A stretch of 64,000 nt of DNA from Candidatus Hydrogenedens sp. (lineage in GTDB: Bacteria; Hydrogenedentota; Hydrogenedentia; Hydrogenedentales; Hydrogenedentaceae), in assembly GCA_049968235.1 (NCBI GenBank), contig JBMFRC010000003.1, positions 192,001 to 256,000 on the forward strand, in the 5' to 3' direction. This document shows, in pieces, positions 1-64,000 of this stretch. The position numbers and the translations under genes were made by a program. Position 1 is the first letter of the stretch, and the number at the start of each line of letters is the position of its first letter. Below the pieces are notes generated by a model. The model had not been told where the DNA came from, ran no database searches, and saw only the letters and a program-made list of their open reading frames with translations.

Positions 1-52
1 ATTACAAATGTAGATGCGAAATATTTTTTGCCCCGGATGTAACCCAGGCATT

Positions 53-121
53 CCTGTCTGTGTTCTCTGTGGTTGATTATATTTTTTTTACCACTGAGGA
101 TACGGAGGTATTTGTTCTATG
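53..121 (+). repeat. Short copy (~65 bp core) of the CTCTGTGG...CACGGAGG palindromic repeat that also occurs at 29707-29770 and, inverted, at about 60740-60800
   Basis: Direct alignment: ttctctgtggttgattatRtttttttMCCACnnGGAnACGGAGG is shared with 29712-29760. It is intergenic and upstream of the DUF89 gene. Confidence 0.5.
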
Positions 122-270
122 ATTTAAATTTTTCTTTCCTTTATATTTGAAAACAATAAGCACGGAGTAAGAGAACTGCGGTACAGAAGAGCATGAAAGA
201 AGACCTTCCTTGTTTAGCCTTTTTTAATCCAGCAAATTACATTTTCTCGAGACCTGACAAAATTTTAATG

Positions 271-1137
271 TTATTTTGTTGCTAATTTTGTAGAAATGAA
301 TCCTATTTCGCCTTCGTTTACACCCATATGTTTCGCTACTACAGGGCATTTGGCTTTTAGAAGTAGATAAACATTACCGGGATAATCGTCTAAGGTCTCA
401 TAATTCCCCTGACCTTTACCTAATATAATATCTGCATTGTCCATTTTGTTTCGCAGAGGTTGTTCCAATTGTCTCCATGGAGCCCCAATCCAACCTTTTT
501 CCATACTTATAACATCGCATACATCATTTAGTTTCACTTTATAGACATCTTCCATACATGCATCATTGATAATAGGAGAGCCTTTTGCAACAGCAATTAC
601 TTTTGTATGTTTTTGTAATTCTTCGATTAGAATTTTATCGAAAACAATTTCACCTGCATTGTCCAGGAAGAAGAGCAACTCTTTACAGTGTTGCAGGTCC
701 TTTACAAACTGCTCAAAGTGATTTACCGCAAAACTTATCGTGATTGCATGTTTAATTGCTGAATGGACATCTATTTCATCTGATTTCAAAATTCCCAAAT
801 CAATAATGTTCCCTGCTGCGGAAAGTTGAAGTGCTGTTAGTAAAGGGTATTGACTTTGAGTTCGGATTTGTCGCAATTCATTTTCAATGCTGAGTGCCAA
901 ATCATTTTGCATCTTTTTTTGTTCCGCATAAGGGTCGGGATTTCTGGATAGTTGATTGGTTATTTGATAAATAATGAGGGAAAGTTCTGCGGGGGAATGT
1001 GATAAATCCATTTTTCCCAATTCTTCACCCACTTTTACTAAAATTTGTCTACGAATTTCTATATCATTGGTGGCTAATACCGCAGAACGATAGGCTTGTC
1101 TCATGAAACATTCTAAACACTCAACAGTAGATTTCAT
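271..1137 (-). CDS. DUF89/ARMT1-like damage-control phosphatase family protein
   Basis: 288 aa. The length and the C-terminal ILGKGQGNYE...VYLLLKAKC region fit the DUF89 metal-dependent phosphatase family. The call is by motif recall only. Confidence 0.55.
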   Translation of the reverse strand: MKSTVECLECFMRQAYRSAVLATNDIEIRRQILVKVGEELGKMDLSHSPAELSLIIYQITNQLSRNPDPYAEQKKMQNDLALSIENELRQIRTQSQYPLLTALQLSAAGNIIDLGILKSDEIDVHSAIKHAITISFAVNHFEQFVKDLQHCKELLFFLDNAGEIVFDKILIEELQKHTKVIAVAKGSPIINDACMEDVYKVKLNDVCDVISMEKGWIGAPWRQLEQPLRNKMDNADIILGKGQGNYETLDDYPGNVYLLLKAKCPVVAKHMGVNEGEIGFISTKLATK

Positions 1138-1578
1138 TGGTTGCTCCTTATATCCTTTGAAAAACTGTAGTAATCCTTATATATATCACAATATACTTGT
1201 TCATAGAAATGAAAGCATTAAAAATGGGAAGGTAGGAAGTCTTCGATGGTGGTCCATGAATCCAAGTATGATTCGCTTCCTTCCTTCTTAAAACCTATAT
1301 GCAATAGGGATTATATCATAATTTTATAATTATTGTATAGTAAAATAGGTACATATTTCTGAATGTCCTTTTGTTTTATGTCCCTAAAGATACCTGCATG
1401 TAATTTAAGAATAGTAAGAAATTGGCGTTGTTATAAATGAATTAGTGAACTATTTTTTATGTGGTGGTATTTTAAAAAAGACGGGATTTTTGTTCCTGTT
1501 GTATTTGGATTGGGATATTATTTATCGGTATAGTTAAAATATAGTAAGATATTGTAAATCATTAGATTAGGATAGAAA

Positions 1579-4401
1579 GTGTCAAGTATCTCAGGAGACA
1601 TACCTTCGTATATTGGTGCGTATCGCATAGATGAGCGAATCGCTGAAGGTGGTTTTGGTGTTGTGTATCGTGGTTTTGACCCGCGTTTGAAGCGGGAAGT
1701 TGCTATTAAGGTGCTTCATCCTCAGCATTCCTCTGAACCGGGGCGTGTATCTCGCTTCCTTCGTGAAGCACAAAGTGCGGCGCGACTGAACTATCCGGGT
1801 ATTGTCCAGATTTATGATATTGTTGAGGAAAATCAGCGATTGGCATTGGTGATGGAGTATGTTCATGGAAAAAATTTAGACCGATTTATTCGGGATAATC
1901 CGAGCCTATCCCTTGTCGAACGAATTGATATTGGAGTGCAGATAGCAGAAGCGTTATATTTAGCCCATCAGGCAGAGATTGTTCATCGGGATGTGAAGCC
2001 AGCGAATATACTTGTAGATGAGAATGGAGTTGTTAAGCTAACGGATTTCAATCTTGCTCGACTGAGAGATACATCATTAACCCCGCTAACAGGTGAACAT
2101 AATGTGTTGGGGACACCTGCGTATATGTCCCCGGAACAATGTTTGGGAAAGGAAGCATCTCCACAATCGGATATCTATTCTTTAGGTGTTGTCTTGTATT
2201 TTCTATTTACAGGAACATTACCTTTTGAGGCGGAAAATTATCTCGCCTTAATGAGGCAACATACCGATACTCCACCGACACCTGTCCGATTAATTAATCC
2301 TGACCTGCCTGTATCTCTTGAAAAACTTATTTCGCAATGTCTTTTAAAAAATCCGGAAGGAAGACCTGCTTCAGCCAAAGAAGTAGCAGAGCGTCTTCGC
2401 GAAATCAAAAATGAGTTGATAAAAAAAGAATCCGGTGAAATGCCTATTCTGGAACAAAAGACAATGATATTGTCGGACACACCGACACCTATAACACCGG
2501 AATATACCCTTCAAACCAAAGAGACAGCACAGGGATACCCTATAACGCCTACGGACAGTCAAAAAATACAATATCAATCACCCAGTCCAATACCATCACC
2601 ATCAACTCCCCAGGATTTTAGAACCCCCACAGGAACAATTCCGTCCCCGCTCTCTTCAGGAGCACATATTCCGTATGAAGTTAGTGGTGGAACTGTAAAC
2701 ACTACTCCTATGGGAATGCCGATGCAATTATCTCCTTCTGCCTCCACAAGCACGCCTATTCCCACCAATCCGACGAACATAGGAACTCCTTATACACCTA
2801 TACCGACCCCTTTCCCATATGAAATAGCACCAATTCCTTCGCAACATTCAAATTTTAAAATAAATTTCTTTATCCTGATACTTCTTCTCATTTCGCTAAT
2901 TTCTCTATGTTTAAGTGGATTCATCGTATATACCTATTACCATAATGGAGCCCTTCCGGGAAAAGGAACTACTTTAACATCAGAAACACATCAAGTTGTG
3001 CCCAAAACGGAGCCTGTGGACTATTCGAGGGTATTGTCGAATTTTATAAAAGAATATGATAATAATTACAAGTTTGAAGTAATTGAAGAAAAACAGGGCA
3101 ATGGCTATAAAGCATATATTCTTGATTTTACCTCGCAGAGTTGGCATCCCGAAAAGACAGCCCCCCCTGTATGGAGGCATTGGCTAACTGTAATTGTGCC
3201 CCAACAACGGGTAAAAGATGTCGGGATGCTTATCCTCACAAATGGTTTTTCGACATTAGAAACGCCTATGAGTGAAATCCCCCCCTATTTCATTTCGCTT
3301 GCAGTATCCTCAAAGTCTGTGGTATCCGTTCTGGAAGGTTTTCCACGGGATAATGTAGGAATTTACAAAACTCCAACACAAATCGTTCATTTAGAACCTG
3401 CTGAATTTGCCAGTTGGAGTTTCAAGCAATATTTTGAAACACACGAGACCAGTTGGATTGTTTTTTGTCCATTGGTCAAATCAATTGTTCGAGCCATGGA
3501 CGCTGTTCAGGAGTTATTGTTGAAAAATTTGCGTTCAGAAATACCCTTAAAAGAGTTTGTTCTATGTTCCGAAACACCTTTCTTCGTATCATGGTTGGTT
3601 CCACCGGTAGACAATCGTGTAATTGGGCTGGTTTCCATAAATACGACAGGTTTTCATCTGGAACAACAAATCAAACGTATGTTCATGGATGAAGTAGAAC
3701 TTCCGAAATTCTTTGCGGAGATAGATGATGCCGGGTTATTTCCCTTATTAGAAACGGAAGACGGAGAAAATTTATTAAAGATAATAGACCCGTATTATTA
3801 TCGAGAAGTATTAAAGATTCCGAAACTCATCATTTCTATGAACAATAATCAATGGCAGGATATGATTTTTCTTTCGGAGCAGGTTCTCTCCGAAATACCG
3901 GAACCTGTTAACTGGTTGGTTTGCCCGCAATTGCAATTATCACGCGAATATGCTTTCTTACCTCAGCAAACATTTTATAACTTCACAACATCATCCAATA
4001 CCAATCTCCGTGTATATGATTTTAAGGATACAATACAGGTATTTTATCAGCGGTTATTAGGACAAAAAAATATGCCTATTTTCCAATGGGATTTTTCCGC
4101 GAAGGGAGATTGTTATATTCGAGTGAGTGAAGAAATTATAGAGTGCCGTTTATGGTATTGTAGTAGCGATAGAAGAGGAACTCTACTTCAGTCCCAGAAC
4201 AAAAACTGGAAATATAAAATACTTTCTGAATCCGCAGAAGGGATTTATCGGTTCACAATACCTATCCAGCCCCAGCAATATACTGCGGTATTTGCAGAAG
4301 TCATTTTTCCCAGTTTAATGGGTATTCATTTCCCACTAACTACCGATATTCATATTATCCCACCTCAAAAAACGGAGGAAACTAACAGTATAAATCCATA
4401 A
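1579..4401 (+). CDS. Transmembrane Ser/Thr protein kinase with an extracytoplasmic PqaA-like (PhoPQ-activated pathogenicity-related family) domain that appears degenerate
   Basis: The N-terminus has Hanks kinase motifs: GGFGVVY, AIK, HRDVKPANIL, DFNLA and GTPAYMSPE. A Pro/Thr/Ser-rich linker follows, then one TM helix (FFILILLLISLISLCLSGFIVY). The ~470-aa C-terminal domain aligns to the 35037-36518 protein (TSQSW..W.HWLT..VP, K.[IV]VRAMD.VQE), but the GASKRGW segment is replaced by CSETPFF. GTG start. Confidence 0.85.
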   Translation: MSSISGDIPSYIGAYRIDERIAEGGFGVVYRGFDPRLKREVAIKVLHPQHSSEPGRVSRFLREAQSAARLNYPGIVQIYDIVEENQRLALVMEYVHGKNLDRFIRDNPSLSLVERIDIGVQIAEALYLAHQAEIVHRDVKPANILVDENGVVKLTDFNLARLRDTSLTPLTGEHNVLGTPAYMSPEQCLGKEASPQSDIYSLGVVLYFLFTGTLPFEAENYLALMRQHTDTPPTPVRLINPDLPVSLEKLISQCLLKNPEGRPASAKEVAERLREIKNELIKKESGEMPILEQKTMILSDTPTPITPEYTLQTKETAQGYPITPTDSQKIQYQSPSPIPSPSTPQDFRTPTGTIPSPLSSGAHIPYEVSGGTVNTTPMGMPMQLSPSASTSTPIPTNPTNIGTPYTPIPTPFPYEIAPIPSQHSNFKINFFILILLLISLISLCLSGFIVYTYYHNGALPGKGTTLTSETHQVVPKTEPVDYSRVLSNFIKEYDNNYKFEVIEEKQGNGYKAYILDFTSQSWHPEKTAPPVWRHWLTVIVPQQRVKDVGMLILTNGFSTLETPMSEIPPYFISLAVSSKSVVSVLEGFPRDNVGIYKTPTQIVHLEPAEFASWSFKQYFETHETSWIVFCPLVKSIVRAMDAVQELLLKNLRSEIPLKEFVLCSETPFFVSWLVPPVDNRVIGLVSINTTGFHLEQQIKRMFMDEVELPKFFAEIDDAGLFPLLETEDGENLLKIIDPYYYREVLKIPKLIISMNNNQWQDMIFLSEQVLSEIPEPVNWLVCPQLQLSREYAFLPQQTFYNFTTSSNTNLRVYDFKDTIQVFYQRLLGQKNMPIFQWDFSAKGDCYIRVSEEIIECRLWYCSSDRRGTLLQSQNKNWKYKILSESAEGIYRFTIPIQPQQYTAVFAEVIFPSLMGIHFPLTTDIHIIPPQKTEETNSINP

Positions 4402-4552
4402 CAAACAACAATCATCGGGTCTATCTCTTCTTACTTTTCTTTTACTCATAATTTGTATGTCCATATTCACAATAATGATAGCATTAACCTCTGTGTGAAA
4501 AGGATTCGTGTCCGTATTACCGATAATGAAATAAGAAAGAGGCTGGTTTATA

Positions 4553-7500
4553 TCAAGTATATTTAGCTTCGGGATGGAAAGAAATAACCGCAGCAGTAGT
4601 GCAAGTAGGATGAAATTGTCCGGATTCCAGTAAAGAAACACCGATGGGATCCCCTCCACCGAGTATATTCAGGATTGTTTCATTCATCATTATATTGGTC
4701 ATACCGGGATAGCCTGGCGACCAGCGTCTCCCATGTTCATGGGGTATATGGAGTAAGTCCTGTAGATGTCGATGGATATATTCCGCAGTATCTTCCGCAA
4801 TACGGTCTCCTAAACCTTGAAGAAATAAGGAGGATTCGCTGTTTCCCTGTTCTTTGAAATATGCAAGTCCCTGTTCTATCGATGGTCCTGCGGTGCAAAC
4901 CTGAATACCGATTACATCCCATTCATTATCACGAATAGAGCGGAAGTATTGAGAGCCCGAAACGAGGTCTTTTTCTCCGGCCCCAATGACCGTTGTAAAT
5001 TCAATCTTTCCTAATATTTCATCTAAATTCTCTGGATCATAAACAAGCACCCAATTATCATCGGATTTTGCGGGGAGTAGTCCATATATCGCCTGAGGTT
5101 CTATCCATTTTTTTTGTTCAGTAAGCGATGTCCATTTATTAAAGAGTAGTTCCAATTCTTCAATTATATGTCCCGCCTTCTCCTGACTGGTTTTCCCTCC
5201 AAATTTCCAGTTCAGTGAGAATAATGTCTGTTTATCTATATATTGCACGAATTTAGATAGAGGTATACGGAAAATACGGTGGCGGAATCGTGGAGATTTT
5301 GGGTATTGAGGGAAAGGAGTTGAAATGATACGACGGGGTAAGTTTAACAATTTCTGCTCTTCTTCTTGAAGACGCTTCGTTGCTTGAAGGTATCGCTGTT
5401 TTAAGGCTTCTCTATTTTGCTGGTATAGTTTATCGCGTGTTTCTGATGAAGTGGTTATCTGATTCATAATATTAACGCCGTCCATTGCTGTTCGGCAATA
5501 GAACACATCCGCCCGTATTTTACCTATATTGTCCTGACCCATCATTGCCACAAAGGCAGTATGCCGTGGCGTTACCGCAGCACCTCCTGTAAGGATAGGA
5601 ATATCCAGTCCTTGTTCTTTGCACATGCGTGCAACGGTTATCATATGATTTGCCGTTTGTACTAAAAGTGCAGACATACCAATGGCAGTGGCATTATGTT
5701 TTTTTGCCTGGTCAATAAATTCCTGTAAGGGCACCATAACTCCCAAATCAATGACTCTGTATCCGTAATTTTCAAGCAGTGTTTTGGTCAGGTCTTTACC
5801 TATGGAATGCACATCTTGATAGACCGTTCCTAAGACAATGGTTCCGCGGACGGTATCTTCCGATTGTTCTCGTTTTTCTCGTTTTGCTTTATAACGCAGG
5901 TAGCCCTCAATAAAGCCCATGGCTTGCTTCATGACATCTGCAGAACGGAGAAGATGGGGCAAGGACACTTCGCCTTTACCGAACAAATCGCCCAATTCTT
6001 GCATGGCGGACATCAAGTAGTCGCTGACAAAGTTTAGTGGCTCATGTTTTTCCAATGCTTTTGCGACTTGTGGGACAATTAAGTCCTGATATTCATATAT
6101 AAATCCTTGAAATTCAACTTGTCCTTTTGCATGTTGTTTTAAACCATCTTTTATCTTTTCGCAGATAGCCATCTCCAGAGGTAGTTCATCGTAGTTACTT
6201 TTTTTGACCGTCTCTTTTTGTTTTAGCGATAATGAGCGTTCCTCTAATATTGCGAAAGATTCCATATCTCGCTCAAAAATAATTTTTTTTGCGAGCCGGT
6301 AATCCTCTGGGTCAAGGTTTTCAACAAACACATAATGTTGTGGATTTAATATTGCGGAGTGGAGACCGCGTTTTCGTGCTTCATCTAAGAAAACCGATGT
6401 AAGTACCTTTCGCATGTGAGGCTTTTGGGCTAAGCCATTGGTTAGGTTTCCGACACCTATAATTGTGAAAGCATCCGGTAGTTCTTTTCGTACTTGTTCT
6501 ATTCCCTGTAAGGTTTCCAGAGCATAGTTTTGTGTTTCATTGGGCTCTGCTCCGATAGGAAAGACATTCACGTCAATAAACAAGCGGTGTGTCGGGACAC
6601 CGTAGTCTCTTGCTTTTTCAACAATTTGTTTTGCAAGTGTAATTTTTCGTTCTACTGTATCCGCAGGACCTTTGGAATCTGTGCAAAGAGCCACATAAAA
6701 ACAACCGAAATCCTTTGTAGGTGGTAAAAGGATGTCTAATTTGGTTTTTCCTGCTTCCACTTCTTCCAGAGATATGGAATTCAAAATAGGCACACCGGCG
6801 TAATGATGAACCGCTTCTATTAAAGCATCCGGCTGAAAAGAATCAATACACATTGCCCCTTTAATATCTGCACTAATCTGGTGGACCACTCGGGATAGGG
6901 TTTTAACAGTGTTTACATGGTTGGAATCCATGCAAACATCAATAATCTCGCATCCTAAATCGTTAATTTGTTCTCGTGCTACTTCTTCGAGAGCATCCAT
7001 ATCTATTCCATTATCTATTTCGACTGCTTCTCGGACTTTTTTAGAACCACGAACATTCAAACGTTCCCCTATACGAATAAGGGAGCGTTCTGCATCGAGA
7101 GGTACTGCATTTTGCACACCTGCAATGAAAATTGTATCAGAAGGTTTTCGGGGAGCAGGTTTTTTGTCTCTTAATCGTTCTACCAATTCTGCAATATGCT
7201 CCGGTCTTGTACCACAGCAACCGCCAACGATATTTAGTCCATACTCTAATGCGAGAGAACTTAAAATCTCCGCAAAAGGTTTCGGCTCAAACCGAAACAC
7301 TGTTTTCCCTCCTTCCGATTGGGGTAACCCCGCATTCGGTATCGTGCTTAAAGGGACATGTGCATAACGGGACATTTTCTCCACAGCGGTTTGCATCAGG
7401 TCAGGACCTATGGAACAATTAATACCAAAAACATCAACACCTAATGCTTCCATACTAACGATAGCGGAATGGATGTCTGTGTTAAAGATTTGCATACGGG

Positions 7501-8179
7501 CAAAGGGGTCTACTGTAACCTGTGCTATTACAGGGACATGTTTTCCGCACTCTCGCATGGCGTCCCGTGCCCCAAAAATACCTGCTTTCAGTTCCAGAAT
7601 ATCCTGTTGGGTTTCAAATAATATTACATCCACGCCCCCATCTAATAAGCCTTTTATCTGAATACGGAAATTTTCTCGTATCTCTCCAAAAGTTGATGGA
7701 GTTAATCCTGCACGCGAAAAAGTCAATACACGATTGGATGGTCCTACGGAACCTAAAATGAAAAGCGGTCTGCCGTCATATTTCTTTGAGTTCCGATATT
7801 CTTCGCGTGCTTCACAGGCAATTTCAGCCCCACGACGGCTGAGGTAATAACTCCATTCCTTATGGGTAATTTTCTGGAGGGTTATATTATAAGGATTGGC
7901 GGGAAAGATTTTTGTGTCCAGTTCTGTAAAATCGTATTCCGAGAGACGTAGATAGGATGCTCCGAAGGTATTGGTCTCCACAGCACTACTACCCGATTCA
8001 AAATAGGTTCGATGAATAGATTTCATTGCTTCTGGTGTGGAGAAATTTATTAAATCTGTAAGCATTCGATAAGGCTCACCACCGTAATACTCAGCACCTA
8101 AATTCAGGTCTTGCACCATTGTGCCTGTGGCACCATCAATAATTAAAATTTGTTGTTTGATATAATCCAGAAATTGCAT
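4553..8179 (-). CDS. metH: Cobalamin-dependent methionine synthase
   Basis: 1208 aa. The domains run homocysteine-binding, pterin-binding, B12-cap/B12-binding (DVHSIGKDL), then the AdoMet activation domain. Confidence 0.9.
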   Translation of the reverse strand: MQFLDYIKQQILIIDGATGTMVQDLNLGAEYYGGEPYRMLTDLINFSTPEAMKSIHRTYFESGSSAVETNTFGASYLRLSEYDFTELDTKIFPANPYNITLQKITHKEWSYYLSRRGAEIACEAREEYRNSKKYDGRPLFILGSVGPSNRVLTFSRAGLTPSTFGEIRENFRIQIKGLLDGGVDVILFETQQDILELKAGIFGARDAMRECGKHVPVIAQVTVDPFARMQIFNTDIHSAIVSMEALGVDVFGINCSIGPDLMQTAVEKMSRYAHVPLSTIPNAGLPQSEGGKTVFRFEPKPFAEILSSLALEYGLNIVGGCCGTRPEHIAELVERLRDKKPAPRKPSDTIFIAGVQNAVPLDAERSLIRIGERLNVRGSKKVREAVEIDNGIDMDALEEVAREQINDLGCEIIDVCMDSNHVNTVKTLSRVVHQISADIKGAMCIDSFQPDALIEAVHHYAGVPILNSISLEEVEAGKTKLDILLPPTKDFGCFYVALCTDSKGPADTVERKITLAKQIVEKARDYGVPTHRLFIDVNVFPIGAEPNETQNYALETLQGIEQVRKELPDAFTIIGVGNLTNGLAQKPHMRKVLTSVFLDEARKRGLHSAILNPQHYVFVENLDPEDYRLAKKIIFERDMESFAILEERSLSLKQKETVKKSNYDELPLEMAICEKIKDGLKQHAKGQVEFQGFIYEYQDLIVPQVAKALEKHEPLNFVSDYLMSAMQELGDLFGKGEVSLPHLLRSADVMKQAMGFIEGYLRYKAKREKREQSEDTVRGTIVLGTVYQDVHSIGKDLTKTLLENYGYRVIDLGVMVPLQEFIDQAKKHNATAIGMSALLVQTANHMITVARMCKEQGLDIPILTGGAAVTPRHTAFVAMMGQDNIGKIRADVFYCRTAMDGVNIMNQITTSSETRDKLYQQNREALKQRYLQATKRLQEEEQKLLNLPRRIISTPFPQYPKSPRFRHRIFRIPLSKFVQYIDKQTLFSLNWKFGGKTSQEKAGHIIEELELLFNKWTSLTEQKKWIEPQAIYGLLPAKSDDNWVLVYDPENLDEILGKIEFTTVIGAGEKDLVSGSQYFRSIRDNEWDVIGIQVCTAGPSIEQGLAYFKEQGNSESSLFLQGLGDRIAEDTAEYIHRHLQDLLHIPHEHGRRWSPGYPGMTNIMMNETILNILGGGDPIGVSLLESGQFHPTCTTAAVISFHPEAKYT

Positions 8180-8312
8180 AGATACTTTCCCGGGAACACA
8201 AGAAAAAAATTGGAGGTTTAAATAATATCATAATAAGGGGTTATGATTGTCTAATCTGTCCGGCGGGTCCGACGAGTTAAATGAGTTGGACAGGTCAAAC
8301 AGGTCCGATGGG

Positions 8313-9479
8313 TCAGACTAAAGGCAAAGCATTAAAATGCTCCGGTAATAGAACAAGATGAATTTCTTCGTAACCGAAGCGGGATGTATTAAAAACGATT
8401 CCTGAATTGTCCGTTAAAAATGATGCATGCGGATGCACTTTAATGTTATTTCCTATTTTGCCAGAGACAAGTAATCTCCGTTCCTTTTTGTCCGGGTCTA
8501 TCAACCAGATATTTCTGTCAAAATCATCACCCAGAACCCACTTAAAATCATGACTACCGTGAGTATGCCATGCAGGGTATTGAGATAATACATTCATCAT
8601 ACTTTTGCTCCCTTTTTCTCTATCTGTCTCTGCTACACCGTGAGGTAATTTTTTATGAACTTCATCATAAGGCCAGATGGTAAATAAAGCCCGCTCCTTG
8701 CCCCACCATACCTCATGAGTTATCCAGAGATTGTCATGTTCTACAAAGAAGGGTTCTGCCTTACGAGTTTGTTCTGACCAGCACCATGTGCGTTGAGGAC
8801 CATCTCCGCCTGTTTCCCAACAAAACATAACCAGGTCTGTGTTCCAAAAGTTGGGCTGAACATGTCCTATTTTGAAGGGCATCTGTGCACATTCTTCCCA
8901 TGTGCCTTCCGGAATACTCATCCGACGTAGGACACTTTGTTCTTTTCCTTCTTTGTGTGTAGCACAATATAACCATTTCTCATCTGCTGAAATTCCAATT
9001 CCCCCTATCTGTGTTCCAAATTCATCGGGATAAGTTCCTATTTCCGTTCTGCTCCCATCCATCTCTTGTTTGCATACTTTATTCCCGTTAAAGAAATAAA
9101 CCCTTTCTGTATCCCATGATAATGAAAAATTCCCTATATTTGTTTCTAACACAGGAACAATTTTTTTTGTGGTTCTTTCTAAACGATGTAATTGTAATTT
9201 GCCTTCAGAGCGATCTGAAAAAAAGTAAAAATGTTCACAGGATTTTCCCCACATAGGATGGGTTTGATATATAGTTGTATTTTTCGAAGGACCGTTAACA
9301 ATTCTGTATATCCTGGCTCCTGTTGTTTCATCTTCATACGACTCGAATTCGTCCCATACATTGTGAGGCTTCGTTGAAGTTACCGGATTTTGTGTATAAG
9401 CCACGTTTACAACAGGTAATATAAGGGTAGATGCAAGAAAACTACGACGGGTAAGATGTATTTTATTTTCTCTGAACAT
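8313..9479 (-). CDS. TAT-secreted oligogalacturonide lyase (Ogl/PL22)-like beta-propeller protein
   Basis: TAT motif RRSFLAS. It is 388 aa like Yersinia Ogl. The C-terminal VHPHASFLTDNSGIVFNTS resembles Ogl THPHPSFTPDNKQVLFTS. Confidence 0.5.
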   Translation of the reverse strand: MFRENKIHLTRRSFLASTLILPVVNVAYTQNPVTSTKPHNVWDEFESYEDETTGARIYRIVNGPSKNTTIYQTHPMWGKSCEHFYFFSDRSEGKLQLHRLERTTKKIVPVLETNIGNFSLSWDTERVYFFNGNKVCKQEMDGSRTEIGTYPDEFGTQIGGIGISADEKWLYCATHKEGKEQSVLRRMSIPEGTWEECAQMPFKIGHVQPNFWNTDLVMFCWETGGDGPQRTWCWSEQTRKAEPFFVEHDNLWITHEVWWGKERALFTIWPYDEVHKKLPHGVAETDREKGSKSMMNVLSQYPAWHTHGSHDFKWVLGDDFDRNIWLIDPDKKERRLLVSGKIGNNIKVHPHASFLTDNSGIVFNTSRFGYEEIHLVLLPEHFNALPLV

Positions 9480-9500
9480 ATAAACTTCCTGTCAGTTAGG

Positions 9501-10673
9501 TTATGGGGTGAAATCTATGGATGGGGTCAATGAAAGTATCCAATTTTTTATTAATTTTATAGCATTTTCTACATCTGTCAATGAGACAATTTCTACGGGT
9601 GTATGCATATAACGATTGGGAATACCAATAAGTCCTGTGGCAACGCCTTTACGACTTAATTGAATTGCATTTGCATCGGTTCCTGTGGCTCGCGGTGCAG
9701 GCATAAGTTGATAAGGGATTTTCTGATTTTGGGCTATTTTTATTAAACCTTCAAGCACTTTTGGATTGATATTAGGTCCTTTATCAAGAATAGGACCTTT
9801 TCCCAATTTAATTTCAGCATATCGGGCTTTGTCAATTCCCGGATGGTCAGTTGCCCAGCCGACATCAACTGCTATGGCGGTATGGGGTTCGCATGCAAAT
9901 GCACTTGTAATAGCGCCTCGTAAGCCAATTTCCTCTTGAACCGTAGTAACGCAATACACAGCTACTTTCAGTTTATTTTTTGGCAGACTGCGTATGGCTT
10001 CAAGACAGACGAAAGCACCAATACGGTCGTCCAATCCACGCGCAGAAATCAAGTTGTTTTTGAGTTCGCGAACAGAAACATCTAAAGTAATCGGGTCGGC
10101 TACAGATACTATTTTTTCTGCCTCTTTCTTGCTCGTAACTCCAATGTCAATCCATAATTCATATAGTTCGGGAGTTTTTTCTCGTTCTTTCTCCGGCGTT
10201 AGATGAATGGGCTTTCTGCCAATAACACCATATACAGGACCTTTTGCTGAGTGTACTACTACTCTTTGTCCAGGAAGCACAGCGGTATCTACACCGCCGA
10301 TAGATACTCCATGAATAAAACCATTATCATCGATTGAATTAACCATCAGTCCAATCTCATCTACATGTCCACAAAGCATAACTCGCAAAGGTGCGTTTTT
10401 ATTGATTACAAAAAATTGGTTTCCATGAACATCTTTATAGATGTAATCGGCATAGCCGGTCATATATTCTTTACATTTTTCCTGAATTTTGACTTCAAAT
10501 CCCGAAGGACTTGGAGTACTAAGTAAATCATAGAGAAAAGATTTTGATGCAGTTGATAACATGGCAGTAATCCTTTGTTCTTTGCTATAAACTAACATAC
10601 AGGGAACAAGCAGAACAAGTGAAAAGGATACAATGAAGGCTAAAAAGCAGATATAAAAAATTTCTATTAACAA
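9501..10673 (-). CDS. M42 family peptidase (FrvX/TET aminopeptidase-like) with an N-terminal TM anchor
   Basis: HVDEIGLMV and QEEIGLRGA metal-binding motifs are present. There is an N-terminal hydrophobic helix. Confidence 0.7.
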   Translation of the reverse strand: MLIEIFYICFLAFIVSFSLVLLVPCMLVYSKEQRITAMLSTASKSFLYDLLSTPSPSGFEVKIQEKCKEYMTGYADYIYKDVHGNQFFVINKNAPLRVMLCGHVDEIGLMVNSIDDNGFIHGVSIGGVDTAVLPGQRVVVHSAKGPVYGVIGRKPIHLTPEKEREKTPELYELWIDIGVTSKKEAEKIVSVADPITLDVSVRELKNNLISARGLDDRIGAFVCLEAIRSLPKNKLKVAVYCVTTVQEEIGLRGAITSAFACEPHTAIAVDVGWATDHPGIDKARYAEIKLGKGPILDKGPNINPKVLEGLIKIAQNQKIPYQLMPAPRATGTDANAIQLSRKGVATGLIGIPNRYMHTPVEIVSLTDVENAIKLIKNWILSLTPSIDFTP

Positions 10674-10925
10674 TTAATTGTTGACAAAAATATAAAATAA
10701 ACAAAATACTACCCCTATTCTTAAATAACAAGGACCTGCAGAACAAAAATGTTTTATATCTAACAATCTATAATTTTTTTATCACCTCGTAATTTATTAT
10801 ACCTCAATTCTCAAAATTTTGCTTGAAAATTTAACTTTTTCTGTAAAATAAATCCTTATATTCCATAGATATATACAAATAGACGAAAATTTTGTTACAA
10901 AAATTTAAATTTTTTAAAATTTTAT

Positions 10926-10954
10926 TTGACAAAACGGGTTAATTCGTGTTAAAT
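10926..10954 (+). promoter_or_regulatory. Sigma-70-like promoter candidate TTGACA-N17-TTAAAT upstream of the M23 peptidase/bactofilin pair
   Basis: ttgaca at 10926-10931, a 17-nt spacer, and ttaaat at 10949-10954. It lies ~90 nt upstream of the GTG start at 11046, in an AT-rich intergenic region. Confidence 0.3.
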
Positions 10955-11045
10955 TTGAATTTACCTTAAAATTGAAAATTGAATTAATAGATATATATAA
11001 ATTGAGGAAAGGGAATAAACCTTTTTCTATAAGGAGCCGAATCGC

Positions 11046-12059
11046 GTGAAATCGTGGACAATAATCAGGCTTCCTAAAAAGGAAGGTGAGAAAATCCATG
11101 TAAGGTTATCGCCGGGCGTATTTGGTTTTATTTTATTTTTAATTGCGGTGCTTACATTCTTTACTTCCTTTTTATATACCCGCCAGCATATTATTTCTAC
11201 ACATCTGTCGGAATTAAAGCAAATAAACCGCAATTTGGAATATGCAACGGGTAATGGAAATACTGGTCAGGCAGTTGCAAATGGCGTTTCTGAAGAGGAA
11301 TTGCGACGCATAGAGAATCAACTTCGTTCAGAATATGAATCCACAATAGCGGTGATTACATCACAATTGAATGAATTGCTGGAAATAGAGACCAAAGCAC
11401 GGCAGGCAACGGGTCTAACTCCGAAATACAAGACGCCGGCGGTGGATACTACAAACAGGAACGAGGGGGGAAAAGGAGGTCCAGCAGGGAAACCTTTTAA
11501 CACGGAGTTTCAAGTAAATCGTAACACCATAAGCGTTCCCACCTTTTTACATAGATCCAATCGACTTTCGGCAGACTTAATATTACAGGAAATTGCGTTA
11601 CGTAAAATAGGACTGCAGGATTTGCTCAAAGGGGTAGAGGCAAAAAATGTTAAGATTGAGCGTACACCAAATAGTTGGCCTCTTGCGAGACGGATGGGTA
11701 AGTTGACGTCCTATTTTGGATATCGTATAGACCCATTCACGCGGAGAATAAAACATCATGATGGATTGGACATTTCAGCACCTTACGGCACGCAGGTAAT
11801 ATCCGCTGGTAAAGGGACGGTAAGTTTTGCGGGGCGTGAAGGGGATTATGGGAAGATGGTTATTATTGACCATGGCGATGGTATGCAGACTGCATATGCT
11901 CATCTATCACAGATTCATGTTACTGTGGGTCAAAAAGTGGAAAAAGGACAGGTTATCGGTGCAGTAGGGAGCACAGGTAGAAGTACAGGTCCGCATTTAC
12001 ATTTTGAAGTCCGAATTGGAAAGCAATCCGTAAATCCGTTAAAATACTTGAGTAGATAA
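11046..12059 (+). CDS. LytM/M23 family metallopeptidase with an N-terminal TM and coiled-coil region
   Basis: HHDGLDISAP...GDYGKMVIIDHGDGMQTAYAHL...GSTGRSTGPHLHFEV. GTG start with an AAGGAG Shine-Dalgarno 9 nt upstream. Confidence 0.8.
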   Translation: MKSWTIIRLPKKEGEKIHVRLSPGVFGFILFLIAVLTFFTSFLYTRQHIISTHLSELKQINRNLEYATGNGNTGQAVANGVSEEELRRIENQLRSEYESTIAVITSQLNELLEIETKARQATGLTPKYKTPAVDTTNRNEGGKGGPAGKPFNTEFQVNRNTISVPTFLHRSNRLSADLILQEIALRKIGLQDLLKGVEAKNVKIERTPNSWPLARRMGKLTSYFGYRIDPFTRRIKHHDGLDISAPYGTQVISAGKGTVSFAGREGDYGKMVIIDHGDGMQTAYAHLSQIHVTVGQKVEKGQVIGAVGSTGRSTGPHLHFEVRIGKQSVNPLKYLSR

Positions 12060-12127
12060 CAATTGTTGGCTTTTTAATAAATCGGTCTTTTATAAAAACC
12101 AAGTGAATTAAAGAGTAGGAAAGTATT

Positions 12128-12505
12128 ATGTTAGATGTAAGAAAGAAAGGTCCTGGTGAAATGGATGTAAAGAGTGTAATTGGTCCGGGCACAGTAGTAA
12201 ATGGTGATATAACATCAGAAGGCTCACTCCGAATAGAAGGAGAGGTCATCGGTAAGATCACCAGTAAAGATACTGTTGTAATTCATGATAACGGAAAAGT
12301 TAAAGCAGAGATTCGGGGACAGCAGGTTATCGTAAGCGGTGAAGTCCAAGGAAATATCTTTGCAACGGAGCGATTGGAAATTACCGCTTCCGGTAGAGTT
12401 ATTGGGGATATTACTGCTCCCCGCGTTAGTATTGCAGAAGGAGTCGTGTTTGAAGGAAAATGTACCATGAAACCCCCTTCATCTCCGAAATCTCAGCAGA
12501 AGTAA
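12128..12505 (+). CDS. Bactofilin (DUF583 polymer-forming cytoskeletal protein)
   Basis: 125 aa of beta-helical repeats: VNGDITSEGSLRIEGEVIGKITS...VSGEVQGNIFA...ASGRVIGDITAP. Confidence 0.8.
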   Translation: MLDVRKKGPGEMDVKSVIGPGTVVNGDITSEGSLRIEGEVIGKITSKDTVVIHDNGKVKAEIRGQQVIVSGEVQGNIFATERLEITASGRVIGDITAPRVSIAEGVVFEGKCTMKPPSSPKSQQK

Positions 12506-12538
12506 AAGAGAGTATTCAAGTCTGATAGGTCGGATGTA

Positions 12539-13015
12539 TCAGGTACTATTATCTTTCAATTTCATTTTTTTTAGTTTCCTCCAGAGTGTGTTTCTGCCAA
12601 TACCTAATCTGCGTGCTGTTTCTGAACGATTAAAATGACATTCTGCCAGAGTTTTTAGTATGGTTTCGGTTTCCAGTTCCATGAGCGTTACGGATTTTTT
12701 TTCGAGCATAGTTTTACCCGTTTTCCATTGTCCAAGGGCTCTTTGTATCATCATGGCTACTTCATCCGGCTGGAAAGGAATAAAAATATATCCATATACT
12801 CCTTGTCTCATTAATTCTACCGCCTGAGGTATTTGTTGTGCTGAAGCAAGAACGAGCGTGGGTTGATTTTCTGCATGTCGCAATGCAAACGAATAATCAT
12901 CGGTAATCAATACATCAGCGGAATCGTTTACAATAACGTATCCATATGCCTCAATGAGCATTTTCAGAGTAAACTCGTTGATAGGTTGTTGAATAACTAA
13001 TTTTATACGAGCCAT
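12539..13015 (-). CDS. Small regulator with a receiver-like (apparently non-phosphorylatable) domain and a Fis-type HTH
   Basis: The C-terminus ETILKTLAECHFNRSETARRLGIGRNTLWRKLKK is an HTH_8/Fis fold. The N-terminal receiver fold has QQ in place of the acidic pair and no AAA+ domain. Confidence 0.45.
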   Translation of the reverse strand: MARIKLVIQQPINEFTLKMLIEAYGYVIVNDSADVLITDDYSFALRHAENQPTLVLASAQQIPQAVELMRQGVYGYIFIPFQPDEVAMMIQRALGQWKTGKTMLEKKSVTLMELETETILKTLAECHFNRSETARRLGIGRNTLWRKLKKMKLKDNST

Positions 13016-13102
13016 GTAAACAATCCTTTTACTTTCCTTTTTTTATACATAGTATAATACATTCCAAAAAGAATTAATATAGAAGGGAACTATCGGAAAT
13101 TT

Positions 13103-14503
13103 ATGTCTCAATCCGTTTATGAAAATACTACTGCCAAACATTTACTATGGGTAGAAGCCATTCGTGAAGTGTTCTATATGTCCTGGCCTATTGTGTTAGG
13201 TTCCCTTTCCTATACGGTTATGGAATTCTGTGATAAATGGATGGTCGCTCAATTAGGAACGGTATCTCTGGCGGCGGTCGGTTCTGCAGGAATATGGTCC
13301 TATACGATGAGCACATTACTGTTGGGTATTGTCGGTTGCACAGGGACATTCGTGGCACAGTCGTATGGTAAAGAAGTGTGGAAAGATTGTTCGAGGTATA
13401 CATGGCAGGGAATTTATCTGGCATTGTTCTCTATCCTGTTGGCAGGGGTATTGTTCGTTTTTTCAGAGTTGTTGTTTTCATGGATGAAGCACAGTCCCGA
13501 AGTAACCCGCCAAGAACTAATTTATTTCCGTATCCGATTACTGGGCTATTTCCCGATGGCTATGGGTTCCGCTTTAGCATCATTTTTCCCTTCTATCAAC
13601 AAACCTCGTGTTCCCATGTATTCTGCCATTATAGGAAATATCTTAAATTTAATATTAAACTATATTCTGATTTTTGGTAAATTAGGATTTCCACGGCTGG
13701 AAATAGCTGGCGCCAGTTATGCTACTGTAATCTCGCAATGGACGCAGACATTAATTCTATTCTTTCTCTTTCTGAAACCGAAATTACATCAAAAATTTGG
13801 GACACGGACATATCATCATTTTGATTTACGACGGATGAAGGAATTAATACGAATTGGGATACCTGCGGGTCTATCTATGTTTTTAGATATTTGTAATTGG
13901 AGTATATTTACCAGTTTCATCGTAGGTAGGTTTGGAGATGTTTCCCTTGCATCCCACAATGTAGCCATCAGTTTTATGCACTTGTGTTTTATGCCTGCAG
14001 TTGCTGTGAGTATTGGTATATCTGCCATTGTAGGGCAGTGGTTGGGAAGGCGTGAAGTGCAGATAGCCAAACAACGGGTTTATGTAGCACTGGCGCTTTG
14101 TATGGGGTATATGGTAACAATGGGTATTATTCTTGCCGTTTTTGGGGGTAAACTTATTTACCATATATTTAGTAAAGACCCGGAGGTTGTCCGTTTTGGA
14201 CATCGACTATTAATTTTGGCTGCTTTATTTCAAGCATTTGATGCCGTTAATATTATTTGTTTAGGTGCCTTGCGGGGTGCTGGCGATACCCGCTGGGTTA
14301 TGTGGGCAATGGTTATCAATGCATATTGCCTTTTCCTCCCTCTGGCAATTATTATGGGCTTCATTTTGGGTTGGGGTGCTTTTGGTTCCTGGATTTCTGC
14401 TACTATTTACATTGCTGTTTTAAGTATGACACTCATATATCGTTTCCTTTCTGAAAAGTGGACGAAAATTATTATTTTTTCGGAACAAGTGCCAACTCAA
14501 TAA
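13103..14503 (+). CDS. MATE family efflux transporter
   Basis: 466 aa with ~12 TM helices and a duplicated 6-TM architecture typical of NorM/MurJ-like MATE proteins. Confidence 0.75.
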   Translation: MSQSVYENTTAKHLLWVEAIREVFYMSWPIVLGSLSYTVMEFCDKWMVAQLGTVSLAAVGSAGIWSYTMSTLLLGIVGCTGTFVAQSYGKEVWKDCSRYTWQGIYLALFSILLAGVLFVFSELLFSWMKHSPEVTRQELIYFRIRLLGYFPMAMGSALASFFPSINKPRVPMYSAIIGNILNLILNYILIFGKLGFPRLEIAGASYATVISQWTQTLILFFLFLKPKLHQKFGTRTYHHFDLRRMKELIRIGIPAGLSMFLDICNWSIFTSFIVGRFGDVSLASHNVAISFMHLCFMPAVAVSIGISAIVGQWLGRREVQIAKQRVYVALALCMGYMVTMGIILAVFGGKLIYHIFSKDPEVVRFGHRLLILAALFQAFDAVNIICLGALRGAGDTRWVMWAMVINAYCLFLPLAIIMGFILGWGAFGSWISATIYIAVLSMTLIYRFLSEKWTKIIIFSEQVPTQ

Positions 14504-14633
14504 AACTTCTATTTAAGATTTGCTTTTTATTTTATTGTCGGTTTTCAAATCTATGTTAAATGTGGTATTATGAAATTTAATGCAAATGTGGAATGTTCAG
14601 AAAAGATAAAACCATTATTAGAAGGAGCAATAT

Positions 14634-15320
14634 ATGAATTACAAAAGGACACTGTCAATAATGTTCACAATGATTATTTTTGTGTTCTCAATTATGATGT
14701 TTCTTAAAGCAGAGGACTCAAAATCTGCAGAGAAAGGCGATTGGATTTCATTATTTGATGGGAAATCATTACAGGGTTGGGTTCAATTTATTCCTGACCC
14801 CAATGCAGACCCTTCAAAAACATGGATGATAAAAGACGGAGTTATTCTTTGTACCGGGAAGCCAGCCGGTTATATTCGCACAGACAAAAAATTTGGGAAT
14901 TATCAGTTACAATTGGAATGGCGTTGGGCAGGCTCTCCCGGAAATAGTGGCGTCCTGCTTCATGTTCAGGATAAAGATGAAGTCTGGCCTAAATCTATCG
15001 AGGCACAACTCATGCATAAGAATGCGGGAGATTTCTGGGTAATTGGGGGTACAGATTTTGAGGAGCATCAGAAACACGCAAGCAAAGATGATGACCGTCG
15101 TGTGCCAAAGCGGGAGAAATGTAGTGAAAAGAAGCCTGGCGAGTGGAATCAATATGATATTTGGTGCGATGGGGATACCATTCGTGTTTTTGTAAATGGT
15201 GTATTACAAAATGAAGCACATAAATGCACCGTAACAGAGGGTTATATTGGATTACAAAGCGAAGGGGCCCCTATTGAATTTCGTAATATCAAATTAAGAA
15301 AGTTAGAACCCAAAAAGTAA
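14634..15320 (+). CDS. DUF1080 (3-keto-disaccharide hydrolase-like, concanavalin-like fold) secreted protein
   Basis: It has a signal peptide and the motifs WISLFDGKSLQGW, GYIRTDKKFGNYQLQLEWRW and GYIGLQSEGAPIEFRNIKL. Confidence 0.7.
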   Translation: MNYKRTLSIMFTMIIFVFSIMMFLKAEDSKSAEKGDWISLFDGKSLQGWVQFIPDPNADPSKTWMIKDGVILCTGKPAGYIRTDKKFGNYQLQLEWRWAGSPGNSGVLLHVQDKDEVWPKSIEAQLMHKNAGDFWVIGGTDFEEHQKHASKDDDRRVPKREKCSEKKPGEWNQYDIWCDGDTIRVFVNGVLQNEAHKCTVTEGYIGLQSEGAPIEFRNIKLRKLEPKK

Positions 15321-15503
15321 CCATTCAGAAAGTAATTTTTATCAATTTTGTTTTGTTGTATAATTCTAAAAGTAAAGATATAACTCATTTCTAATAAGCA
15401 AGTTGTGTAAGTTAAAATGGATGAAAATAATTTTTAACTTAAAAAAGAGAAACGAAATGAGTATTCAATGTAATATACTTATAGGAGTAAAAAATAACAT
15501 ATA

Positions 15504-15908
15504 TTGAAGGAAAACACAATGAAAACTTTCTTTTCTTTCCATTGGATATTTACTTCCCTGTTATTACTATGTATTATGGTATTTTTAACAGGATGCCCCA
15601 AACCGGATTTGCAGGTATCCGCATTATCACATCATTTTGGCGGGGATATATATACCGGTACTATAGAGACGGACTGGGAGTTTCAAATTTGGAACGCCGG
15701 TGACAAAAACTCTACCCTATTCTATAAAGTGGAACCTACAAGAAATTGGATTCTTGTAAATCCAGATTCCGGAAAAATTGCTCAATCTGATAAACCGGTA
15801 AATATTTCTGTTCATATCAACCGTAGTAACAATCAAAAGGGATTGCCTTCTTTTGCCACAGGATATATTAAAGTTTCAGGAGGTGGGAAAAAAAAACAAT
15901 TACAGTAA
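15504..15908 (+). CDS. Lipoprotein, N-terminal segment (lipobox LTGC); it ends in an A9 homopolymer and is probably the 5' part of a longer gene
   Basis: Signal peptide plus a Cys lipobox. The stop falls 3 codons after a run of 9 A at 15888-15896. The -1 frame is open from 15872 into the next ORF. Confidence 0.45.
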   Translation: MKENTMKTFFSFHWIFTSLLLLCIMVFLTGCPKPDLQVSALSHHFGGDIYTGTIETDWEFQIWNAGDKNSTLFYKVEPTRNWILVNPDSGKIAQSDKPVNISVHINRSNNQKGLPSFATGYIKVSGGGKKKQLQ

Positions 15909-15967
15909 CAACAGTTCCTAATTTCTATACTGAAGTATTTGGTGGATTTTATAATCGACCTTTTGAT

Positions 15968-16573
15968 TTGTCCAATACCACATTGGTGTTTATACCGGAC
16001 AGTAATAGCCTTCATTTCTATAAGCAGGGAATAAAGAAAAATGTCCAACAATTTCCTCAACAAACACCAGATATAGGACAACCTGCCTTTTTTTCAATTA
16101 GGGACCCATTTTATATAAAATCCACAATAGCCCCGATACCTTTTTATGGAGTTAAATATGATGATATTTACATTTCCAGTAAAGGATTTATCTCTTTCGG
16201 AGCAGAGGGATTGGAACCTACAAGTGTGGGCAGACATTTTGCATATCCACAAATTTCCCTTTTACCTCTGGATGTATTGAAAGCAGATGAAGATGGCGGT
16301 GTTATTTACACTATTCTACCTCAAAAGTTAGTTATTTCATGGATAAACATTCCTCTTGCACAAAATCCGACAATCGGTGAAGATGGTAAGGCATATAAAA
16401 ACAATATTCAGGTTGAGTTGTTCTATGATGGGAAGATTCAGATAACTTATCTTAGCATTGATCCGAAACAATTTGTCGCTGTTGTTGGTTTATCTTGTGG
16501 TGGGGGTGATGGAACAAACCCTCCTGTGCAGGATTTTGTTATCAGTGATTTATCAAGTGCTCCGGAAATATAA
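15968..16573 (+). CDS. Hypothetical protein, probably the C-terminal part of the preceding lipoprotein gene (frameshift at the A9 run)
   Basis: The frame is open upstream to 15872 and overlaps the end of 15504-15908. The track shows a TTG start only. A hairpin terminator follows. Confidence 0.4.
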   Translation: MSNTTLVFIPDSNSLHFYKQGIKKNVQQFPQQTPDIGQPAFFSIRDPFYIKSTIAPIPFYGVKYDDIYISSKGFISFGAEGLEPTSVGRHFAYPQISLLPLDVLKADEDGGVIYTILPQKLVISWINIPLAQNPTIGEDGKAYKNNIQVELFYDGKIQITYLSIDPKQFVAVVGLSCGGGDGTNPPVQDFVISDLSSAPEI

Positions 16574-16586
16574 ATTTTCTAAAATA

Positions 16587-16625
16587 AAACGCTCCGAACA
16601 CCTGAGTTGGGAGCGTTTTGTTTTC
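16587..16625. terminator. Bidirectional rho-independent terminator between convergent genes
   Basis: aaacgctcc-gaacacctgagttg-ggagcgttt followed by tgtttt on the + strand. On the - strand it is followed by ttttatttt, which would terminate rpsU. Confidence 0.55.
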
Positions 16626-16662
16626 GATTATCTCTTGTGCTTGTACTAAATGGAACAAATTT

Positions 16663-16866
16663 CTATTGAACTGTTTCGGATTCCATAATAGAACGGGATA
16701 CCGCTTTGATTAGCCTTCTACGGCGGCGTTCCGATGGTTTTTCATAATGGCGGAGTTCACGAAGTCTCTGCATAATACCATCTTTATTGCACTTTTTCTT
16801 AAAACGCCTCATAGCCTTATCAAAAGACTCTTCCGGCTTAATTCGAACCTTTGTCAAAGAAATCAA
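16663..16866 (-). CDS. rpsU: 30S ribosomal protein S21
   Basis: 67 aa, MISLTKVRIKPEESFDKAMRRFKKKCNKDGI...RRRR, typical of bS21. Confidence 0.9.
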   Translation of the reverse strand: MISLTKVRIKPEESFDKAMRRFKKKCNKDGIMQRLRELRHYEKPSERRRRRLIKAVSRSIMESETVQ

Positions 16867-17090
16867 CCTCCTTTCAATATAAATTTATGAGTTGAAAAGG
16901 ATTTTTATTATATAACAAATAGGGGTAATATTTCAATAGATAATCTATTTTTATTTTTACTTCTATTTATGCTAAAATAATAAATCAATGTAGTGGAGAT
17001 GGGGTTCTCCTAAATCGCCGATGTGGCTGATGACTCCTACCTGAAATATCCTCAATGTAACTCTCTTTATTTTTATGAAAGGAATATGAC

Positions 17091-18284
17091 ATGGAACATC
17101 TATATCTATCTGCATCAATCTGGTTATTTCTCGCCCTAACCTCCGCTATCATTGCATATTACTTGAAGGTTTCTATTGCTTTGATAGAGATTTGTGTAGG
17201 TATTATCGCAGGATATATAGCGACCCATTTTCTACAGACCGATTTGCTTAATAATAATGAAGAATGGTTAAAATTTCTTGCAGGTAGTGGAGCCATTTTT
17301 CTTACTTTCCTTGCAGGTGCTGAATTAGAGCCTACTGTGATTAAAAATAAATGGAAGGAGGTTCTTCTTATCGGCTTGATTGGATTTTTTTCTCCATTTG
17401 TCGGTTGTTCATTGATTGCTCATTTTTTGTTAGGGTGGGACCCGAGAGCCAGTTTGCTATGTGGTGTAGCCCTATCAACTACTTCAATGGCTGTGGTTTA
17501 TGCGGTGATGATTGACACAGGATTAAATGTTACAGAATTTGGGAAGGGCATATTAGGTTCTTGTTTTATCAATGATATCGGGACCGTTCTCGCTTTAGGA
17601 ATCATCTTTGCACCGTTTACCTACAAGACCTTTATCTTTATTACTATAACAATTATTTATCTTGTTCTTTTCCCGTTTTTTACCAACCATCTGACGAAGG
17701 TATATGGGAATCGAACTGCTGCAATTCGAACCAAATGGATTTCATTCACACTGTTCGGATTAGGTGCATTAGCACTATGGTCGGGCAATGAAGCAGTCTT
17801 GCCTGCCTATATAGCGGGTATGGTCCTTGCAGAATTCAGTCAAAGAAATCCTATATGGTTACGAAGATTACGAACTTTGACCATCGGATTTCTTACCCCA
17901 TTTTATTTTTTAAGGGCAGGCACACTTGTATCCGTTCCTGCATTAATTTCTGCACCATTTCTTATCGTTGCCCTATTAGGGGCAAAAGTAGTTTCCAAGA
18001 TATTTGGACTATACCCTTTTATCATACAATTTCGGAAAGAAAAAAATGAACGATGGTATTACACCTTGATGATGTCCACAGGACTCACCTTCGGAACTAT
18101 CTCTGCTCTATTTGGATATTCTCATAATATTATCAATACAGAACAATATTCCTATATAGTAATTGCTGTTATTGCAAGTGCTGTAATTCCAACTATGTTT
18201 GCATCCTACCTCTTCACACCGAGACATCTTTTATCTCAGAAAATTCATGTCTCAAAATCTATACATGAATTATCTGAGGAATAG
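17091..18284 (+). CDS. Cation:proton antiporter (Na+/H+ exchanger family, CPA1/CPA2)
   Basis: 397 aa, polytopic, with a GVALSTTSMAVVYAVMIDTG-type motif. Confidence 0.65.
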   Translation: MEHLYLSASIWLFLALTSAIIAYYLKVSIALIEICVGIIAGYIATHFLQTDLLNNNEEWLKFLAGSGAIFLTFLAGAELEPTVIKNKWKEVLLIGLIGFFSPFVGCSLIAHFLLGWDPRASLLCGVALSTTSMAVVYAVMIDTGLNVTEFGKGILGSCFINDIGTVLALGIIFAPFTYKTFIFITITIIYLVLFPFFTNHLTKVYGNRTAAIRTKWISFTLFGLGALALWSGNEAVLPAYIAGMVLAEFSQRNPIWLRRLRTLTIGFLTPFYFLRAGTLVSVPALISAPFLIVALLGAKVVSKIFGLYPFIIQFRKEKNERWYYTLMMSTGLTFGTISALFGYSHNIINTEQYSYIVIAVIASAVIPTMFASYLFTPRHLLSQKIHVSKSIHELSEE

Positions 18285-18519
18285 TAACCCCGTTACAATG
18301 TAAATAAATTGAATATTCCCTTTAATTTATGCGATAATATAGTCCCCGATAAGTAAAGAGAGCGGTGAGGGGGAAATAATCAGGAAAAAATGCTTCCGTT
18401 CTAAAAGACGGATTGTTAATTGTTAATATACATTTGCAAAATAAAATCACTATATAGCAAACAAGTATTCGTATAAATAAAAACCAAACAAATAACTTTT
18501 AACAAGAAAGGGTTCAGTT

Positions 18520-19518
18520 ATGGCAATCAAGGTTGGTATTAATGGTTTTGGTCGTATTGGTCGCACGGTATTTAAACTTTTGGTAAAAAGCGCTGATTTT
18601 GAGGTTGTTGGCGTTAATGATATTACCGATGCGAAAACTCTGGCTCACTTGCTCAAATACGACAGTGTATTTGGTGTTCTCGATGCAGAAGTAAAGGCAA
18701 CGGAAAATTCAATTATTGTTAATGGGAAAGAATACAAAGTAACTGCAATAAAAGACCCGGCACAACTTCCCTGGAAAGATTTAGGTGCGGAAATTGTAGT
18801 TGAATCAACAGGGATTTTTACCAAGAAGGATGATTGCTTAAAGCATGTTTCTGCGGGTGCTAAAAAAGTTTTGTTAACAGTCCCACCGAAGGATGAAGTG
18901 GATGCTATTATCGTTATGGGTGTAAATGATGAAACATTGAAACCTACGGATGTCGTCGTTTCTAATGCCAGTTGCACTACGAATTGTCTTGCTCCTGTTG
19001 CCAAAGTCCTTCACAAGAATTTTGGAATTATTCGTGGCTTTATGACTACGGTTCATGCTTATACAAATGACCAGCGTGTGCTTGATATGCCTCATAAAGA
19101 CCTTCGTCGTGCCCGTGCTGCTGCGAATTCCATTATTCCTACTACAACCGGTGCAGCAAGAGCGGTTGGTAAAGTATTACCTGAATTAAAAGGGAAATTA
19201 GATGGTTTTGCCATGCGTGTTCCGGTTATTGATGGTTCTGTGGTTGATCTTGTTGCGGAATTGGAAAAGAAAGCGACGAAAGAAGATATTAACAAGGCAA
19301 TTAAAGAGGCATCCGAAACCTTACTTAAAGGCATCCTTGCATACACGGAAGACCCGATAGTCTCCTGTGATGTAATCGGCAACTCACATTCCAGTATTTT
19401 CGATGCACAAAGCACTATGGTAATGGGCGATAACTTTGTAAAAGTAGTATCCTGGTATGATAACGAATTTGGTTATTCCAACCGTTGTGTCGATTTGCTT
19501 AAATTGATGGCAAAATAA
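18520..19518 (+). CDS. gap: Glyceraldehyde-3-phosphate dehydrogenase
   Basis: GINGFGRIGR and SNASCTTNCLAP active-site motifs. Confidence 0.95.
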   Translation: MAIKVGINGFGRIGRTVFKLLVKSADFEVVGVNDITDAKTLAHLLKYDSVFGVLDAEVKATENSIIVNGKEYKVTAIKDPAQLPWKDLGAEIVVESTGIFTKKDDCLKHVSAGAKKVLLTVPPKDEVDAIIVMGVNDETLKPTDVVVSNASCTTNCLAPVAKVLHKNFGIIRGFMTTVHAYTNDQRVLDMPHKDLRRARAAANSIIPTTTGAARAVGKVLPELKGKLDGFAMRVPVIDGSVVDLVAELEKKATKEDINKAIKEASETLLKGILAYTEDPIVSCDVIGNSHSSIFDAQSTMVMGDNFVKVVSWYDNEFGYSNRCVDLLKLMAK

Positions 19519-19566
19519 CCTGTTTAACATATAGAAATAAAAAACAACACACCTTATTGAAAGGAT

Positions 19567-20820
19567 GTGGATATGAATAAATTAACATTAAAAGATATTG
19601 ATGTCCGTGGTAAGCGTGTTCTTATGCGGGTAGATTTCAATGTTCCGCAGAATGAAGACGGCTCTGTCCGTGATGATACCCGTATTCGCGCCGCTTTACC
19701 CAGCATTCAGTATGTTCGTGAGAACGGTGGAAAATTAATCCTGATGTCACATTTAGGAAGACCGAAGGACTATATTAAAGCAGGAGATACCGAAGGCTTA
19801 AAGAAATTGAAGTTAGATCCCGTTGCAGACCGTTTGCGTGAGTTAATAGGTGGTAATGTGAAGAAGGTTGACCAGGTAGTCGGTCCCGAGGTTGAGAAAG
19901 CAGTAGCGGAAATGCAACCGGGTGATATTGTATTACTTGAAAACACACGATTTGAAAAAGGTGAAGAGAAAAACGACCCGGAACTTTCCCAGCAATTGGC
20001 GAAGTTAGGGGATGTTTATGTAAGCGATGCCTTTGGTACCGTGCACCGTGCTCATGCTTCTACCGAAGGTGTAACGAAGTTTATGCCTGTAAGTGTTGCA
20101 GGTTTTCTGGTAGCCAAAGAAATTGAATACTTTGAAAAAGTATTAAAGAATCCGGAACATCCTCTGGTGGCGATATTAGGTGGCAAGAAGGTAAATGACA
20201 AGATTAAGGTCATTGAGAACCTGCTCAACCTGGTAGATGTTCTGATTATTGGTGGTGGTATGTCTTATACCTTCTTGAAAGCCATGGGCTATGAAATTGG
20301 CGATTCGCTTTTAGATAAGGAAGGAATTGAATTTGCTAAAAATGCAATGGAAAAAGCCAGAGAACGCAATATTCCTTTATTATTACCGGAAGACATTGTC
20401 GTTGCTAACCGTTTTGCCGTAGATGCAGATACGAAGGTTGTTCCCGCAGATGGAATAGAACCCGGCTGGATGGGTATGGACATTGGTCCGAAGACAATCG
20501 AAAATTTCTGCGATGAAATTCGTAAGGCAAAGATGGTGGTTTGGAACGGACCCGTCGGTGTTTTTGAAATGGAGCCTTTTGCAAAGGGTTCTCGGGCGAT
20601 TGCAGAATGCCTTGCCAATAGCGATGCGATTAGTGTTATCGGTGGTGGTGATACCGCAGCAGCCATTGAAGCCTTTGGTTTAACAGATAAGATGTCCCAT
20701 GTATCCACCGGTGGCGGTGCATCTCTCGAAATGTTAGAAGGGAAACAATTACCCGGTGTAGTTGCCCTTACAGATATTGATGCAGTCTCCGGATGTGGTT
20801 GTGGATGCACTTGCTGTTAA
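19567..20820 (+). CDS. pgk: Phosphoglycerate kinase with an unusual Cys-rich C-terminal tail (SGCGCGCTCC)
   Basis: PGK-like over its full length; it follows gap with a 48-bp gap. The last 10 codons encode GCGCGCTCC. Confidence 0.9.
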   Translation: MDMNKLTLKDIDVRGKRVLMRVDFNVPQNEDGSVRDDTRIRAALPSIQYVRENGGKLILMSHLGRPKDYIKAGDTEGLKKLKLDPVADRLRELIGGNVKKVDQVVGPEVEKAVAEMQPGDIVLLENTRFEKGEEKNDPELSQQLAKLGDVYVSDAFGTVHRAHASTEGVTKFMPVSVAGFLVAKEIEYFEKVLKNPEHPLVAILGGKKVNDKIKVIENLLNLVDVLIIGGGMSYTFLKAMGYEIGDSLLDKEGIEFAKNAMEKARERNIPLLLPEDIVVANRFAVDADTKVVPADGIEPGWMGMDIGPKTIENFCDEIRKAKMVVWNGPVGVFEMEPFAKGSRAIAECLANSDAISVIGGGDTAAAIEAFGLTDKMSHVSTGGGASLEMLEGKQLPGVVALTDIDAVSGCGCGCTCC

Positions 20821-20888
20821 ATCGCTTTTTGAGATAGGACAACTTTTAAGTTTATAATAGAAATGTAAATTTAACTACCCAGCACCTG

Positions 20889-20913
20889 GAGAGGGGAGAT
20901 GTGAACCCCTCTC
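20889..20913 (+). promoter_or_regulatory. 8-bp stem hairpin in the rpsO leader, a candidate S15 autoregulatory or terminator structure
   Basis: gagagggg-agatgtgaa-cccctctc, ~30 nt upstream of the rpsO start and downstream of pgk. Confidence 0.25.
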
Positions 20914-20941
20914 TAAGGTTGGGCGAATGAAAGGAAAAAAT

Positions 20942-21211
20942 ATGGCTTTAACAAAGGAGAAAAAGCAAGAACTTATTCAGGAATTTGCACGAACCAATGA
21001 AGATACGGGTTCTCCTGAAGTGCAGGTAGCAATTCTCACGGAAAGAATTCGCGAGCTCACAGAACACTTGAAAAAGCATAAGAAGGATTTTGCAAGCCGT
21101 CGTGGTTTACTGCAAATGGTAGGGAAACGGCGTTCTTTATTAGCATACCTTCGCAAGAGTGATTTTGAACGCTATCAGGCTCTCATTGATAAACTTAATC
21201 TTAGAAAATAA
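20942..21211 (+). CDS. rpsO: 30S ribosomal protein S15
   Basis: [15 protein letters not shown]...[16 protein letters not shown]. The start was taken at the internal ATG of the tracked ORF. Confidence 0.9.
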
Positions 21212-21249
21212 CAATCATAATTCACGCCTAAATGTAAAGAAAATTAAAT

Positions 21250-23493
21250 ATGGTAGAAAGAATTTCAGTAACAATCGGTACCAAAGAAGTTTCATTTGAA
21301 ACGGGGAAAATAGCAAAGCAGGCACAGGGGGCTGTAATATGCCAATGTGGTGATACGATGGTGCTATCCACTGCTTGTGTGGACCTGAACACGAAATTGG
21401 ATGTGGACTTTTTCCCGCTGACTGTTGATTATCGCGAAAAATTTTATTCCGTCGGTCAAATTCCCGGCAACTTTTTCCGTCGGGAGTCCAAACCTTCGGA
21501 GCGTGAAGTTCTCGTATCGCGATTGACAGACCGTCCTTTAAGACCTTTATTCCCCAAGTCTTTCAAGAACGAAGTTCAGGTATGTCAAACGGTCCTGTCC
21601 GCAGATAATGTTCATGACCCGGATGTATTGTCCATTAACGCTGCTTCTGCGGCACTCCATATTTCGCCTATACCATTTTTAGAGCCTATTGGTGCGGTTC
21701 GTATCGGTTATATTGATGACAATTTTGTTGTAAATCCCACCATTGCGGAAATGAAAAACAGTCTAATTGATATTGTAGTTGCAGGGACAGAAAGCGCCAT
21801 TTGCATGGTGGAAGGTATGGCGAAGGAAGTTTCAGAACAATTAATGATAGAAGCCCTTGAATTTGGTCATATCTGGATAAAAAAACTGGTTTCCGCTATT
21901 GAAGAGTTACGAAGTAAATGTGGTAAGGAAAAATTACATGTTGAAGAGCCTGTTAAGAACGAAGCGTTAGAACAAGAAATTCAGCAATGGCTTTCCGGAA
22001 AAATGGAAGGTGTCTTATTCCAGACTGTAAAGCAGGAACGTAGGGAAGGGATTAGCAAACTTAAAGAAGAATTGCTTGCTTTTTTAAAAGAAAAATATGG
22101 GGAAGAACAATATCCTGAAATAGAAATACAAGCAAAAGAAATTTATGAAGAAATGGTTCGTAATACATTGCGGGGACGGGTTATTAAAGAAAATCTTCGT
22201 GTAGATGGTCGTAAACTGGACGAGATTCGTCCTATCAGTATAGAAGTGGGGGTTCTCCCGCGTGCTCATGGTTCCGCATTGTTTACAAGAGGCGAAACTC
22301 AGGCTTTAGTAACAACGACATTGGGAACCAGTCAAGATGAACAGCGGTTGGATGAACTAACCGGTGATTCGATGAGTCGTTTCTTCTTGCATTACAATTT
22401 CCCGCCATGGTCTGTAGGGGAAGTGGGACGATTAGGTGCACCTGGAAGACGCGAAGTCGGGCATGGAAAATTAGCGGAACGTGCTCTAACATGTGTTCTT
22501 CCATTCGACCCGAACGATTCCACCGTTGTAACGGACCCGACAACATGTTTCCCTTATGTCGTTCGTGTAGTATCCGACATAACCGAAAGCAATGGTTCGA
22601 GTTCAATGGCATCTGTTTGTGGTGGGTCATTAAGTTTAATGGATGCAGGTGTCCCCATTAAGTCTCATGTGGCAGGAATTGCTATGGGCTTAATCAAAGA
22701 AGGGGAAGAATTTCGTGTCCTGACGGATATCTTAGGAGATGAAGACCATCTCGGAGATATGGATTTTAAAGTCTGTGGTACCCGTAAAGGAATTACTGCG
22801 TTCCAGATGGATACAAAGATTAAAGGTGTTCCTCGTTCTGTTATGGAGCAAGCCCTTGAACAGGCACGACAGGGACGCTTGTTTATATTAGATAAAATGG
22901 AAGCAGTTCTACCTCAACCACGCCCAGAAATTTCTCCGTATGCTCCACGAATATATACCATCAAAATTGACCCGGATAAAATCCGTGAGGTTATTGGTCC
23001 CGGAGGAAAAGTTATTCGTGATATACAGATGAAAACAGGGACAGAGATTACTATCCAGAACGATGGGACAGTATTGATTGCTGCGGTTGATAGCGAGAGT
23101 GCGGCCAAAGCAACCGCGATGGTATCGGGTATTACCGCAGAAGTTGAGGTTGGAAAAATCTATCATGGAAAAGTTACACGAGTTATGAACTTCGGTGCCT
23201 TTGTCAGCATACTGGGAAATCGAGAAGGTCTCGTGCATGTATCCGAATTGGCTCCCCACCGTGTCCAGGAAGTTACAGATGAAGTGAATATAGGTGATGA
23301 GATAGATGTGAAAGTAATTGAAGTAGATAAATTTGGTCGTATCAATCTTTCCAAAGTTCAGGCGGATATGGAAATGGGAAAAATTCCCAATGCACCGAGG
23401 AATAAAAGTAATCATTCCCAACCGCATTATGAAAGAAAGGACCGGGGGGGAAGGAATTTCAATCGTAACGACTCCAATAGACATCGGCGTTAA
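21250..23493 (+). CDS. pnp: Polynucleotide phosphorylase
   Basis: Two RNase PH domains followed by KH and S1 domains. The rpsO-pnp synteny is conserved. Confidence 0.95.
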
Positions 23494-23534
23494 TTCATAT
23501 AGCAGAAATATCTTATCATCAATAAAATAGTTCC

Positions 23535-24845
23535 ATGAAACATTTTAAAAGGGCAAAGCATCCCATAACCCCTTCATTAGAGGAAAATATCAATTCCTAT
23601 TCATTACCCAATGGTATCCGGGTATTTACGAAAAGTATTCCGTACTTATTTTCCGTAAATTTAGGTGTATGGGTGCCTGTGGGTTCCGCATCAGAACCCG
23701 AAGGTAAAGAGGGATTGGCTCATTTTTTAGAACATCTTTTCTTTAAAGGCACAAAAACAAGAAGCACTCGCGATATTATGGAAGCAATTGAATGTAAAGG
23801 AGGACAGATTAACGCCTTTACAACACAGGAATATACCTGCTTCTACATTAAAACGCTGACAGAATATTTATCGCTCGCCATTGAAATTTTATCGGATATC
23901 TTAAAGAATTCAACTTTCAAAGAGATAGACAAAGAACGGAATGTTATCCTTGAAGAAATATCTTTATTGGAAGACACACCGGAAGATATAATTTTAGACC
24001 TATTTCACCAATTTGTATGGCAAAAGCATCCCCTTTCACGACCCATATTAGGAACCATTTGTTCTATAAAACACCTGACACGACAGGATATTATCTCGTT
24101 TTATAGAAAAGTTTACTCCGCACAGAATATAATAATCACAGCGGTTGGAAATTTTAAAGAGCAAGAACTTCTCCATACTTTCCAATACTGGTTTCAGGAC
24201 TTTCCAAAAAAGAACCTGAGAAAGGAAATAGAACACAAGCCAATATTTCATACCGGTGTAAAACATCATTCACGCGATATATCACAAATGCATTTCTGTT
24301 TGGGTTATCCTGCATCATCGATAACGGATCAAGAGCGATTTGTCTGTGAATTAGCAAGTAATATATTAGGAGGGGGCTCTACTTCTCGACTTTTTTATCG
24401 TATTCGCGAGCAGGAAGGGCTTGCATACAATATATTTTCTTTCCACGACCTATTCCGGCAGGCAGGGACTTTCGGTGTATATGCAGGTGTGGCACCGGAG
24501 AATTTCAGGGATGTAGTCCATATTATCCTGAATGAGATAAAAAAATTGCATGATACACCTATTACAGAAGCAGAACTTGATTTATATCGTCAGGAGCTCA
24601 AAGGTGAATTGCTCATGGCTCATGAACATGCGGAAACACACATGACGCGTATTGGTAAAAGCATCATTTATCATAATCGTATTCTCTCCATCAAAGAAAT
24701 CCTTTCTGCCCTTGACCTGATTACTCCCTTACAGATTTGTCAATTCTTCCGTAAGTATTGCACATTCAATAATATTGCTCTGGTGTCATTAGGTCCTGCA
24801 AAATATAAGCTATCTGTTAAAGATATTCGAAGAGAATTACTCTGA
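23535..24845 (+). CDS. M16 family zinc peptidase (insulinase-like)
   Basis: HFLEHLFFKGT (inverted HxxEH zinc motif). The pnp-M16 peptidase arrangement is a conserved neighbourhood. Confidence 0.8.
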   Translation: MKHFKRAKHPITPSLEENINSYSLPNGIRVFTKSIPYLFSVNLGVWVPVGSASEPEGKEGLAHFLEHLFFKGTKTRSTRDIMEAIECKGGQINAFTTQEYTCFYIKTLTEYLSLAIEILSDILKNSTFKEIDKERNVILEEISLLEDTPEDIILDLFHQFVWQKHPLSRPILGTICSIKHLTRQDIISFYRKVYSAQNIIITAVGNFKEQELLHTFQYWFQDFPKKNLRKEIEHKPIFHTGVKHHSRDISQMHFCLGYPASSITDQERFVCELASNILGGGSTSRLFYRIREQEGLAYNIFSFHDLFRQAGTFGVYAGVAPENFRDVVHIILNEIKKLHDTPITEAELDLYRQELKGELLMAHEHAETHMTRIGKSIIYHNRILSIKEILSALDLITPLQICQFFRKYCTFNNIALVSLGPAKYKLSVKDIRRELL

Positions 24846-25096
24846 TAAATATCTATTCTAAAAACTGTCTGGGTAAGGCTTTCTATTTATTTTTTTATAG
24901 GAGCGATGAGGGTAAGGCAGACCTGTCTGATATGTGTATTCCTCTTTTTTAGTTACTATCATCGGTCTCTTCAGTTCGTCTGGGTTAATATGAAAAGTTG
25001 AAAGGTTACTTCTCCTATAAAATAAAAGAGTGTATAATTATGTTAAAAGAAAAAAAGGTATGAAACGGATAATCTGAATTGGAGGATTAAGAACAT

Positions 25097-25753
25097 TTGA
25101 GAATACATCAGCATGTAAACCCGCTGAATAAAAAATATCTTGTTGTTCCACCGATGCCCCAATGGTCGAATGTTTATAAGGAACCTTTTCTTCCCCTTCA
25201 TCTTGATTTAGGTTCTGCGAGTGGTAAATTCTTGCTCCAAATGGCACAAAAGAATAGGGATTGGAATTATTTAGGATTGGAGATACGTGAACCGTTGGTA
25301 GAACGAGCCAATCGCTGGAAAGATGAGTTAAGACTTACCAATCTTTACTTCTTTTTTGGGCATACGCATGTTGTTTTACATCCTCTTCTTGAAAGTTTAC
25401 CTGTTGGCGTATTGCACTATGTAAGTATTAACTTTCCAGACCCGTGGTTCAAGAGACGCCACCATAAACGGAGATTGGTTACGCCAGAACTGGTTCAGAT
25501 ATTGGCAAAATATTTACAGCCTGAGGGAAAGGTATTTATTCAAACCGATGTTGAAGAGTTAAGTAAGAATATTTGTGATGCCTTTGTAAATAGTTCTCAT
25601 TTCCGAATTGTAAATACACCGACAGAACAAAATCCTTTTGGTATCCCGACAGAACGAGAAATGTCTGTGGCACGATTAGGTCGTTATATATATAGAACTG
25701 TATTGGAACGGAAAATTGAAATTTTGAAAGAAATCAATCCAAACAACAATTAG
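25097..25753 (+). CDS. trmB: tRNA (guanine46-N7)-methyltransferase
   Basis: LDLGSASGKFLL SAM-binding motif plus VSINFPDPWFKRRHHKRRL. TTG start. Confidence 0.8.
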   Translation: MRIHQHVNPLNKKYLVVPPMPQWSNVYKEPFLPLHLDLGSASGKFLLQMAQKNRDWNYLGLEIREPLVERANRWKDELRLTNLYFFFGHTHVVLHPLLESLPVGVLHYVSINFPDPWFKRRHHKRRLVTPELVQILAKYLQPEGKVFIQTDVEELSKNICDAFVNSSHFRIVNTPTEQNPFGIPTEREMSVARLGRYIYRTVLERKIEILKEINPNNN

Positions 25754-25762
25754 GACATAAAT

Positions 25763-28063
25763 ATGACCATGCGAGGATATTTTATCCCTTTAATTTTTCT
25801 CTTATCCTTTACAGCAATTCTTCCTTCTTTTGCAGGCGAGAAAATTAAATATCAATTAACAATTAAGAGAGTTGGTGATGAAGGGATTGTAAATCCTGGA
25901 ATTGGGACTTTCTACTATGATGCAGGGACCACTGTTTTTCTCAACGCTATTCCGACTGCAGACTGGGCATTTGACCACTGGGAAGGTGCTGTTTCAGGGA
26001 CAGACTTATTTACTCAAGTGCTGATGGACAAACCAAGGACAGTTACCGCTGTTTTTGTACCAGCACAATGGAGGCTGACCATTGAGCATAGTGGGAATGC
26101 TACCGGTACAACTTTCCCTGCTCCCGGGGTCTATGGATTTTTAGATGGTAGAACGGTAGGAGTTAGCTCTGGCACTTCGCCGGGTGTATATTTTGGAGGC
26201 TGGAGGGGTGATGTGATAAGTAATGAAGAATTTGTACAGGTGGTTATGAATTCTGACAAATATATAAATGCACGATTCACGGATACAGGGTATACCCTTA
26301 GTATAAGTGTAATTGGTCCGGGAGGAACAACCCCCTGGCAAGGGACAGTGCATCGGTATTCAGAAGGATTATCTATATCTGTTGTATCTTATTCAACAAA
26401 TCCTTTATGGCGGTTTGACCATTGGGAAGGTGATATAGGCGATAACGAATCACGATATTATATCCTGTTGCAACTAACTATGGACCAGGACCGAAATATC
26501 ACCGCGGTATTCATTGAGAAGCCATATTATAACCTTACATTGGAAATCGTTGGCGAAGGAGGTGTTTCTTTTCAACAGGGCTTTGATGACCCCGTAACTC
26601 TATCCACAGGTATCCATGAATTTAGCATTATTGAGTGGACCTATATTCGATGTGAAAAAATAATCACTTCACCCACATGGAAATTTCTCCACTGGGAAGG
26701 AGATTTTGGTGATACATTGCCTACCTATTATCGATGTGCTTTCTCTATGGACAAAAACCGTTATGTCCGTTGCATTTTTACCAATTTGACACAGGTCCCT
26801 GATGTTATAGGAACACCTCAAAATATCGCAGAAACGACCATTATAAATGGAGATTTGATAGTCGGTAACATTACAGAAATATGTAATGATAATTATGTAT
26901 CAGGATATGTAATAGACCAATATCCACCTGCAGGGACTACTGTAGAAATAGGAAATTCTGTATCACTCTGGGTTTCCACAGGACCTTGTCCTGTATCAGT
27001 GCCAAATCTTATCGGATTAACCATAGAAGAGGCAGAGAATGCAATAAATAGTGCCGGCTTAACGCTGGGTAATGTGATGAACTCGTGTAATGATGAAATT
27101 GGGATGGGAATAGTATTTGGTCAAAATCCATTAGCGGGAGAGCAATTATTCCCCGGTAGTTCTGTAAATATTGAGGTATCTTCAGGACCCTGCCCGGCGG
27201 AAGGGATTATAGAAGGTGAAGGGATGGAGGAAGGTATGCCCGAAGGAGAAGGGACACCCGAAGGAGAGGTATGCGTCTGGATGGGAGCTTGTCCTAACTT
27301 TAGTTATGAAGGAATAAAAATGGGATATTTTGTCGGACAATTATGGAATAACTGCGATATTAATCAATCCGAAATCCCCGATGCATGGGAGATAGAAATT
27401 GTTAAGTATTTGCTGTGCAATCCTCAGGGAATATGGGAGGATAAATTTATTTGTAAATTTATTGAAAATTATAATATTCTGGCAACGGAGTCTTTATTCC
27501 ATACAACTTATTATTCCTTCCGGCATATTTTAACAGGACTTCTTACTATAGGAACCAATATGGATATTTTAAGAAACACTTTCTTTCTAACCAAAAACTA
27601 TTATCCATTTGAATATCCATCGGATAATTTCCCGTTATTGCCGGATGCGGATATTGATAATGATGAATTAACTAATTATGAGGAATACCTCAGGGTAGTC
27701 GAACTTAACGGAAGTAACAATGCATTTATTCGGAACATTTTCAATCCTTCGCCTGTTCCTCCCATTCACTCCGCAGATATAAATCAGAACCATAGAATAG
27801 AGTTGACAGAACTACTTCGCATTATTCAATTCTTTAATTCTTCAGGATTCCACTGTGAAAATGGGACAGAAGATGGTTATGCGCCGGGTTATGACGAGAG
27901 TTTCGATTTTTCATGTGAACAACACACGGCGGATTATTTGCCCCACGATTGGCATATTAGCCTTGAAGAAATTCTAAGGATGGTTCAGTTTTTCAACGCA
28001 GATGGCTATCAGATGTGTCCCTTTATTTCTGAAGATAGTTACTGTCCTATTTTCTCTGAGTAA
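25763..28063 (+). CDS. Secreted multi-repeat protein: four InlB B-repeat-like domains, two PASTA-like domains, an acidic Gly/Glu/Pro linker and a degenerate dockerin-like C-terminus
   Basis: Signal peptide. Repeats of Y.LT....G.G...P..G...Y..G..V.L.A.P...W.F.HWEGD...AVF. Two V.N.IG.T..EA...G...G.....S..P.AG domains each end in SxGPCP. DINQNHRIELTELLRIIQFFN resembles a dockerin. Confidence 0.55.
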   Translation: MTMRGYFIPLIFLLSFTAILPSFAGEKIKYQLTIKRVGDEGIVNPGIGTFYYDAGTTVFLNAIPTADWAFDHWEGAVSGTDLFTQVLMDKPRTVTAVFVPAQWRLTIEHSGNATGTTFPAPGVYGFLDGRTVGVSSGTSPGVYFGGWRGDVISNEEFVQVVMNSDKYINARFTDTGYTLSISVIGPGGTTPWQGTVHRYSEGLSISVVSYSTNPLWRFDHWEGDIGDNESRYYILLQLTMDQDRNITAVFIEKPYYNLTLEIVGEGGVSFQQGFDDPVTLSTGIHEFSIIEWTYIRCEKIITSPTWKFLHWEGDFGDTLPTYYRCAFSMDKNRYVRCIFTNLTQVPDVIGTPQNIAETTIINGDLIVGNITEICNDNYVSGYVIDQYPPAGTTVEIGNSVSLWVSTGPCPVSVPNLIGLTIEEAENAINSAGLTLGNVMNSCNDEIGMGIVFGQNPLAGEQLFPGSSVNIEVSSGPCPAEGIIEGEGMEEGMPEGEGTPEGEVCVWMGACPNFSYEGIKMGYFVGQLWNNCDINQSEIPDAWEIEIVKYLLCNPQGIWEDKFICKFIENYNILATESLFHTTYYSFRHILTGLLTIGTNMDILRNTFFLTKNYYPFEYPSDNFPLLPDADIDNDELTNYEEYLRVVELNGSNNAFIRNIFNPSPVPPIHSADINQNHRIELTELLRIIQFFNSSGFHCENGTEDGYAPGYDESFDFSCEQHTADYLPHDWHISLEEILRMVQFFNADGYQMCPFISEDSYCPIFSE

Positions 28064-28159
28064 TTTTACAAATTGTGAAATAAACGGTTCTTCTTCTACA
28101 ATATCTCATACACATAAGAAAGTAATTCACTTATAACATATCCGTAGAGAACCTTTTTT

Positions 28160-29320
28160 ATGAAGAATAAACTGCTTTTTTTATGCTTATTTATTTCCCT
28201 GATAAATATGCAGTCCGCTATTCACGCGGAAGTGATTTTTGAAAAAGATTTCAAAACAAGTAGTATTCCTGAAACAAAAATTATCCGTTACAGAGTACTA
28301 AGTCATAATGACGAAAAAAAGGGCTATACTTTTTCATTTCTGGGGAAAGTTCTGAAAGGACAGGTTACTATTCAGATTGAAGATACTGAGAAAAACATTA
28401 TTGAAAAAAGGGAAATTCCCGCTTTTTCTTTACTACACTGGCATTTTACATTGTCCGAAGAAAAAGGACTGGATAATATTTATATATCCTTACACCTAAA
28501 GGATATGGTTGGAAATATTTACTCCGTAGTTGTTCCCACTATACAAAGCCAGCAGGTTTACATTGTTCAGGGGATAGTCGTATCTATGAACCTCCTTTTA
28601 TTTTTCGCATGTATATATATCATCAGAAGAAAATCCCTTTATCTCTCATGGTGGGGTTGGGGAATACTGCTTGGGATTTCTGCAAAGGTTCTCTTTTATA
28701 TTGTTGATTATATTGACTTTTTACCCACCACACTATTAATCAATTCTACAACCCTTGAAGATGACCTTTCGGATTATCTTTTCTCTATCTATATCTCTTT
28801 ACGGGAAACGGCTATCCTTTTCTTGATATTAGGCTTCTTCTCAAGCAGGTTATTATCGTTAGAACATAAAAAACAAATGGCTATAAGCATTTCTCTGGGT
28901 ATTGCTCTTATATTCTTAACTTTCACCATTTTTGAGGGAGTATTACGAACATTTCAAATTATGCCATCATTAAATATATCTCCCTATTCCCTGGCTCTCT
29001 TTTCTGTGCAGATAGCACGAACACCCTTTTATTACTTCCTCATTCCATTAAAAAATATAATTCTATTGATATTATGGTTTAGTGCTTTTTATCTAGCACT
29101 ATCCGGTGCAATACAGGCAGAAAGAAGAACGGTAATTCGCGGAATATTAATATTTATCTTCACAGAAGCAGTGCTCGTCTATTTTGAAAATTCCTATTTC
29201 ATCTATCATAACTCCAGTTGGTGGGTTGTAGTTTCGGTATTAGTAATTAGTTTTTTCCCTGTGTTCATTTACAAATTCAAAACGTTTATATACGCCGAAC
29301 CATCTCCCATCAAAAAATAA
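28160..29320 (+). CDS. Membrane protein with an N-terminal periplasmic domain followed by 7-8 TM helices (7TM-DISM-like) and no recognisable output domain
   Basis: Signal peptide, a ~140-aa soluble domain, then multiple hydrophobic helices. Confidence 0.4.
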   Translation: MKNKLLFLCLFISLINMQSAIHAEVIFEKDFKTSSIPETKIIRYRVLSHNDEKKGYTFSFLGKVLKGQVTIQIEDTEKNIIEKREIPAFSLLHWHFTLSEEKGLDNIYISLHLKDMVGNIYSVVVPTIQSQQVYIVQGIVVSMNLLLFFACIYIIRRKSLYLSWWGWGILLGISAKVLFYIVDYIDFLPTTLLINSTTLEDDLSDYLFSIYISLRETAILFLILGFFSSRLLSLEHKKQMAISISLGIALIFLTFTIFEGVLRTFQIMPSLNISPYSLALFSVQIARTPFYYFLIPLKNIILLILWFSAFYLALSGAIQAERRTVIRGILIFIFTEAVLVYFENSYFIYHNSSWWVVVSVLVISFFPVFIYKFKTFIYAEPSPIKK

Positions 29321-29464
29321 ATCATCTTATACCCGACAAATTTCATATGAGACCTCTGAATAAGTCATCCGAGTTAGGTAGTATATAAGAAGGGGATGAG
29401 AGGAAAGATGAAACGAGAAGAGAAACTATTGAGGGTTGAATAACAAAGGAAGGAAAAACTAAAA

Positions 29465-29698
29465 ATGAAGAAAGGTCTACACAGTATGGTAAAAAAGATA
29501 GAGCAAACAAGTTTTATAGATTACAAGATATCCCATCAAAGACAGCCCCGTCGTAGATGCTTTTTGAAACAGATGCAAGAGGTGATACGATGGATGGAAT
29601 TTGAGCAGAGCTGCATAGAGAAAGGAGTATATAAATCGAATGGGCTAGAGCGAAGGCTTCCGTCTTTACTATTTTGTGCATTGTTGAGCAGTGAGTGA
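29465..29698 (+). pseudogene. IS5-family (InsH-like, DUF772) transposase N-terminal fragment, truncated after ~77 codons
   Basis: SFIDYKISHQRQPRRRCFLKQMQEVIRWMEFEQSCIEKGVYKSNGLERRLPS aligns with E. coli InsH [51 protein letters not shown]. There is no DDE domain downstream in any frame. Confidence 0.6.
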
Positions 29699-29699
29699 T

Positions 29700-30047
29700 G
29701 ATTTCTCTGTATTCTCTGTGGTTGATTATGTTTTTTTCCCACCACGGAGGACACGGAGGGTACGGAGAGGCACAGAGAGGCACAGAAAGGCACAGAGAGA
29801 GGAACCTATCATTTCTTGTTAATGACTGCATATAATTTGAAGTGGATGTATGGGGAATTAAGGTTAAAAAGGATCAATATGCATGGATAACCAAAAGATA
29901 GAAAAATTGACATAAAACAGCACATAAAATAGTAAAAGTAGATTTATAGACTTTTGTATTTTAATTTCTTATCAGGATTTTATCTCATAAAAACATATAT
30001 AAGTTATACCCTAACCTCTTACACTAATTGTTAAGAGGTCTCATATG
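29700..30047 (+). repeat. ~350-bp repeat module (right half of the element), present again inverted at 60420-60810
   Basis: By-eye alignment of 29700-30047 against the reverse complement of 60420-60810 gives long runs of identity. The 29.7k copy has about three extra GGCACAGAGA units. Confidence 0.6.
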
Positions 30048-30352
30048 TATTTTATTTCTTCACTCTGCCCTATTATTCAGTACATTGCATATATTGTATC
30101 TGGCTCATTTTTATTCCCTGTTAGTGAGACACTACCAATACTTTTCCATTACAAGCAGAATACCTCTTCGGTACTCCATTTTTCTTGTATGATTGTGGCA
30201 AAGAAGTTCTCTTTTTTGCCTGTGCTGATTGTTAGTTGGCGGTAATAGGGTGGCTATTTTTACTTTTCTTTATTAACTGTAATAAACTATCTTATTATCT
30301 GTGCTTCAATAGAGTAAACAATAACAATAACTTACAAGAAGGAAAGATAACA

Positions 30353-31768
30353 ATGAAAAAGAATGAATGGTCAAAAATGACACGAAGGGCATTTTTAGCC
30401 ACATCCACAACAGTAGTAACAGCGGGTGCTTTTGCACAGACCCCGTCCACCCAGAATACGGCACAGGTTGTTCCCCGTAAGATTTCTCCGAACGAGAAAT
30501 TGAATGTAGCTGCGATTGGTGCTGGTGGGAAAGGACTTTCTGATATTATGAGTTGCTTTAAGTTGGGACACAATGTTGTTGCTCTTTGCGATGTAGATTG
30601 GAAACGGGCTGAAGAGGCATTTTATCGTTTGCCGAAAGCGAAAAAGTATAAAGATTATCGTAATATGTTAGAAGAGATGAAGGAAATTGATGCGGTTACG
30701 ATTTCTACTCCCGACCATTCTCATGCCCCTGCTGCATATATGGCAATGAAGATGGGGAAACATGTATATGTTCAGAAGCCGTTAACGCATACGATTGCAG
30801 AGGCGAGATTGCTTACCCTCACGGCACGCGAGACAGGTGTCGCAACACAAATGGGGAATCAGGGGCATTGTGGTAATGGAGTGCGTCAATTGTGCGAAAT
30901 GATTTGGAGTGGTGCTATCGGTAATGTGAAAGAAGTTCATATATGGACACATCGTCCGGTATGGGATAATCAGGGAATGACAGAGCCATTACCGCCGGAA
31001 GTAACACCCGAAGATATGGACTGGGACCGCTGGATTAACTGTGCACCATGGCGTCCCTATAACCATAAATTGGCTCCGCATGATTGGCGAGCCTGGCAGG
31101 ATTTCGGTTCCGGTTCTCTGGGCGATATGGCTTGCCATATTATGGACCCGGCATACTGGGCGTTGAAATTGTATGAGGCACCGGAATTTTCTGTTGAAGT
31201 GGTCTTTCAGAAGGGACAAAATAGACAAACATTTCCGATTGCAACCACAGTAAAGTATTCCTTTGTGGCACGTGGCGATATGGGACCTGTTGATGTTTAT
31301 TGGTATGATGGACACTGGAAGGATGAAGCCACCGGTCAGGAAATCTATAATCGTCCCAAACGACCCGAAGGAGTGCCGGAGGATGAAGTATTGGGCGATG
31401 ATAATATGAATGGTTCCATGTTTATTGGTGATAAAGGCATTCTTACAGCAGGGGAATATGGTGGAGAACCGCGATTGGTTCCTTCTTCTTTGATGAAGGA
31501 TTATACCCTACCACCGCAAACGATTGAGCGTATCCCGATGGAAAGTCCATATTTTGACTGGCTTCGTGCTTGCAAGGAAGATAAGCCCGCCTGTTCGAAT
31601 TTTAATTACTCCGGTCCCTTCACAGAAATGGTGCAGTTTGGCAATGTCGTCGTCAAATCAGGTCAAAAGTTAATCTGGGACAATATTAACGGTGTTGTTA
31701 AAAATGTATCCGACCCGAAATCAATTATAAGTAAAGAATATCGTAAAGGCTGGGAACTTCCCTGCTAA
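30353..31768 (+). CDS. TAT-secreted Gfo/Idh/MocA family oxidoreductase
   Basis: TAT motif MTRRAFLATS. Rossmann GxGxxG (AAIGAGGKG) with the typical Gfo/Idh/MocA N-terminal NAD domain. The start was taken at the internal ATG (codon 40 of the tracked ORF). Confidence 0.75.
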   Translation: MKKNEWSKMTRRAFLATSTTVVTAGAFAQTPSTQNTAQVVPRKISPNEKLNVAAIGAGGKGLSDIMSCFKLGHNVVALCDVDWKRAEEAFYRLPKAKKYKDYRNMLEEMKEIDAVTISTPDHSHAPAAYMAMKMGKHVYVQKPLTHTIAEARLLTLTARETGVATQMGNQGHCGNGVRQLCEMIWSGAIGNVKEVHIWTHRPVWDNQGMTEPLPPEVTPEDMDWDRWINCAPWRPYNHKLAPHDWRAWQDFGSGSLGDMACHIMDPAYWALKLYEAPEFSVEVVFQKGQNRQTFPIATTVKYSFVARGDMGPVDVYWYDGHWKDEATGQEIYNRPKRPEGVPEDEVLGDDNMNGSMFIGDKGILTAGEYGGEPRLVPSSLMKDYTLPPQTIERIPMESPYFDWLRACKEDKPACSNFNYSGPFTEMVQFGNVVVKSGQKLIWDNINGVVKNVSDPKSIISKEYRKGWELPC

Positions 31769-31793
31769 CAGAAGATTTATTGATTATTTAACG

Positions 31794-31833
31794 ACAGGAC
31801 CCGATGTTGAACAGCATTGGGTCCTGTTTTGTG
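31794..31833 (+). terminator. Rho-independent terminator (9-bp GC-rich stem plus T-run) after the oxidoreductase gene
   Basis: acaggaccc-gatgttgaacagcatt-gggtcctgt followed by tttgtgtt. Confidence 0.6.
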
Positions 31834-31844
31834 TTCGGGGTAGA

Positions 31845-33050
31845 TTATTCATAGCGCAGGGCTTCAACGGGGTCAACACTTGCCGCTTTCAAAGCAGGAT
31901 ATACACCGGAGATAACACCGACAGCAGAACTGAAAAGGAAAGCAGTCATTACAGACCATAAGGATAGACCTATAGGTAAGTTGGGGTAAAGGGCACGGAT
32001 AATGGCGGAACCCATAAAACCGAGAAAGATACCGGTCATCCCACCGAGAACACTAAGGGTGATGGATTCAACGAGAAATTGCAAACCAATATCGGTACGG
32101 GTGGCTCCTACTGCCATACGAATACCCACTTCACGTGTGCGTTCCCGCACGGATACTAACATAATATTCATAATTCCAATGCCACCTACCAGTAGCGATA
32201 TGCATGCGATACCTACTAACATAAGTCGAAGCATACTGAAAATTCGTGAGAAAGCGGAAAGCATACTATCTTGATTTGTAATGGTAAAATCTTCTTCGTT
32301 ATCGTGAGCAGAACGGACGATTTTTCGTGCTGATTCTGTAGCACGGGGAATATCTTCCTGTGTGCGTGCACCTATAAGAATTTCCATGACTTCTTCGACA
32401 TTAAAAATGCGTTGTGCACTGGGTAGAGGGATAATAACAATATCTCCGAGGTCAATCCCCAATGCCATTCCGCGTTCTTCTAAGATGCCCACAACGGTAT
32501 GTTTTGAACCGTTGATTGAAATTTTTTCATACAAAGCACGGTGTGTTCCGAACAATTCTTTTTTTACAGTTGTTCCGATGATGCAGACACGGCTATTGCG
32601 TTCAATATCTTCTTCCGTGAGGAAACGACCTATTTGTGTGTATAATTGGCGAACTTTCTCAAAGTCCGGGGTTGTGCCGATAAGTAAAACATTCCGCTGA
32701 CGATTTTTATATCGGATATTGGCTAATCCTAATGTGTTGGAAGCCACACCGATGATACCGGGGACTTTCCGTTTTACCTGTCGGGCAATTTCATAAGTAA
32801 GTTTTTTGTGACTTCCCGCACTGATGGGAAACATACCTGTTGTTTCTTGTTTACCGGGGGTAATAATGATGACATTGCTACCCATAATGGCGAATTCCCG
32901 TTCTACATAGGCTTGTGCAGACTCTCCTAAGGCAATTAACAATATTACAGACATAACCCCAATGATTACCCCTAATGCGGTCAATGCGGCACGCATTTTG
33001 TTCTGATTCAGTGCAATGATAGCGGATCGTATAAGTTCCCAGAAAGACAT
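31845..33050 (-). CDS. ABC transporter permease, MacB/FtsX family
   Basis: N-terminal TM, a MacB-like periplasmic domain, then 3 C-terminal FtsX helices. Confidence 0.85.
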   Translation of the reverse strand: MSFWELIRSAIIALNQNKMRAALTALGVIIGVMSVILLIALGESAQAYVEREFAIMGSNVIIITPGKQETTGMFPISAGSHKKLTYEIARQVKRKVPGIIGVASNTLGLANIRYKNRQRNVLLIGTTPDFEKVRQLYTQIGRFLTEEDIERNSRVCIIGTTVKKELFGTHRALYEKISINGSKHTVVGILEERGMALGIDLGDIVIIPLPSAQRIFNVEEVMEILIGARTQEDIPRATESARKIVRSAHDNEEDFTITNQDSMLSAFSRIFSMLRLMLVGIACISLLVGGIGIMNIMLVSVRERTREVGIRMAVGATRTDIGLQFLVESITLSVLGGMTGIFLGFMGSAIIRALYPNLPIGLSLWSVMTAFLFSSAVGVISGVYPALKAASVDPVEALRYE

Positions 33051-33055
33051 TACGA

Positions 33056-34303
33056 TTACTCTCCAAGTGAGGGAACGATTTTGATTCTAACTCCGTCTGT
33101 CAATCCTTTAATTCCAACGGAAGTAATTATGGTATCGCCTTCTTTCAATCCTTCCACAATTTCACGTGTTTCCCAGTTCCCGATACCTAAAGTTACCGGT
33201 TTACGAACAGCACGGTCTCCTACTACCACATAAGCAAATTCATCGCGGATAAGGCTTTCACTTGGGACATAAAGGACATTATCTTTTTCAGATACGATTA
33301 CCGTTACATCCGCAGACATTCCTGCAAGGAAATTGCCCTGTTCCAGAAATCGAACCTTTACTGTAAAGGTTCGAGTAAATTCCTTTGTAATGGTAATTAC
33401 TGGGGATATTTCAAATATTTCACCCATAAAAACCTGTCCCGGGAAGGCGTCTAATTCAATCCTTGTCTTTTGGTTCAATGAGATTTGTCCTGCATTGGCT
33501 TCGTCAAAAGGTGCTTCAATGTATAGGTCAGAATTGTCAAGCAGATACATTAGAGGCACGCCGATAGCAATACCTTCTCCTTCATGCACATTGATGGTGG
33601 CAACAACCCCATCGAAGGGTGCTTTAATAATGGCTTTATCTCTAATGGCTCTGGCTGAATTTAAAGCAGATTCCGCCTGTATGATGGCGGTTTCTCCCGC
33701 TTTTACTTCTTGTTCACGAACTTGTAGTTCTTTTACACTCGTGAGGGCAGATTGGTATGCCTCTTTTGCCACCTTGTAAGCCAGTTCCACTTTTTCCTGT
33801 TCTCCTGGTGAGAGAATTCCCTGTTCACGAAGTTTTTTAGCACGTTCTAAATCCGATTCCGCTTGCTTTAATTGTGCTTGCGTTTGATTGATTTGTGATT
33901 CAGAAAGATTTTTAGCCACCTCATAACCGACGCGTGCTTGTTCCAGTCGTGTCTTTGCAACGAGCAGGTTTGCTTCAGAAAGGGCTACCTGTGCGTCAAG
34001 GTCTTCATGGCTTAATTCAATAAGAATTTCATCTCTGGCAACATGTTGTCCTTCCTTTACATGAACCTTAGAGATGATACCCATCATTCCGCTTGCAATC
34101 ATCGAGCGACGATGTGCCATAATTGTTCCGGAAGCGAAAGCGGAAACCGTTTGCTGGACCTTCCCCTTCTTTACAGTATCTACGGTAACCTGTATTGGCG
34201 ATGTGTAGAAAAAGAAATAATGAACTATACCTGCTACGATTAAAGCGAGAATGAATAAGAAGATTAATCGGATTAGGTAATTTTTGTAATTTACTTTTGC
34301 CAT
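33056..34303 (-). CDS. HlyD/MacA-type periplasmic adaptor (membrane fusion protein)
   Basis: N-terminal TM, biotinyl-lipoyl-like domain, long coiled coil and a beta-barrel domain. Its start overlaps the upstream ATPase gene. Confidence 0.8.
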   Translation of the reverse strand: MAKVNYKNYLIRLIFLFILALIVAGIVHYFFFYTSPIQVTVDTVKKGKVQQTVSAFASGTIMAHRRSMIASGMMGIISKVHVKEGQHVARDEILIELSHEDLDAQVALSEANLLVAKTRLEQARVGYEVAKNLSESQINQTQAQLKQAESDLERAKKLREQGILSPGEQEKVELAYKVAKEAYQSALTSVKELQVREQEVKAGETAIIQAESALNSARAIRDKAIIKAPFDGVVATINVHEGEGIAIGVPLMYLLDNSDLYIEAPFDEANAGQISLNQKTRIELDAFPGQVFMGEIFEISPVITITKEFTRTFTVKVRFLEQGNFLAGMSADVTVIVSEKDNVLYVPSESLIRDEFAYVVVGDRAVRKPVTLGIGNWETREIVEGLKEGDTIITSVGIKGLTDGVRIKIVPSLGE

Positions 34304-34989
34304 TCGTCTGATATTACCTTTCCATCTCTGAAGTGAATAATTCGTTGGGCACGAGACGCTACATCTTTTTCATGTGTAACCATGACAATAGTATGTCCTT
34401 TGCTATGTAATTCATCAAATAATTCAAGGATACTTTCCCCGCTTGCTGTGTCCAGATTTCCTGTGGGTTCATCTGCTAATATTGTGGAAGGATTGTTTAT
34501 CAGTGCCCGTGCAATAGCCACGCGTTGTCGCTGACCTCCGGAAAGTTCGTTGGGTCTGTGATACATACGGTCTCCAAGCCCAACGGCGATTAATGCCTCT
34601 TGAGCCCGTTGCCTTCGTTCTTTTCGTGGAACACGGTCATATATGAGAGGTAATTCCACATTTTCTAACGCAGTAGCACGACTTAATAGGTTAAAATTTT
34701 GAAAAACAAAACCTATCTCATGATTTCGCAGTTCTGCAAGTCGCATTTCAGAAAATTTATGAACCTCTTCACCTTTATACCAATAGGAGCCTGCGGTAGG
34801 TCTGCTAAGACATCCTAAAATATCAAGGAAAGTTGTTTTCCCTGAGCCGGAAGGACCCATAATTGCAACATAAGACCCCGCATCAATTGTCAAATCAACA
34901 CAGTTTAAGGCTATAACTCTATTGTCACCGACTTCATAAACCTTTTCAAGATTTTGCACATAAATTAATCGAGACAAACTTTCGCTCAC
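34291..34989 (-). CDS. ABC transporter ATP-binding protein (MacB/LolD type)
   Basis: Walker A GPSGSGKTT, signature LSGGQRQRVAIARAL, Walker B ILADEPTGNLD. Confidence 0.9.
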   Translation of the reverse strand: MSESLSRLIYVQNLEKVYEVGDNRVIALNCVDLTIDAGSYVAIMGPSGSGKTTFLDILGCLSRPTAGSYWYKGEEVHKFSEMRLAELRNHEIGFVFQNFNLLSRATALENVELPLIYDRVPRKERRQRAQEALIAVGLGDRMYHRPNELSGGQRQRVAIARALINNPSTILADEPTGNLDTASGESILELFDELHSKGHTIVMVTHEKDVASRAQRIIHFRDGKVISDEWQK

Positions 34990-35036
34990 AAAACCCTCCT
35001 ATTGAGGATTCGTAGTTTTTTCTTAAAATGTATATA

Positions 35037-36518
35037 TTATTTGTTTAAAAATCCTTTGGGTAACTCAGCAGGTGGCTCATATTTATAAGGTTCAATATCG
35101 GGAACTATGCGAACAGGTGTTGTAAAGGTGAAAGTGGTATTATCCGGTCCGGGAAAACTCATTTCAATAAGGTATGCTTTCCATCCTTTTTCCGGAGGAT
35201 TTACTTTCCCAACATAGACGCCTTTTTCTTGCTCCGTTAGTTCCTTTGCCTGATAGGCTTTGCCAAGAACATTTAAACGGAAGTCCCGTGCTTCTGGATT
35301 GGTGGCTTCCCATAAAGTAACTTTACCGGGTTTATCTTTTGTCCTGACTACAATAGTACAATCATCTGGAAATTCCCAGGAATATTGCGGAAGAGGTTTT
35401 TTCATAACAATAGCCTTGTAGAATGCAGATACACTGCTGACAACTTCTGGTTTAAGTCCATGACCTGTATTCGGCACATATCGGATATATGTAGGTGCAG
35501 GTAGGTCTGCAAGATAAAATTTCCATGAATCTGGCAGGAAAAATTCATCACCTGCGGAATTAATGATGAATTTGGGCATGGTTAGTCTATTAAGGTAACT
35601 ATACGGGTCAACAATCTTCAACATGGCTGAAAATTCAGGAGTGGTTAACCAGTCCATAATATTCATTTCTACATAATCATCTATTGCGGGAGCCCAACCT
35701 CCATATACCGCATAGTGATGTTTAAATGAGGGGACTAAATTTAGTAAATCAATAACCATGGGTACACATGCCACTACTCGTTTATCTACGATAGTAGTTG
35801 TCCATGTGGTCCAGCCGCGTTTGGAAGCACCTGCTACTACAAATTCATTTACTTTCACTTTTCCGCCTTCTTTACTTGCACAAAATTCCTGCACGGTATC
35901 CATAGCCCGAACGACCGCTTTTGTCATCGGCATACGTGTTAACCATTCCGCTTCTCCTGTTTTCAAATATTTATCCCAATTATATGCGATAATAGCGTCT
36001 TCGCTACGCTTTCTGTCGTTATCATTTGCAAAGACCAGAGGTTGATTCGGTATTTGCTTTATTTCCGCCACTACAGTTTGCACATCTTTGGCTATTGTTC
36101 GTAATAAGGGACTAGAAGATGTCGGCGGTTCATCACTATTTCCCCCACCGGAAATAATAAGTAATGCGGATGAATACTTCACCTTTTTAGGAACAACAAT
36201 TGTTAGCCAGTGTGTCCAGATGGGACGGTCAACTTCTTCAGGAGAACGCCAACTCTGGGAAGTGAGATGAATGTAATAAATAGTGAATTTGTCCGCTTGT
36301 TCTGTTTTTACAAGTTTATAACTGTAATTGGGGTCAGGTTTATAAACATAGGTATCCAGGGGGCCCGGATTTTTTGTTTCTCGGGCATTTGTAGAAGCAA
36401 TAACCTTTTGTGATTCTGATATAGGTGCTTTTGTCGCACAGCCAATAACAGAAGTAACAAGCAAGATAGACAGTAATATGGACAATAATTTCTTACTATT
36501 TAAAATCCGTTGTATCAT
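35037..36518 (-). CDS. PqaA-family (PhoPQ-activated pathogenicity-related protein, PF10142-like) lipoprotein; paralogue of the kinase ectodomain
   Basis: Lipobox VIGC. Conserved LTSQSWRSPEEVDRPIWTHWLTIVVP, GASKRGW (G-x-S-x-x-G nucleophile-elbow-like) and KAVVRAMDTVQE. It aligns along its length with residues ~490-900 of the 1579-4401 product. Confidence 0.6.
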   Translation of the reverse strand: MIQRILNSKKLLSILLSILLVTSVIGCATKAPISESQKVIASTNARETKNPGPLDTYVYKPDPNYSYKLVKTEQADKFTIYYIHLTSQSWRSPEEVDRPIWTHWLTIVVPKKVKYSSALLIISGGGNSDEPPTSSSPLLRTIAKDVQTVVAEIKQIPNQPLVFANDNDRKRSEDAIIAYNWDKYLKTGEAEWLTRMPMTKAVVRAMDTVQEFCASKEGGKVKVNEFVVAGASKRGWTTWTTTIVDKRVVACVPMVIDLLNLVPSFKHHYAVYGGWAPAIDDYVEMNIMDWLTTPEFSAMLKIVDPYSYLNRLTMPKFIINSAGDEFFLPDSWKFYLADLPAPTYIRYVPNTGHGLKPEVVSSVSAFYKAIVMKKPLPQYSWEFPDDCTIVVRTKDKPGKVTLWEATNPEARDFRLNVLGKAYQAKELTEQEKGVYVGKVNPPEKGWKAYLIEMSFPGPDNTTFTFTTPVRIVPDIEPYKYEPPAELPKGFLNK

Positions 36519-36617
36519 AGGAAAACCCTTTCTTTTGTTTAATGAAGAAAATAGACTGCGTAAAAATGAACTTTAAATTGACTAAAAGATAATACAATTT
36601 GTTTCAGTCTAAAAGCA

Positions 36618-36649
36618 ATATAGCCGATACAATTTTGTATCGGCTATAT
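36618..36649 (-). terminator. Perfect 13-bp palindrome hairpin downstream of the DUF1573 gene
   Basis: atatagccgatacaa-tt-ttgtatcggctatat. On the minus strand it is followed by tgcttttag. Confidence 0.4.
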
Positions 36650-36675
36650 GTATTATTAAAAGATTCTGTTCGTAA

Positions 36676-38046
36676 TTATTTTTGTGTTTGAGCCGGTTCT
36701 TGCTGAGGAGGTGTAGTTGGTTTGGGTAACTGGTCTTTGGGTGGAATTTTAATAGAGGTTGGGGGCAGTTTGTGTGGCATGTTGGGTCCCTGTTGCGGAT
36801 TCGGTTTTATCTCGCCACCCATAACATTCCGGGGTCTTGTGCTAAAATTCGGAATATCAATTACACGGAAAGGAATTTTAACTTCAGGTTTTGTTGTAGA
36901 TGTTGTCTTTACAATAATTTCTTTGTCTTTCAAAGAATTGTCCATAGGGATATTCTTAACAAGTAACAGATAGTCACCGGCACTGCGTTCTGTTACTTCG
37001 ACCTGAATATCGGGGGTGGGAGGAATAACTTCGACAATCTTTAATCCTTTCTCTTTACCTTCTTTGATACGTAAATATTGTTGCGTTTTGGCTTGAGGGT
37101 CTTCCTTATTTACTCGATAACTAATGACTTCTGGCGATACATCTATGGCACCGAGAAATCTACCATACATGGAAACATTGATATTCCTTAACGATGTTAT
37201 CGATGGGTCATTTACATCTTTACCGGGAATTGTAGCATCTGTCTGGATAGTGAAAGTTTTGGATAATGTAATGCCGGGTTCCACTTTCTCTATCTGTTTA
37301 ATTCTTATTTTGTAATATTTACCGGGTTCTACGGTTTCTACTTCTGCCTTGAATTGAGGCAAATTACTCATATCCACATTTGTAATGTTGAAAGTCAAAT
37401 CGGGGAGATTGGATTTCACTTCCACAATTTTTTCTTCTACAAAATCCTCTATAATGGAATAACCCAAATTGACGGTCCGTGGTTCTATAATAATGGGTGC
37501 CGAAGCAATACCTTTCAGGGTTAATGTTAATACAGGAGTTTCCGGGTCATTGGATTCAACGGTTATATTTTTTGTCTGGGGTCCCTGGCGATTTGCAAGA
37601 GTAAGGGTTGCTTTAATCTTTGTAGATTCTCCGGGTTGAAGTTCTTTCTTTTCTGGTTGGGCGACGGTGCACCCGCAGGTCGTTTTTACTTTGTCAATTA
37701 GCAGTAATCCATCACCTGCATTTTTAACGACGAATTCGTGTTCCACCTTTTCATCGTTCCTTTTTTCACCGAAATCAAATTCTGGTTCATCGCATACGAT
37801 TTTAGGTTTTCCCCCTGCTGTAGCGGAAGGGACCGCTTTTTGTTCTGCAGGTTGAGCAAGTGCCTTTTCTGCAGGAGGCGGTGTCGATGGTTTCTCTACT
37901 TTCTCTGTATCGGTTGCGGTTTTCCCTGCCTGCTGAGCAGGTGCCGGAGTAGATGGCTCTGACTTTTGTCCACCACAGGAATTGAGAATCACAATTAATG
38001 TTAGTACGAATACAAGACCCAGAAAAACTTTCATACCCTTACTCAT
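36676..38046 (-). CDS. DUF1573 domain protein with Pro/Ala-rich N- and C-terminal low-complexity regions
   Basis: Signal peptide. The conserved DUF1573 core ...FDFGEKRNDEKVEHEFVVKNAGDGLLLIDKVKTTCGCTVAQ... contains the TCGCT motif. Confidence 0.65.
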   Translation of the reverse strand: MSKGMKVFLGLVFVLTLIVILNSCGGQKSEPSTPAPAQQAGKTATDTEKVEKPSTPPPAEKALAQPAEQKAVPSATAGGKPKIVCDEPEFDFGEKRNDEKVEHEFVVKNAGDGLLLIDKVKTTCGCTVAQPEKKELQPGESTKIKATLTLANRQGPQTKNITVESNDPETPVLTLTLKGIASAPIIIEPRTVNLGYSIIEDFVEEKIVEVKSNLPDLTFNITNVDMSNLPQFKAEVETVEPGKYYKIRIKQIEKVEPGITLSKTFTIQTDATIPGKDVNDPSITSLRNINVSMYGRFLGAIDVSPEVISYRVNKEDPQAKTQQYLRIKEGKEKGLKIVEVIPPTPDIQVEVTERSAGDYLLLVKNIPMDNSLKDKEIIVKTTSTTKPEVKIPFRVIDIPNFSTRPRNVMGGEIKPNPQQGPNMPHKLPPTSIKIPPKDQLPKPTTPPQQEPAQTQK

Positions 38047-38228
38047 AAAACTTACCCTTTCTATTTTATTTTTTGAAATGTTTGGTTATCTATAAGAGTA
38101 AAATTTTCACAATAATAACAAAAAACTCATTTATACTAAAAATGAATATAGGACTTTATAAAAACGAAAATGGTATATAATAATGTTGACATAAAATAGA
38201 ATACTCTAAGAATTAAGGAAGATTATGA

Positions 38229-39512
38229 ATGAATATAGTAAATTTTTTAATGTGTTTGTTTTTTGTTTCTTTGGCAGGAAATGAGCCAGATAAAGTAGAT
38301 TTTATTTTAAGTAAACATACAACGATATCCCCTTCAGGTGCTTTTTGCTGGTTTCAAGATCCACGGGCTATTTATTTAGCAGGACAGCATCGACGAACTT
38401 ATGTTGGCTGGATTTCCTCTCAGGGTAAGTTGGAAATAGGCTATTATGACCATGACACAGATGAAGTTAATACAAAAACAATAAAAGAATTCTGGGATAT
38501 CGATGACCATAATGTCCTATCTTTGCTTGTATTACCTGATTTGCGTCTTATGATTTTCTATGCCCGGCATAATAAAGAAAATCTTTATGCACGCCAGAGC
38601 CTCAAACCCGAAGACATAACGACATGGGGAGATGAGATTGTGGTGGCGAAAATGGCGAAAGTAACATATAGTCATCCTGTATTTCTGCATAGCGAAAATT
38701 GTTTCTATGTTTTTTGGCGGGGAGAAACATGGAAACCTACTTTTGCTGTTTCTGAAGATAGTGTCCATTGGTCAGAACCTAAGGTCCTCTTTCAGGATAA
38801 AGGGAAGGAATCGGAGAATGTGCGTCCTTACTTGAAAGTGGTATCGGATGGTAAAAGAAGAATTGACTTTGCGTTTACAGATGGACATCCGAGAAATGAG
38901 CCGTTTAATTCGGTATATTATGCCCGTTATGAATCGGGAAAATTTTATCGTGCAGATGGGACAGTAATAGGTTCTATGGATACCCTTCCCATATTGCATT
39001 CTAATTGTGATAAGGTATATGACGCAAAAGTAACAGGTGTGCGGGCATGGGTCTGGGATATTGCCTTGACCACGGAAGGGAACCCTGTAATTGCTTATAC
39101 ACGATTACCGGAAGAAGACACACATTTTTATCATTATGCCTTATGGGACGGGAAGCAATGGATTGACCATGAAATTACCTTCGCTGGTCCCTGGTTTCCC
39201 GAAACACCCAAAGGTAAACAAGAGCCGGAACCTCATTATTCTGCGGGTATTTGTATCAACCATGCAAATACCGCAGAAGTTTATTTATCTCGACGGGTAA
39301 ATGCTACTTTTGAGATTGAACGATGGATAACTTCGGATAAGGGCAAATCATGGAACTATATCTCTATTACAAAGAATTCGACAGTTATTAATGTTCGTCC
39401 TATCGTCCCATGGGGGTATAATAAAGAGAAGGGGCATGTCATCTGGATGCGTGGGCATTATACCCATTACACTCAGTTTCAGACATCTGTTCAATGCTGG
39501 ATTGAACAATAA
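38229..39512 (+). CDS. BNR/Asp-box repeat protein, a putative secreted glycoside hydrolase (BNR_4-like)
   Basis: Asp-box motifs VSEDSVHW and TSDKGKSW. Signal peptide. Beta-propeller-like repeat pattern. Confidence 0.45.
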   Translation: MNIVNFLMCLFFVSLAGNEPDKVDFILSKHTTISPSGAFCWFQDPRAIYLAGQHRRTYVGWISSQGKLEIGYYDHDTDEVNTKTIKEFWDIDDHNVLSLLVLPDLRLMIFYARHNKENLYARQSLKPEDITTWGDEIVVAKMAKVTYSHPVFLHSENCFYVFWRGETWKPTFAVSEDSVHWSEPKVLFQDKGKESENVRPYLKVVSDGKRRIDFAFTDGHPRNEPFNSVYYARYESGKFYRADGTVIGSMDTLPILHSNCDKVYDAKVTGVRAWVWDIALTTEGNPVIAYTRLPEEDTHFYHYALWDGKQWIDHEITFAGPWFPETPKGKQEPEPHYSAGICINHANTAEVYLSRRVNATFEIERWITSDKGKSWNYISITKNSTVINVRPIVPWGYNKEKGHVIWMRGHYTHYTQFQTSVQCWIEQ

Positions 39513-39599
39513 ATTGTAAGTTTAAAATGTCGAGATAGTATTGATATACTCTTTATTTTTACGTGAAAAATAATGGACTACTAATCGGAAGATGGATAC

Positions 39600-41012
39600 A
39601 TGATTGCTTGTGGGATAGATTACGGGACAACTAACACCAGTGTTGCGATTGCAAAAGAGAATGGGCAGATTCAGGTTATAGAACTGGACGAGGAAAATGT
39701 TCCCTCGACCTCACTACCTTCTCTTGTTTATATCGGGTCTGATGGCTCTATTTTTACGGGGCGAAAAGCAGCCAATGTGTTTATTCAGAACAATGTTGGA
39801 CGAGAAGTTATCATGCAATCGGAAGAAACGGGGCTGGAAATATCATCTATTAGCAGGGCAGAGCCGGATAAAAGCGAATTTTATAATCCGAATTTAACAG
39901 ACCCAGATATTCTGGAAAAAATATCTATAAAGACGCTTGTAGATGTGAACATGCCTGGACGATTGTTTCAATCCCTTAAAACAAAGTTAAAATATGTGGA
40001 CTTCAAAGGAACCGATGTTTTCGGAAAGCATTACCAGATAGAGGAATTGGTCTCCCTTATTTTGAAACGATGTAAAGAAAAAGCGGAGCAATATGTTTCT
40101 GATACGATTGATATTGCGGTAATAGGTAGACCCGTCCTTTTCTCTCATAGCGAATTTGAGGACCAGATAGCAGAACGAAGATTGCGAAATGCGGGAATGA
40201 TTGCTGGATTTAAGGATGTAATTTTTTTCTATGAGCCCGTATCCGCTTCAATTGAATATATAAGCACAACATCCACGGAAGACCAGTTGGTAATGGTTGT
40301 GGATATTGGTGGAGGAACCTGTGATATTTGTATTATGAAATTTGAAAAGGCAGAGACGATAGAGGAGAAACTCAAACGAAGTGCGGTGCTATCTATTTCC
40401 GGAGATACTGTCGCCGGGGATATGATTGATAAAGAGATTATTCGCAAACGATTGTTCCATTATTTCGGTAGTACGGCAAGATATGGTCAGAATCATCTTC
40501 CCATGCCTAAAAACATCTTAAATGTTGTATTGGATTGGCAAAATTTGTATCGACTAAATACAGAAGAAACCATTAACTGGTTGATAGCGGTAGAAACTTT
40601 TAGTGACCAGCCGGAAGCCATAAGGGCTTTACGATTATTAATCCAGAAGAACTGTGGCTATCCTCTGGCTTTAGCCGTTGAAAAGGCAAAGAAAGAATTA
40701 AGTTTTCAAGAACAGGCAACAGTTCATTTCCAATTTGAAGGGTTGGACATAGAGGAAACAATTAATCGGGATGAATTCAGCAAAATTATCGAGGATATTT
40801 TAGAGCAGATTCATTCTTTAATTGTGGAAGCGGAACAGAAAGCAGGAGTGAAACCTGGCGATATTAACCTGGTTCTAACTACCGGTGGCACCTGTCTTAT
40901 CCCGGCAATACAAAAGATGCTACAAGAACGATATGGTTCATATCGAATTATTTCACGCGATACATTTACCAGTGTTGCCCGTGGTTTAGCGGTGGTCAGC
41001 CGTTTTCTATAA
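39600..41012 (+). CDS. Hsp70-family actin-like ATPase lacking a substrate-binding domain (YegD-like)
   Basis: GIDYGTTNTSVA, VIGRPV.F, AGF.DV.F.YEPVSAS, VVDIGGGTCD and VLTTGG motifs. The 470-aa length matches YegD-type proteins. Confidence 0.65.
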   Translation: MIACGIDYGTTNTSVAIAKENGQIQVIELDEENVPSTSLPSLVYIGSDGSIFTGRKAANVFIQNNVGREVIMQSEETGLEISSISRAEPDKSEFYNPNLTDPDILEKISIKTLVDVNMPGRLFQSLKTKLKYVDFKGTDVFGKHYQIEELVSLILKRCKEKAEQYVSDTIDIAVIGRPVLFSHSEFEDQIAERRLRNAGMIAGFKDVIFFYEPVSASIEYISTTSTEDQLVMVVDIGGGTCDICIMKFEKAETIEEKLKRSAVLSISGDTVAGDMIDKEIIRKRLFHYFGSTARYGQNHLPMPKNILNVVLDWQNLYRLNTEETINWLIAVETFSDQPEAIRALRLLIQKNCGYPLALAVEKAKKELSFQEQATVHFQFEGLDIEETINRDEFSKIIEDILEQIHSLIVEAEQKAGVKPGDINLVLTTGGTCLIPAIQKMLQERYGSYRIISRDTFTSVARGLAVVSRFL

Positions 41013-41062
41013 TTTTTTCGATTCACATACCGTTTTTTTTATCAACGATAAGGTATCCGTTT

Positions 41063-42433
41063 ATGAGCATGAACTTTTCAGGAAACACATCAAAAGTCCC
41101 GATGATTCAAACAACGGCCGGAGACTGGGAATCTGAACGCTTTTCACGAAGACAAAATTTTATAGAAGCAATGGTGGTTATGCTTATTATTCTTTGTGCC
41201 TTATGGCTGGTAGCCTATCCTTTCGGTGTGGTGATGAAAATACAAGCGGTCAACTTCATCGTAAATTTACTGCTGGTATTAGGTGGGGCATATCTCCTCT
41301 TTGTAGCACCCTTTTTACATAAAGATACAGCCCAATCATGGGGACTGGGAAATCCGGTTCAATATTGGCATTTGATTACAAACGGTCCAATGATAAAAAG
41401 AGCAGTAATTCTCATATCCTCTGTTACCGTTTTTATAGGGCTGAATATTGTTAATTATCGACAATGGCATTATGTTGCTCGTTTTTTCCAGATGCAGGCA
41501 TTGGCACGCACTTTCGGATTGTCTGTAGATGTTTATCAATTACCACACCATTTCCCCGGTGTGCTTTTTGTATTCCTTTTTGGTGTCATTATATCCGCCC
41601 TGATTACCTTTTGTGCTATCCGTTATGATAATTTTCACACAGCATTTCGAACTGCAATGATTATCGCATTGCCTTTGCTGATAGTAATTTTTATTTCTGC
41701 CTATATTCAACGGGGAATGGATGCTTTTCAGCATCTCAGTTTTTCTCGCTGGGCATTGGGGGTATTTGGCTATATTTTCTGGGGTTTCGTTCAACAACTA
41801 TTATTCAGTTCCTATTTTGGCACGCGATTTCGTAAAGCATTTGCACCCTCCAATCATCCTTCCAACAAAGTAACCGGAGAAGAACAAATAAAGAAATCTC
41901 TTATGTTTGGTATTTGGGGTGCTTTGGGAGCAATTGTCTTTACCTGCCTTAGTATTTCCATTGCTTATGGGACAAAGGCGATACCCTCTATAACGGTTTG
42001 GATTCAAATTATTCTCTGGTTAACGGTTTTCTTCTTCCCTATGGGTTTTATTTATGGCTATTTTTACTGTAAAGATAAAAAAAGGATGCTGGTCGCAACT
42101 TTAAGTGCTTCCTGCTTTGGTATGATACACATTGATTCGTATGGATTGGTAGCAGTCACCTGGATGTTAGGAATCATGCTGGTATATGTTTTTATGGAAG
42201 AGAAAAATCGCAATTTAGTAGCCTTAGGATTTATCCATGGATTGTTAGGGAGCACTTTTGGAGAAATGTTCTCAAAAAGTTCTGCGGGTGTCTTAAATGT
42301 AGATTATTCTGTTGGTCCCTGGAATGTAGAAGAACCAACATGGGGGGTACTCATTATACCTGTAATTGTTATCGTTATATATGTCTTTATATTTATAACT
42401 TATCTAAACAAAGCACCCGAGGCAAAAAGTTAG
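41063..42433 (+). CDS. Polytopic membrane protein, possibly a degenerate CPBP/Abi-family intramembrane protease
   Basis: ~10 TM helices. Candidate CPBP motifs are VQQLLFSSYFGTR (QQ where EE is expected), SCFGMIH (FxxxH) and GFIHGLL. The assignment is weak. Confidence 0.35.
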   Translation: MSMNFSGNTSKVPMIQTTAGDWESERFSRRQNFIEAMVVMLIILCALWLVAYPFGVVMKIQAVNFIVNLLLVLGGAYLLFVAPFLHKDTAQSWGLGNPVQYWHLITNGPMIKRAVILISSVTVFIGLNIVNYRQWHYVARFFQMQALARTFGLSVDVYQLPHHFPGVLFVFLFGVIISALITFCAIRYDNFHTAFRTAMIIALPLLIVIFISAYIQRGMDAFQHLSFSRWALGVFGYIFWGFVQQLLFSSYFGTRFRKAFAPSNHPSNKVTGEEQIKKSLMFGIWGALGAIVFTCLSISIAYGTKAIPSITVWIQIILWLTVFFFPMGFIYGYFYCKDKKRMLVATLSASCFGMIHIDSYGLVAVTWMLGIMLVYVFMEEKNRNLVALGFIHGLLGSTFGEMFSKSSAGVLNVDYSVGPWNVEEPTWGVLIIPVIVIVIYVFIFITYLNKAPEAKS

Positions 42434-42780
42434 GTTCTACGGGTGTTTTGAAATCATTGGTTCTCATCCGATAGTCATGAACGGTCAGACAGCATTTTCT
42501 CATCCGTCTTATGTTTTCTATCAGTCCATTTTGTTAATGGAGATATGAAATACCTTCATTCGGCGAGTTCAACTTATTTTTTTATGAGAAGCAACAAATC
42601 TCTAACTTCAAAAATTGACTTTTATACCTGTTGTAACAACAGGTCCTTCTATATCTTGTTTATGTTCTCTCTCAAAACTTTTCACATCAAAGCCGAATAA
42701 GTATCCAATTCCCAAAAAGACATCCATTCGTCGAGTTGCCGGAAAGTCTAAAGAAACAAAGGGAATAACAGATATAATAT

Positions 42781-43548
42781 CTATTTTTTCTTCCTTGTAT
42801 ATTTTATTGGGAAATTGAAAATTCCAATTTTTGCGTCGCCTGATGCTTCAAAACGGGAGTAATTAATATTTAATGAGAGATAAGGTTTTGTATCGAATAG
42901 AGTTCTTTTCAAACGGTTTAAGAAAGTTTCATTTTTAACAGGACGATACTCTGTTTTCCCGAAAGGGAAATAATCCATTCCTGCTTCAAGGAGGAATTCC
43001 TCTCCTGTTAGGTCTAAACGGATTTTTAATGGACCGTATCGATTGTTATTATTAATTTTCCATATTCCACCACCCATGCCACTCCAGAAAGAAAGATATT
43101 TCCCACAATGCAAACCGATTCCTGCCCAAATATCCCCAAAAAGACCGATTTTCCGCATATCTTTAAATGTAATAAGGTTTTTCCAGCCCGGCACCATCCC
43201 TCTACCTATTTCATTGACTATATATACCGGCTTTTCCGAATTCAATTCAGGGAAATATGCGTAATGTCCCATTATAAAATATAATCCCTTTGTCTTATCT
43301 ATTCCTTTATCCTCTTCCTGAGAGTGGCTACAAAGTGTTGTATTCCCTTGTAGAGCAAGTTTTTCTTTTCCACTATTATATAATGGTGAAATTTGTTCGT
43401 CTGTCCGTTCTGTAAGAAAAATTTGTTTTTCATCCGCATGTATAGAAAATGGAGTTATTATCAGGAATACAATAAAAAACCTTCTTACTTTTATGTAGTG
43501 ATATGTAATATTTTGTATGATATTCAGAGACATTCTATTCCTCAACAA
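42781..43548 (-). CDS. Secreted beta-rich protein, probably an outer-membrane beta-barrel whose last ~50 codons lie in another frame (42610-42780)
   Basis: Signal peptide with alternating hydrophobic strands. An overlapping -1 frame encodes ...FLGIGYLFGFDVKSFEREHKQDIEGPVVTTGIKVNF*, which ends in a C-terminal Phe typical of OMPs. Confidence 0.4.
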   Translation of the reverse strand: MLRNRMSLNIIQNITYHYIKVRRFFIVFLIITPFSIHADEKQIFLTERTDEQISPLYNSGKEKLALQGNTTLCSHSQEEDKGIDKTKGLYFIMGHYAYFPELNSEKPVYIVNEIGRGMVPGWKNLITFKDMRKIGLFGDIWAGIGLHCGKYLSFWSGMGGGIWKINNNNRYGPLKIRLDLTGEEFLLEAGMDYFPFGKTEYRPVKNETFLNRLKRTLFDTKPYLSLNINYSRFEASGDAKIGIFNFPIKYTRKKK

Positions 43549-43763
43549 ACTTCTCTCTCTTTTATATTTATATTTTCTCTGCTCTTTATTTATTTTATAG
43601 ATTTCATGTCAAATAATTCCATATCAGGGCGATATTGTTAAATGTTATAAAACAATTTGCAAATGAAAATATAAAATATTCATACTACTTTAATGTCTAT
43701 AAAAATTAGACCTTAAAAGATATATAAAAAAGTTTAACTCCATAAATAGAAGGAGATTGTTCT

Positions 43764-45008
43764 ATGAGTGAAAAGTTTCGTTTAACACGGAGACAATTTA
43801 ACAAAGCGGCAGCGCTTGCAACCTTTGCAGTGATTTCCAGGAACATGGATGCAGCAGAAACGAACAGCGGGACCTTGAAAATTGGTTTAATCGGTTGTGG
43901 GGGGCGAGGTTTTGGTGCCGTAAAGGATTGCATGGAAGGGAATGACAATATAAAAATCGTGGCACTGGCAGATGTTTTTGAAGACCGACTTAAAGAATGC
44001 AGGAAAAAATTGGAATCTATGCAGGGCAGGATGTATAAAGGGAAAGTGGAAATTGATGATGGACATTGCTTTGTTGGTCTGGATGCGTATAAAAAGATTT
44101 TGGAGACCGATATTAATGTCGTTATTCATGCAACACCGCCTTATGCCCGTCCTATGCATATTGAAGCGGTAATTGATGCGGGAAAACATGTATTCACAGA
44201 AAAACCTTTAGCGGTTGACCCTGCGGGTATCCGTCGATTTATCAAAACTGCTCAAAAGGCAAAAGAAAAGAATCTGTGTCTGCATACAGGCACACAAAGA
44301 CGCTCCAGCAATGCATACCGTGAGACGGTTAAGAAGATACAGGATGGTGCTATTGGTGATATTATTGCAGCGCGTGTCTATTGGAATGGTGACCTACCGT
44401 TCTCTCATGACCGTAAACCCGGCTGGAACGATTTGGAATATCGCCTGCGTAACTGGTATAACCAGATATGGACCTGTGGAGATAATATCGTGGAACAACA
44501 TATACATAATATCGATATTATCAACTGGATAATGGGTACCCATCCCGTGAAGGTAGTGGGGTCTGGAGGCAGAGCATGGAAACCGCGTGAAGAGAAATAT
44601 GGAGACCTTTGGGACCATTTCGAATGCGATTATGAATATCCAAATGGTGTGCATATGTTCAGTTTCTCACGCCATTGGAATAATTCGAAGAACGATGTCT
44701 TCGAACAAGTATTTGGCACAAAAGGAAAGAGCATGTGCAATGATATGGGTAAAGATACCATAAATCCGTATGTTCAGGAGCATATTGACCTTATTAAAGC
44801 CATTCGTGGGGAAGCCCCTTATGTGAATACAGGTATTGAATGTGCAGAAAGCACAATGACTGCTATCATGGGTCGTATGTCTGCCTACACAGGACAGGAA
44901 TTAACATGGGATGATGCATTAAACGCAGATTTAAGTATTGTTCCGGAAGATTTAGACTGGAGCAAATCTTACCCGATAGGTCCTATCCCTGTTCCTGGTA
45001 AAGCATAA
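43764..45008 (+). CDS. TAT-secreted Gfo/Idh/MocA family oxidoreductase
   Basis: TAT motif LTRRQFNKAAALA. GLIGCGGRG Rossmann motif. It is a paralogue of the 30353-31768 gene. Confidence 0.8.
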   Translation: MSEKFRLTRRQFNKAAALATFAVISRNMDAAETNSGTLKIGLIGCGGRGFGAVKDCMEGNDNIKIVALADVFEDRLKECRKKLESMQGRMYKGKVEIDDGHCFVGLDAYKKILETDINVVIHATPPYARPMHIEAVIDAGKHVFTEKPLAVDPAGIRRFIKTAQKAKEKNLCLHTGTQRRSSNAYRETVKKIQDGAIGDIIAARVYWNGDLPFSHDRKPGWNDLEYRLRNWYNQIWTCGDNIVEQHIHNIDIINWIMGTHPVKVVGSGGRAWKPREEKYGDLWDHFECDYEYPNGVHMFSFSRHWNNSKNDVFEQVFGTKGKSMCNDMGKDTINPYVQEHIDLIKAIRGEAPYVNTGIECAESTMTAIMGRMSAYTGQELTWDDALNADLSIVPEDLDWSKSYPIGPIPVPGKA

Positions 45009-45019
45009 TTGTAGATAAT

Positions 45020-45053
45020 ATGGGCGGGTTAGATGTTTTATCTGCCCGCCCAT
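45020..45053. terminator. Imperfect 14-bp hairpin between convergent genes
   Basis: atgggcgggttagat-gtttt-atctgcccgcccat. There is no strong U-tract. Confidence 0.3.
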
Positions 45054-45093
45054 GTCAATATATACCGCTCGTTATTACTCCTATGTATTTTCA

Positions 45094-46755
45094 TTAAATG
45101 CGGTCAAAGATTTTTTCGATGACTTCAATAATATGAGTTGGGCAGGCGTAAACACCTTTTACAGGTAGGGTAAGGATTCTTTCTACTTCTTGTAATAAAT
45201 AAGTATTATCCGGTTCCGTTGTTGATAGTAAAACTTGAGTTGTGTCGTTGATTCGTAAGGGGAGTAATAGATATTTCATACAAAAAGTGTAATCAAGTAA
45301 ATATGCTTGTTCGATGTTTACATGCTTTTCATTTATAAATAATAAGGGGATATTTTTTTGTAGGGACAACGTCTGAAATAGAACAATTTCATCAATCCAT
45401 CCCTGTTCTAATAATAAGGTTCCTAATCGGCAATATCGTTTATCTTTCTGTAAAATAAGCATTTCTTCCAATTGGGTATTTGTAATGAAGTTTGCTTTAA
45501 CGAGCAATTCTCCTAATTTTAAATAAGGTTTTTCTGCCTCTTGAAGTGCCATAACCAAACGGATGTAAGTTTCTTCATATTTTCTTTTTCCTTCATAATT
45601 CTGTTCGTCTCCCAACAGCATCAATTGCTCCTGCAATGTTTCTACCTGATATTGCCAGTATTTCACGGATTCAGATAGTTCTTCATTGCGTTTCATAGAA
45701 ACTCTGTATTCCTGCTGGAAACGCTCTTTTTCTTTTTTCAGTCCTTCGATTGTTCGCAAGAGTTCCTTACATTGTTCAATAATTTCTTGATGTTTTTGCT
45801 CCAATTTTTGCTGTTGTTCTTCCTGTTTCTTTTGTCCCAATATTGCCTTTGCCATCTCTGTGGATAATTTTTGATTTTCTTTGAGAAGTACTTCTTTTTC
45901 TTTTATCAATTTATCTAATAATTGCTGTTGCGTATCAATGTAAGTTTTTAATGTTGTGATATTCGCCTGTAATTGTGCAATTTGCGTGTTAAGTTGGTTG
46001 TTTTCAAATTGAGATTTTTTAATTTCATCTTCTTTGTCTTTCAATAGCAACTTTTGTTTTGACAATGTATCTTCTAACATCTGTTCTGTACTTTCTAATT
46101 CTGCTATCCGAACTAGGGCATTGCTTAAATCTACAGTTGTAGTCTGTATTTTTTTTATAAGGTTGGAAATTATTTCCTCCGATTCAGCATGACGGGTTGC
46201 TATTTCTATATTTTCCTGTTCCTTTTGATGAAGTTTTTCCTGTAATTCCCTTACCTTTGTTTTTTCTGCATGGTGGTCCACCTGGGTAGAATATAATTGC
46301 TGTTCCAATGCCTTTGAGGATAGTTCCGTTTCCTGCAATTGTTTTTTAAGGAGTTGTATTTCTTCATTTAATAAACTTTTTTGCTGTTCAAATCTTTTTT
46401 TATCCTCTTGAAGGTTCTGTATTACCTGCTGTAATTGCTCGTTTTGTTTTTGTTCCTGCAGTAGTTCCGATTTTAATTCCATTAAATCCAGAAGAAAATT
46501 ATTCAATTGTTCGCTAAGGAAAGAAAGTGTTGATGAAGATGTGTCTTTTTCTTGTTTATCAGCAGGTATTGTTGGATATGTATGATAAATCTTCGATTTT
46601 TTCTTTTCTTCTCCATAACCACTTCCGCCTAACGGTGAGTAAATAATATGAAACTTCGGAGTAAAGATGGATTGCAAAAGGAAGGTGAGGTCTTTTTTTA
46701 GATAAGGAAGATATGTCTGGCTTCTTCTAACGAAATATTTAGTAAATGAGTTCAT
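45094..46755 (-). CDS. Long coiled-coil protein with a C-terminal GspE-N/MshEN-type domain (putative c-di-GMP receptor)
   Basis: Residues ~75-420 are a Q/E/K-rich heptad coiled coil. The C-terminal ~130 aa has the duplicated MshEN motif: KLGELLVKANFITNTQLEEMLILQ and RLGTLLLEQGWIDEIVLFQTLSLQ (RLGxxLLxxGWIxxxxLxxxLxxQ). Confidence 0.65.
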   Translation of the reverse strand: MNSFTKYFVRRSQTYLPYLKKDLTFLLQSIFTPKFHIIYSPLGGSGYGEEKKKSKIYHTYPTIPADKQEKDTSSSTLSFLSEQLNNFLLDLMELKSELLQEQKQNEQLQQVIQNLQEDKKRFEQQKSLLNEEIQLLKKQLQETELSSKALEQQLYSTQVDHHAEKTKVRELQEKLHQKEQENIEIATRHAESEEIISNLIKKIQTTTVDLSNALVRIAELESTEQMLEDTLSKQKLLLKDKEDEIKKSQFENNQLNTQIAQLQANITTLKTYIDTQQQLLDKLIKEKEVLLKENQKLSTEMAKAILGQKKQEEQQQKLEQKHQEIIEQCKELLRTIEGLKKEKERFQQEYRVSMKRNEELSESVKYWQYQVETLQEQLMLLGDEQNYEGKRKYEETYIRLVMALQEAEKPYLKLGELLVKANFITNTQLEEMLILQKDKRYCRLGTLLLEQGWIDEIVLFQTLSLQKNIPLLFINEKHVNIEQAYLLDYTFCMKYLLLPLRINDTTQVLLSTTEPDNTYLLQEVERILTLPVKGVYACPTHIIEVIEKIFDRI

Positions 46756-47693
46756 GGTTTTACAGGATTTATAAGTGCCTCTATCAGACTGTTTTCAAAT
46801 TGTTCTCTATTTTTCCATGTTAAGGCACAACGCACGGGTCTTCCGTTATCATCCGGATAGGTCTTTCCTTCTTTATCAATGGACAGGTTCAAGGTTTTAA
46901 TTTCTACAGCCTCTTCGGACCATGTGCAATAACCTGCTAATGTATCATATAACACACTACTTTCATCTTTAGGATAATGTTTGCGATTTGTCCAGATGTT
47001 ATAGTTTTCAATGACTACTTTTGCGAATGGGGATTGTGATTCCTCAATCTTTCGATAGTTATCTCCTTTTAGAATGATAGTCCCGCAGGTATCTAATGGG
47101 ATAATGGTAATCTCCCAAGGTGCGGAAAAGACCTTTCGGGCGCTTTCCACATCTCTACAAATATTGTATTCGCAATCTCTACTGTTCTTCCCGCCATATC
47201 CGATATAAACACTTCCTGCCATAGAAACAATTCGTGCTTTTTGAGCAATATCCGGTGCCATTTCTAAAGCCTTAGCAATATTCATCATAGGACCTATAAC
47301 ACAAAGTATGGTGGGTTCCTGAGCACTCCGTATCATTTCAATCATAGTTTTTACACCCTCTTCATGGATTTTCCCTTTATAATTGTCCAATGAATATTTT
47401 TCTATCCATGATAACTGATTAATATCTTTATTACTTGTTTTTACCCCTTTACCTATGGGAATATCTGTCCTTTCGACAGTTTCCAGCATTCGTGCCACCA
47501 GTTTTACCTTAGTTTCTGTGTTATCGCATGCAGTTACAATAAGTTTCAGATCTACTTTCCCCGCACCTAAAAGATGCATCAATGCCCATGTATCGTCAAT
47601 ATCGTCACCAATGTCCGTATCGAGAATAATTTGAGGCAGAGACATTGCACTGCATGAAAATAGCCATAGTAGGAGAAATAGATATTTATTCAT
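46752..47693 (-). CDS. Secreted nucleoside hydrolase (IUNH family)
   Basis: Signal peptide followed by ILDTDIGDDIDDTWAL (DxDxxxDD Ca2+/ribose-binding motif). It overlaps the downstream coiled-coil gene by 4 nt. Confidence 0.8.
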   Translation of the reverse strand: MNKYLFLLLWLFSCSAMSLPQIILDTDIGDDIDDTWALMHLLGAGKVDLKLIVTACDNTETKVKLVARMLETVERTDIPIGKGVKTSNKDINQLSWIEKYSLDNYKGKIHEEGVKTMIEMIRSAQEPTILCVIGPMMNIAKALEMAPDIAQKARIVSMAGSVYIGYGGKNSRDCEYNICRDVESARKVFSAPWEITIIPLDTCGTIILKGDNYRKIEESQSPFAKVVIENYNIWTNRKHYPKDESSVLYDTLAGYCTWSEEAVEIKTLNLSIDKEGKTYPDDNGRPVRCALTWKNREQFENSLIEALINPVKP

Positions 47694-47709
47694 ACGAAAT
47701 CCCTTATAG

Positions 47710-48666
47710 TTATGGGGTTATTAATTTTCCAGCCAGTAATAACGCACCTACAAGAACCACCTGTTCCCCTAATTCACAAGGAGATATTTCATACTGGTTG
47801 CGAAATGGAGTAAATACTAATCGGTCAACGACCGCACGAATTCGGTTTAAAAGCACATCCCCCATTAATGATACTCCCCCTCCTAACGCAATTTTTTCAG
47901 GATGGAATAATGTAATAACATTGGAGATAGCAATACCAACCGATTGAGCAATACGGTCTAATTCTTCACAGGCAAAAGAGTCTTCCTCCTCCGCACACTT
48001 ACCTAAAAGGACACAGGTCATAAGGTTGAGATTCCCTCCTGTTTTTGCCCACAAAGAACTTTTTTGTGGCACATAATTTTCCGTTTGTAATCTTCGTTCA
48101 ATGCTCCAGCCCGAACAGATATTTTCCAGTTTATTGTAGGCACCCCGTTCTTCTTGTGTCCAATCGGGAACATAAGTATGACCTATTTCTCCAGCGCCCA
48201 ATCCCTGTCCATCATGCAATTTCCCATCTATAATAAGGGCTCCGCCAATGCCACTGCCAATATTCATATAAAAAAAGTTTCGTGTCCCTTTACCTCTGCC
48301 ACAAACAAATTCAGCCCAGCCTGCAGAATTTGCATCATTTGCAAGAACTGTCGGAATGGAAAAGGTATCTTCGAACCATTGTCGGAGAGGGAAACCTTGC
48401 CAGCCCGTGATTTGATGTGAAATCAGAACTTTCCCCTCAACACTATCAACAGGTCCACCAAAGCCTATTCCAATACTTTGCACTCGTTGTCCTTCTTGCT
48501 CCGCTTTTTGAATTTGATTTTTTGTCGTTTCTGTTACCCAATCTAAAATCTCGCGGGACTGCCAATCTTTTTGAACCGTTCCACGCTCTAAATGATAAAT
48601 ATTCCCTTTTTCATCACCTAAAACAACCTGCAATTTTGTTCCACCAATTTCAATCCCTATCAACAT
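47710..48666 (-). CDS. ROK family sugar kinase (glucokinase/NagK-like)
   Basis: MLIGIEIGGTKLQVVLGD N-terminal ATP motif. ROK signature GIGGGVS-like (GIGFGGPVD...GSGIGGALIIDG). Confidence 0.8.
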   Translation of the reverse strand: MLIGIEIGGTKLQVVLGDEKGNIYHLERGTVQKDWQSREILDWVTETTKNQIQKAEQEGQRVQSIGIGFGGPVDSVEGKVLISHQITGWQGFPLRQWFEDTFSIPTVLANDANSAGWAEFVCGRGKGTRNFFYMNIGSGIGGALIIDGKLHDGQGLGAGEIGHTYVPDWTQEERGAYNKLENICSGWSIERRLQTENYVPQKSSLWAKTGGNLNLMTCVLLGKCAEEEDSFACEELDRIAQSVGIAISNVITLFHPEKIALGGGVSLMGDVLLNRIRAVVDRLVFTPFRNQYEISPCELGEQVVLVGALLLAGKLITP

Positions 48667-48684
48667 TATGACTTCCTCTTTTCT

Positions 48685-49728
48685 TTATGAACTCCGGTGT
48701 TTGTCTTGTGAAGAACAATGCAGTTTATTATTTAAAGTATCCGTGGACCTCTTCTTCGCACAAAGAGACGGAATGGATTGTTCCACCTGTGGATTTTTAC
48801 CTTTCTTCTCAAAATATTCGCGTATTACCTTTTGAGAAAAACTGGGCTCATATTTATTATAAATTTCAAATCGTTTTTGCACTTCGGGTAGATAAAATTT
48901 GTTGCAATATTTCTTTTCCAGGATATTCAATACAATATGTTTTCGCATTGCCCAGAAATGGGAATTATTATATGACTCGTCAAATCCGGGGGTTATATAA
49001 TTTCTCAAATCTATCTGCCGAACCAATTTCCATTTTCCATCTATCCGCTCAATATAGGGAGGTTTCCCTCCACATAGGTCTCGTGCTAAGCAAAATCCTT
49101 GAAAATTTGCCTCCAAATCACCATGAGAGAATATCCCATCAACCAATTTTCCGACGAGATTATCTTCATGCACAATTCCCCACATTACAACTTTTTTCAT
49201 GGCTTCCTCCTCAGTGTATCCTTCCCGCAAATGACGGCAATATCTCTGGTAGTATCTTCTGCCAAAGCCCAAAAAGTGGCACATTTTATCTATACCGAAA
49301 TATACATCTCCTACGCGTATCGTTCGAGCCATAGGTAAAAAGAAATAGGGAAAAGCAAATCCCCGGTGTATACTCATTTTCAAATAAGTTTGCTTGCCTA
49401 TACTAAGGTCGGGGAATTTTTCAATCTGTGGGTCATGGCGTATGAATGTGCGTAAACGCGACCAGCCGAGGAATTGAAAGAAATGGTAATAAATGGCAAT
49501 GGTTAATTCCTCCGGGTCTTCAATTGGCTTTGTCCGTTTATTGACCTCATCAAGATATTTCGATAAAGTCTCATTAAAATAGCAATTCAGTTCATCTGCA
49601 GAATCTTTCAATTCAATACCCCAGGTTAGATATTGGTCTGTTTCTGCACTATAAGAAACTGATAAAATAAACAAGTTTAGAATGGCAATAGAGGAAATAA
49701 AAACAGATTTTTTCATAACACCACCCAA
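48685..49728 (-). CDS. Secreted hypothetical protein
   Basis: Signal peptide. No family was recognised. His- and Asp-rich segments (CHFLGFG...HEDN...SHGDLEAN) could indicate a metal hydrolase. Confidence 0.35.
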   Translation of the reverse strand: MGGVMKKSVFISSIAILNLFILSVSYSAETDQYLTWGIELKDSADELNCYFNETLSKYLDEVNKRTKPIEDPEELTIAIYYHFFQFLGWSRLRTFIRHDPQIEKFPDLSIGKQTYLKMSIHRGFAFPYFFLPMARTIRVGDVYFGIDKMCHFLGFGRRYYQRYCRHLREGYTEEEAMKKVVMWGIVHEDNLVGKLVDGIFSHGDLEANFQGFCLARDLCGGKPPYIERIDGKWKLVRQIDLRNYITPGFDESYNNSHFWAMRKHIVLNILEKKYCNKFYLPEVQKRFEIYNKYEPSFSQKVIREYFEKKGKNPQVEQSIPSLCAKKRSTDTLNNKLHCSSQDKHRSS

Positions 49729-50006
49729 AATCTTCCATATAAATTAAATTTTTTCAAGTAAAATATTTTAACAAAATAAAAGCAGATTAACAATTTGTTA
49801 AATTACCCGTTATAAATCACATAAAAAATGTGCCGAAGTGATGGTCCCCGAAAAAGTTCCCACAGATTATTTTATAGGTATTGTAGTTTTTTGTAAATCA
49901 GCATTGGATAAACTTATAGAACTATGTCCGTATACATGTAGAAATAAATTAGAAAAAATGGTTACAAATAAGCCTTCACACTTTTTATTTTGAGAGGTAG
50001 GGACAA

Positions 50007-50453
50007 ATGATTTCATATATATCCAATTGCAATGTTTTTGAAAGTTGTGCAGATGCCCTAGTTAATCCTGAAAATTGTAAGGGCGTAATGGGTAAAGGGA
50101 TTGCCCTCGAATTTAAGAAACGTTTCCCTGAAATTATGCAGATTTATAAGGAAGTTTATAATAATAAAAAACTGGCTCCGGGGATTCTTCTATTCTTTCG
50201 TGTTGAATTTCAACTCGATTTGTGTGAGGTGAAGAAACCTGCTTTGATTCTTTTCCTAACGAAAAACCGTTGGAGAGATAAATCAAAAATGGAATGGATA
50301 GAAAAGGGGCTTATTTTCTTAAAAGAACATTATAAAGAATGGGAATTAAATTCTGTCACAATGCCTCAAATTGGTTGCGGTTTAGGCGGATTATCTGGGA
50401 GGCAAGTAAAAGTTGTATCGAAAAATATTTTGCAGAGTAACCTTTACAGATAG
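50007..50453 (+). CDS. Standalone macro domain protein, Macro_2 (DarG/TARG1-like ADP-ribosyl glycohydrolase) type
   Basis: ADALVNPENCKGVMGKGIALEFKKRFP matches the ALVN.VNC.GVMGKGIA..FK..FP signature of DarG-type macro domains. It is 148 aa. Confidence 0.5.
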   Translation: MISYISNCNVFESCADALVNPENCKGVMGKGIALEFKKRFPEIMQIYKEVYNNKKLAPGILLFFRVEFQLDLCEVKKPALILFLTKNRWRDKSKMEWIEKGLIFLKEHYKEWELNSVTMPQIGCGLGGLSGRQVKVVSKNILQSNLYR

Positions 50454-50526
50454 AAGTATACATCAAGAACGCGATTCCCAGAGATGGTAAGTAAGACTAA
50501 ATATTAATTCTCTGATGTAAAAAGAG

Positions 50527-50610
50527 TGCCGGAGAGGGGACTTGAACCCCTATGCCCTTGCGGGCACATGGACCTGAACCATGCGTGTCTGCCAATTCCA
50601 CCACTCCGGC
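50527..50610 (-). tRNA. tRNA-Leu (anticodon CAG)
   Basis: Cloverleaf read by hand: acceptor GCCGGAG/CTCCGGC, anticodon stem CATGG/CCATG with loop TTCAGGT, long variable arm, T-loop TTCAAGT, discriminator A. CCA is not encoded. Confidence 0.85.
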
Positions 50611-50777
50611 AGATGAATAGCATGTTGAATATTTTAACGGATAAACTCGTTTTATGTCAAAGACCATGTATAGGTTTTGTAAAAATTTGTAAAAATGTGA
50701 AAAGGGAGGTTATCCTCAGCTATGATGTGTTTTGAGATTTTCATGTATTTTTGATATAATATTATCTCTTTTATGGC

Positions 50778-50853
50778 GGACGGGTAGCTCAGGTGGAAGA
50801 GCATCGGACTTTTAATCCGGTGGCCGCGGGTTCGAGTCCCGCCCCGTCTACCA
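50778..50853 (+). tRNA. tRNA-Lys (anticodon UUU)
   Basis: Acceptor GGACGGG/CCCGTCT with a G-U at position 1, D-stem GCTC/GAGC, anticodon stem TCGGA/TCCGG with loop CTTTTAA, T-loop TTCGAGT, discriminator A. CCA is encoded. Confidence 0.85.
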
Positions 50854-50897
50854 TTATGTAAAAATAGTAGGTAAATAAAAAATTAAAAAAGGAGGAT

Positions 50898-51608
50898 TTG
50901 ATTATATGTCGTTTATTAGGTGTAATTGCTAACAAAAGTGTAAGTTTTGGATTTTCATTCAGAAAATTTAAGGAATTCGGTGAAAAGAATCCGCATGGTT
51001 GGGGTGTCGGTTGGTATGACAGTTCCGGCAAAGCAAATATAAGAAAAGAAGGTTGCTTCTCAAAGAAAAGTAAAATCTATGACGATATATCTGATGTCCA
51101 TTCTCATTTAATTATCGAACATGTGCAATATCGCACAACTGGCTCTGTGTGTGAAGAAAATGCTCATCCTTTTATATTCGCCAACTGGATATTTGCACAC
51201 AATGGTTTTATAGACCATGATTCTTTATATGAAGAAATTGAACCTGATTATAGAACTGGATTAAGAAAAGATTGCACGGATTCAGAGGTATATTTCCGTT
51301 TCCTTTTGCAAAATATAAACAAGCAAAATGGTGATACCATTTTAGGTATTCGCAATGGATTAAAAGAAATTATTGGTAGCAACAATTATGGAAGTTTAAA
51401 TTTCCTTCTTTCAAACGGACAATACTTATACGCCTATCGCAATGGAATGGAACTCTCCATGCTTAAACGGTTCTATGTTAATCCCCATGGCAATAAAGAA
51501 TTTCAGGCACTCTCAAAGGAAACGCAGTTCCTTATAAAGAGCAAATCTCTAAACCGAGAAAAGGCGGTAGTAATTTGTTCTGAATCTATATCGGACGAAG
51601 CTAATTGA
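50898..51608 (+). CDS. Class II (Ntn) glutamine amidotransferase, YafJ-like (GATase_4); the real start is probably ATT (50901) or ATA (50904)
   Basis: ..ICRLLGVIANKSVSFGFSF aligns with YafJ MCELLGMSANVPTDICFSF. The catalytic Cys codon is 50907-50909. An in-frame stop lies at 50868 and GGAGG at 50891-50895. No in-frame ATG exists upstream of the Cys. Confidence 0.65.
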   Translation: MIICRLLGVIANKSVSFGFSFRKFKEFGEKNPHGWGVGWYDSSGKANIRKEGCFSKKSKIYDDISDVHSHLIIEHVQYRTTGSVCEENAHPFIFANWIFAHNGFIDHDSLYEEIEPDYRTGLRKDCTDSEVYFRFLLQNINKQNGDTILGIRNGLKEIIGSNNYGSLNFLLSNGQYLYAYRNGMELSMLKRFYVNPHGNKEFQALSKETQFLIKSKSLNREKAVVICSESISDEAN

Positions 51609-51753
51609 GAAGGAATAGGCCAGGGAGAATTAATCGTTATTGGTAACAATCTTAATATCACCAGAGAACAGATATACTAAAATTTACATAAAAAGTTTAT
51701 ATACACTTTTATTATTTAGTTTAAACAGCAGGGCCGGATTGTCAAAATAATAG

Positions 51754-51783
51754 AACAGGGACAAATGGATATTTGTCCCTGTT
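51754..51783 (-). terminator. Perfect 12-13-bp palindrome hairpin downstream of the ilvB-like gene
   Basis: aacagggacaaat-gga-tatttgtccctgtt. On the minus strand it is followed by ctattatttt. Confidence 0.45.
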
Positions 51784-51810
51784 GAATAAGGGTTCTTGTT
51801 TCAGATATAA

Positions 51811-53640
51811 CTAAAATGCTTCTGCAAATGCATCTGATGGTTCTGGCGGTTCTTCTTCTACTTTGGGTACCTCACGGGTTTTAATGAAAGGACCTGTTAC
51901 CATGTCTTTGTATCCCATACCGGGACCCACCATTGGGAAAACGAGAGCTTTTTTATCAACCACAACCTCAAGAAAAGCGGGACCGTTATCGAATTTAATG
52001 AACTCCTCAAGTGTTTTATGAAGTTCTTCACGATGTGTAACACGCTTTGAGAACTTAAACCCATCCGCTTCCGCAGATTTGACAAAATCCTTTTTATGAA
52101 GGGATTTATCCGTGCCGGAAAATCGTCCTTCAAAGTAGAGTGTTTGCCATTGAACGACCATACCATCACCGTGATTGTTCAACAACAATATTTTAACGGG
52201 TATATTGTAATTCGTGCATGTTTCCATTTCACCAAAGTTCATTCGCAGACTTCCATCTCCATCAATATCAATTACAATTTTATTAGGTTTTGCCAGTTTA
52301 GCACCTATTGCCGAAGGTAGCCCAAATCCCATCGTTCCCATACTACCTGAGGTAATATAGGTTCGTGGATGTTTGATATGGAGATACTGTGCGGCGAATA
52401 TCTGATGTTGACCGACGCCTGTGGTGAAGATGGCTTCTCCTTTTACAATATCATTTAACGCTTCTATGACTTCTGCGGGCTGTATTTTTTGAGCGTTACG
52501 GTCGTAGTTTAATGGGAATTCTTTTTTCAATTGTTGAACATGTTTAAGCCATGCATCATGCTTTAAGGTTATATTTTTCCCATATTGCATGAGCGATTTC
52601 AATGCCTTGCCCGCATCGCAGACATGCGACCAGACCACAGGTTTGACTTTACCTATTTCCGCTGCATCAATATCGATATGTAAAACTTTTGCGTTCGGAG
52701 CAAACTCACTGGCTAATCCTGCTACACGGTCATCAAACCGTGTTCCCACAGCAATAAGCAGGTCACAATCTAAAACGGCATAATTCGCATAGGCTGTTCC
52801 ATGCATACCTAACATGTGCAGACAAAGGGGGTCATGTGTATTCATTGCTCCGATACCCATCACTGTGGTTACAACTGGGATACGGAACATTTTCACGAAT
52901 TCTTGTAATATGTGTGAAGCATTACTGGATATAATTCCGCCGCCAACATAAAGCAGAGGTCGTTTCGATGCTTTCAAAAGGGCAAAAAATTCTTTTGCCT
53001 CATCGGGAGTAATCTCGTTCTCGTTAATTTTTTGCATACGACTTTGATACCCATGAAGAGGGAGTAAACCTTTCCCTTTAAACACACATTCGTAATTCTG
53101 AACATCTTTTGGAACATCGATAACTACGGGACCGGGTCTGCCCGTTCGTGCAATGTAAAAGGCTGTTCTAACAATCTCCTCTAATTGTTCTGGCTCTTCC
53201 ACTAAAAATACATGTTTGGCGCAGGAGGACATTAAATTAAATACAGGTGCTTCTTGAAAGGCGTCTGTGCCCACAGCGGAGCGAGCCACCTGACCACTAA
53301 TCATAACCAGTGGTATAGAATCTGCCATCGCATCTCGTATTGGCGTAGTTGCATTGGTAGCACCGGGACCTGAAGTAACTAATAACACACCAACCTCTCC
53401 CGATGCGCGGGCATAACCGGATGCCATAAAACCGGCTCCTTGTTCATTTGCCGGTACAATCAAATTTATGGGATGTCCTTTATGTTCACGATTCCAGCGA
53501 AAAATGGCATCATAAGTTGGTAATATCGCACCCCCACTATAACTGAAAATAACCTTTACCCCTTCATCAGCAAGCACCTGTAAAATTATCTCTGCCCCTT
53601 TCATTTTCGTACCTGCCAATTCATGCTTTTTTGTAACCAT
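51811..53640 (-). CDS. ilvB: Acetolactate synthase large subunit-like thiamine diphosphate enzyme, with an acidic Pro-rich C-terminal tail
   Basis: 609 aa with TPP enzyme N, central and C domains (GDGSLRMNFGE...NN TPP-binding motif). No adjacent small-subunit gene. Confidence 0.8.
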   Translation of the reverse strand: MVTKKHELAGTKMKGAEIILQVLADEGVKVIFSYSGGAILPTYDAIFRWNREHKGHPINLIVPANEQGAGFMASGYARASGEVGVLLVTSGPGATNATTPIRDAMADSIPLVMISGQVARSAVGTDAFQEAPVFNLMSSCAKHVFLVEEPEQLEEIVRTAFYIARTGRPGPVVIDVPKDVQNYECVFKGKGLLPLHGYQSRMQKINENEITPDEAKEFFALLKASKRPLLYVGGGIISSNASHILQEFVKMFRIPVVTTVMGIGAMNTHDPLCLHMLGMHGTAYANYAVLDCDLLIAVGTRFDDRVAGLASEFAPNAKVLHIDIDAAEIGKVKPVVWSHVCDAGKALKSLMQYGKNITLKHDAWLKHVQQLKKEFPLNYDRNAQKIQPAEVIEALNDIVKGEAIFTTGVGQHQIFAAQYLHIKHPRTYITSGSMGTMGFGLPSAIGAKLAKPNKIVIDIDGDGSLRMNFGEMETCTNYNIPVKILLLNNHGDGMVVQWQTLYFEGRFSGTDKSLHKKDFVKSAEADGFKFSKRVTHREELHKTLEEFIKFDNGPAFLEVVVDKKALVFPMVGPGMGYKDMVTGPFIKTREVPKVEEEPPEPSDAFAEAF

Positions 53641-53729
53641 TGTGAAACTCCTTCTGTATAGGGTTGATATTTATAACAATTGAAAGTTATTTTTTATTTG
53701 AAACAATAGATAGATAATTTTAAAGTTAA

Positions 53730-53760
53730 GGCGCCGCAGAACAGGAATGTCTGCAGCGCC
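53730..53760 (-). terminator. Hairpin downstream of rpsA
   Basis: ggcgccgcag-aacaggaatgt-ctgcagcgcc with one mismatch. On the minus strand it is followed by ttaactttaaaatt. Confidence 0.35.
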
Positions 53761-53794
53761 GAAATTTTCAATCTCCGCACTTTTCTGTGGGAAT

Positions 53795-55663
53795 TTATTC
53801 AGCAGGCGGAGGTTCTTCCGCTGGCGCCGCAGGTTCCGGCGCCTCACCTACACCTACCTCTGGGTTCTCCTTTGTATGAATTAATTCTTCCGCTACTTCT
53901 TCAATAGATTTTCCTTGTTGAAGAAGTTCTGTCGGCAAAACATCTTTTAACATAGAACCGACATCCACAGGTTCACCTGCGGTATGTGTTTGCATAATTT
54001 CACCTTCAAGGTCTTTCTGATATTCGCGAATGCTCAGTCCGACTTTCCGTTCCACAGGGCTTATGCTAATAATTTTCGCCATAGCCCTCTGTCCAATATG
54101 AAGGAGATCTTCTGGACGCTGGACTTTCTCTAAGGACATTTCGCTTAGATGAATAAGTCCTTCGATTCCATTGTCCAACTTGGCAAAAGCACCGAAGCTA
54201 ACCAATTTTGTTATCTCTACTTCGACATGTTTACCGATGGGCATTTCTTCGACCAGTTCCTGCCATGGGTCGGGTTCTAATTGTTTCAAACCGACACTGA
54301 TTTTTTCCATTTCGGGGTCAATACTTAGTATCTTAACTTCCAATTCCTGGTCTTTGGTTAATACTTCTGCCGGATTGGTAATTTTCTTTGTCCATGAAAT
54401 ATCGCCTACATGCAGAAGTCCATCAATACCTTCTTCAATCTCAATAAATGCACCATAATCCATTAAAGCACGAACATGACCTTTCACCACAGACCCTTCC
54501 GGATATTTTTCCGCCATTAGTTTCCATGGATTGGGTTGTGTTTGTTTCAATCCTAAGGATATTTTTTGTTCTTCGGGGTCTACATGAAGCACCATAACAT
54601 GGACTTCATCGCCAATATTCAATATTTCAGATGGATGCCTGACTCTGCGTGTCCAACTCATTTCACTAATATGTATCATTCCTTCAAGTCCATCGTCCAT
54701 CTGAATGAATGCACCATAATCTGCAAGGCTTATCACGGTACCTGTAACAATAGAACCTACAGGATATTTCTCCTGGGCTGTTAACCACGGATTAGGCGTC
54801 TTCTGTTTCAAACCGAGACTTACCCGATGTGTATCAGGGTCATAGGTAAGTACCACCACATCAATCTTTTGCCCAATCTTTAACATCTGATGTGGATTTT
54901 TCGGTCTTCCCCATGTCATATCGGAAACATGGAGTAAACCATCTAAACCACCTAAATCAATAAAGGCACCGAAATCGGTGATGTTTTTCACTTCGCCCTG
55001 AACAATAGCACCTACCTTAATAGTTTCTAACAATTGTTTACGCTCTTCTTCTCTACGTTCTTCTAAAAGTTTCCGATGACTTACCACCACATTACGCCGC
55101 TTCGGATTAAGGCTCAAAATGCGTAATTCTAACCGCTTTCCAACAAACTCGTCAAGGTCAGCAATGGGTCTTGTGCTAACCTGACTTCCCGGTATAAAAG
55201 CATCAACACCAATATCCACTTTTAGACCGCCTTTGACCTTTCGAATAACGGTTCCCTCAATCACACCCTCTTCTTCAAATACTTTCTGGACATATTCCCA
55301 GTTCTTGATACGGTCTGCCTTCGTTTTGGATAACACAGGCATTCCTTCTTCGTTTTCCGGAACCTCAATGTAAAAGTCGTATGTGGCTCCCTCTTTCAAT
55401 TCGGAACGGTCGGGAAAATCCGTTATTCTGACAACACCTTCACTTTTATAACCAATGTCTACCAGAACACGGTCGTCCAGTATTGCAACTACTTGTCCTT
55501 TTATTACCTCACCTTCCTGAAAATGTAACATTCCCTCCTGGAGAAATTGGTCCACATCGGGTGCTGTCAAAAAAGAATTTAACTCTTCTTTTAATGACTG
55601 TGACAACGCCTGTGTTGCCATTTCATCCACTTTTGCATTAAGTTCTGAATACTTATAACCCAT
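53795..55663 (-). CDS. rpsA: 30S ribosomal protein S1 (six S1 domains) with a Pro/Ala/Glu-rich C-terminal tail
   Basis: Repeated S1 domains (G.V.G.V..I.DFGAF..L....GL.H.SE.S). Confidence 0.9.
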   Translation of the reverse strand: MGYKYSELNAKVDEMATQALSQSLKEELNSFLTAPDVDQFLQEGMLHFQEGEVIKGQVVAILDDRVLVDIGYKSEGVVRITDFPDRSELKEGATYDFYIEVPENEEGMPVLSKTKADRIKNWEYVQKVFEEEGVIEGTVIRKVKGGLKVDIGVDAFIPGSQVSTRPIADLDEFVGKRLELRILSLNPKRRNVVVSHRKLLEERREEERKQLLETIKVGAIVQGEVKNITDFGAFIDLGGLDGLLHVSDMTWGRPKNPHQMLKIGQKIDVVVLTYDPDTHRVSLGLKQKTPNPWLTAQEKYPVGSIVTGTVISLADYGAFIQMDDGLEGMIHISEMSWTRRVRHPSEILNIGDEVHVMVLHVDPEEQKISLGLKQTQPNPWKLMAEKYPEGSVVKGHVRALMDYGAFIEIEEGIDGLLHVGDISWTKKITNPAEVLTKDQELEVKILSIDPEMEKISVGLKQLEPDPWQELVEEMPIGKHVEVEITKLVSFGAFAKLDNGIEGLIHLSEMSLEKVQRPEDLLHIGQRAMAKIISISPVERKVGLSIREYQKDLEGEIMQTHTAGEPVDVGSMLKDVLPTELLQQGKSIEEVAEELIHTKENPEVGVGEAPEPAAPAEEPPPAE

Positions 55664-55892
55664 GATTTAAAAAACTCCTTTCGGAAAAAAATATCCTGTT
55701 GTAAAAACAGGTAATTAATTATACTATTTTTATATAATTAAACTCAAATATTGTAAACAATAGTTTTTCATAATAAAAACAGATGATTTTTTATCGCGTT
55801 ATCCTTGTCTGTTCCTATGGAACTTCTTTATACCAGAAGTATTATAGTAATAAAGAAATTATGTGTTAAATTAAAAATTAAAATAAAAGGGA

Positions 55893-56114
55893 ATGAAAAT
55901 GAACAAAAACTTACTCTTGAAAATTGTAAACTCAATCCTATTACTTTTATTTATAAGTCAGGCATGTTCAGGTCTTTTTCATCACGCACTCTCTCATAAA
56001 ATGTTTGAAGTTATCCATGAGGGAGGAGGAATTGTTTTGGTTATAATGTCCTCTATACACCTTATTCTCAATTGGAACTGGATTCGTAACAACTTTTTGA
56101 GGATAAAACAATAA
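55893..56114 (+). CDS. Small two-TM membrane protein (DUF4405-like)
   Basis: 73 aa with two hydrophobic segments and an LNWNW motif. Weak. Confidence 0.25.
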   Translation: MKMNKNLLLKIVNSILLLLFISQACSGLFHHALSHKMFEVIHEGGGIVLVIMSSIHLILNWNWIRNNFLRIKQ

Positions 56115-56143
56115 GAAAAAAAGACTTTTTTACCGAGTATTTT

Positions 56144-56821
56144 TTACAGCACGCGTTCAAGGTAGATTTGGCGTAATAATTCCGCTTTTTGACGGACGCC
56201 TTTCTGGAGAATTTCGTTAGCACGGGGACAATTTGGATTTTTACGCAGTGCTGTTTGTGCGGATTCAAGTTCGCGGTCAATTATGGAGACAGACCGCAAT
56301 TGGCGAGAAAAATAACCTGTATTGTTCCTAAATATAGGGGATAAGGCAGACCCTAACAATTCTATCTCATGCCAGATATCTTTTTCTGGATTTTTTTCAA
56401 CAGGAGTCTGAACTTTGGGTGTTGCCATTTGAACGGGGAAACCTGTTTTTCCCGTGGTATCGTCGAACAAAGAAGGATTGTAAGAAACCCCGAAAAGAAT
56501 ATACCCAACCATAAGCCAGATGGATAAACAAACTGCAACCAGGACCCGCGAATGTTTCTTTACGGGTATTGTGTTTTGTTCCATTTTTTGCTTCTGTTCT
56601 CGAGCCCGTTTCAGGATTTCTATTGTTAATTCTTTGGGTGGGTCAACTTTGGGGGCGGAGTTTAAAAACCGTAACGATGAACAGATAGCATCCACTTCAG
56701 CAGAGCATTGGGGACATTGTGTTAAATGTCGGGCTATGCCGGAAAAGATAGGTCCACTTCCGTCTACTAAAGATTCAGCGTAAGTAATTAATTGCGTTCT
56801 TGTTGGATGTTTTAGCAACAT
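56144..56821 (-). CDS. Anti-sigma factor (zf-HC2-like N-terminal domain, single TM, periplasmic C-terminal domain)
   Basis: ARHLTQCPQCSAEVDAICSS H-x3-C-x2-C motif, a TM helix (VLVAVCLSIWLMVGYILFGV), and position immediately downstream of an ECF sigma gene. Confidence 0.5.
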   Translation of the reverse strand: MLLKHPTRTQLITYAESLVDGSGPIFSGIARHLTQCPQCSAEVDAICSSLRFLNSAPKVDPPKELTIEILKRAREQKQKMEQNTIPVKKHSRVLVAVCLSIWLMVGYILFGVSYNPSLFDDTTGKTGFPVQMATPKVQTPVEKNPEKDIWHEIELLGSALSPIFRNNTGYFSRQLRSVSIIDRELESAQTALRKNPNCPRANEILQKGVRQKAELLRQIYLERVL

Positions 56822-56912
56822 GATATTTTTCGTATATTTTACTTCATATCCAAAATTATTTTATCGTCACTATAATTAATCCGAAACCTGCGCCCAAAGT
56901 TTCGTAAAAAAA

Positions 56913-57617
56913 CTATTGTTCCGTCAAATATTCACGAAAATGTTCTAAATAAGGTCTCAAGGCTCTTTCTGCACGAAGGACCCGCGTTTTTGCTGTCCCC
57001 AATGGCACATCCAGAATATTTGCAATTTCCTCATAAGACAATTCCAGGAAACGGCGTAAAACAAAGGCTTCCCTTTGCCGTTCGGGAATCTTTTTCAATG
57101 CATTATTAATCGCTTCTGAAATTTCTGTGCATTTTGTATCCCGCCATACATTCAGATGAGGGTCAGCATGATGTTCTACGGGATTCCAATTAGTGTCATC
57201 TTTAGAACTGTCCAGAGAATGCCACCATTGGGAAAGGCTAAAAAAGCGGGGTTTCCGATTTTGTTTGCTCCATTCCTTTGAGACAATATTACTGGCAATG
57301 GTATATAAATAAGTACTGAATTTCGCCGTTGGCTGGTAGCGTTCCGCACTGGATACTATTGCCATAAAAACCTCCTGAGTGAGTTCTTCTGCAATGTGCC
57401 AGTTATGGACCATGCGGAACATATAATTAAATATACTCCGTTCATATCGACGAACCAATTCCCCAAAAGCCTCTTCGTTCCCTTCGCCAAAAATAAGCAT
57501 CAAATCCTCATCGCTCCAATCCGTGAGCGGGACAGCCCTCTCCTTCAGCCGAAGAACGTTTTTTTGCTCTGGCGTTACTATCTTAAAAGGAACAATATTT
57601 TCACGATGACTGTTCAT
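56913..57617 (-). CDS. ECF-subfamily RNA polymerase sigma-70 factor
   Basis: Sigma-70 region 2 (FGELVRRYERSIFNYMFRMVHNWHIAEELTQEVF) and region 4 (REAFVLRRFLELSYEEIANILDVPLGTAKTRVLRA). Confidence 0.85.
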   Translation of the reverse strand: MNSHRENIVPFKIVTPEQKNVLRLKERAVPLTDWSDEDLMLIFGEGNEEAFGELVRRYERSIFNYMFRMVHNWHIAEELTQEVFMAIVSSAERYQPTAKFSTYLYTIASNIVSKEWSKQNRKPRFFSLSQWWHSLDSSKDDTNWNPVEHHADPHLNVWRDTKCTEISEAINNALKKIPERQREAFVLRRFLELSYEEIANILDVPLGTAKTRVLRAERALRPYLEHFREYLTEQ

Positions 57618-57842
57618 GTAGCCGTATCTTTTTTGTTTTATTATATCATTCCATCAAATTTCATTTCTAACAAAATAAGAAAATGCCTTTATAATCCATT
57701 ATATTATAACGATTAAAAACAATCTCTTATTTAATTTAATGTATTAAGGTTGTAAATTAGTTTCATAATTTGTATAATAGAAAGTCTCTCTATATTTTTT
57801 TACAATTTGTGCGGATAATTATTACAGTTTAACGGAAGGTTT

Positions 57843-58502
57843 TTGTTCATGTATATAGGAAGAATTGTTTCTGTGGCACAAACAGAAGATGGTAGGCTTT
57901 GTGCTATGTATCGAGTATCCAGTCGCTCTTTTCCGAACCGTCAAGCGGTTTTGAATAACAACAAAGTATCCATTATTCCGATGGCAGGGTATGAAACAGA
58001 TGTTCAAAAAAATCCATACATTTCATACAATTGTCTAAGAAACATTTTAGAAGGTGAAGTGGCTGTATTAAGTAATGGAAGCCATACAGACCCGATTGCA
58101 GAAAAGATTATAAATGGCATGCCTACAAGAGATGCTATCGCTTTGACCTTAATGGCACTTGATTTTGAAAAAGATGATTATGCGACACCTCGCATTGTTG
58201 CAGTCGTTGATAAAGCGGAAGGTTCAGGCTGGTTAGGTGTAGTTCGTTCCGATGGACTGGAAGTCCGTCGTATGGATTTGAAACCGGGTCGGTTCTTTTA
58301 TGTCGCAACCTACGAGGAAAACTTTATCAGTTCCTGCCATAGTGGCGTTTTCCCTGCCATGTCAGCAGAAGAAGCCTGTGCCTTTATTTTAGGTGGAGGT
58401 GTCTTCTCAGAACGGACACATCCAATTACTGCTGTTACTGCAATGGCAACGGAGGATGGCTTTGACATTGTAATTCAAAATAGTCCTATTTTTGCTAAGT
58501 AA
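57843..58502 (+). CDS. purO: IMP cyclohydrolase, archaeal type (PurO)
   Basis: MYIGRIVSV...YRVSSRSFPNR...NPYISYNC...AVLSNGSHTDPIAEKI...TPRIVAVVD closely parallels Methanocaldococcus PurO MYLGRI...YRVSSRSFPNR...NPYIAYNC...VVSNGSHTD...TPRIAA. Confidence 0.8.
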   Translation: MFMYIGRIVSVAQTEDGRLCAMYRVSSRSFPNRQAVLNNNKVSIIPMAGYETDVQKNPYISYNCLRNILEGEVAVLSNGSHTDPIAEKIINGMPTRDAIALTLMALDFEKDDYATPRIVAVVDKAEGSGWLGVVRSDGLEVRRMDLKPGRFFYVATYEENFISSCHSGVFPAMSAEEACAFILGGGVFSERTHPITAVTAMATEDGFDIVIQNSPIFAK

Positions 58503-58554
58503 TTAAAATATACATCTATTGTACATAAATGCTTAAAACCAGAGGGGTCTGAGC

Positions 58555-59991
58555 ATGAAAGATTATAACCAGTATATAAGTCCATTTGTTGAGCGATTTG
58601 CCACAAAAGAAATGATTGCTCTCTGGAGTCCACAAAAAAAATTTTCCACATGGAGAAGGTGCTGGCTTGCTCTGGCAGAAGCAGAAAAAGAGTTGGGGCT
58701 TGAAATTACAGATGAACAAATTGAAGAGTTGAAGAATCACCTTGATGATATTGACTTTGAACAGGCTCGGAAATATGAAGAGAAAACAAGGCATGATGTG
58801 ATGGCACACATCCTTACCTATGGAGATGTGGCACCTAAGGCAAAACCCATTATTCATTTAGGGGCTACCAGTTGCTTCGTTACGGATAATACAGACCTTA
58901 TTTTATGTCGTGAAGCCCTTGTTCTCATTAGAAACAAAATTGTAGCAGTATTGAAAAGATTAAGAGATTTTGCCATTACATATAAAGACATGCCCGCTTT
59001 AGGTTTTACCCATTTTCAGCCGGCACAATTAGTAACTGTCGGTAAACGTGCATGTCTCTGGGCTCAGGACCTTGTCCTTGATTTCCAGCAAATAGAACAT
59101 TTCCTTTCCACAATTAAATGCAGAGGAGTGAAAGGGGCAACAGGAACACAGGCATCTTTCCTGGTTCTGTTCAATGGAGACCATGATAAGGTGAAACAAT
59201 TAGACCAGCGTGTGGCAGAAAAATTAGGTTTTGTAGAAACAATCCCTGTTACAGGGCAGACTTACACTCGAAAAATAGATACACAAATCCTCCAAATCTT
59301 AGCAGGTATTGGTGAATCTGTCCATAAATTTGGAACGGACCTTAGGCTGCTTCAAAACATGAAAGAAATGGAAGAACCCTTTGAAAAATCGCAGGTGGGT
59401 AGTTCTGCCATGCCCTATAAACGTAATCCCATGCGTGCAGAACGAGCATGTTCCTTAGCACGCTTTGTAATGGGCATCCCGATATATAGTGAATTTACAA
59501 CGGCTGTCCAATGGATGGAACGCACCTTAGATGATTCTGCTATTCGCCGAATTATCATACCTGAATCTTTTATGGCAACAGACGGCATACTTAATCTGTA
59601 TTTGAACATTATGGAAAATCCTGTTGTTTACCCAAAGGTAATTGAAAAACATGTCCGCGAAGAATTACCCTTTATGGCAACAGAAACACTTCTAATGGCA
59701 GGTGTAAAAAAAGGTGGAGACCGTCAAAAACTCCATGAAATTATTCGTAAACATGCACAATCTGCCGGTGAAAGAGTTAAAATGGAAGGAAAAGAGAATA
59801 ACTTGTTGCAAGAACTTGCCCGGGACCCCGAGTTCCCGTTAAACGAGGAGGAAATCAACGCATGTCTTGATGAAAAAGACTTTGTTGGAAGAGCACCGCA
59901 ACAAGTAGCAGAATTCATAAATGAGGTGATAGAACCAATTTTACAAAAGTATTCCTCCGCGATTGAAATTTCTTCTTCTATTTCCGTTTAA
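58555..59991 (+). CDS. purB: Adenylosuccinate lyase
   Basis: 478 aa, fumarate-lyase superfamily with a PurB-specific N-terminus (YISPFVERFATKEMIALWSPQKKF) and an adenylosuccinate lyase C-terminal domain. Confidence 0.9.
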   Translation: MKDYNQYISPFVERFATKEMIALWSPQKKFSTWRRCWLALAEAEKELGLEITDEQIEELKNHLDDIDFEQARKYEEKTRHDVMAHILTYGDVAPKAKPIIHLGATSCFVTDNTDLILCREALVLIRNKIVAVLKRLRDFAITYKDMPALGFTHFQPAQLVTVGKRACLWAQDLVLDFQQIEHFLSTIKCRGVKGATGTQASFLVLFNGDHDKVKQLDQRVAEKLGFVETIPVTGQTYTRKIDTQILQILAGIGESVHKFGTDLRLLQNMKEMEEPFEKSQVGSSAMPYKRNPMRAERACSLARFVMGIPIYSEFTTAVQWMERTLDDSAIRRIIIPESFMATDGILNLYLNIMENPVVYPKVIEKHVREELPFMATETLLMAGVKKGGDRQKLHEIIRKHAQSAGERVKMEGKENNLLQELARDPEFPLNEEEINACLDEKDFVGRAPQQVAEFINEVIEPILQKYSSAIEISSSISV

Positions 59992-60419
59992 AAAGGCATT
60001 TAATTATCTATTTCCACATCCTTTTTCTACTCAATTTATGAGGTCTATAAATACTTTTCCACAACTTATTCACATACTATTCCAACAGAATATCCTCAAA
60101 AGATTTCAAATGCTATTTTATTATTTATCAATGACTTATACTTGATTTTAGAATATTATTGACAAAATTTCGTGTTTTATTTCTTGACAATTCACCAGTT
60201 TATTCACATCATTAAAAATACCTGTTTTTCGATATTTTCAATCCGATAAACCAAGAACAGAAAAAGTTAAAAATGAGTGTATAAAGTAGGAGAAAAGCTT
60301 AGAACAACCAGGCAAATACGACAGGTTTTTTGTAAATTATTGATAGCATATATAAACAATTTTTATATGCTTTTATCAATTTTCTGTTTCCTCCTGTGTA
60401 AAAAACTCACTTGTTATTT

Positions 60420-60810
60420 ATCTGTGACCTTTGAACAAGTGGTGTAAGAGGTAATAAGGTAATAGTATAAATTATACAGGAGACCTCTGAACAATTCATG
60501 TAAGAAATTATGGTATAAACTACATATGTTTTTATGAGATAAAATCCCGATGAGAAATTAAAATACAAGAGCCTATATCTCTACATTTACCTATTTTATT
60601 TGTTATTTTCTGTCAGTTCTTCTATTTTCTTATTACCTATGCATACCTCCCCCCTTACTTCCTTAATTCCCATACATCCGATTCAAATTATATGCTGTTA
60701 TTAACAAGAAATGATAGGCTCCTCTCTCTGTGTCTGTCCGTGTCCTCCGTGGTGGGAAAAATGTATTTCGCCACAGAGAACACAGAGACACACGGAGAAA
60801 AGGGAGAAGA
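60420..60810 (-). repeat. Inverted ~350-390-bp copy of the 29700-30047 repeat module, with an extra ~30-bp tandem duplication at the TIR-like end
   Basis: The reverse complement of 60480-60810 aligns with 29700-30047. Motifs gagacctctgaacaattcatgtaag and gtgacctttgaacaagtggtgtaagagg were read directly. Confidence 0.55.
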
Positions 60811-60905
60811 AATCGTTCTACCGCTACCATTCAAATTACATGCGAAGGGAACACAAAGGTTTTTGAAAGAAAGATATAAGTGGAAAATTTAGGTATTGTT
60901 ATGTT

Positions 60906-61616
60906 TTAGATATTTTCCGGGATACAAGCTACTTTTTGTAGTCGTTGAATAAGTATATTTAGGGCATCTTCAACTTCTTTTCGGGTATTTTCAACCTGAT
61001 GTTCGTCTTCTGATGAAGGGGGAGGAATTATAGGTCCAAAACCGACATAAATTTTAGAAAAAGGTTTCGGAACAGGAAAACGGTCCCATGATTTTAGATG
61101 CCAGCACTTATTAACTATAGCCCCCATAGGAACAATGGGTGTTTTTGTTCTTGCAGAAAGAACTGCAATACCGGGTTTTGCAATTCGACGCGGACCTTTG
61201 GGTCCGTCCAATGTCCAGCCTACACACCCCTGATGTTCCAGTGCTTTTTGTAGCCCTTTCAATGCCTCGCTCCCACCGCTGGAACTTGACCCGCGAACAG
61301 CCTCCAATCCGAAACGATGAACAATACGCGAAGCCAATTCTCCATCATAACTATAACTTGTAAGGGTATGGAAATGTGTTGCCTGGAATAAGTAGGCTCC
61401 AAAAGCCATGTGTTCATGCCAGAAAGCGATTAATACTCGTCCTTCCGTTTCCATCGTGTGGTCAACATATTCCTCTTTATCAAATACAGTCCATTCACAG
61501 AGGGTAAAAAGATTTTTTAGAAGAAACGAAATAACAGGAGGAAGAATTGTTAATGCAATTTTTTGTCTTCGTGAAAAAATATAAGGACTGTCGTATGGTA
61601 TTTCAGGCAATCTCAC
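60906..61616 (-). CDS. DUF374 family protein (lysophospholipid acyltransferase-like)
   Basis: GWTLDGPKGPRRIAKPGIAVLSARTKTPIVP (the DGPRGP motif of DUF374). It overlaps panE by 14 nt. Confidence 0.55.
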   Translation of the reverse strand: MRLPEIPYDSPYIFSRRQKIALTILPPVISFLLKNLFTLCEWTVFDKEEYVDHTMETEGRVLIAFWHEHMAFGAYLFQATHFHTLTSYSYDGELASRIVHRFGLEAVRGSSSSGGSEALKGLQKALEHQGCVGWTLDGPKGPRRIAKPGIAVLSARTKTPIVPMGAIVNKCWHLKSWDRFPVPKPFSKIYVGFGPIIPPPSSEDEHQVENTRKEVEDALNILIQRLQKVACIPENI

Positions 61617-62499
61617 GCTGTTCTAAACTCCGAACCAACTGATAAACCGTCTTCGTTCGTGGTGTTGTGAGAAATGCAGATGTTCCACGCCGGACGATTT
61701 CGCCACTTATGGCATCTATTTCGGTCCGTTTCCCGGCGCGTATATCCTGCAACATAGAGGAGATATTGTTTGCTGTTTGCTCACATACTTCTTCTGCCAC
61801 TTCTACCAAACTTCGTGAGAAACGATAGCCCTCTGTCCCGGCTACCTTTGATGCTTCTATTACAAGTTCACGAAGTAATTCCCGTGCTTCTCGAATTTTT
61901 AACAGCATTCCGTTGGGGAGATTAAGGATAGCGGTTAGAGGATTAATGCCCGCATTAATAGCGGTTTTCTCCCAGATAACCTGACTGGGGCTTCCGGTAA
62001 TTTCCACGCGGAACCCTGCTCTTTCTAAAATTTCCATAGGCTCTTTTACGGATGCGGTAGTCCAGCTTCCGAAGGTTGTTAGTCCTGATGCTGTATGTCG
62101 AACTTTCCCCTCTTCTATTAATGTGCATGCTTCTGTAGTTATTCCTGCAAGAATATTCTCTACCCCTGTTTTTTTACAAAGGGTTTCGACATTTCCCAAT
62201 CCATTTTGTAATGTGAGAACAGGCGTGTCCGGAGGCAGGGTTAAATTGCCTGTTGAATAAGATTTCACTAAAACAATAATCAGGTTTTGTGTGGTGGGGA
62301 TATGTCCGGTTACATGTACATAATATTTCTCGCTCTGGTCGTTTTCTATGATTTCTATCCCATTTTTCAATAATCGATTAATTCGTTCCTGCTGATAGTC
62401 AATTAAATGGACACGAAATCCCGCTTTTGCAAGTTTTCCTGCAAAAAGACATCCTAAAGCACCTGGTCCGACCACACTCACAGCATATACATTATTCAT
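61603..62499 (-). CDS. panE: 2-dehydropantoate 2-reductase
   Basis: N-terminal VVGPGALGCLFAGKLAKAG Rossmann motif, the ApbA/PanE fold, and a conserved K..N...E region. Confidence 0.75.
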   Translation of the reverse strand: MNNVYAVSVVGPGALGCLFAGKLAKAGFRVHLIDYQQERINRLLKNGIEIIENDQSEKYYVHVTGHIPTTQNLIIVLVKSYSTGNLTLPPDTPVLTLQNGLGNVETLCKKTGVENILAGITTEACTLIEEGKVRHTASGLTTFGSWTTASVKEPMEILERAGFRVEITGSPSQVIWEKTAINAGINPLTAILNLPNGMLLKIREARELLRELVIEASKVAGTEGYRFSRSLVEVAEEVCEQTANNISSMLQDIRAGKRTEIDAISGEIVRRGTSAFLTTPRTKTVYQLVRSLEQREIA

Positions 62500-62573
62500 T
62501 TGTTTTGCCTCCTTTGGCTCTCATTGGCAATTTGTTTTTTATATTATAGACGAAGATATAATCTGTAAAAAAA

Positions 62574-63410
62574 CTATTTCTGCGGTTTAACAATAAATGC
62601 CTTTTTGAAATCGGGTTCTTGTGAAAGAATCTTCAACGATTCTCTCGCTGTCTTTTCGTCAGGGATATTTGTAACGATAATTTTATAAAACTTTCCATCT
62701 GGCTGAATTTTGAATACGAAATGGCTCCCGTATTTTTTCTGCAATTTATCCACCATACTTCGGGCTCTTTTTTCTGCATCATCACCTGTTAAAGCAGATA
62801 ACTGGATACTGTATGTTTTCGGTTTTTGTTTTATATTAACACTGGCAGTTACATCCTTTGGAGATGCAGTTTGTTTTGGGGCAGGAGATGTAATCATATC
62901 CTGGTCAATGGGCGGAGTTATTGGTGTTAACTCAACTTGGTTTGCAGGTTGTGAGTTATTGTTTATAGGGCTTGGGGTTGAGGTATCCGAAACAGGTGTT
63001 GTTGGTTTTTCATCTGTTTTCGGGGCTTCTGCATTGCTTTCCTTATTGGAAGGAGAAACGGTATTATTCCCTGTTTGTTCGGAAGTAGTTTTCTCAGAAG
63101 GAGAAGTAGTTTCTTCTTTTTCTGTTGTTCCTTCTGTGGAGGTTATATTTGTATCTCCGGTTGCAGGAATTTCATTTTTGGGTAATTCCGTTTTCTCTAT
63201 ATTTTTTGTTTCATCTGCCGTTTCTGTTTGTTTTGGGGGTTGTGCCAATTGCGTTGCAAATTCTTTTTTGCCTATGTAAACTCCGAACAGAAATACAAAA
63301 ACGAAGAAGAAAATCAAACCGACCAAAATAAATAAGAATTTTTTTAGAGAGATATAAATCCCCCACGGTTCTTTCTTATTCGTCATCGGTGAATGAAAAT
63401 CATTATACAT
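62574..63410 (-). CDS. SPOR domain protein with an N-terminal TM and a Thr/Ser/Pro-rich linker
   Basis: The C-terminal ~75 aa is SPOR-like: YSIQLSALTGDDAEKRARSMVDKLQKKYGSHFVFKIQPDGKFYKIIVTNIPDEKTARESL. Confidence 0.55.
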   Translation of the reverse strand: MYNDFHSPMTNKKEPWGIYISLKKFLFILVGLIFFFVFVFLFGVYIGKKEFATQLAQPPKQTETADETKNIEKTELPKNEIPATGDTNITSTEGTTEKEETTSPSEKTTSEQTGNNTVSPSNKESNAEAPKTDEKPTTPVSDTSTPSPINNNSQPANQVELTPITPPIDQDMITSPAPKQTASPKDVTASVNIKQKPKTYSIQLSALTGDDAEKRARSMVDKLQKKYGSHFVFKIQPDGKFYKIIVTNIPDEKTARESLKILSQEPDFKKAFIVKPQK

Positions 63411-63945
63411 GGGAAATACTATCTTGCGGGTTTGGGTTTTCCTTTTCGGGGTTACCTTCGAGTCGCTCTAAAACAATTTTTTTGGCTTCTTCCATTTCAG
63501 AGAAAGAAAAATTGGGGTCTCTTACCTCAATAACACGGTCGTCTATACGGTCAATATACATGATTATATAACCATCTCTCTGGGAGATTGCTATTTCTTT
63601 TATCTTTTTAAATATTTTTTCCCTTCTTAATAATTGGGAAGTAAGAAAAGCGATAGCAAGTTCCATACGCGAGTGTTCTTTTTCTGCAGATTCATAAAAA
63701 AGTTTTCGGAGAGGAGAATCTATGGTTTCTTGTTCTTTTCTTTGGACTTTTATATCAATATAGCGATGTCGCCATTGTGATAACGACTCTTGCTTGCCCT
63801 GCTGTTCCCAGCACGAAAGACAAAAGTCTTGCCGTAACCATTCTTTGTTTTTTTCAAGAATCCGTGACCAAATCCATTCTTCGTGTATAAACGGTTTCTC
63901 ACAGGAAAGACATTTTATTCCATTCCGAGATATCTTTATTTCCAT
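63403..63945 (-). CDS. Hypothetical protein with an N-terminal CxxC...CxxC zinc-ribbon-like motif
   Basis: CLSCEKP...CLSCWEQ. No family recognised. Confidence 0.3.
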   Translation of the reverse strand: MEIKISRNGIKCLSCEKPFIHEEWIWSRILEKNKEWLRQDFCLSCWEQQGKQESLSQWRHRYIDIKVQRKEQETIDSPLRKLFYESAEKEHSRMELAIAFLTSQLLRREKIFKKIKEIAISQRDGYIIMYIDRIDDRVIEVRDPNFSFSEMEEAKKIVLERLEGNPEKENPNPQDSISHV

Positions 63946-64000
63946 GTCAACATCACCTCCATTTCACAAACAATTATCGCAAATTGTGGAGATATACTTC

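Follow-up and report, generated by a model that had tools for sequence, protein, structure and literature searches.

The locus analysed here raises the question of what a c-di-GMP receptor domain does when it stands at the end of a long coiled coil instead of on a secretion ATPase. It lies in a 64-kb stretch of Candidatus Hydrogenedens sp. DNA (the window) and encodes a protein of 553 aa (Table 1). An earlier note on this DNA had read three minus-strand ORFs of 553, 313 and 318 aa, and their coordinates agree exactly with those found here. An IUNH-family hydrolase gene does follow a ROK kinase-like gene as it described, but a fourth gene lying upstream was overlooked. The order within the block is exported 347-aa protein, ROK, exported IUNH-like hydrolase and, last, the MshEN rod gene. 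The gaps are 18 nt and 16 nt, followed by an ATGA that is visible in the junction AAA CCA TGA ACT and confirms the reported 4-nt overlap of the 553-aa gene with the end of the IUNH gene. The four-gene block is likely co-transcribed, and the MshEN rod gene is translationally coupled to the IUNH gene in the Hydrogenedens clade. A G+C-rich hairpin, missed by the consensus scan because its loop exceeds 8 nt, is likely a bidirectional terminator that closes the operon. Upstream of the 347-aa gene the scan returned sigma-70 hexamer pairs, with a site count not above that of shuffled sequence and hence weak evidence for a promoter. Full-length homologues of the 553-aa protein (n=9) are 59-81% identical to it and two of the nine are named Candidatus Hydrogenedens sp.; no close relatives were seen outside Candidatus Hydrogenedens.

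Table 1. Features of the coiled-coil MshEN locus, with positions in the window
Feature	Position	Strand	Basis
Likely bidirectional terminator: G+C-rich hairpin ATGGGCGGG, 16-nt loop, CCCGCCCAT	45020..45053	.	sequence reading; between convergent genes
Gene of the 553-aa coiled-coil + C-terminal MshEN protein	45094..46755	-	ORF list; stop codon 45094..45096
MshEN_C (T2SSE_N1/GSPII alpha/beta subdomain), residues 467-553	45097..45357	-	PF05157 match 469-551; PilB/PilF alignments
MshEN_N four-helix bundle, residues 413-466, including 6-residue spacer 437-442	45358..45519	-	AF2, conservation
c-di-GMP motif II, residues 443-466: RLGTLLLEQGWIDEIVLFQTLSLQ	45358..45429	-	fits relaxed regular expression of Wang et al.
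c-di-GMP motif I, residues 413-436: KLGELLVKANFITNTQLEEMLILQ	45448..45519	-	NF053729 match above cutoff
Continuous heptad coiled-coil rod, residues 76-406	45538..46530	-	composition, periodicity, AF2 helices
Variable N-terminal tail, residues 1-75	46531..46755	-	alignment, AF2
IUNH-family hydrolase-like protein, exported, 313 aa	46752..47693	-	PF01156, signal-peptide-like N-terminus; stop overlaps MshEN gene start by 4 nt
ROK-family sugar kinase-like protein, 318 aa	47710..48666	-	PF00480; 16 nt upstream of IUNH
Exported 347-aa protein, conserved family, first in block	48685..49728	-	ORF list and locus comparison
Candidate operon promoter: promoter-like sigma-70 hexamer pairs	49765..49897	-	consensus scan only

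The GspE-N/MshEN fold proposed for the C-terminus was recovered by the profile search that the earlier note had suggested. Pfam PF05157 (MshEN) matches residues 469-551 (E=1.1e-8; 35.3 bits, where the gathering score is 23.1), and the NCBIfam model NF053729, 'c-di-GMP_motif', gives 41.6 bits for residues 413-466 (cutoff 38). In phmmer searches of the PDB the relatives found include PilF (8.5e-16), Geobacter PilB (9.6e-10) and MshE (5HTL, 1.9e-8), with the PilB and PilF alignments running on to residue ~553. By these matches the last ~140 residues of the 553-aa protein are assigned as a genuine MshEN module. Within MshEN_N the AF2 model places helices at residues 414-420, 426-438, 444-451 and 456-466 (pLDDT about 60-82); for MshEN_C the model confidence is low. 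As had also been proposed, no secretion ATPase is attached: Pfam and NCBIfam profiles find no ATPase family, no T2SSE ATPase domain (Walker A/B) was found C-terminal to MshEN, where the protein ends 2 residues past the PF05157 match, and the same searches detect no enzymatic or other further domain in the 553-aa protein. PilB-type loci have about 415-460 more residues beyond the MshEN domain. The name 'PilB' carried by some relatives is a misannotation.

The tandem 24-residue motifs were compared with the consensus RLGxx(h)(h)xxG(h)(h)xxxxLxxxLxxQ. Both copies claimed earlier are present, and motif II agrees exactly with the strict consensus, but motif I deviates, position 1 being K and position 10 being N, the latter outside even the relaxed [GAS] rule, and the spacer between the motifs is 6 residues long, compared with 5 in MshE. 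Position 10 of motif I is G, D or E in orthologues; in MshE it is a Gly described as 'required for the turn'. Geobacter PilB (5TSG) aligns with a spacer longer still, and on such alignments spacer length differs among accepted MshEN members. As for position 1, PilF GSPII-B and GSPII-C bind c-di-GMP (6 nM and ~460 nM) despite K at this position of motif I and L or P at this position of motif II, and in MshE mutation of R9 shifts affinity less than 5-fold, with G11 and G40 essential.

Among 9 close sequences K413, L414, G415, L433 and Q436 of motif I are invariant. L444, G445 and Q466 of motif II are likewise invariant in close orthologues, with R443 replaced by K in P0003 and by P in P0009; the distant orthologue P0026 has L, not Q, at position 24 of motif II. 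The constancy expected of a ligand site is thus seen at L2 and G3 of both motifs, and position 1 is variable (K/R/P/L). Over a wider set of 40 coiled-coil MshEN proteins, G3 is kept in 40/40 and position 2 is hydrophobic in 40/40 for both motifs, Q24 is kept in 37/40 and 38/40, and about 95% of the residues at L17 and L21 are hydrophobic; this conservation equals that of 15 PilB-type controls. Compared with P0026, MshEN_N is the best conserved segment of the protein, at 48% against 27-30% elsewhere. Judged by these residues the ligand site looks intact, and c-di-GMP binding is predicted.

The remainder of the protein is largely the long Q/E/K-rich heptad coiled coil that had been described. 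Residues 77-400 contain 0 Pro (E 16%, L 15%, Q 15%, K 12%) and have their strongest hydrophobic period at 3.5; a single heptad register runs from ~71 to ~392 (z=5.9 against shuffles), and AF2 helices cover residues 76-154, 169-378 and 388-406. For oligomeric state and strand orientation we infer, as most likely, a parallel homodimer, and a two-stranded coil would be ~48 nm long at 0.148 nm per residue. Indels occupy zero columns in the 324 rod residues among 9 orthologues, and 3 columns in the comparison with P0026 (28% identity). Conservation among close orthologues peaks in segment 77-154 of the coil (79%), a suggestion that the rod makes specific contacts along its length. The N-terminal domain of unknown type that the earlier note had added was not recovered: residues 1-75 are variable (mean pairwise identity 41%) and predicted to be disordered (AF2 pLDDT <50 for 26-75), and the first ~41 residues are missing in 3/8 orthologues (P0007-P0009).

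The reading favoured here, with a probability of roughly 0.55, is that of a c-di-GMP-responsive, non-enzymatic cytoplasmic effector, a coiled-coil rod with a complete C-terminal MshEN. The earlier wording, a 'c-di-GMP-controlled structural or scaffolding protein', is a reasonable interpretation of the sequence. A ~325-residue helical rod would bear at its C-terminal end MshEN_N, a bundle of four helices, and then MshEN_C, and the module would most likely bind one c-di-GMP per chain, like MshE, PilF GSPII-B and NfrB. Lacking an attached catalytic domain, the protein would have as its output a change in how the rod self-assembles, where it localises or which protein-protein contacts it makes, and could in this way work as a scaffold or tether switched by c-di-GMP. 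The rod gene would, in the Hydrogenedens clade, have come to stand as the final cistron of an operon of four genes.

A sensory domain on a long coiled coil controls localisation or recruitment of motility machinery in Caulobacter TipF, a coiled-coil scaffold with a degenerate EAL that binds c-di-GMP, and in Myxococcus FrzS/AglZ, which combine a receiver with a coiled coil. The analogy to the rod protein is functional only and implies no homology, EAL and receiver being unrelated to MshEN. MshE (V. cholerae) and PilF GSPII-B (T. thermophilus, 8PDK/8PKZ) have, like the rod protein, two subdomains and two tandem motifs, of which L2, G3, L17, L21 and Q24 are kept in the rod protein, and K at position 1 of motif I is common to it and the 6-nM binder PilF GSPII-B. 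Apart from the spacer and position 10 of motif I, in which the rod protein differs from both, MshEN is N-terminal in MshE and PilF with the T2SSE ATPase after it, whereas in the rod protein it is C-terminal with no ATPase. NfrB of E. coli, a c-di-GMP-activated glycosyltransferase with an architecture given in Wang et al., also has MshEN at its C-terminus, but there the partner domain is a membrane GT2 enzyme and not a soluble, non-catalytic coiled coil. With the NfrB models of NCBIfam, residues 409-544 give E values of about 1e-11 to 1e-13, a partial match to the C-terminal MshEN of NfrB; orthology was rejected, with 44-48 bits against whole-protein cutoffs of 537 and 1170. Precedents for a non-enzymatic MshEN output such as that proposed for the rod protein are PA3740 (P. 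aeruginosa) and FrgA (M. xanthus), which have MshEN but no ATPase and are implicated in motility or development (Wang et al., supplement). Compared by description, they consist of MshEN-xT2SSE_N1 alone or of MshEN-UNK-HEAT, in which MshEN is N-terminal, and neither has a long coil.

It is possible, though unlikely, that the MshEN of the rod protein no longer senses c-di-GMP and serves for docking only, making the protein a constitutive structural coil on a secretion, pilus or flagellar platform. The GspE N1 domain, homologous to MshEN, docks onto GspL, and non-binding MshEN/GSPII domains are well documented (XpsE, PilF GSPII-A). PilF GSPII-A has near-consensus motifs yet does not bind, and restoring the consensus gives no rescue, so the motif alone is not sufficient for c-di-GMP binding. 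The deviant position 10 and the additional spacer residue could be read in the same way, as could the failure to find c-di-GMP turnover genes, with neither a GGDEF signature nor a c-di-GMP riboswitch found within the window; c-di-GMP machinery in the phylum is represented by a PilZ gene in locus L006 and an FHA-GAF-HD_5 gene in L010. A flagellar platform is suggested by FliD and FliS upstream of the block in L003-L005 and a FlgN-like gene directly downstream in L010 and L011, but these flanking genes are restricted to single lineages. Known non-binders, moreover, have several key-position substitutions, which in XpsE are G11V, L29R, R38G, G40L, L54H, L58C and Q61V. In the rod proteins, conservation of G3, L17, L21 and Q24 across 40 divergent sequences, as good as in PilB-type ATPases, is difficult to account for unless the ligand site is under selection, and the prominence of MshEN_N in the comparison with P0026 also argues against docking alone.

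More doubtful is a reading in which the rod is a c-di-GMP-responsive regulator or scaffold of its own operon, serving sugar, nucleoside or envelope glycan together with the ROK, IUNH and 347-aa proteins. Profile matches agree with the families given earlier for the first two of these neighbours. The IUNH protein matches PF01156 (E=2.3e-35, 123 bits against 34.2) and is far below the cutoffs of all equivalog models (RihA, RihB, RihC, UriH); its Asp cluster DTDIGDDIDD has a 2-residue insertion relative to DCDPGH--DD of RihA. The signal peptide claimed for it is supported by an N-terminal hydrophobic segment that is kept in orthologues; the Cys in this segment is not kept, so the signal is Sec-type and not a lipobox. 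The ROK protein matches PF00480 (E=1.9e-55, 188.9 bits), has the EIGH motif and has S. griseus glucokinase 3VGK as its best PDB relative. Its score with the glucokinase subfamily model is 173 bits (cutoff 260), and in place of the zinc motif CxCGxxGC (llCgCgsqgC in 3VGK) it has tqeergaynk. The 347-aa product matched no Pfam family, and no relative of solved structure was found for it.

The tight spacing of the block would fit a common function, as would its retention in the window, L001, L003-L005 and L017 though the flanking genes differ. In L015, where the MshEN protein is 28% identical, IUNH is still directly upstream, but the genes are 84 nt apart and do not overlap, and within this one genome pair conservation is sharply unequal, with 63% identity for IUNH and 28% for the rod protein. 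A distant genome of 7.9 Mb has the 347-aa family near a ROK gene, but the family is usually found without ROK or IUNH. Signal peptides are present on the IUNH and 347-aa proteins and not on the MshEN rod protein, which places them in different compartments. At least 34 distinct metagenomic loci encode a coiled coil combined with a terminal MshEN, their rods spanning 130-1130 residues, and the IUNH linkage is limited to a low-GC clade, namely the window and 4/34 loci. In the other 30 of these 34 loci no IUNH, ROK or 347-aa-family neighbour was found, nor any recurrent neighbour common to them. The four-gene linkage is lineage-specific and not a property of the coiled-coil MshEN architecture. 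The IUNH/ROK context that the earlier note expected in homologues is accordingly kept within the low-GC clade but not beyond it, and the link to nucleoside and sugar salvage that it drew finds little support.

An SMC-like identity, to which weak TIGR02168/TIGR02169 matches over the coil and the JGI name 'chromosome segregation ATPase' of some relatives might point, is very improbable and effectively refuted, as the matches score 32.8 and 18.2 bits where the cutoffs are 567 and 729, lie in the coil only and are compositional, Pfam and NCBIfam detect no Walker A/B head, hinge or ATPase domain, and the AF2 helices are unequal (79, 210 and 19 residues), so that the rod is not folded back as a symmetric SMC-type hairpin.

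The pairing of a long coiled coil with a C-terminal MshEN has not been described before, and the c-di-GMP-responsive rod proposed here extends an already known receptor family only modestly. The database names 'PilB' and 'chromosome segregation ATPase' given to relatives are misleading and can be corrected; practical value is modest pending binding and a partner. Within the clade the length of the rod is strictly kept, a hint that it may serve for spacing. It could be speculated, with considerable doubt, that coiled-coil MshEN proteins form an unrecognised class of non-enzymatic effectors, rigid rods with lineage-fixed lengths, acting as c-di-GMP-gated rulers or tethers by which an envelope or motility machine is positioned or bridged, and in Hydrogenedens co-expressed with an exported module to which the 347-aa protein belongs. 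MshEN is among the two most widespread c-di-GMP protein receptors, and its characterised outputs are enzymes, i.e. pilus and secretion ATPases and one glycosyltransferase. A family in which the sole recognisable domain on a long rod is a well-conserved MshEN would extend these outputs to purely structural or scaffolding ones, and would offer a first handle on c-di-GMP signalling in the uncultured phylum Hydrogenedentota.

The 553-aa coiled-coil protein with a C-terminal MshEN module (the rod protein) would, at a probability of roughly 0.55, be a non-enzymatic, c-di-GMP-responsive rod. By every available sequence test its C-terminal module belongs to the MshEN/GSPII family. The module is complete (residues 413-553), with an above-cutoff match of the NCBIfam 53-position c-di-GMP-motif model to residues 413-466 and, as the earlier note had expected, a match of Pfam PF05157 above gathering score to residues 469-551; its PDB relatives are PilF, PilB and MshE. 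AF2 confidence is low over residues 472-553. Because the protein ends two residues past the PF05157 match there is no ATPase, in agreement with the proposal that the module is not joined to a secretion ATPase.

The putative ligand site comprises two tandem 24-residue motifs, I (residues 413-436) and II (443-466). Key positions according to Wang et al. 2016 are R1, L2, G3, G10 (turn), L17, L21 and Q24; in MshE, substitutions of Gly3 abolish c-di-GMP binding and changes of R9 shift affinity less than 5-fold. The non-binding MshE variants G11L and G40I correspond to G415L and G445I in the rod protein. Motif II matches the consensus perfectly, as first noticed, and motif I deviates at K1 and N10, with N at position 10 (residue N422, an Asn specific to the window protein) lying outside even the relaxed published pattern. 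Within PilF, GSPII-B (K at position 1 of motif I, L at position 1 of motif II) binds c-di-GMP at 6 nM, GSPII-C (P at position 1 of motif II) binds at ~460 nM, and GSPII-A has near-consensus motifs yet does not bind. Since GSPII-B and GSPII-C bind despite their position-1 changes, the K/R/P variation at this position among orthologues would be compatible with binding, and the suggestion that such tolerance speaks against a ligand site is not upheld.

Forty diverse proteins of the same coiled-coil MshEN architecture were aligned with 15 PilB-type controls. Both motifs carry G3 and a hydrophobic residue at position 2 in 40/40; Q24 is present in 37 (motif I) and 38 (motif II), L17 and L21 are about 95% hydrophobic, and G10 is kept in 29 (motif I) and 31 (motif II), being otherwise E, D or N and once S or R. 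Conservation of the ligand site equals that of the controls. The spacer between the motifs is 6 residues (7 in one protein) versus 5 in all 15 controls, a difference that may characterise the family. As an alternative, the module could be a ligand-blind dock on a protein with a constitutive structural role; we regard this as unlikely, since the ligand-contact residues are conserved family-wide.

A word-indexed search returned nine full-length homologues; the same type of search with the isolated C-terminal module returned one partial self-match only. Exhaustive HMMER of the module against 1.84 billion representatives gave only one 50%-identity cluster below 1e-30, and among 185,579 species genomes scanned three are carriers, including Ca. 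Hydrogenedens terephthalaticus. Among the more distant matches are many proteins in which a long coiled coil ends, at its extreme C-terminus, in a single MshEN; those with organism names are from Hydrogenedentota and bear the labels 'hypothetical', 'PilB' or 'chromosome segregation ATPase'. A metagenome scan with scripted classification brought the total, loci found earlier included, to at least 34 distinct coiled-coil MshEN loci with rods of about 130-1130 residues, cleanly separated from PilB/GspE ATPases, which have ~415-460 residues after the domain. Whether the low-GC (Hydrogenedens-type) and high-GC groups are a single family is a matter on which architecture, the 6-residue spacer and phylum speak in favour and sequence distance is undecisive: the domain tree gives their common origin against PilB a bootstrap of 38%, and mean domain distances are saturated (1.97 low-GC to high-GC versus 2.00 low-GC to PilB).

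Some high-GC members (P0050, P0053, P0074) have an extra internal MshEN_N module mid-rod. Most high-GC members, e.g. P0056, P0074, P0075, P0082, P0113 and P0053, share an N-terminal head motif, approximately D-[IL]-x-x-[RK]-L-x-x-x-I-x-x-W-x-x-E-[VI]-x-x-A-[QH]-x-x-L-x-x-Q-I, that could be an interaction site. In Ca. Hydrogenedens terephthalaticus (locus L017, AWNW01000050.1) a tblastn match spans rod residues 1-553, and the longest open frame, of 463 aa, does not begin until 5626; in this draft single-cell assembly the gene seems to be interrupted, for which a frameshift, sequencing error or pseudogene could account. At locus L016 an overlapping ORF of 666 aa, coiled coil throughout, comes before P0107 (382 aa), and the pair is probably one coiled-coil MshEN gene of ~1000 aa that a frameshift or a gene-calling artefact has divided.

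The three minus-strand ORFs lie where the earlier note had placed them, and the predicted overlap of the rod-gene start with the IUNH stop is present as ATGA (junction AAA CCA TGA ACT). A fourth co-directional ORF, unmentioned before, is 18 nt upstream of the ROK gene, and co-transcription of the block is likely. Downstream of the rod gene an 85-nt gap, holding a hairpin that is probably a bidirectional terminator, precedes a convergent GFO/IDH/MocA oxidoreductase gene.

Coordinates of the operon, its neighbourhood and further features in the window and at other loci (L-numbers)
Feature	Sequence	Position (strand)	Remark
Rod protein gene	window	45094..46755 (-)	553 aa
IUNH-like gene	window	46752..47693 (-)	313 aa
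ROK gene	window	47710..48666 (-)	318 aa
Exported-protein gene	window	48685..49728 (-)	347 aa
Hairpin	window	45020..45053	9 bp, G+C-rich, read from sequence
DarG-type macrodomain gene	window	50007..50453 (+)	PADLOC DarG, E=3e-42
tRNA gene	window	50527..50610 (-)
tRNA gene	window	50778..50850 (+)
Fluoride riboswitch RF01734	window	16986..17046 (+)	57.1 bits, E=3.4e-13
Na+/H+ exchanger-family gene	window	17091..18284	directly downstream of the riboswitch
PF10142 protein gene	window	1579..4401 (+)
PF10142 protein gene	window	35037..36518 (-)
FlgN-like chaperone gene	L010	5252..5746	PF05130, E=1.4e-6, just below gathering score
FlgN-like chaperone gene	L011	3603..4097	as for L010
FliD and FliS genes	L003-L005	1898..4110	upstream of the four-gene block
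Rod gene match	L017	5345..7017
Coiled-coil ORF and P0107	L016	3953..7052

By its named homologues the window belongs to Candidatus Hydrogenedens (phylum Hydrogenedentota). Its remaining genes are ordinary housekeeping, e.g. methionine synthase, GAPDH/PGK, PNPase, ribosomal protein S1, acetolactate synthase-like and ABC exporters. Within the window no pilus, flagellar or c-di-GMP-turnover genes were found, its six-frame translation has no GGDEF signature, and an Rfam scan gave no c-di-GMP riboswitch across its whole length and no element of any kind at E<=1 in 44900..50100, around the operon. The PhoPQ-activated pathogenicity-related domain (PF10142) is present in two proteins, one of which has a Ser/Thr protein kinase domain fused at its N-terminus, an unusual combination. 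Divergent from the operon is an orphan macrodomain gene; two tRNA genes lie between it and a class-II glutamine amidotransferase-like gene. At the equivalent position in L001 a Macro gene 68% identical to the window copy adjoins a DarT toxin gene. The window has no DarT, and its Macro copy is divergent beyond residue ~134, so that this looks like a decayed DarTG toxin-antitoxin locus.

The ROK protein keeps the ExGH motif and lacks the zinc-binding cysteines CxCGxxGC ('llCgCgsqgC' of glucokinase 3VGK aligns with 'tqeergaynk'); it reaches the cutoff of none of the listed NCBIfam models, the best being the ROK glucokinase subfamily (173 bits versus 260). The IUNH-like protein has a conserved signal peptide and is predicted to be exported. 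Its catalytic Asp cluster has a 2-residue insertion (DTDIGDDIDD versus DCDPGH--DD), and, by eye, a Tyr ('LYDTLA') replaces the catalytic His of canonical IU-NH enzymes. As it scores far below the RihA, RihB, RihC and UriH cutoffs, it may not be a classical nucleoside hydrolase. Fold searches with the 347-aa exported protein gave nothing significant. A defence-system reading was rejected, none of the four operon proteins having a PADLOC match.

Conservation of the four-gene block extends over four contexts (the window, L001, L003-L005 and L017), with the ATGA overlap kept in L001-L005 and the window, and with differing flanks: DarT-Macro in L001, FliD-FliS in L003, and radical SAM or methyltransferase genes downstream. 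Although identity of the rod protein falls to 28% in L015, an IUNH gene of 63% identity is still its immediate upstream neighbour, at a distance of 84 nt, and the downstream side has a convergent GFO/IDH/MocA gene like that of the window; within the low-GC clade, linkage to IUNH is therefore old. Neighbours of the IUNH, ROK or 347-aa-protein families occur at 0/30 further distinct loci outside that clade, and across the 34 distinct loci no neighbour is recurrent beyond it, others recurring in a few loci at most. The hydrolase linkage in homologues, for which the earlier note suggested a check, holds within the low-GC clade and is absent from the 30 other loci. A functional unit of the rod protein with the ROK/IUNH/347-aa module would fit this clade-specific synteny, but is rather improbable, given the absence of the linkage elsewhere and the different cell compartments of the products: the IUNH protein and the first block gene product have signal peptides and the MshEN protein has none. 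The suggested tie to nucleoside and sugar salvage is weak on the same grounds.

FlgN-like genes are directly downstream of the high-GC coiled-coil MshEN gene in L010 and L011, and FliD and FliS are found in one Hydrogenedens lineage. A flagellar link was not retained, each of these neighbours occurring in single lineages only, and is no more than a hint.

The coiled coil itself, residues ~76-406, is as the earlier note described it, with 0 proline in 324 residues (E 16, L 15, Q 15 and K 12%). Its strongest hydrophobic periodicity is 3.5, in a single heptad register from ~71 to ~392 (z=5.9 versus shuffles). The N-terminal domain placed before it is not a domain: residues 1-75 have a mean pairwise identity of 41% versus 67-79% in folded segments, residues 26-75 have AF2 pLDDT below 50, and three orthologues lack the first ~41 residues, yet keep the ATGA overlap. 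AF2 helices span 76-154, 169-378 and 388-406, and the register continues across the sole break at 155-168. The unequal helix lengths and the uninterrupted register suggest that the rod is probably extended and parallel, and not an SMC-like hairpin; a rise of 0.148 nm per residue would give it a length of about 48 nm. No indels occur in residues 77-400 among nine close sequences (59-81% identity), and P0026 (28% identical) has only three indel columns in the rod; segment 77-154 is the best-conserved part among close orthologues (79%). An SMC-like protein is highly improbable, as scores are far below cutoff and head domains are absent.

For the c-di-GMP-responsive rod a mechanism can be proposed from MshE, in which c-di-GMP bound to the terminal four-helix bundle stabilises the bundle. 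In the rod protein such binding would alter partner engagement or self-assembly of the MshEN end or the whole rod, and the output would be that of a scaffold or tether. TipF and FrzS are scaffolds that pair a signalling domain with a coiled coil, a functional likeness by analogy only.

The rod protein does not belong to the MshE/PilB/GspE ATPase family, NfrB or SMC. Catalogued MshEN fusions involve ATPases, glycosyltransferases, REC, HD-GYP, CheA, CheX, cyclases, kinases, HEAT and peptidase M23, with no coiled-coil fusion in that published catalogue; a C-terminal MshEN is listed there for NfrB only, which shares this placement with the rod protein. Literature searches, including full text, found no description of an MshEN plus coiled-coil architecture, nor did searches on Hydrogenedentes and c-di-GMP. 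At the sequence level the original finding is real and mostly accurate, and represents a new architectural variant within a known receptor family; a c-di-GMP-sensing rod in this uncultured lineage is a prediction. Wide distribution with conservation of the ligand site and of rod length makes it more interesting than a one-off fusion.
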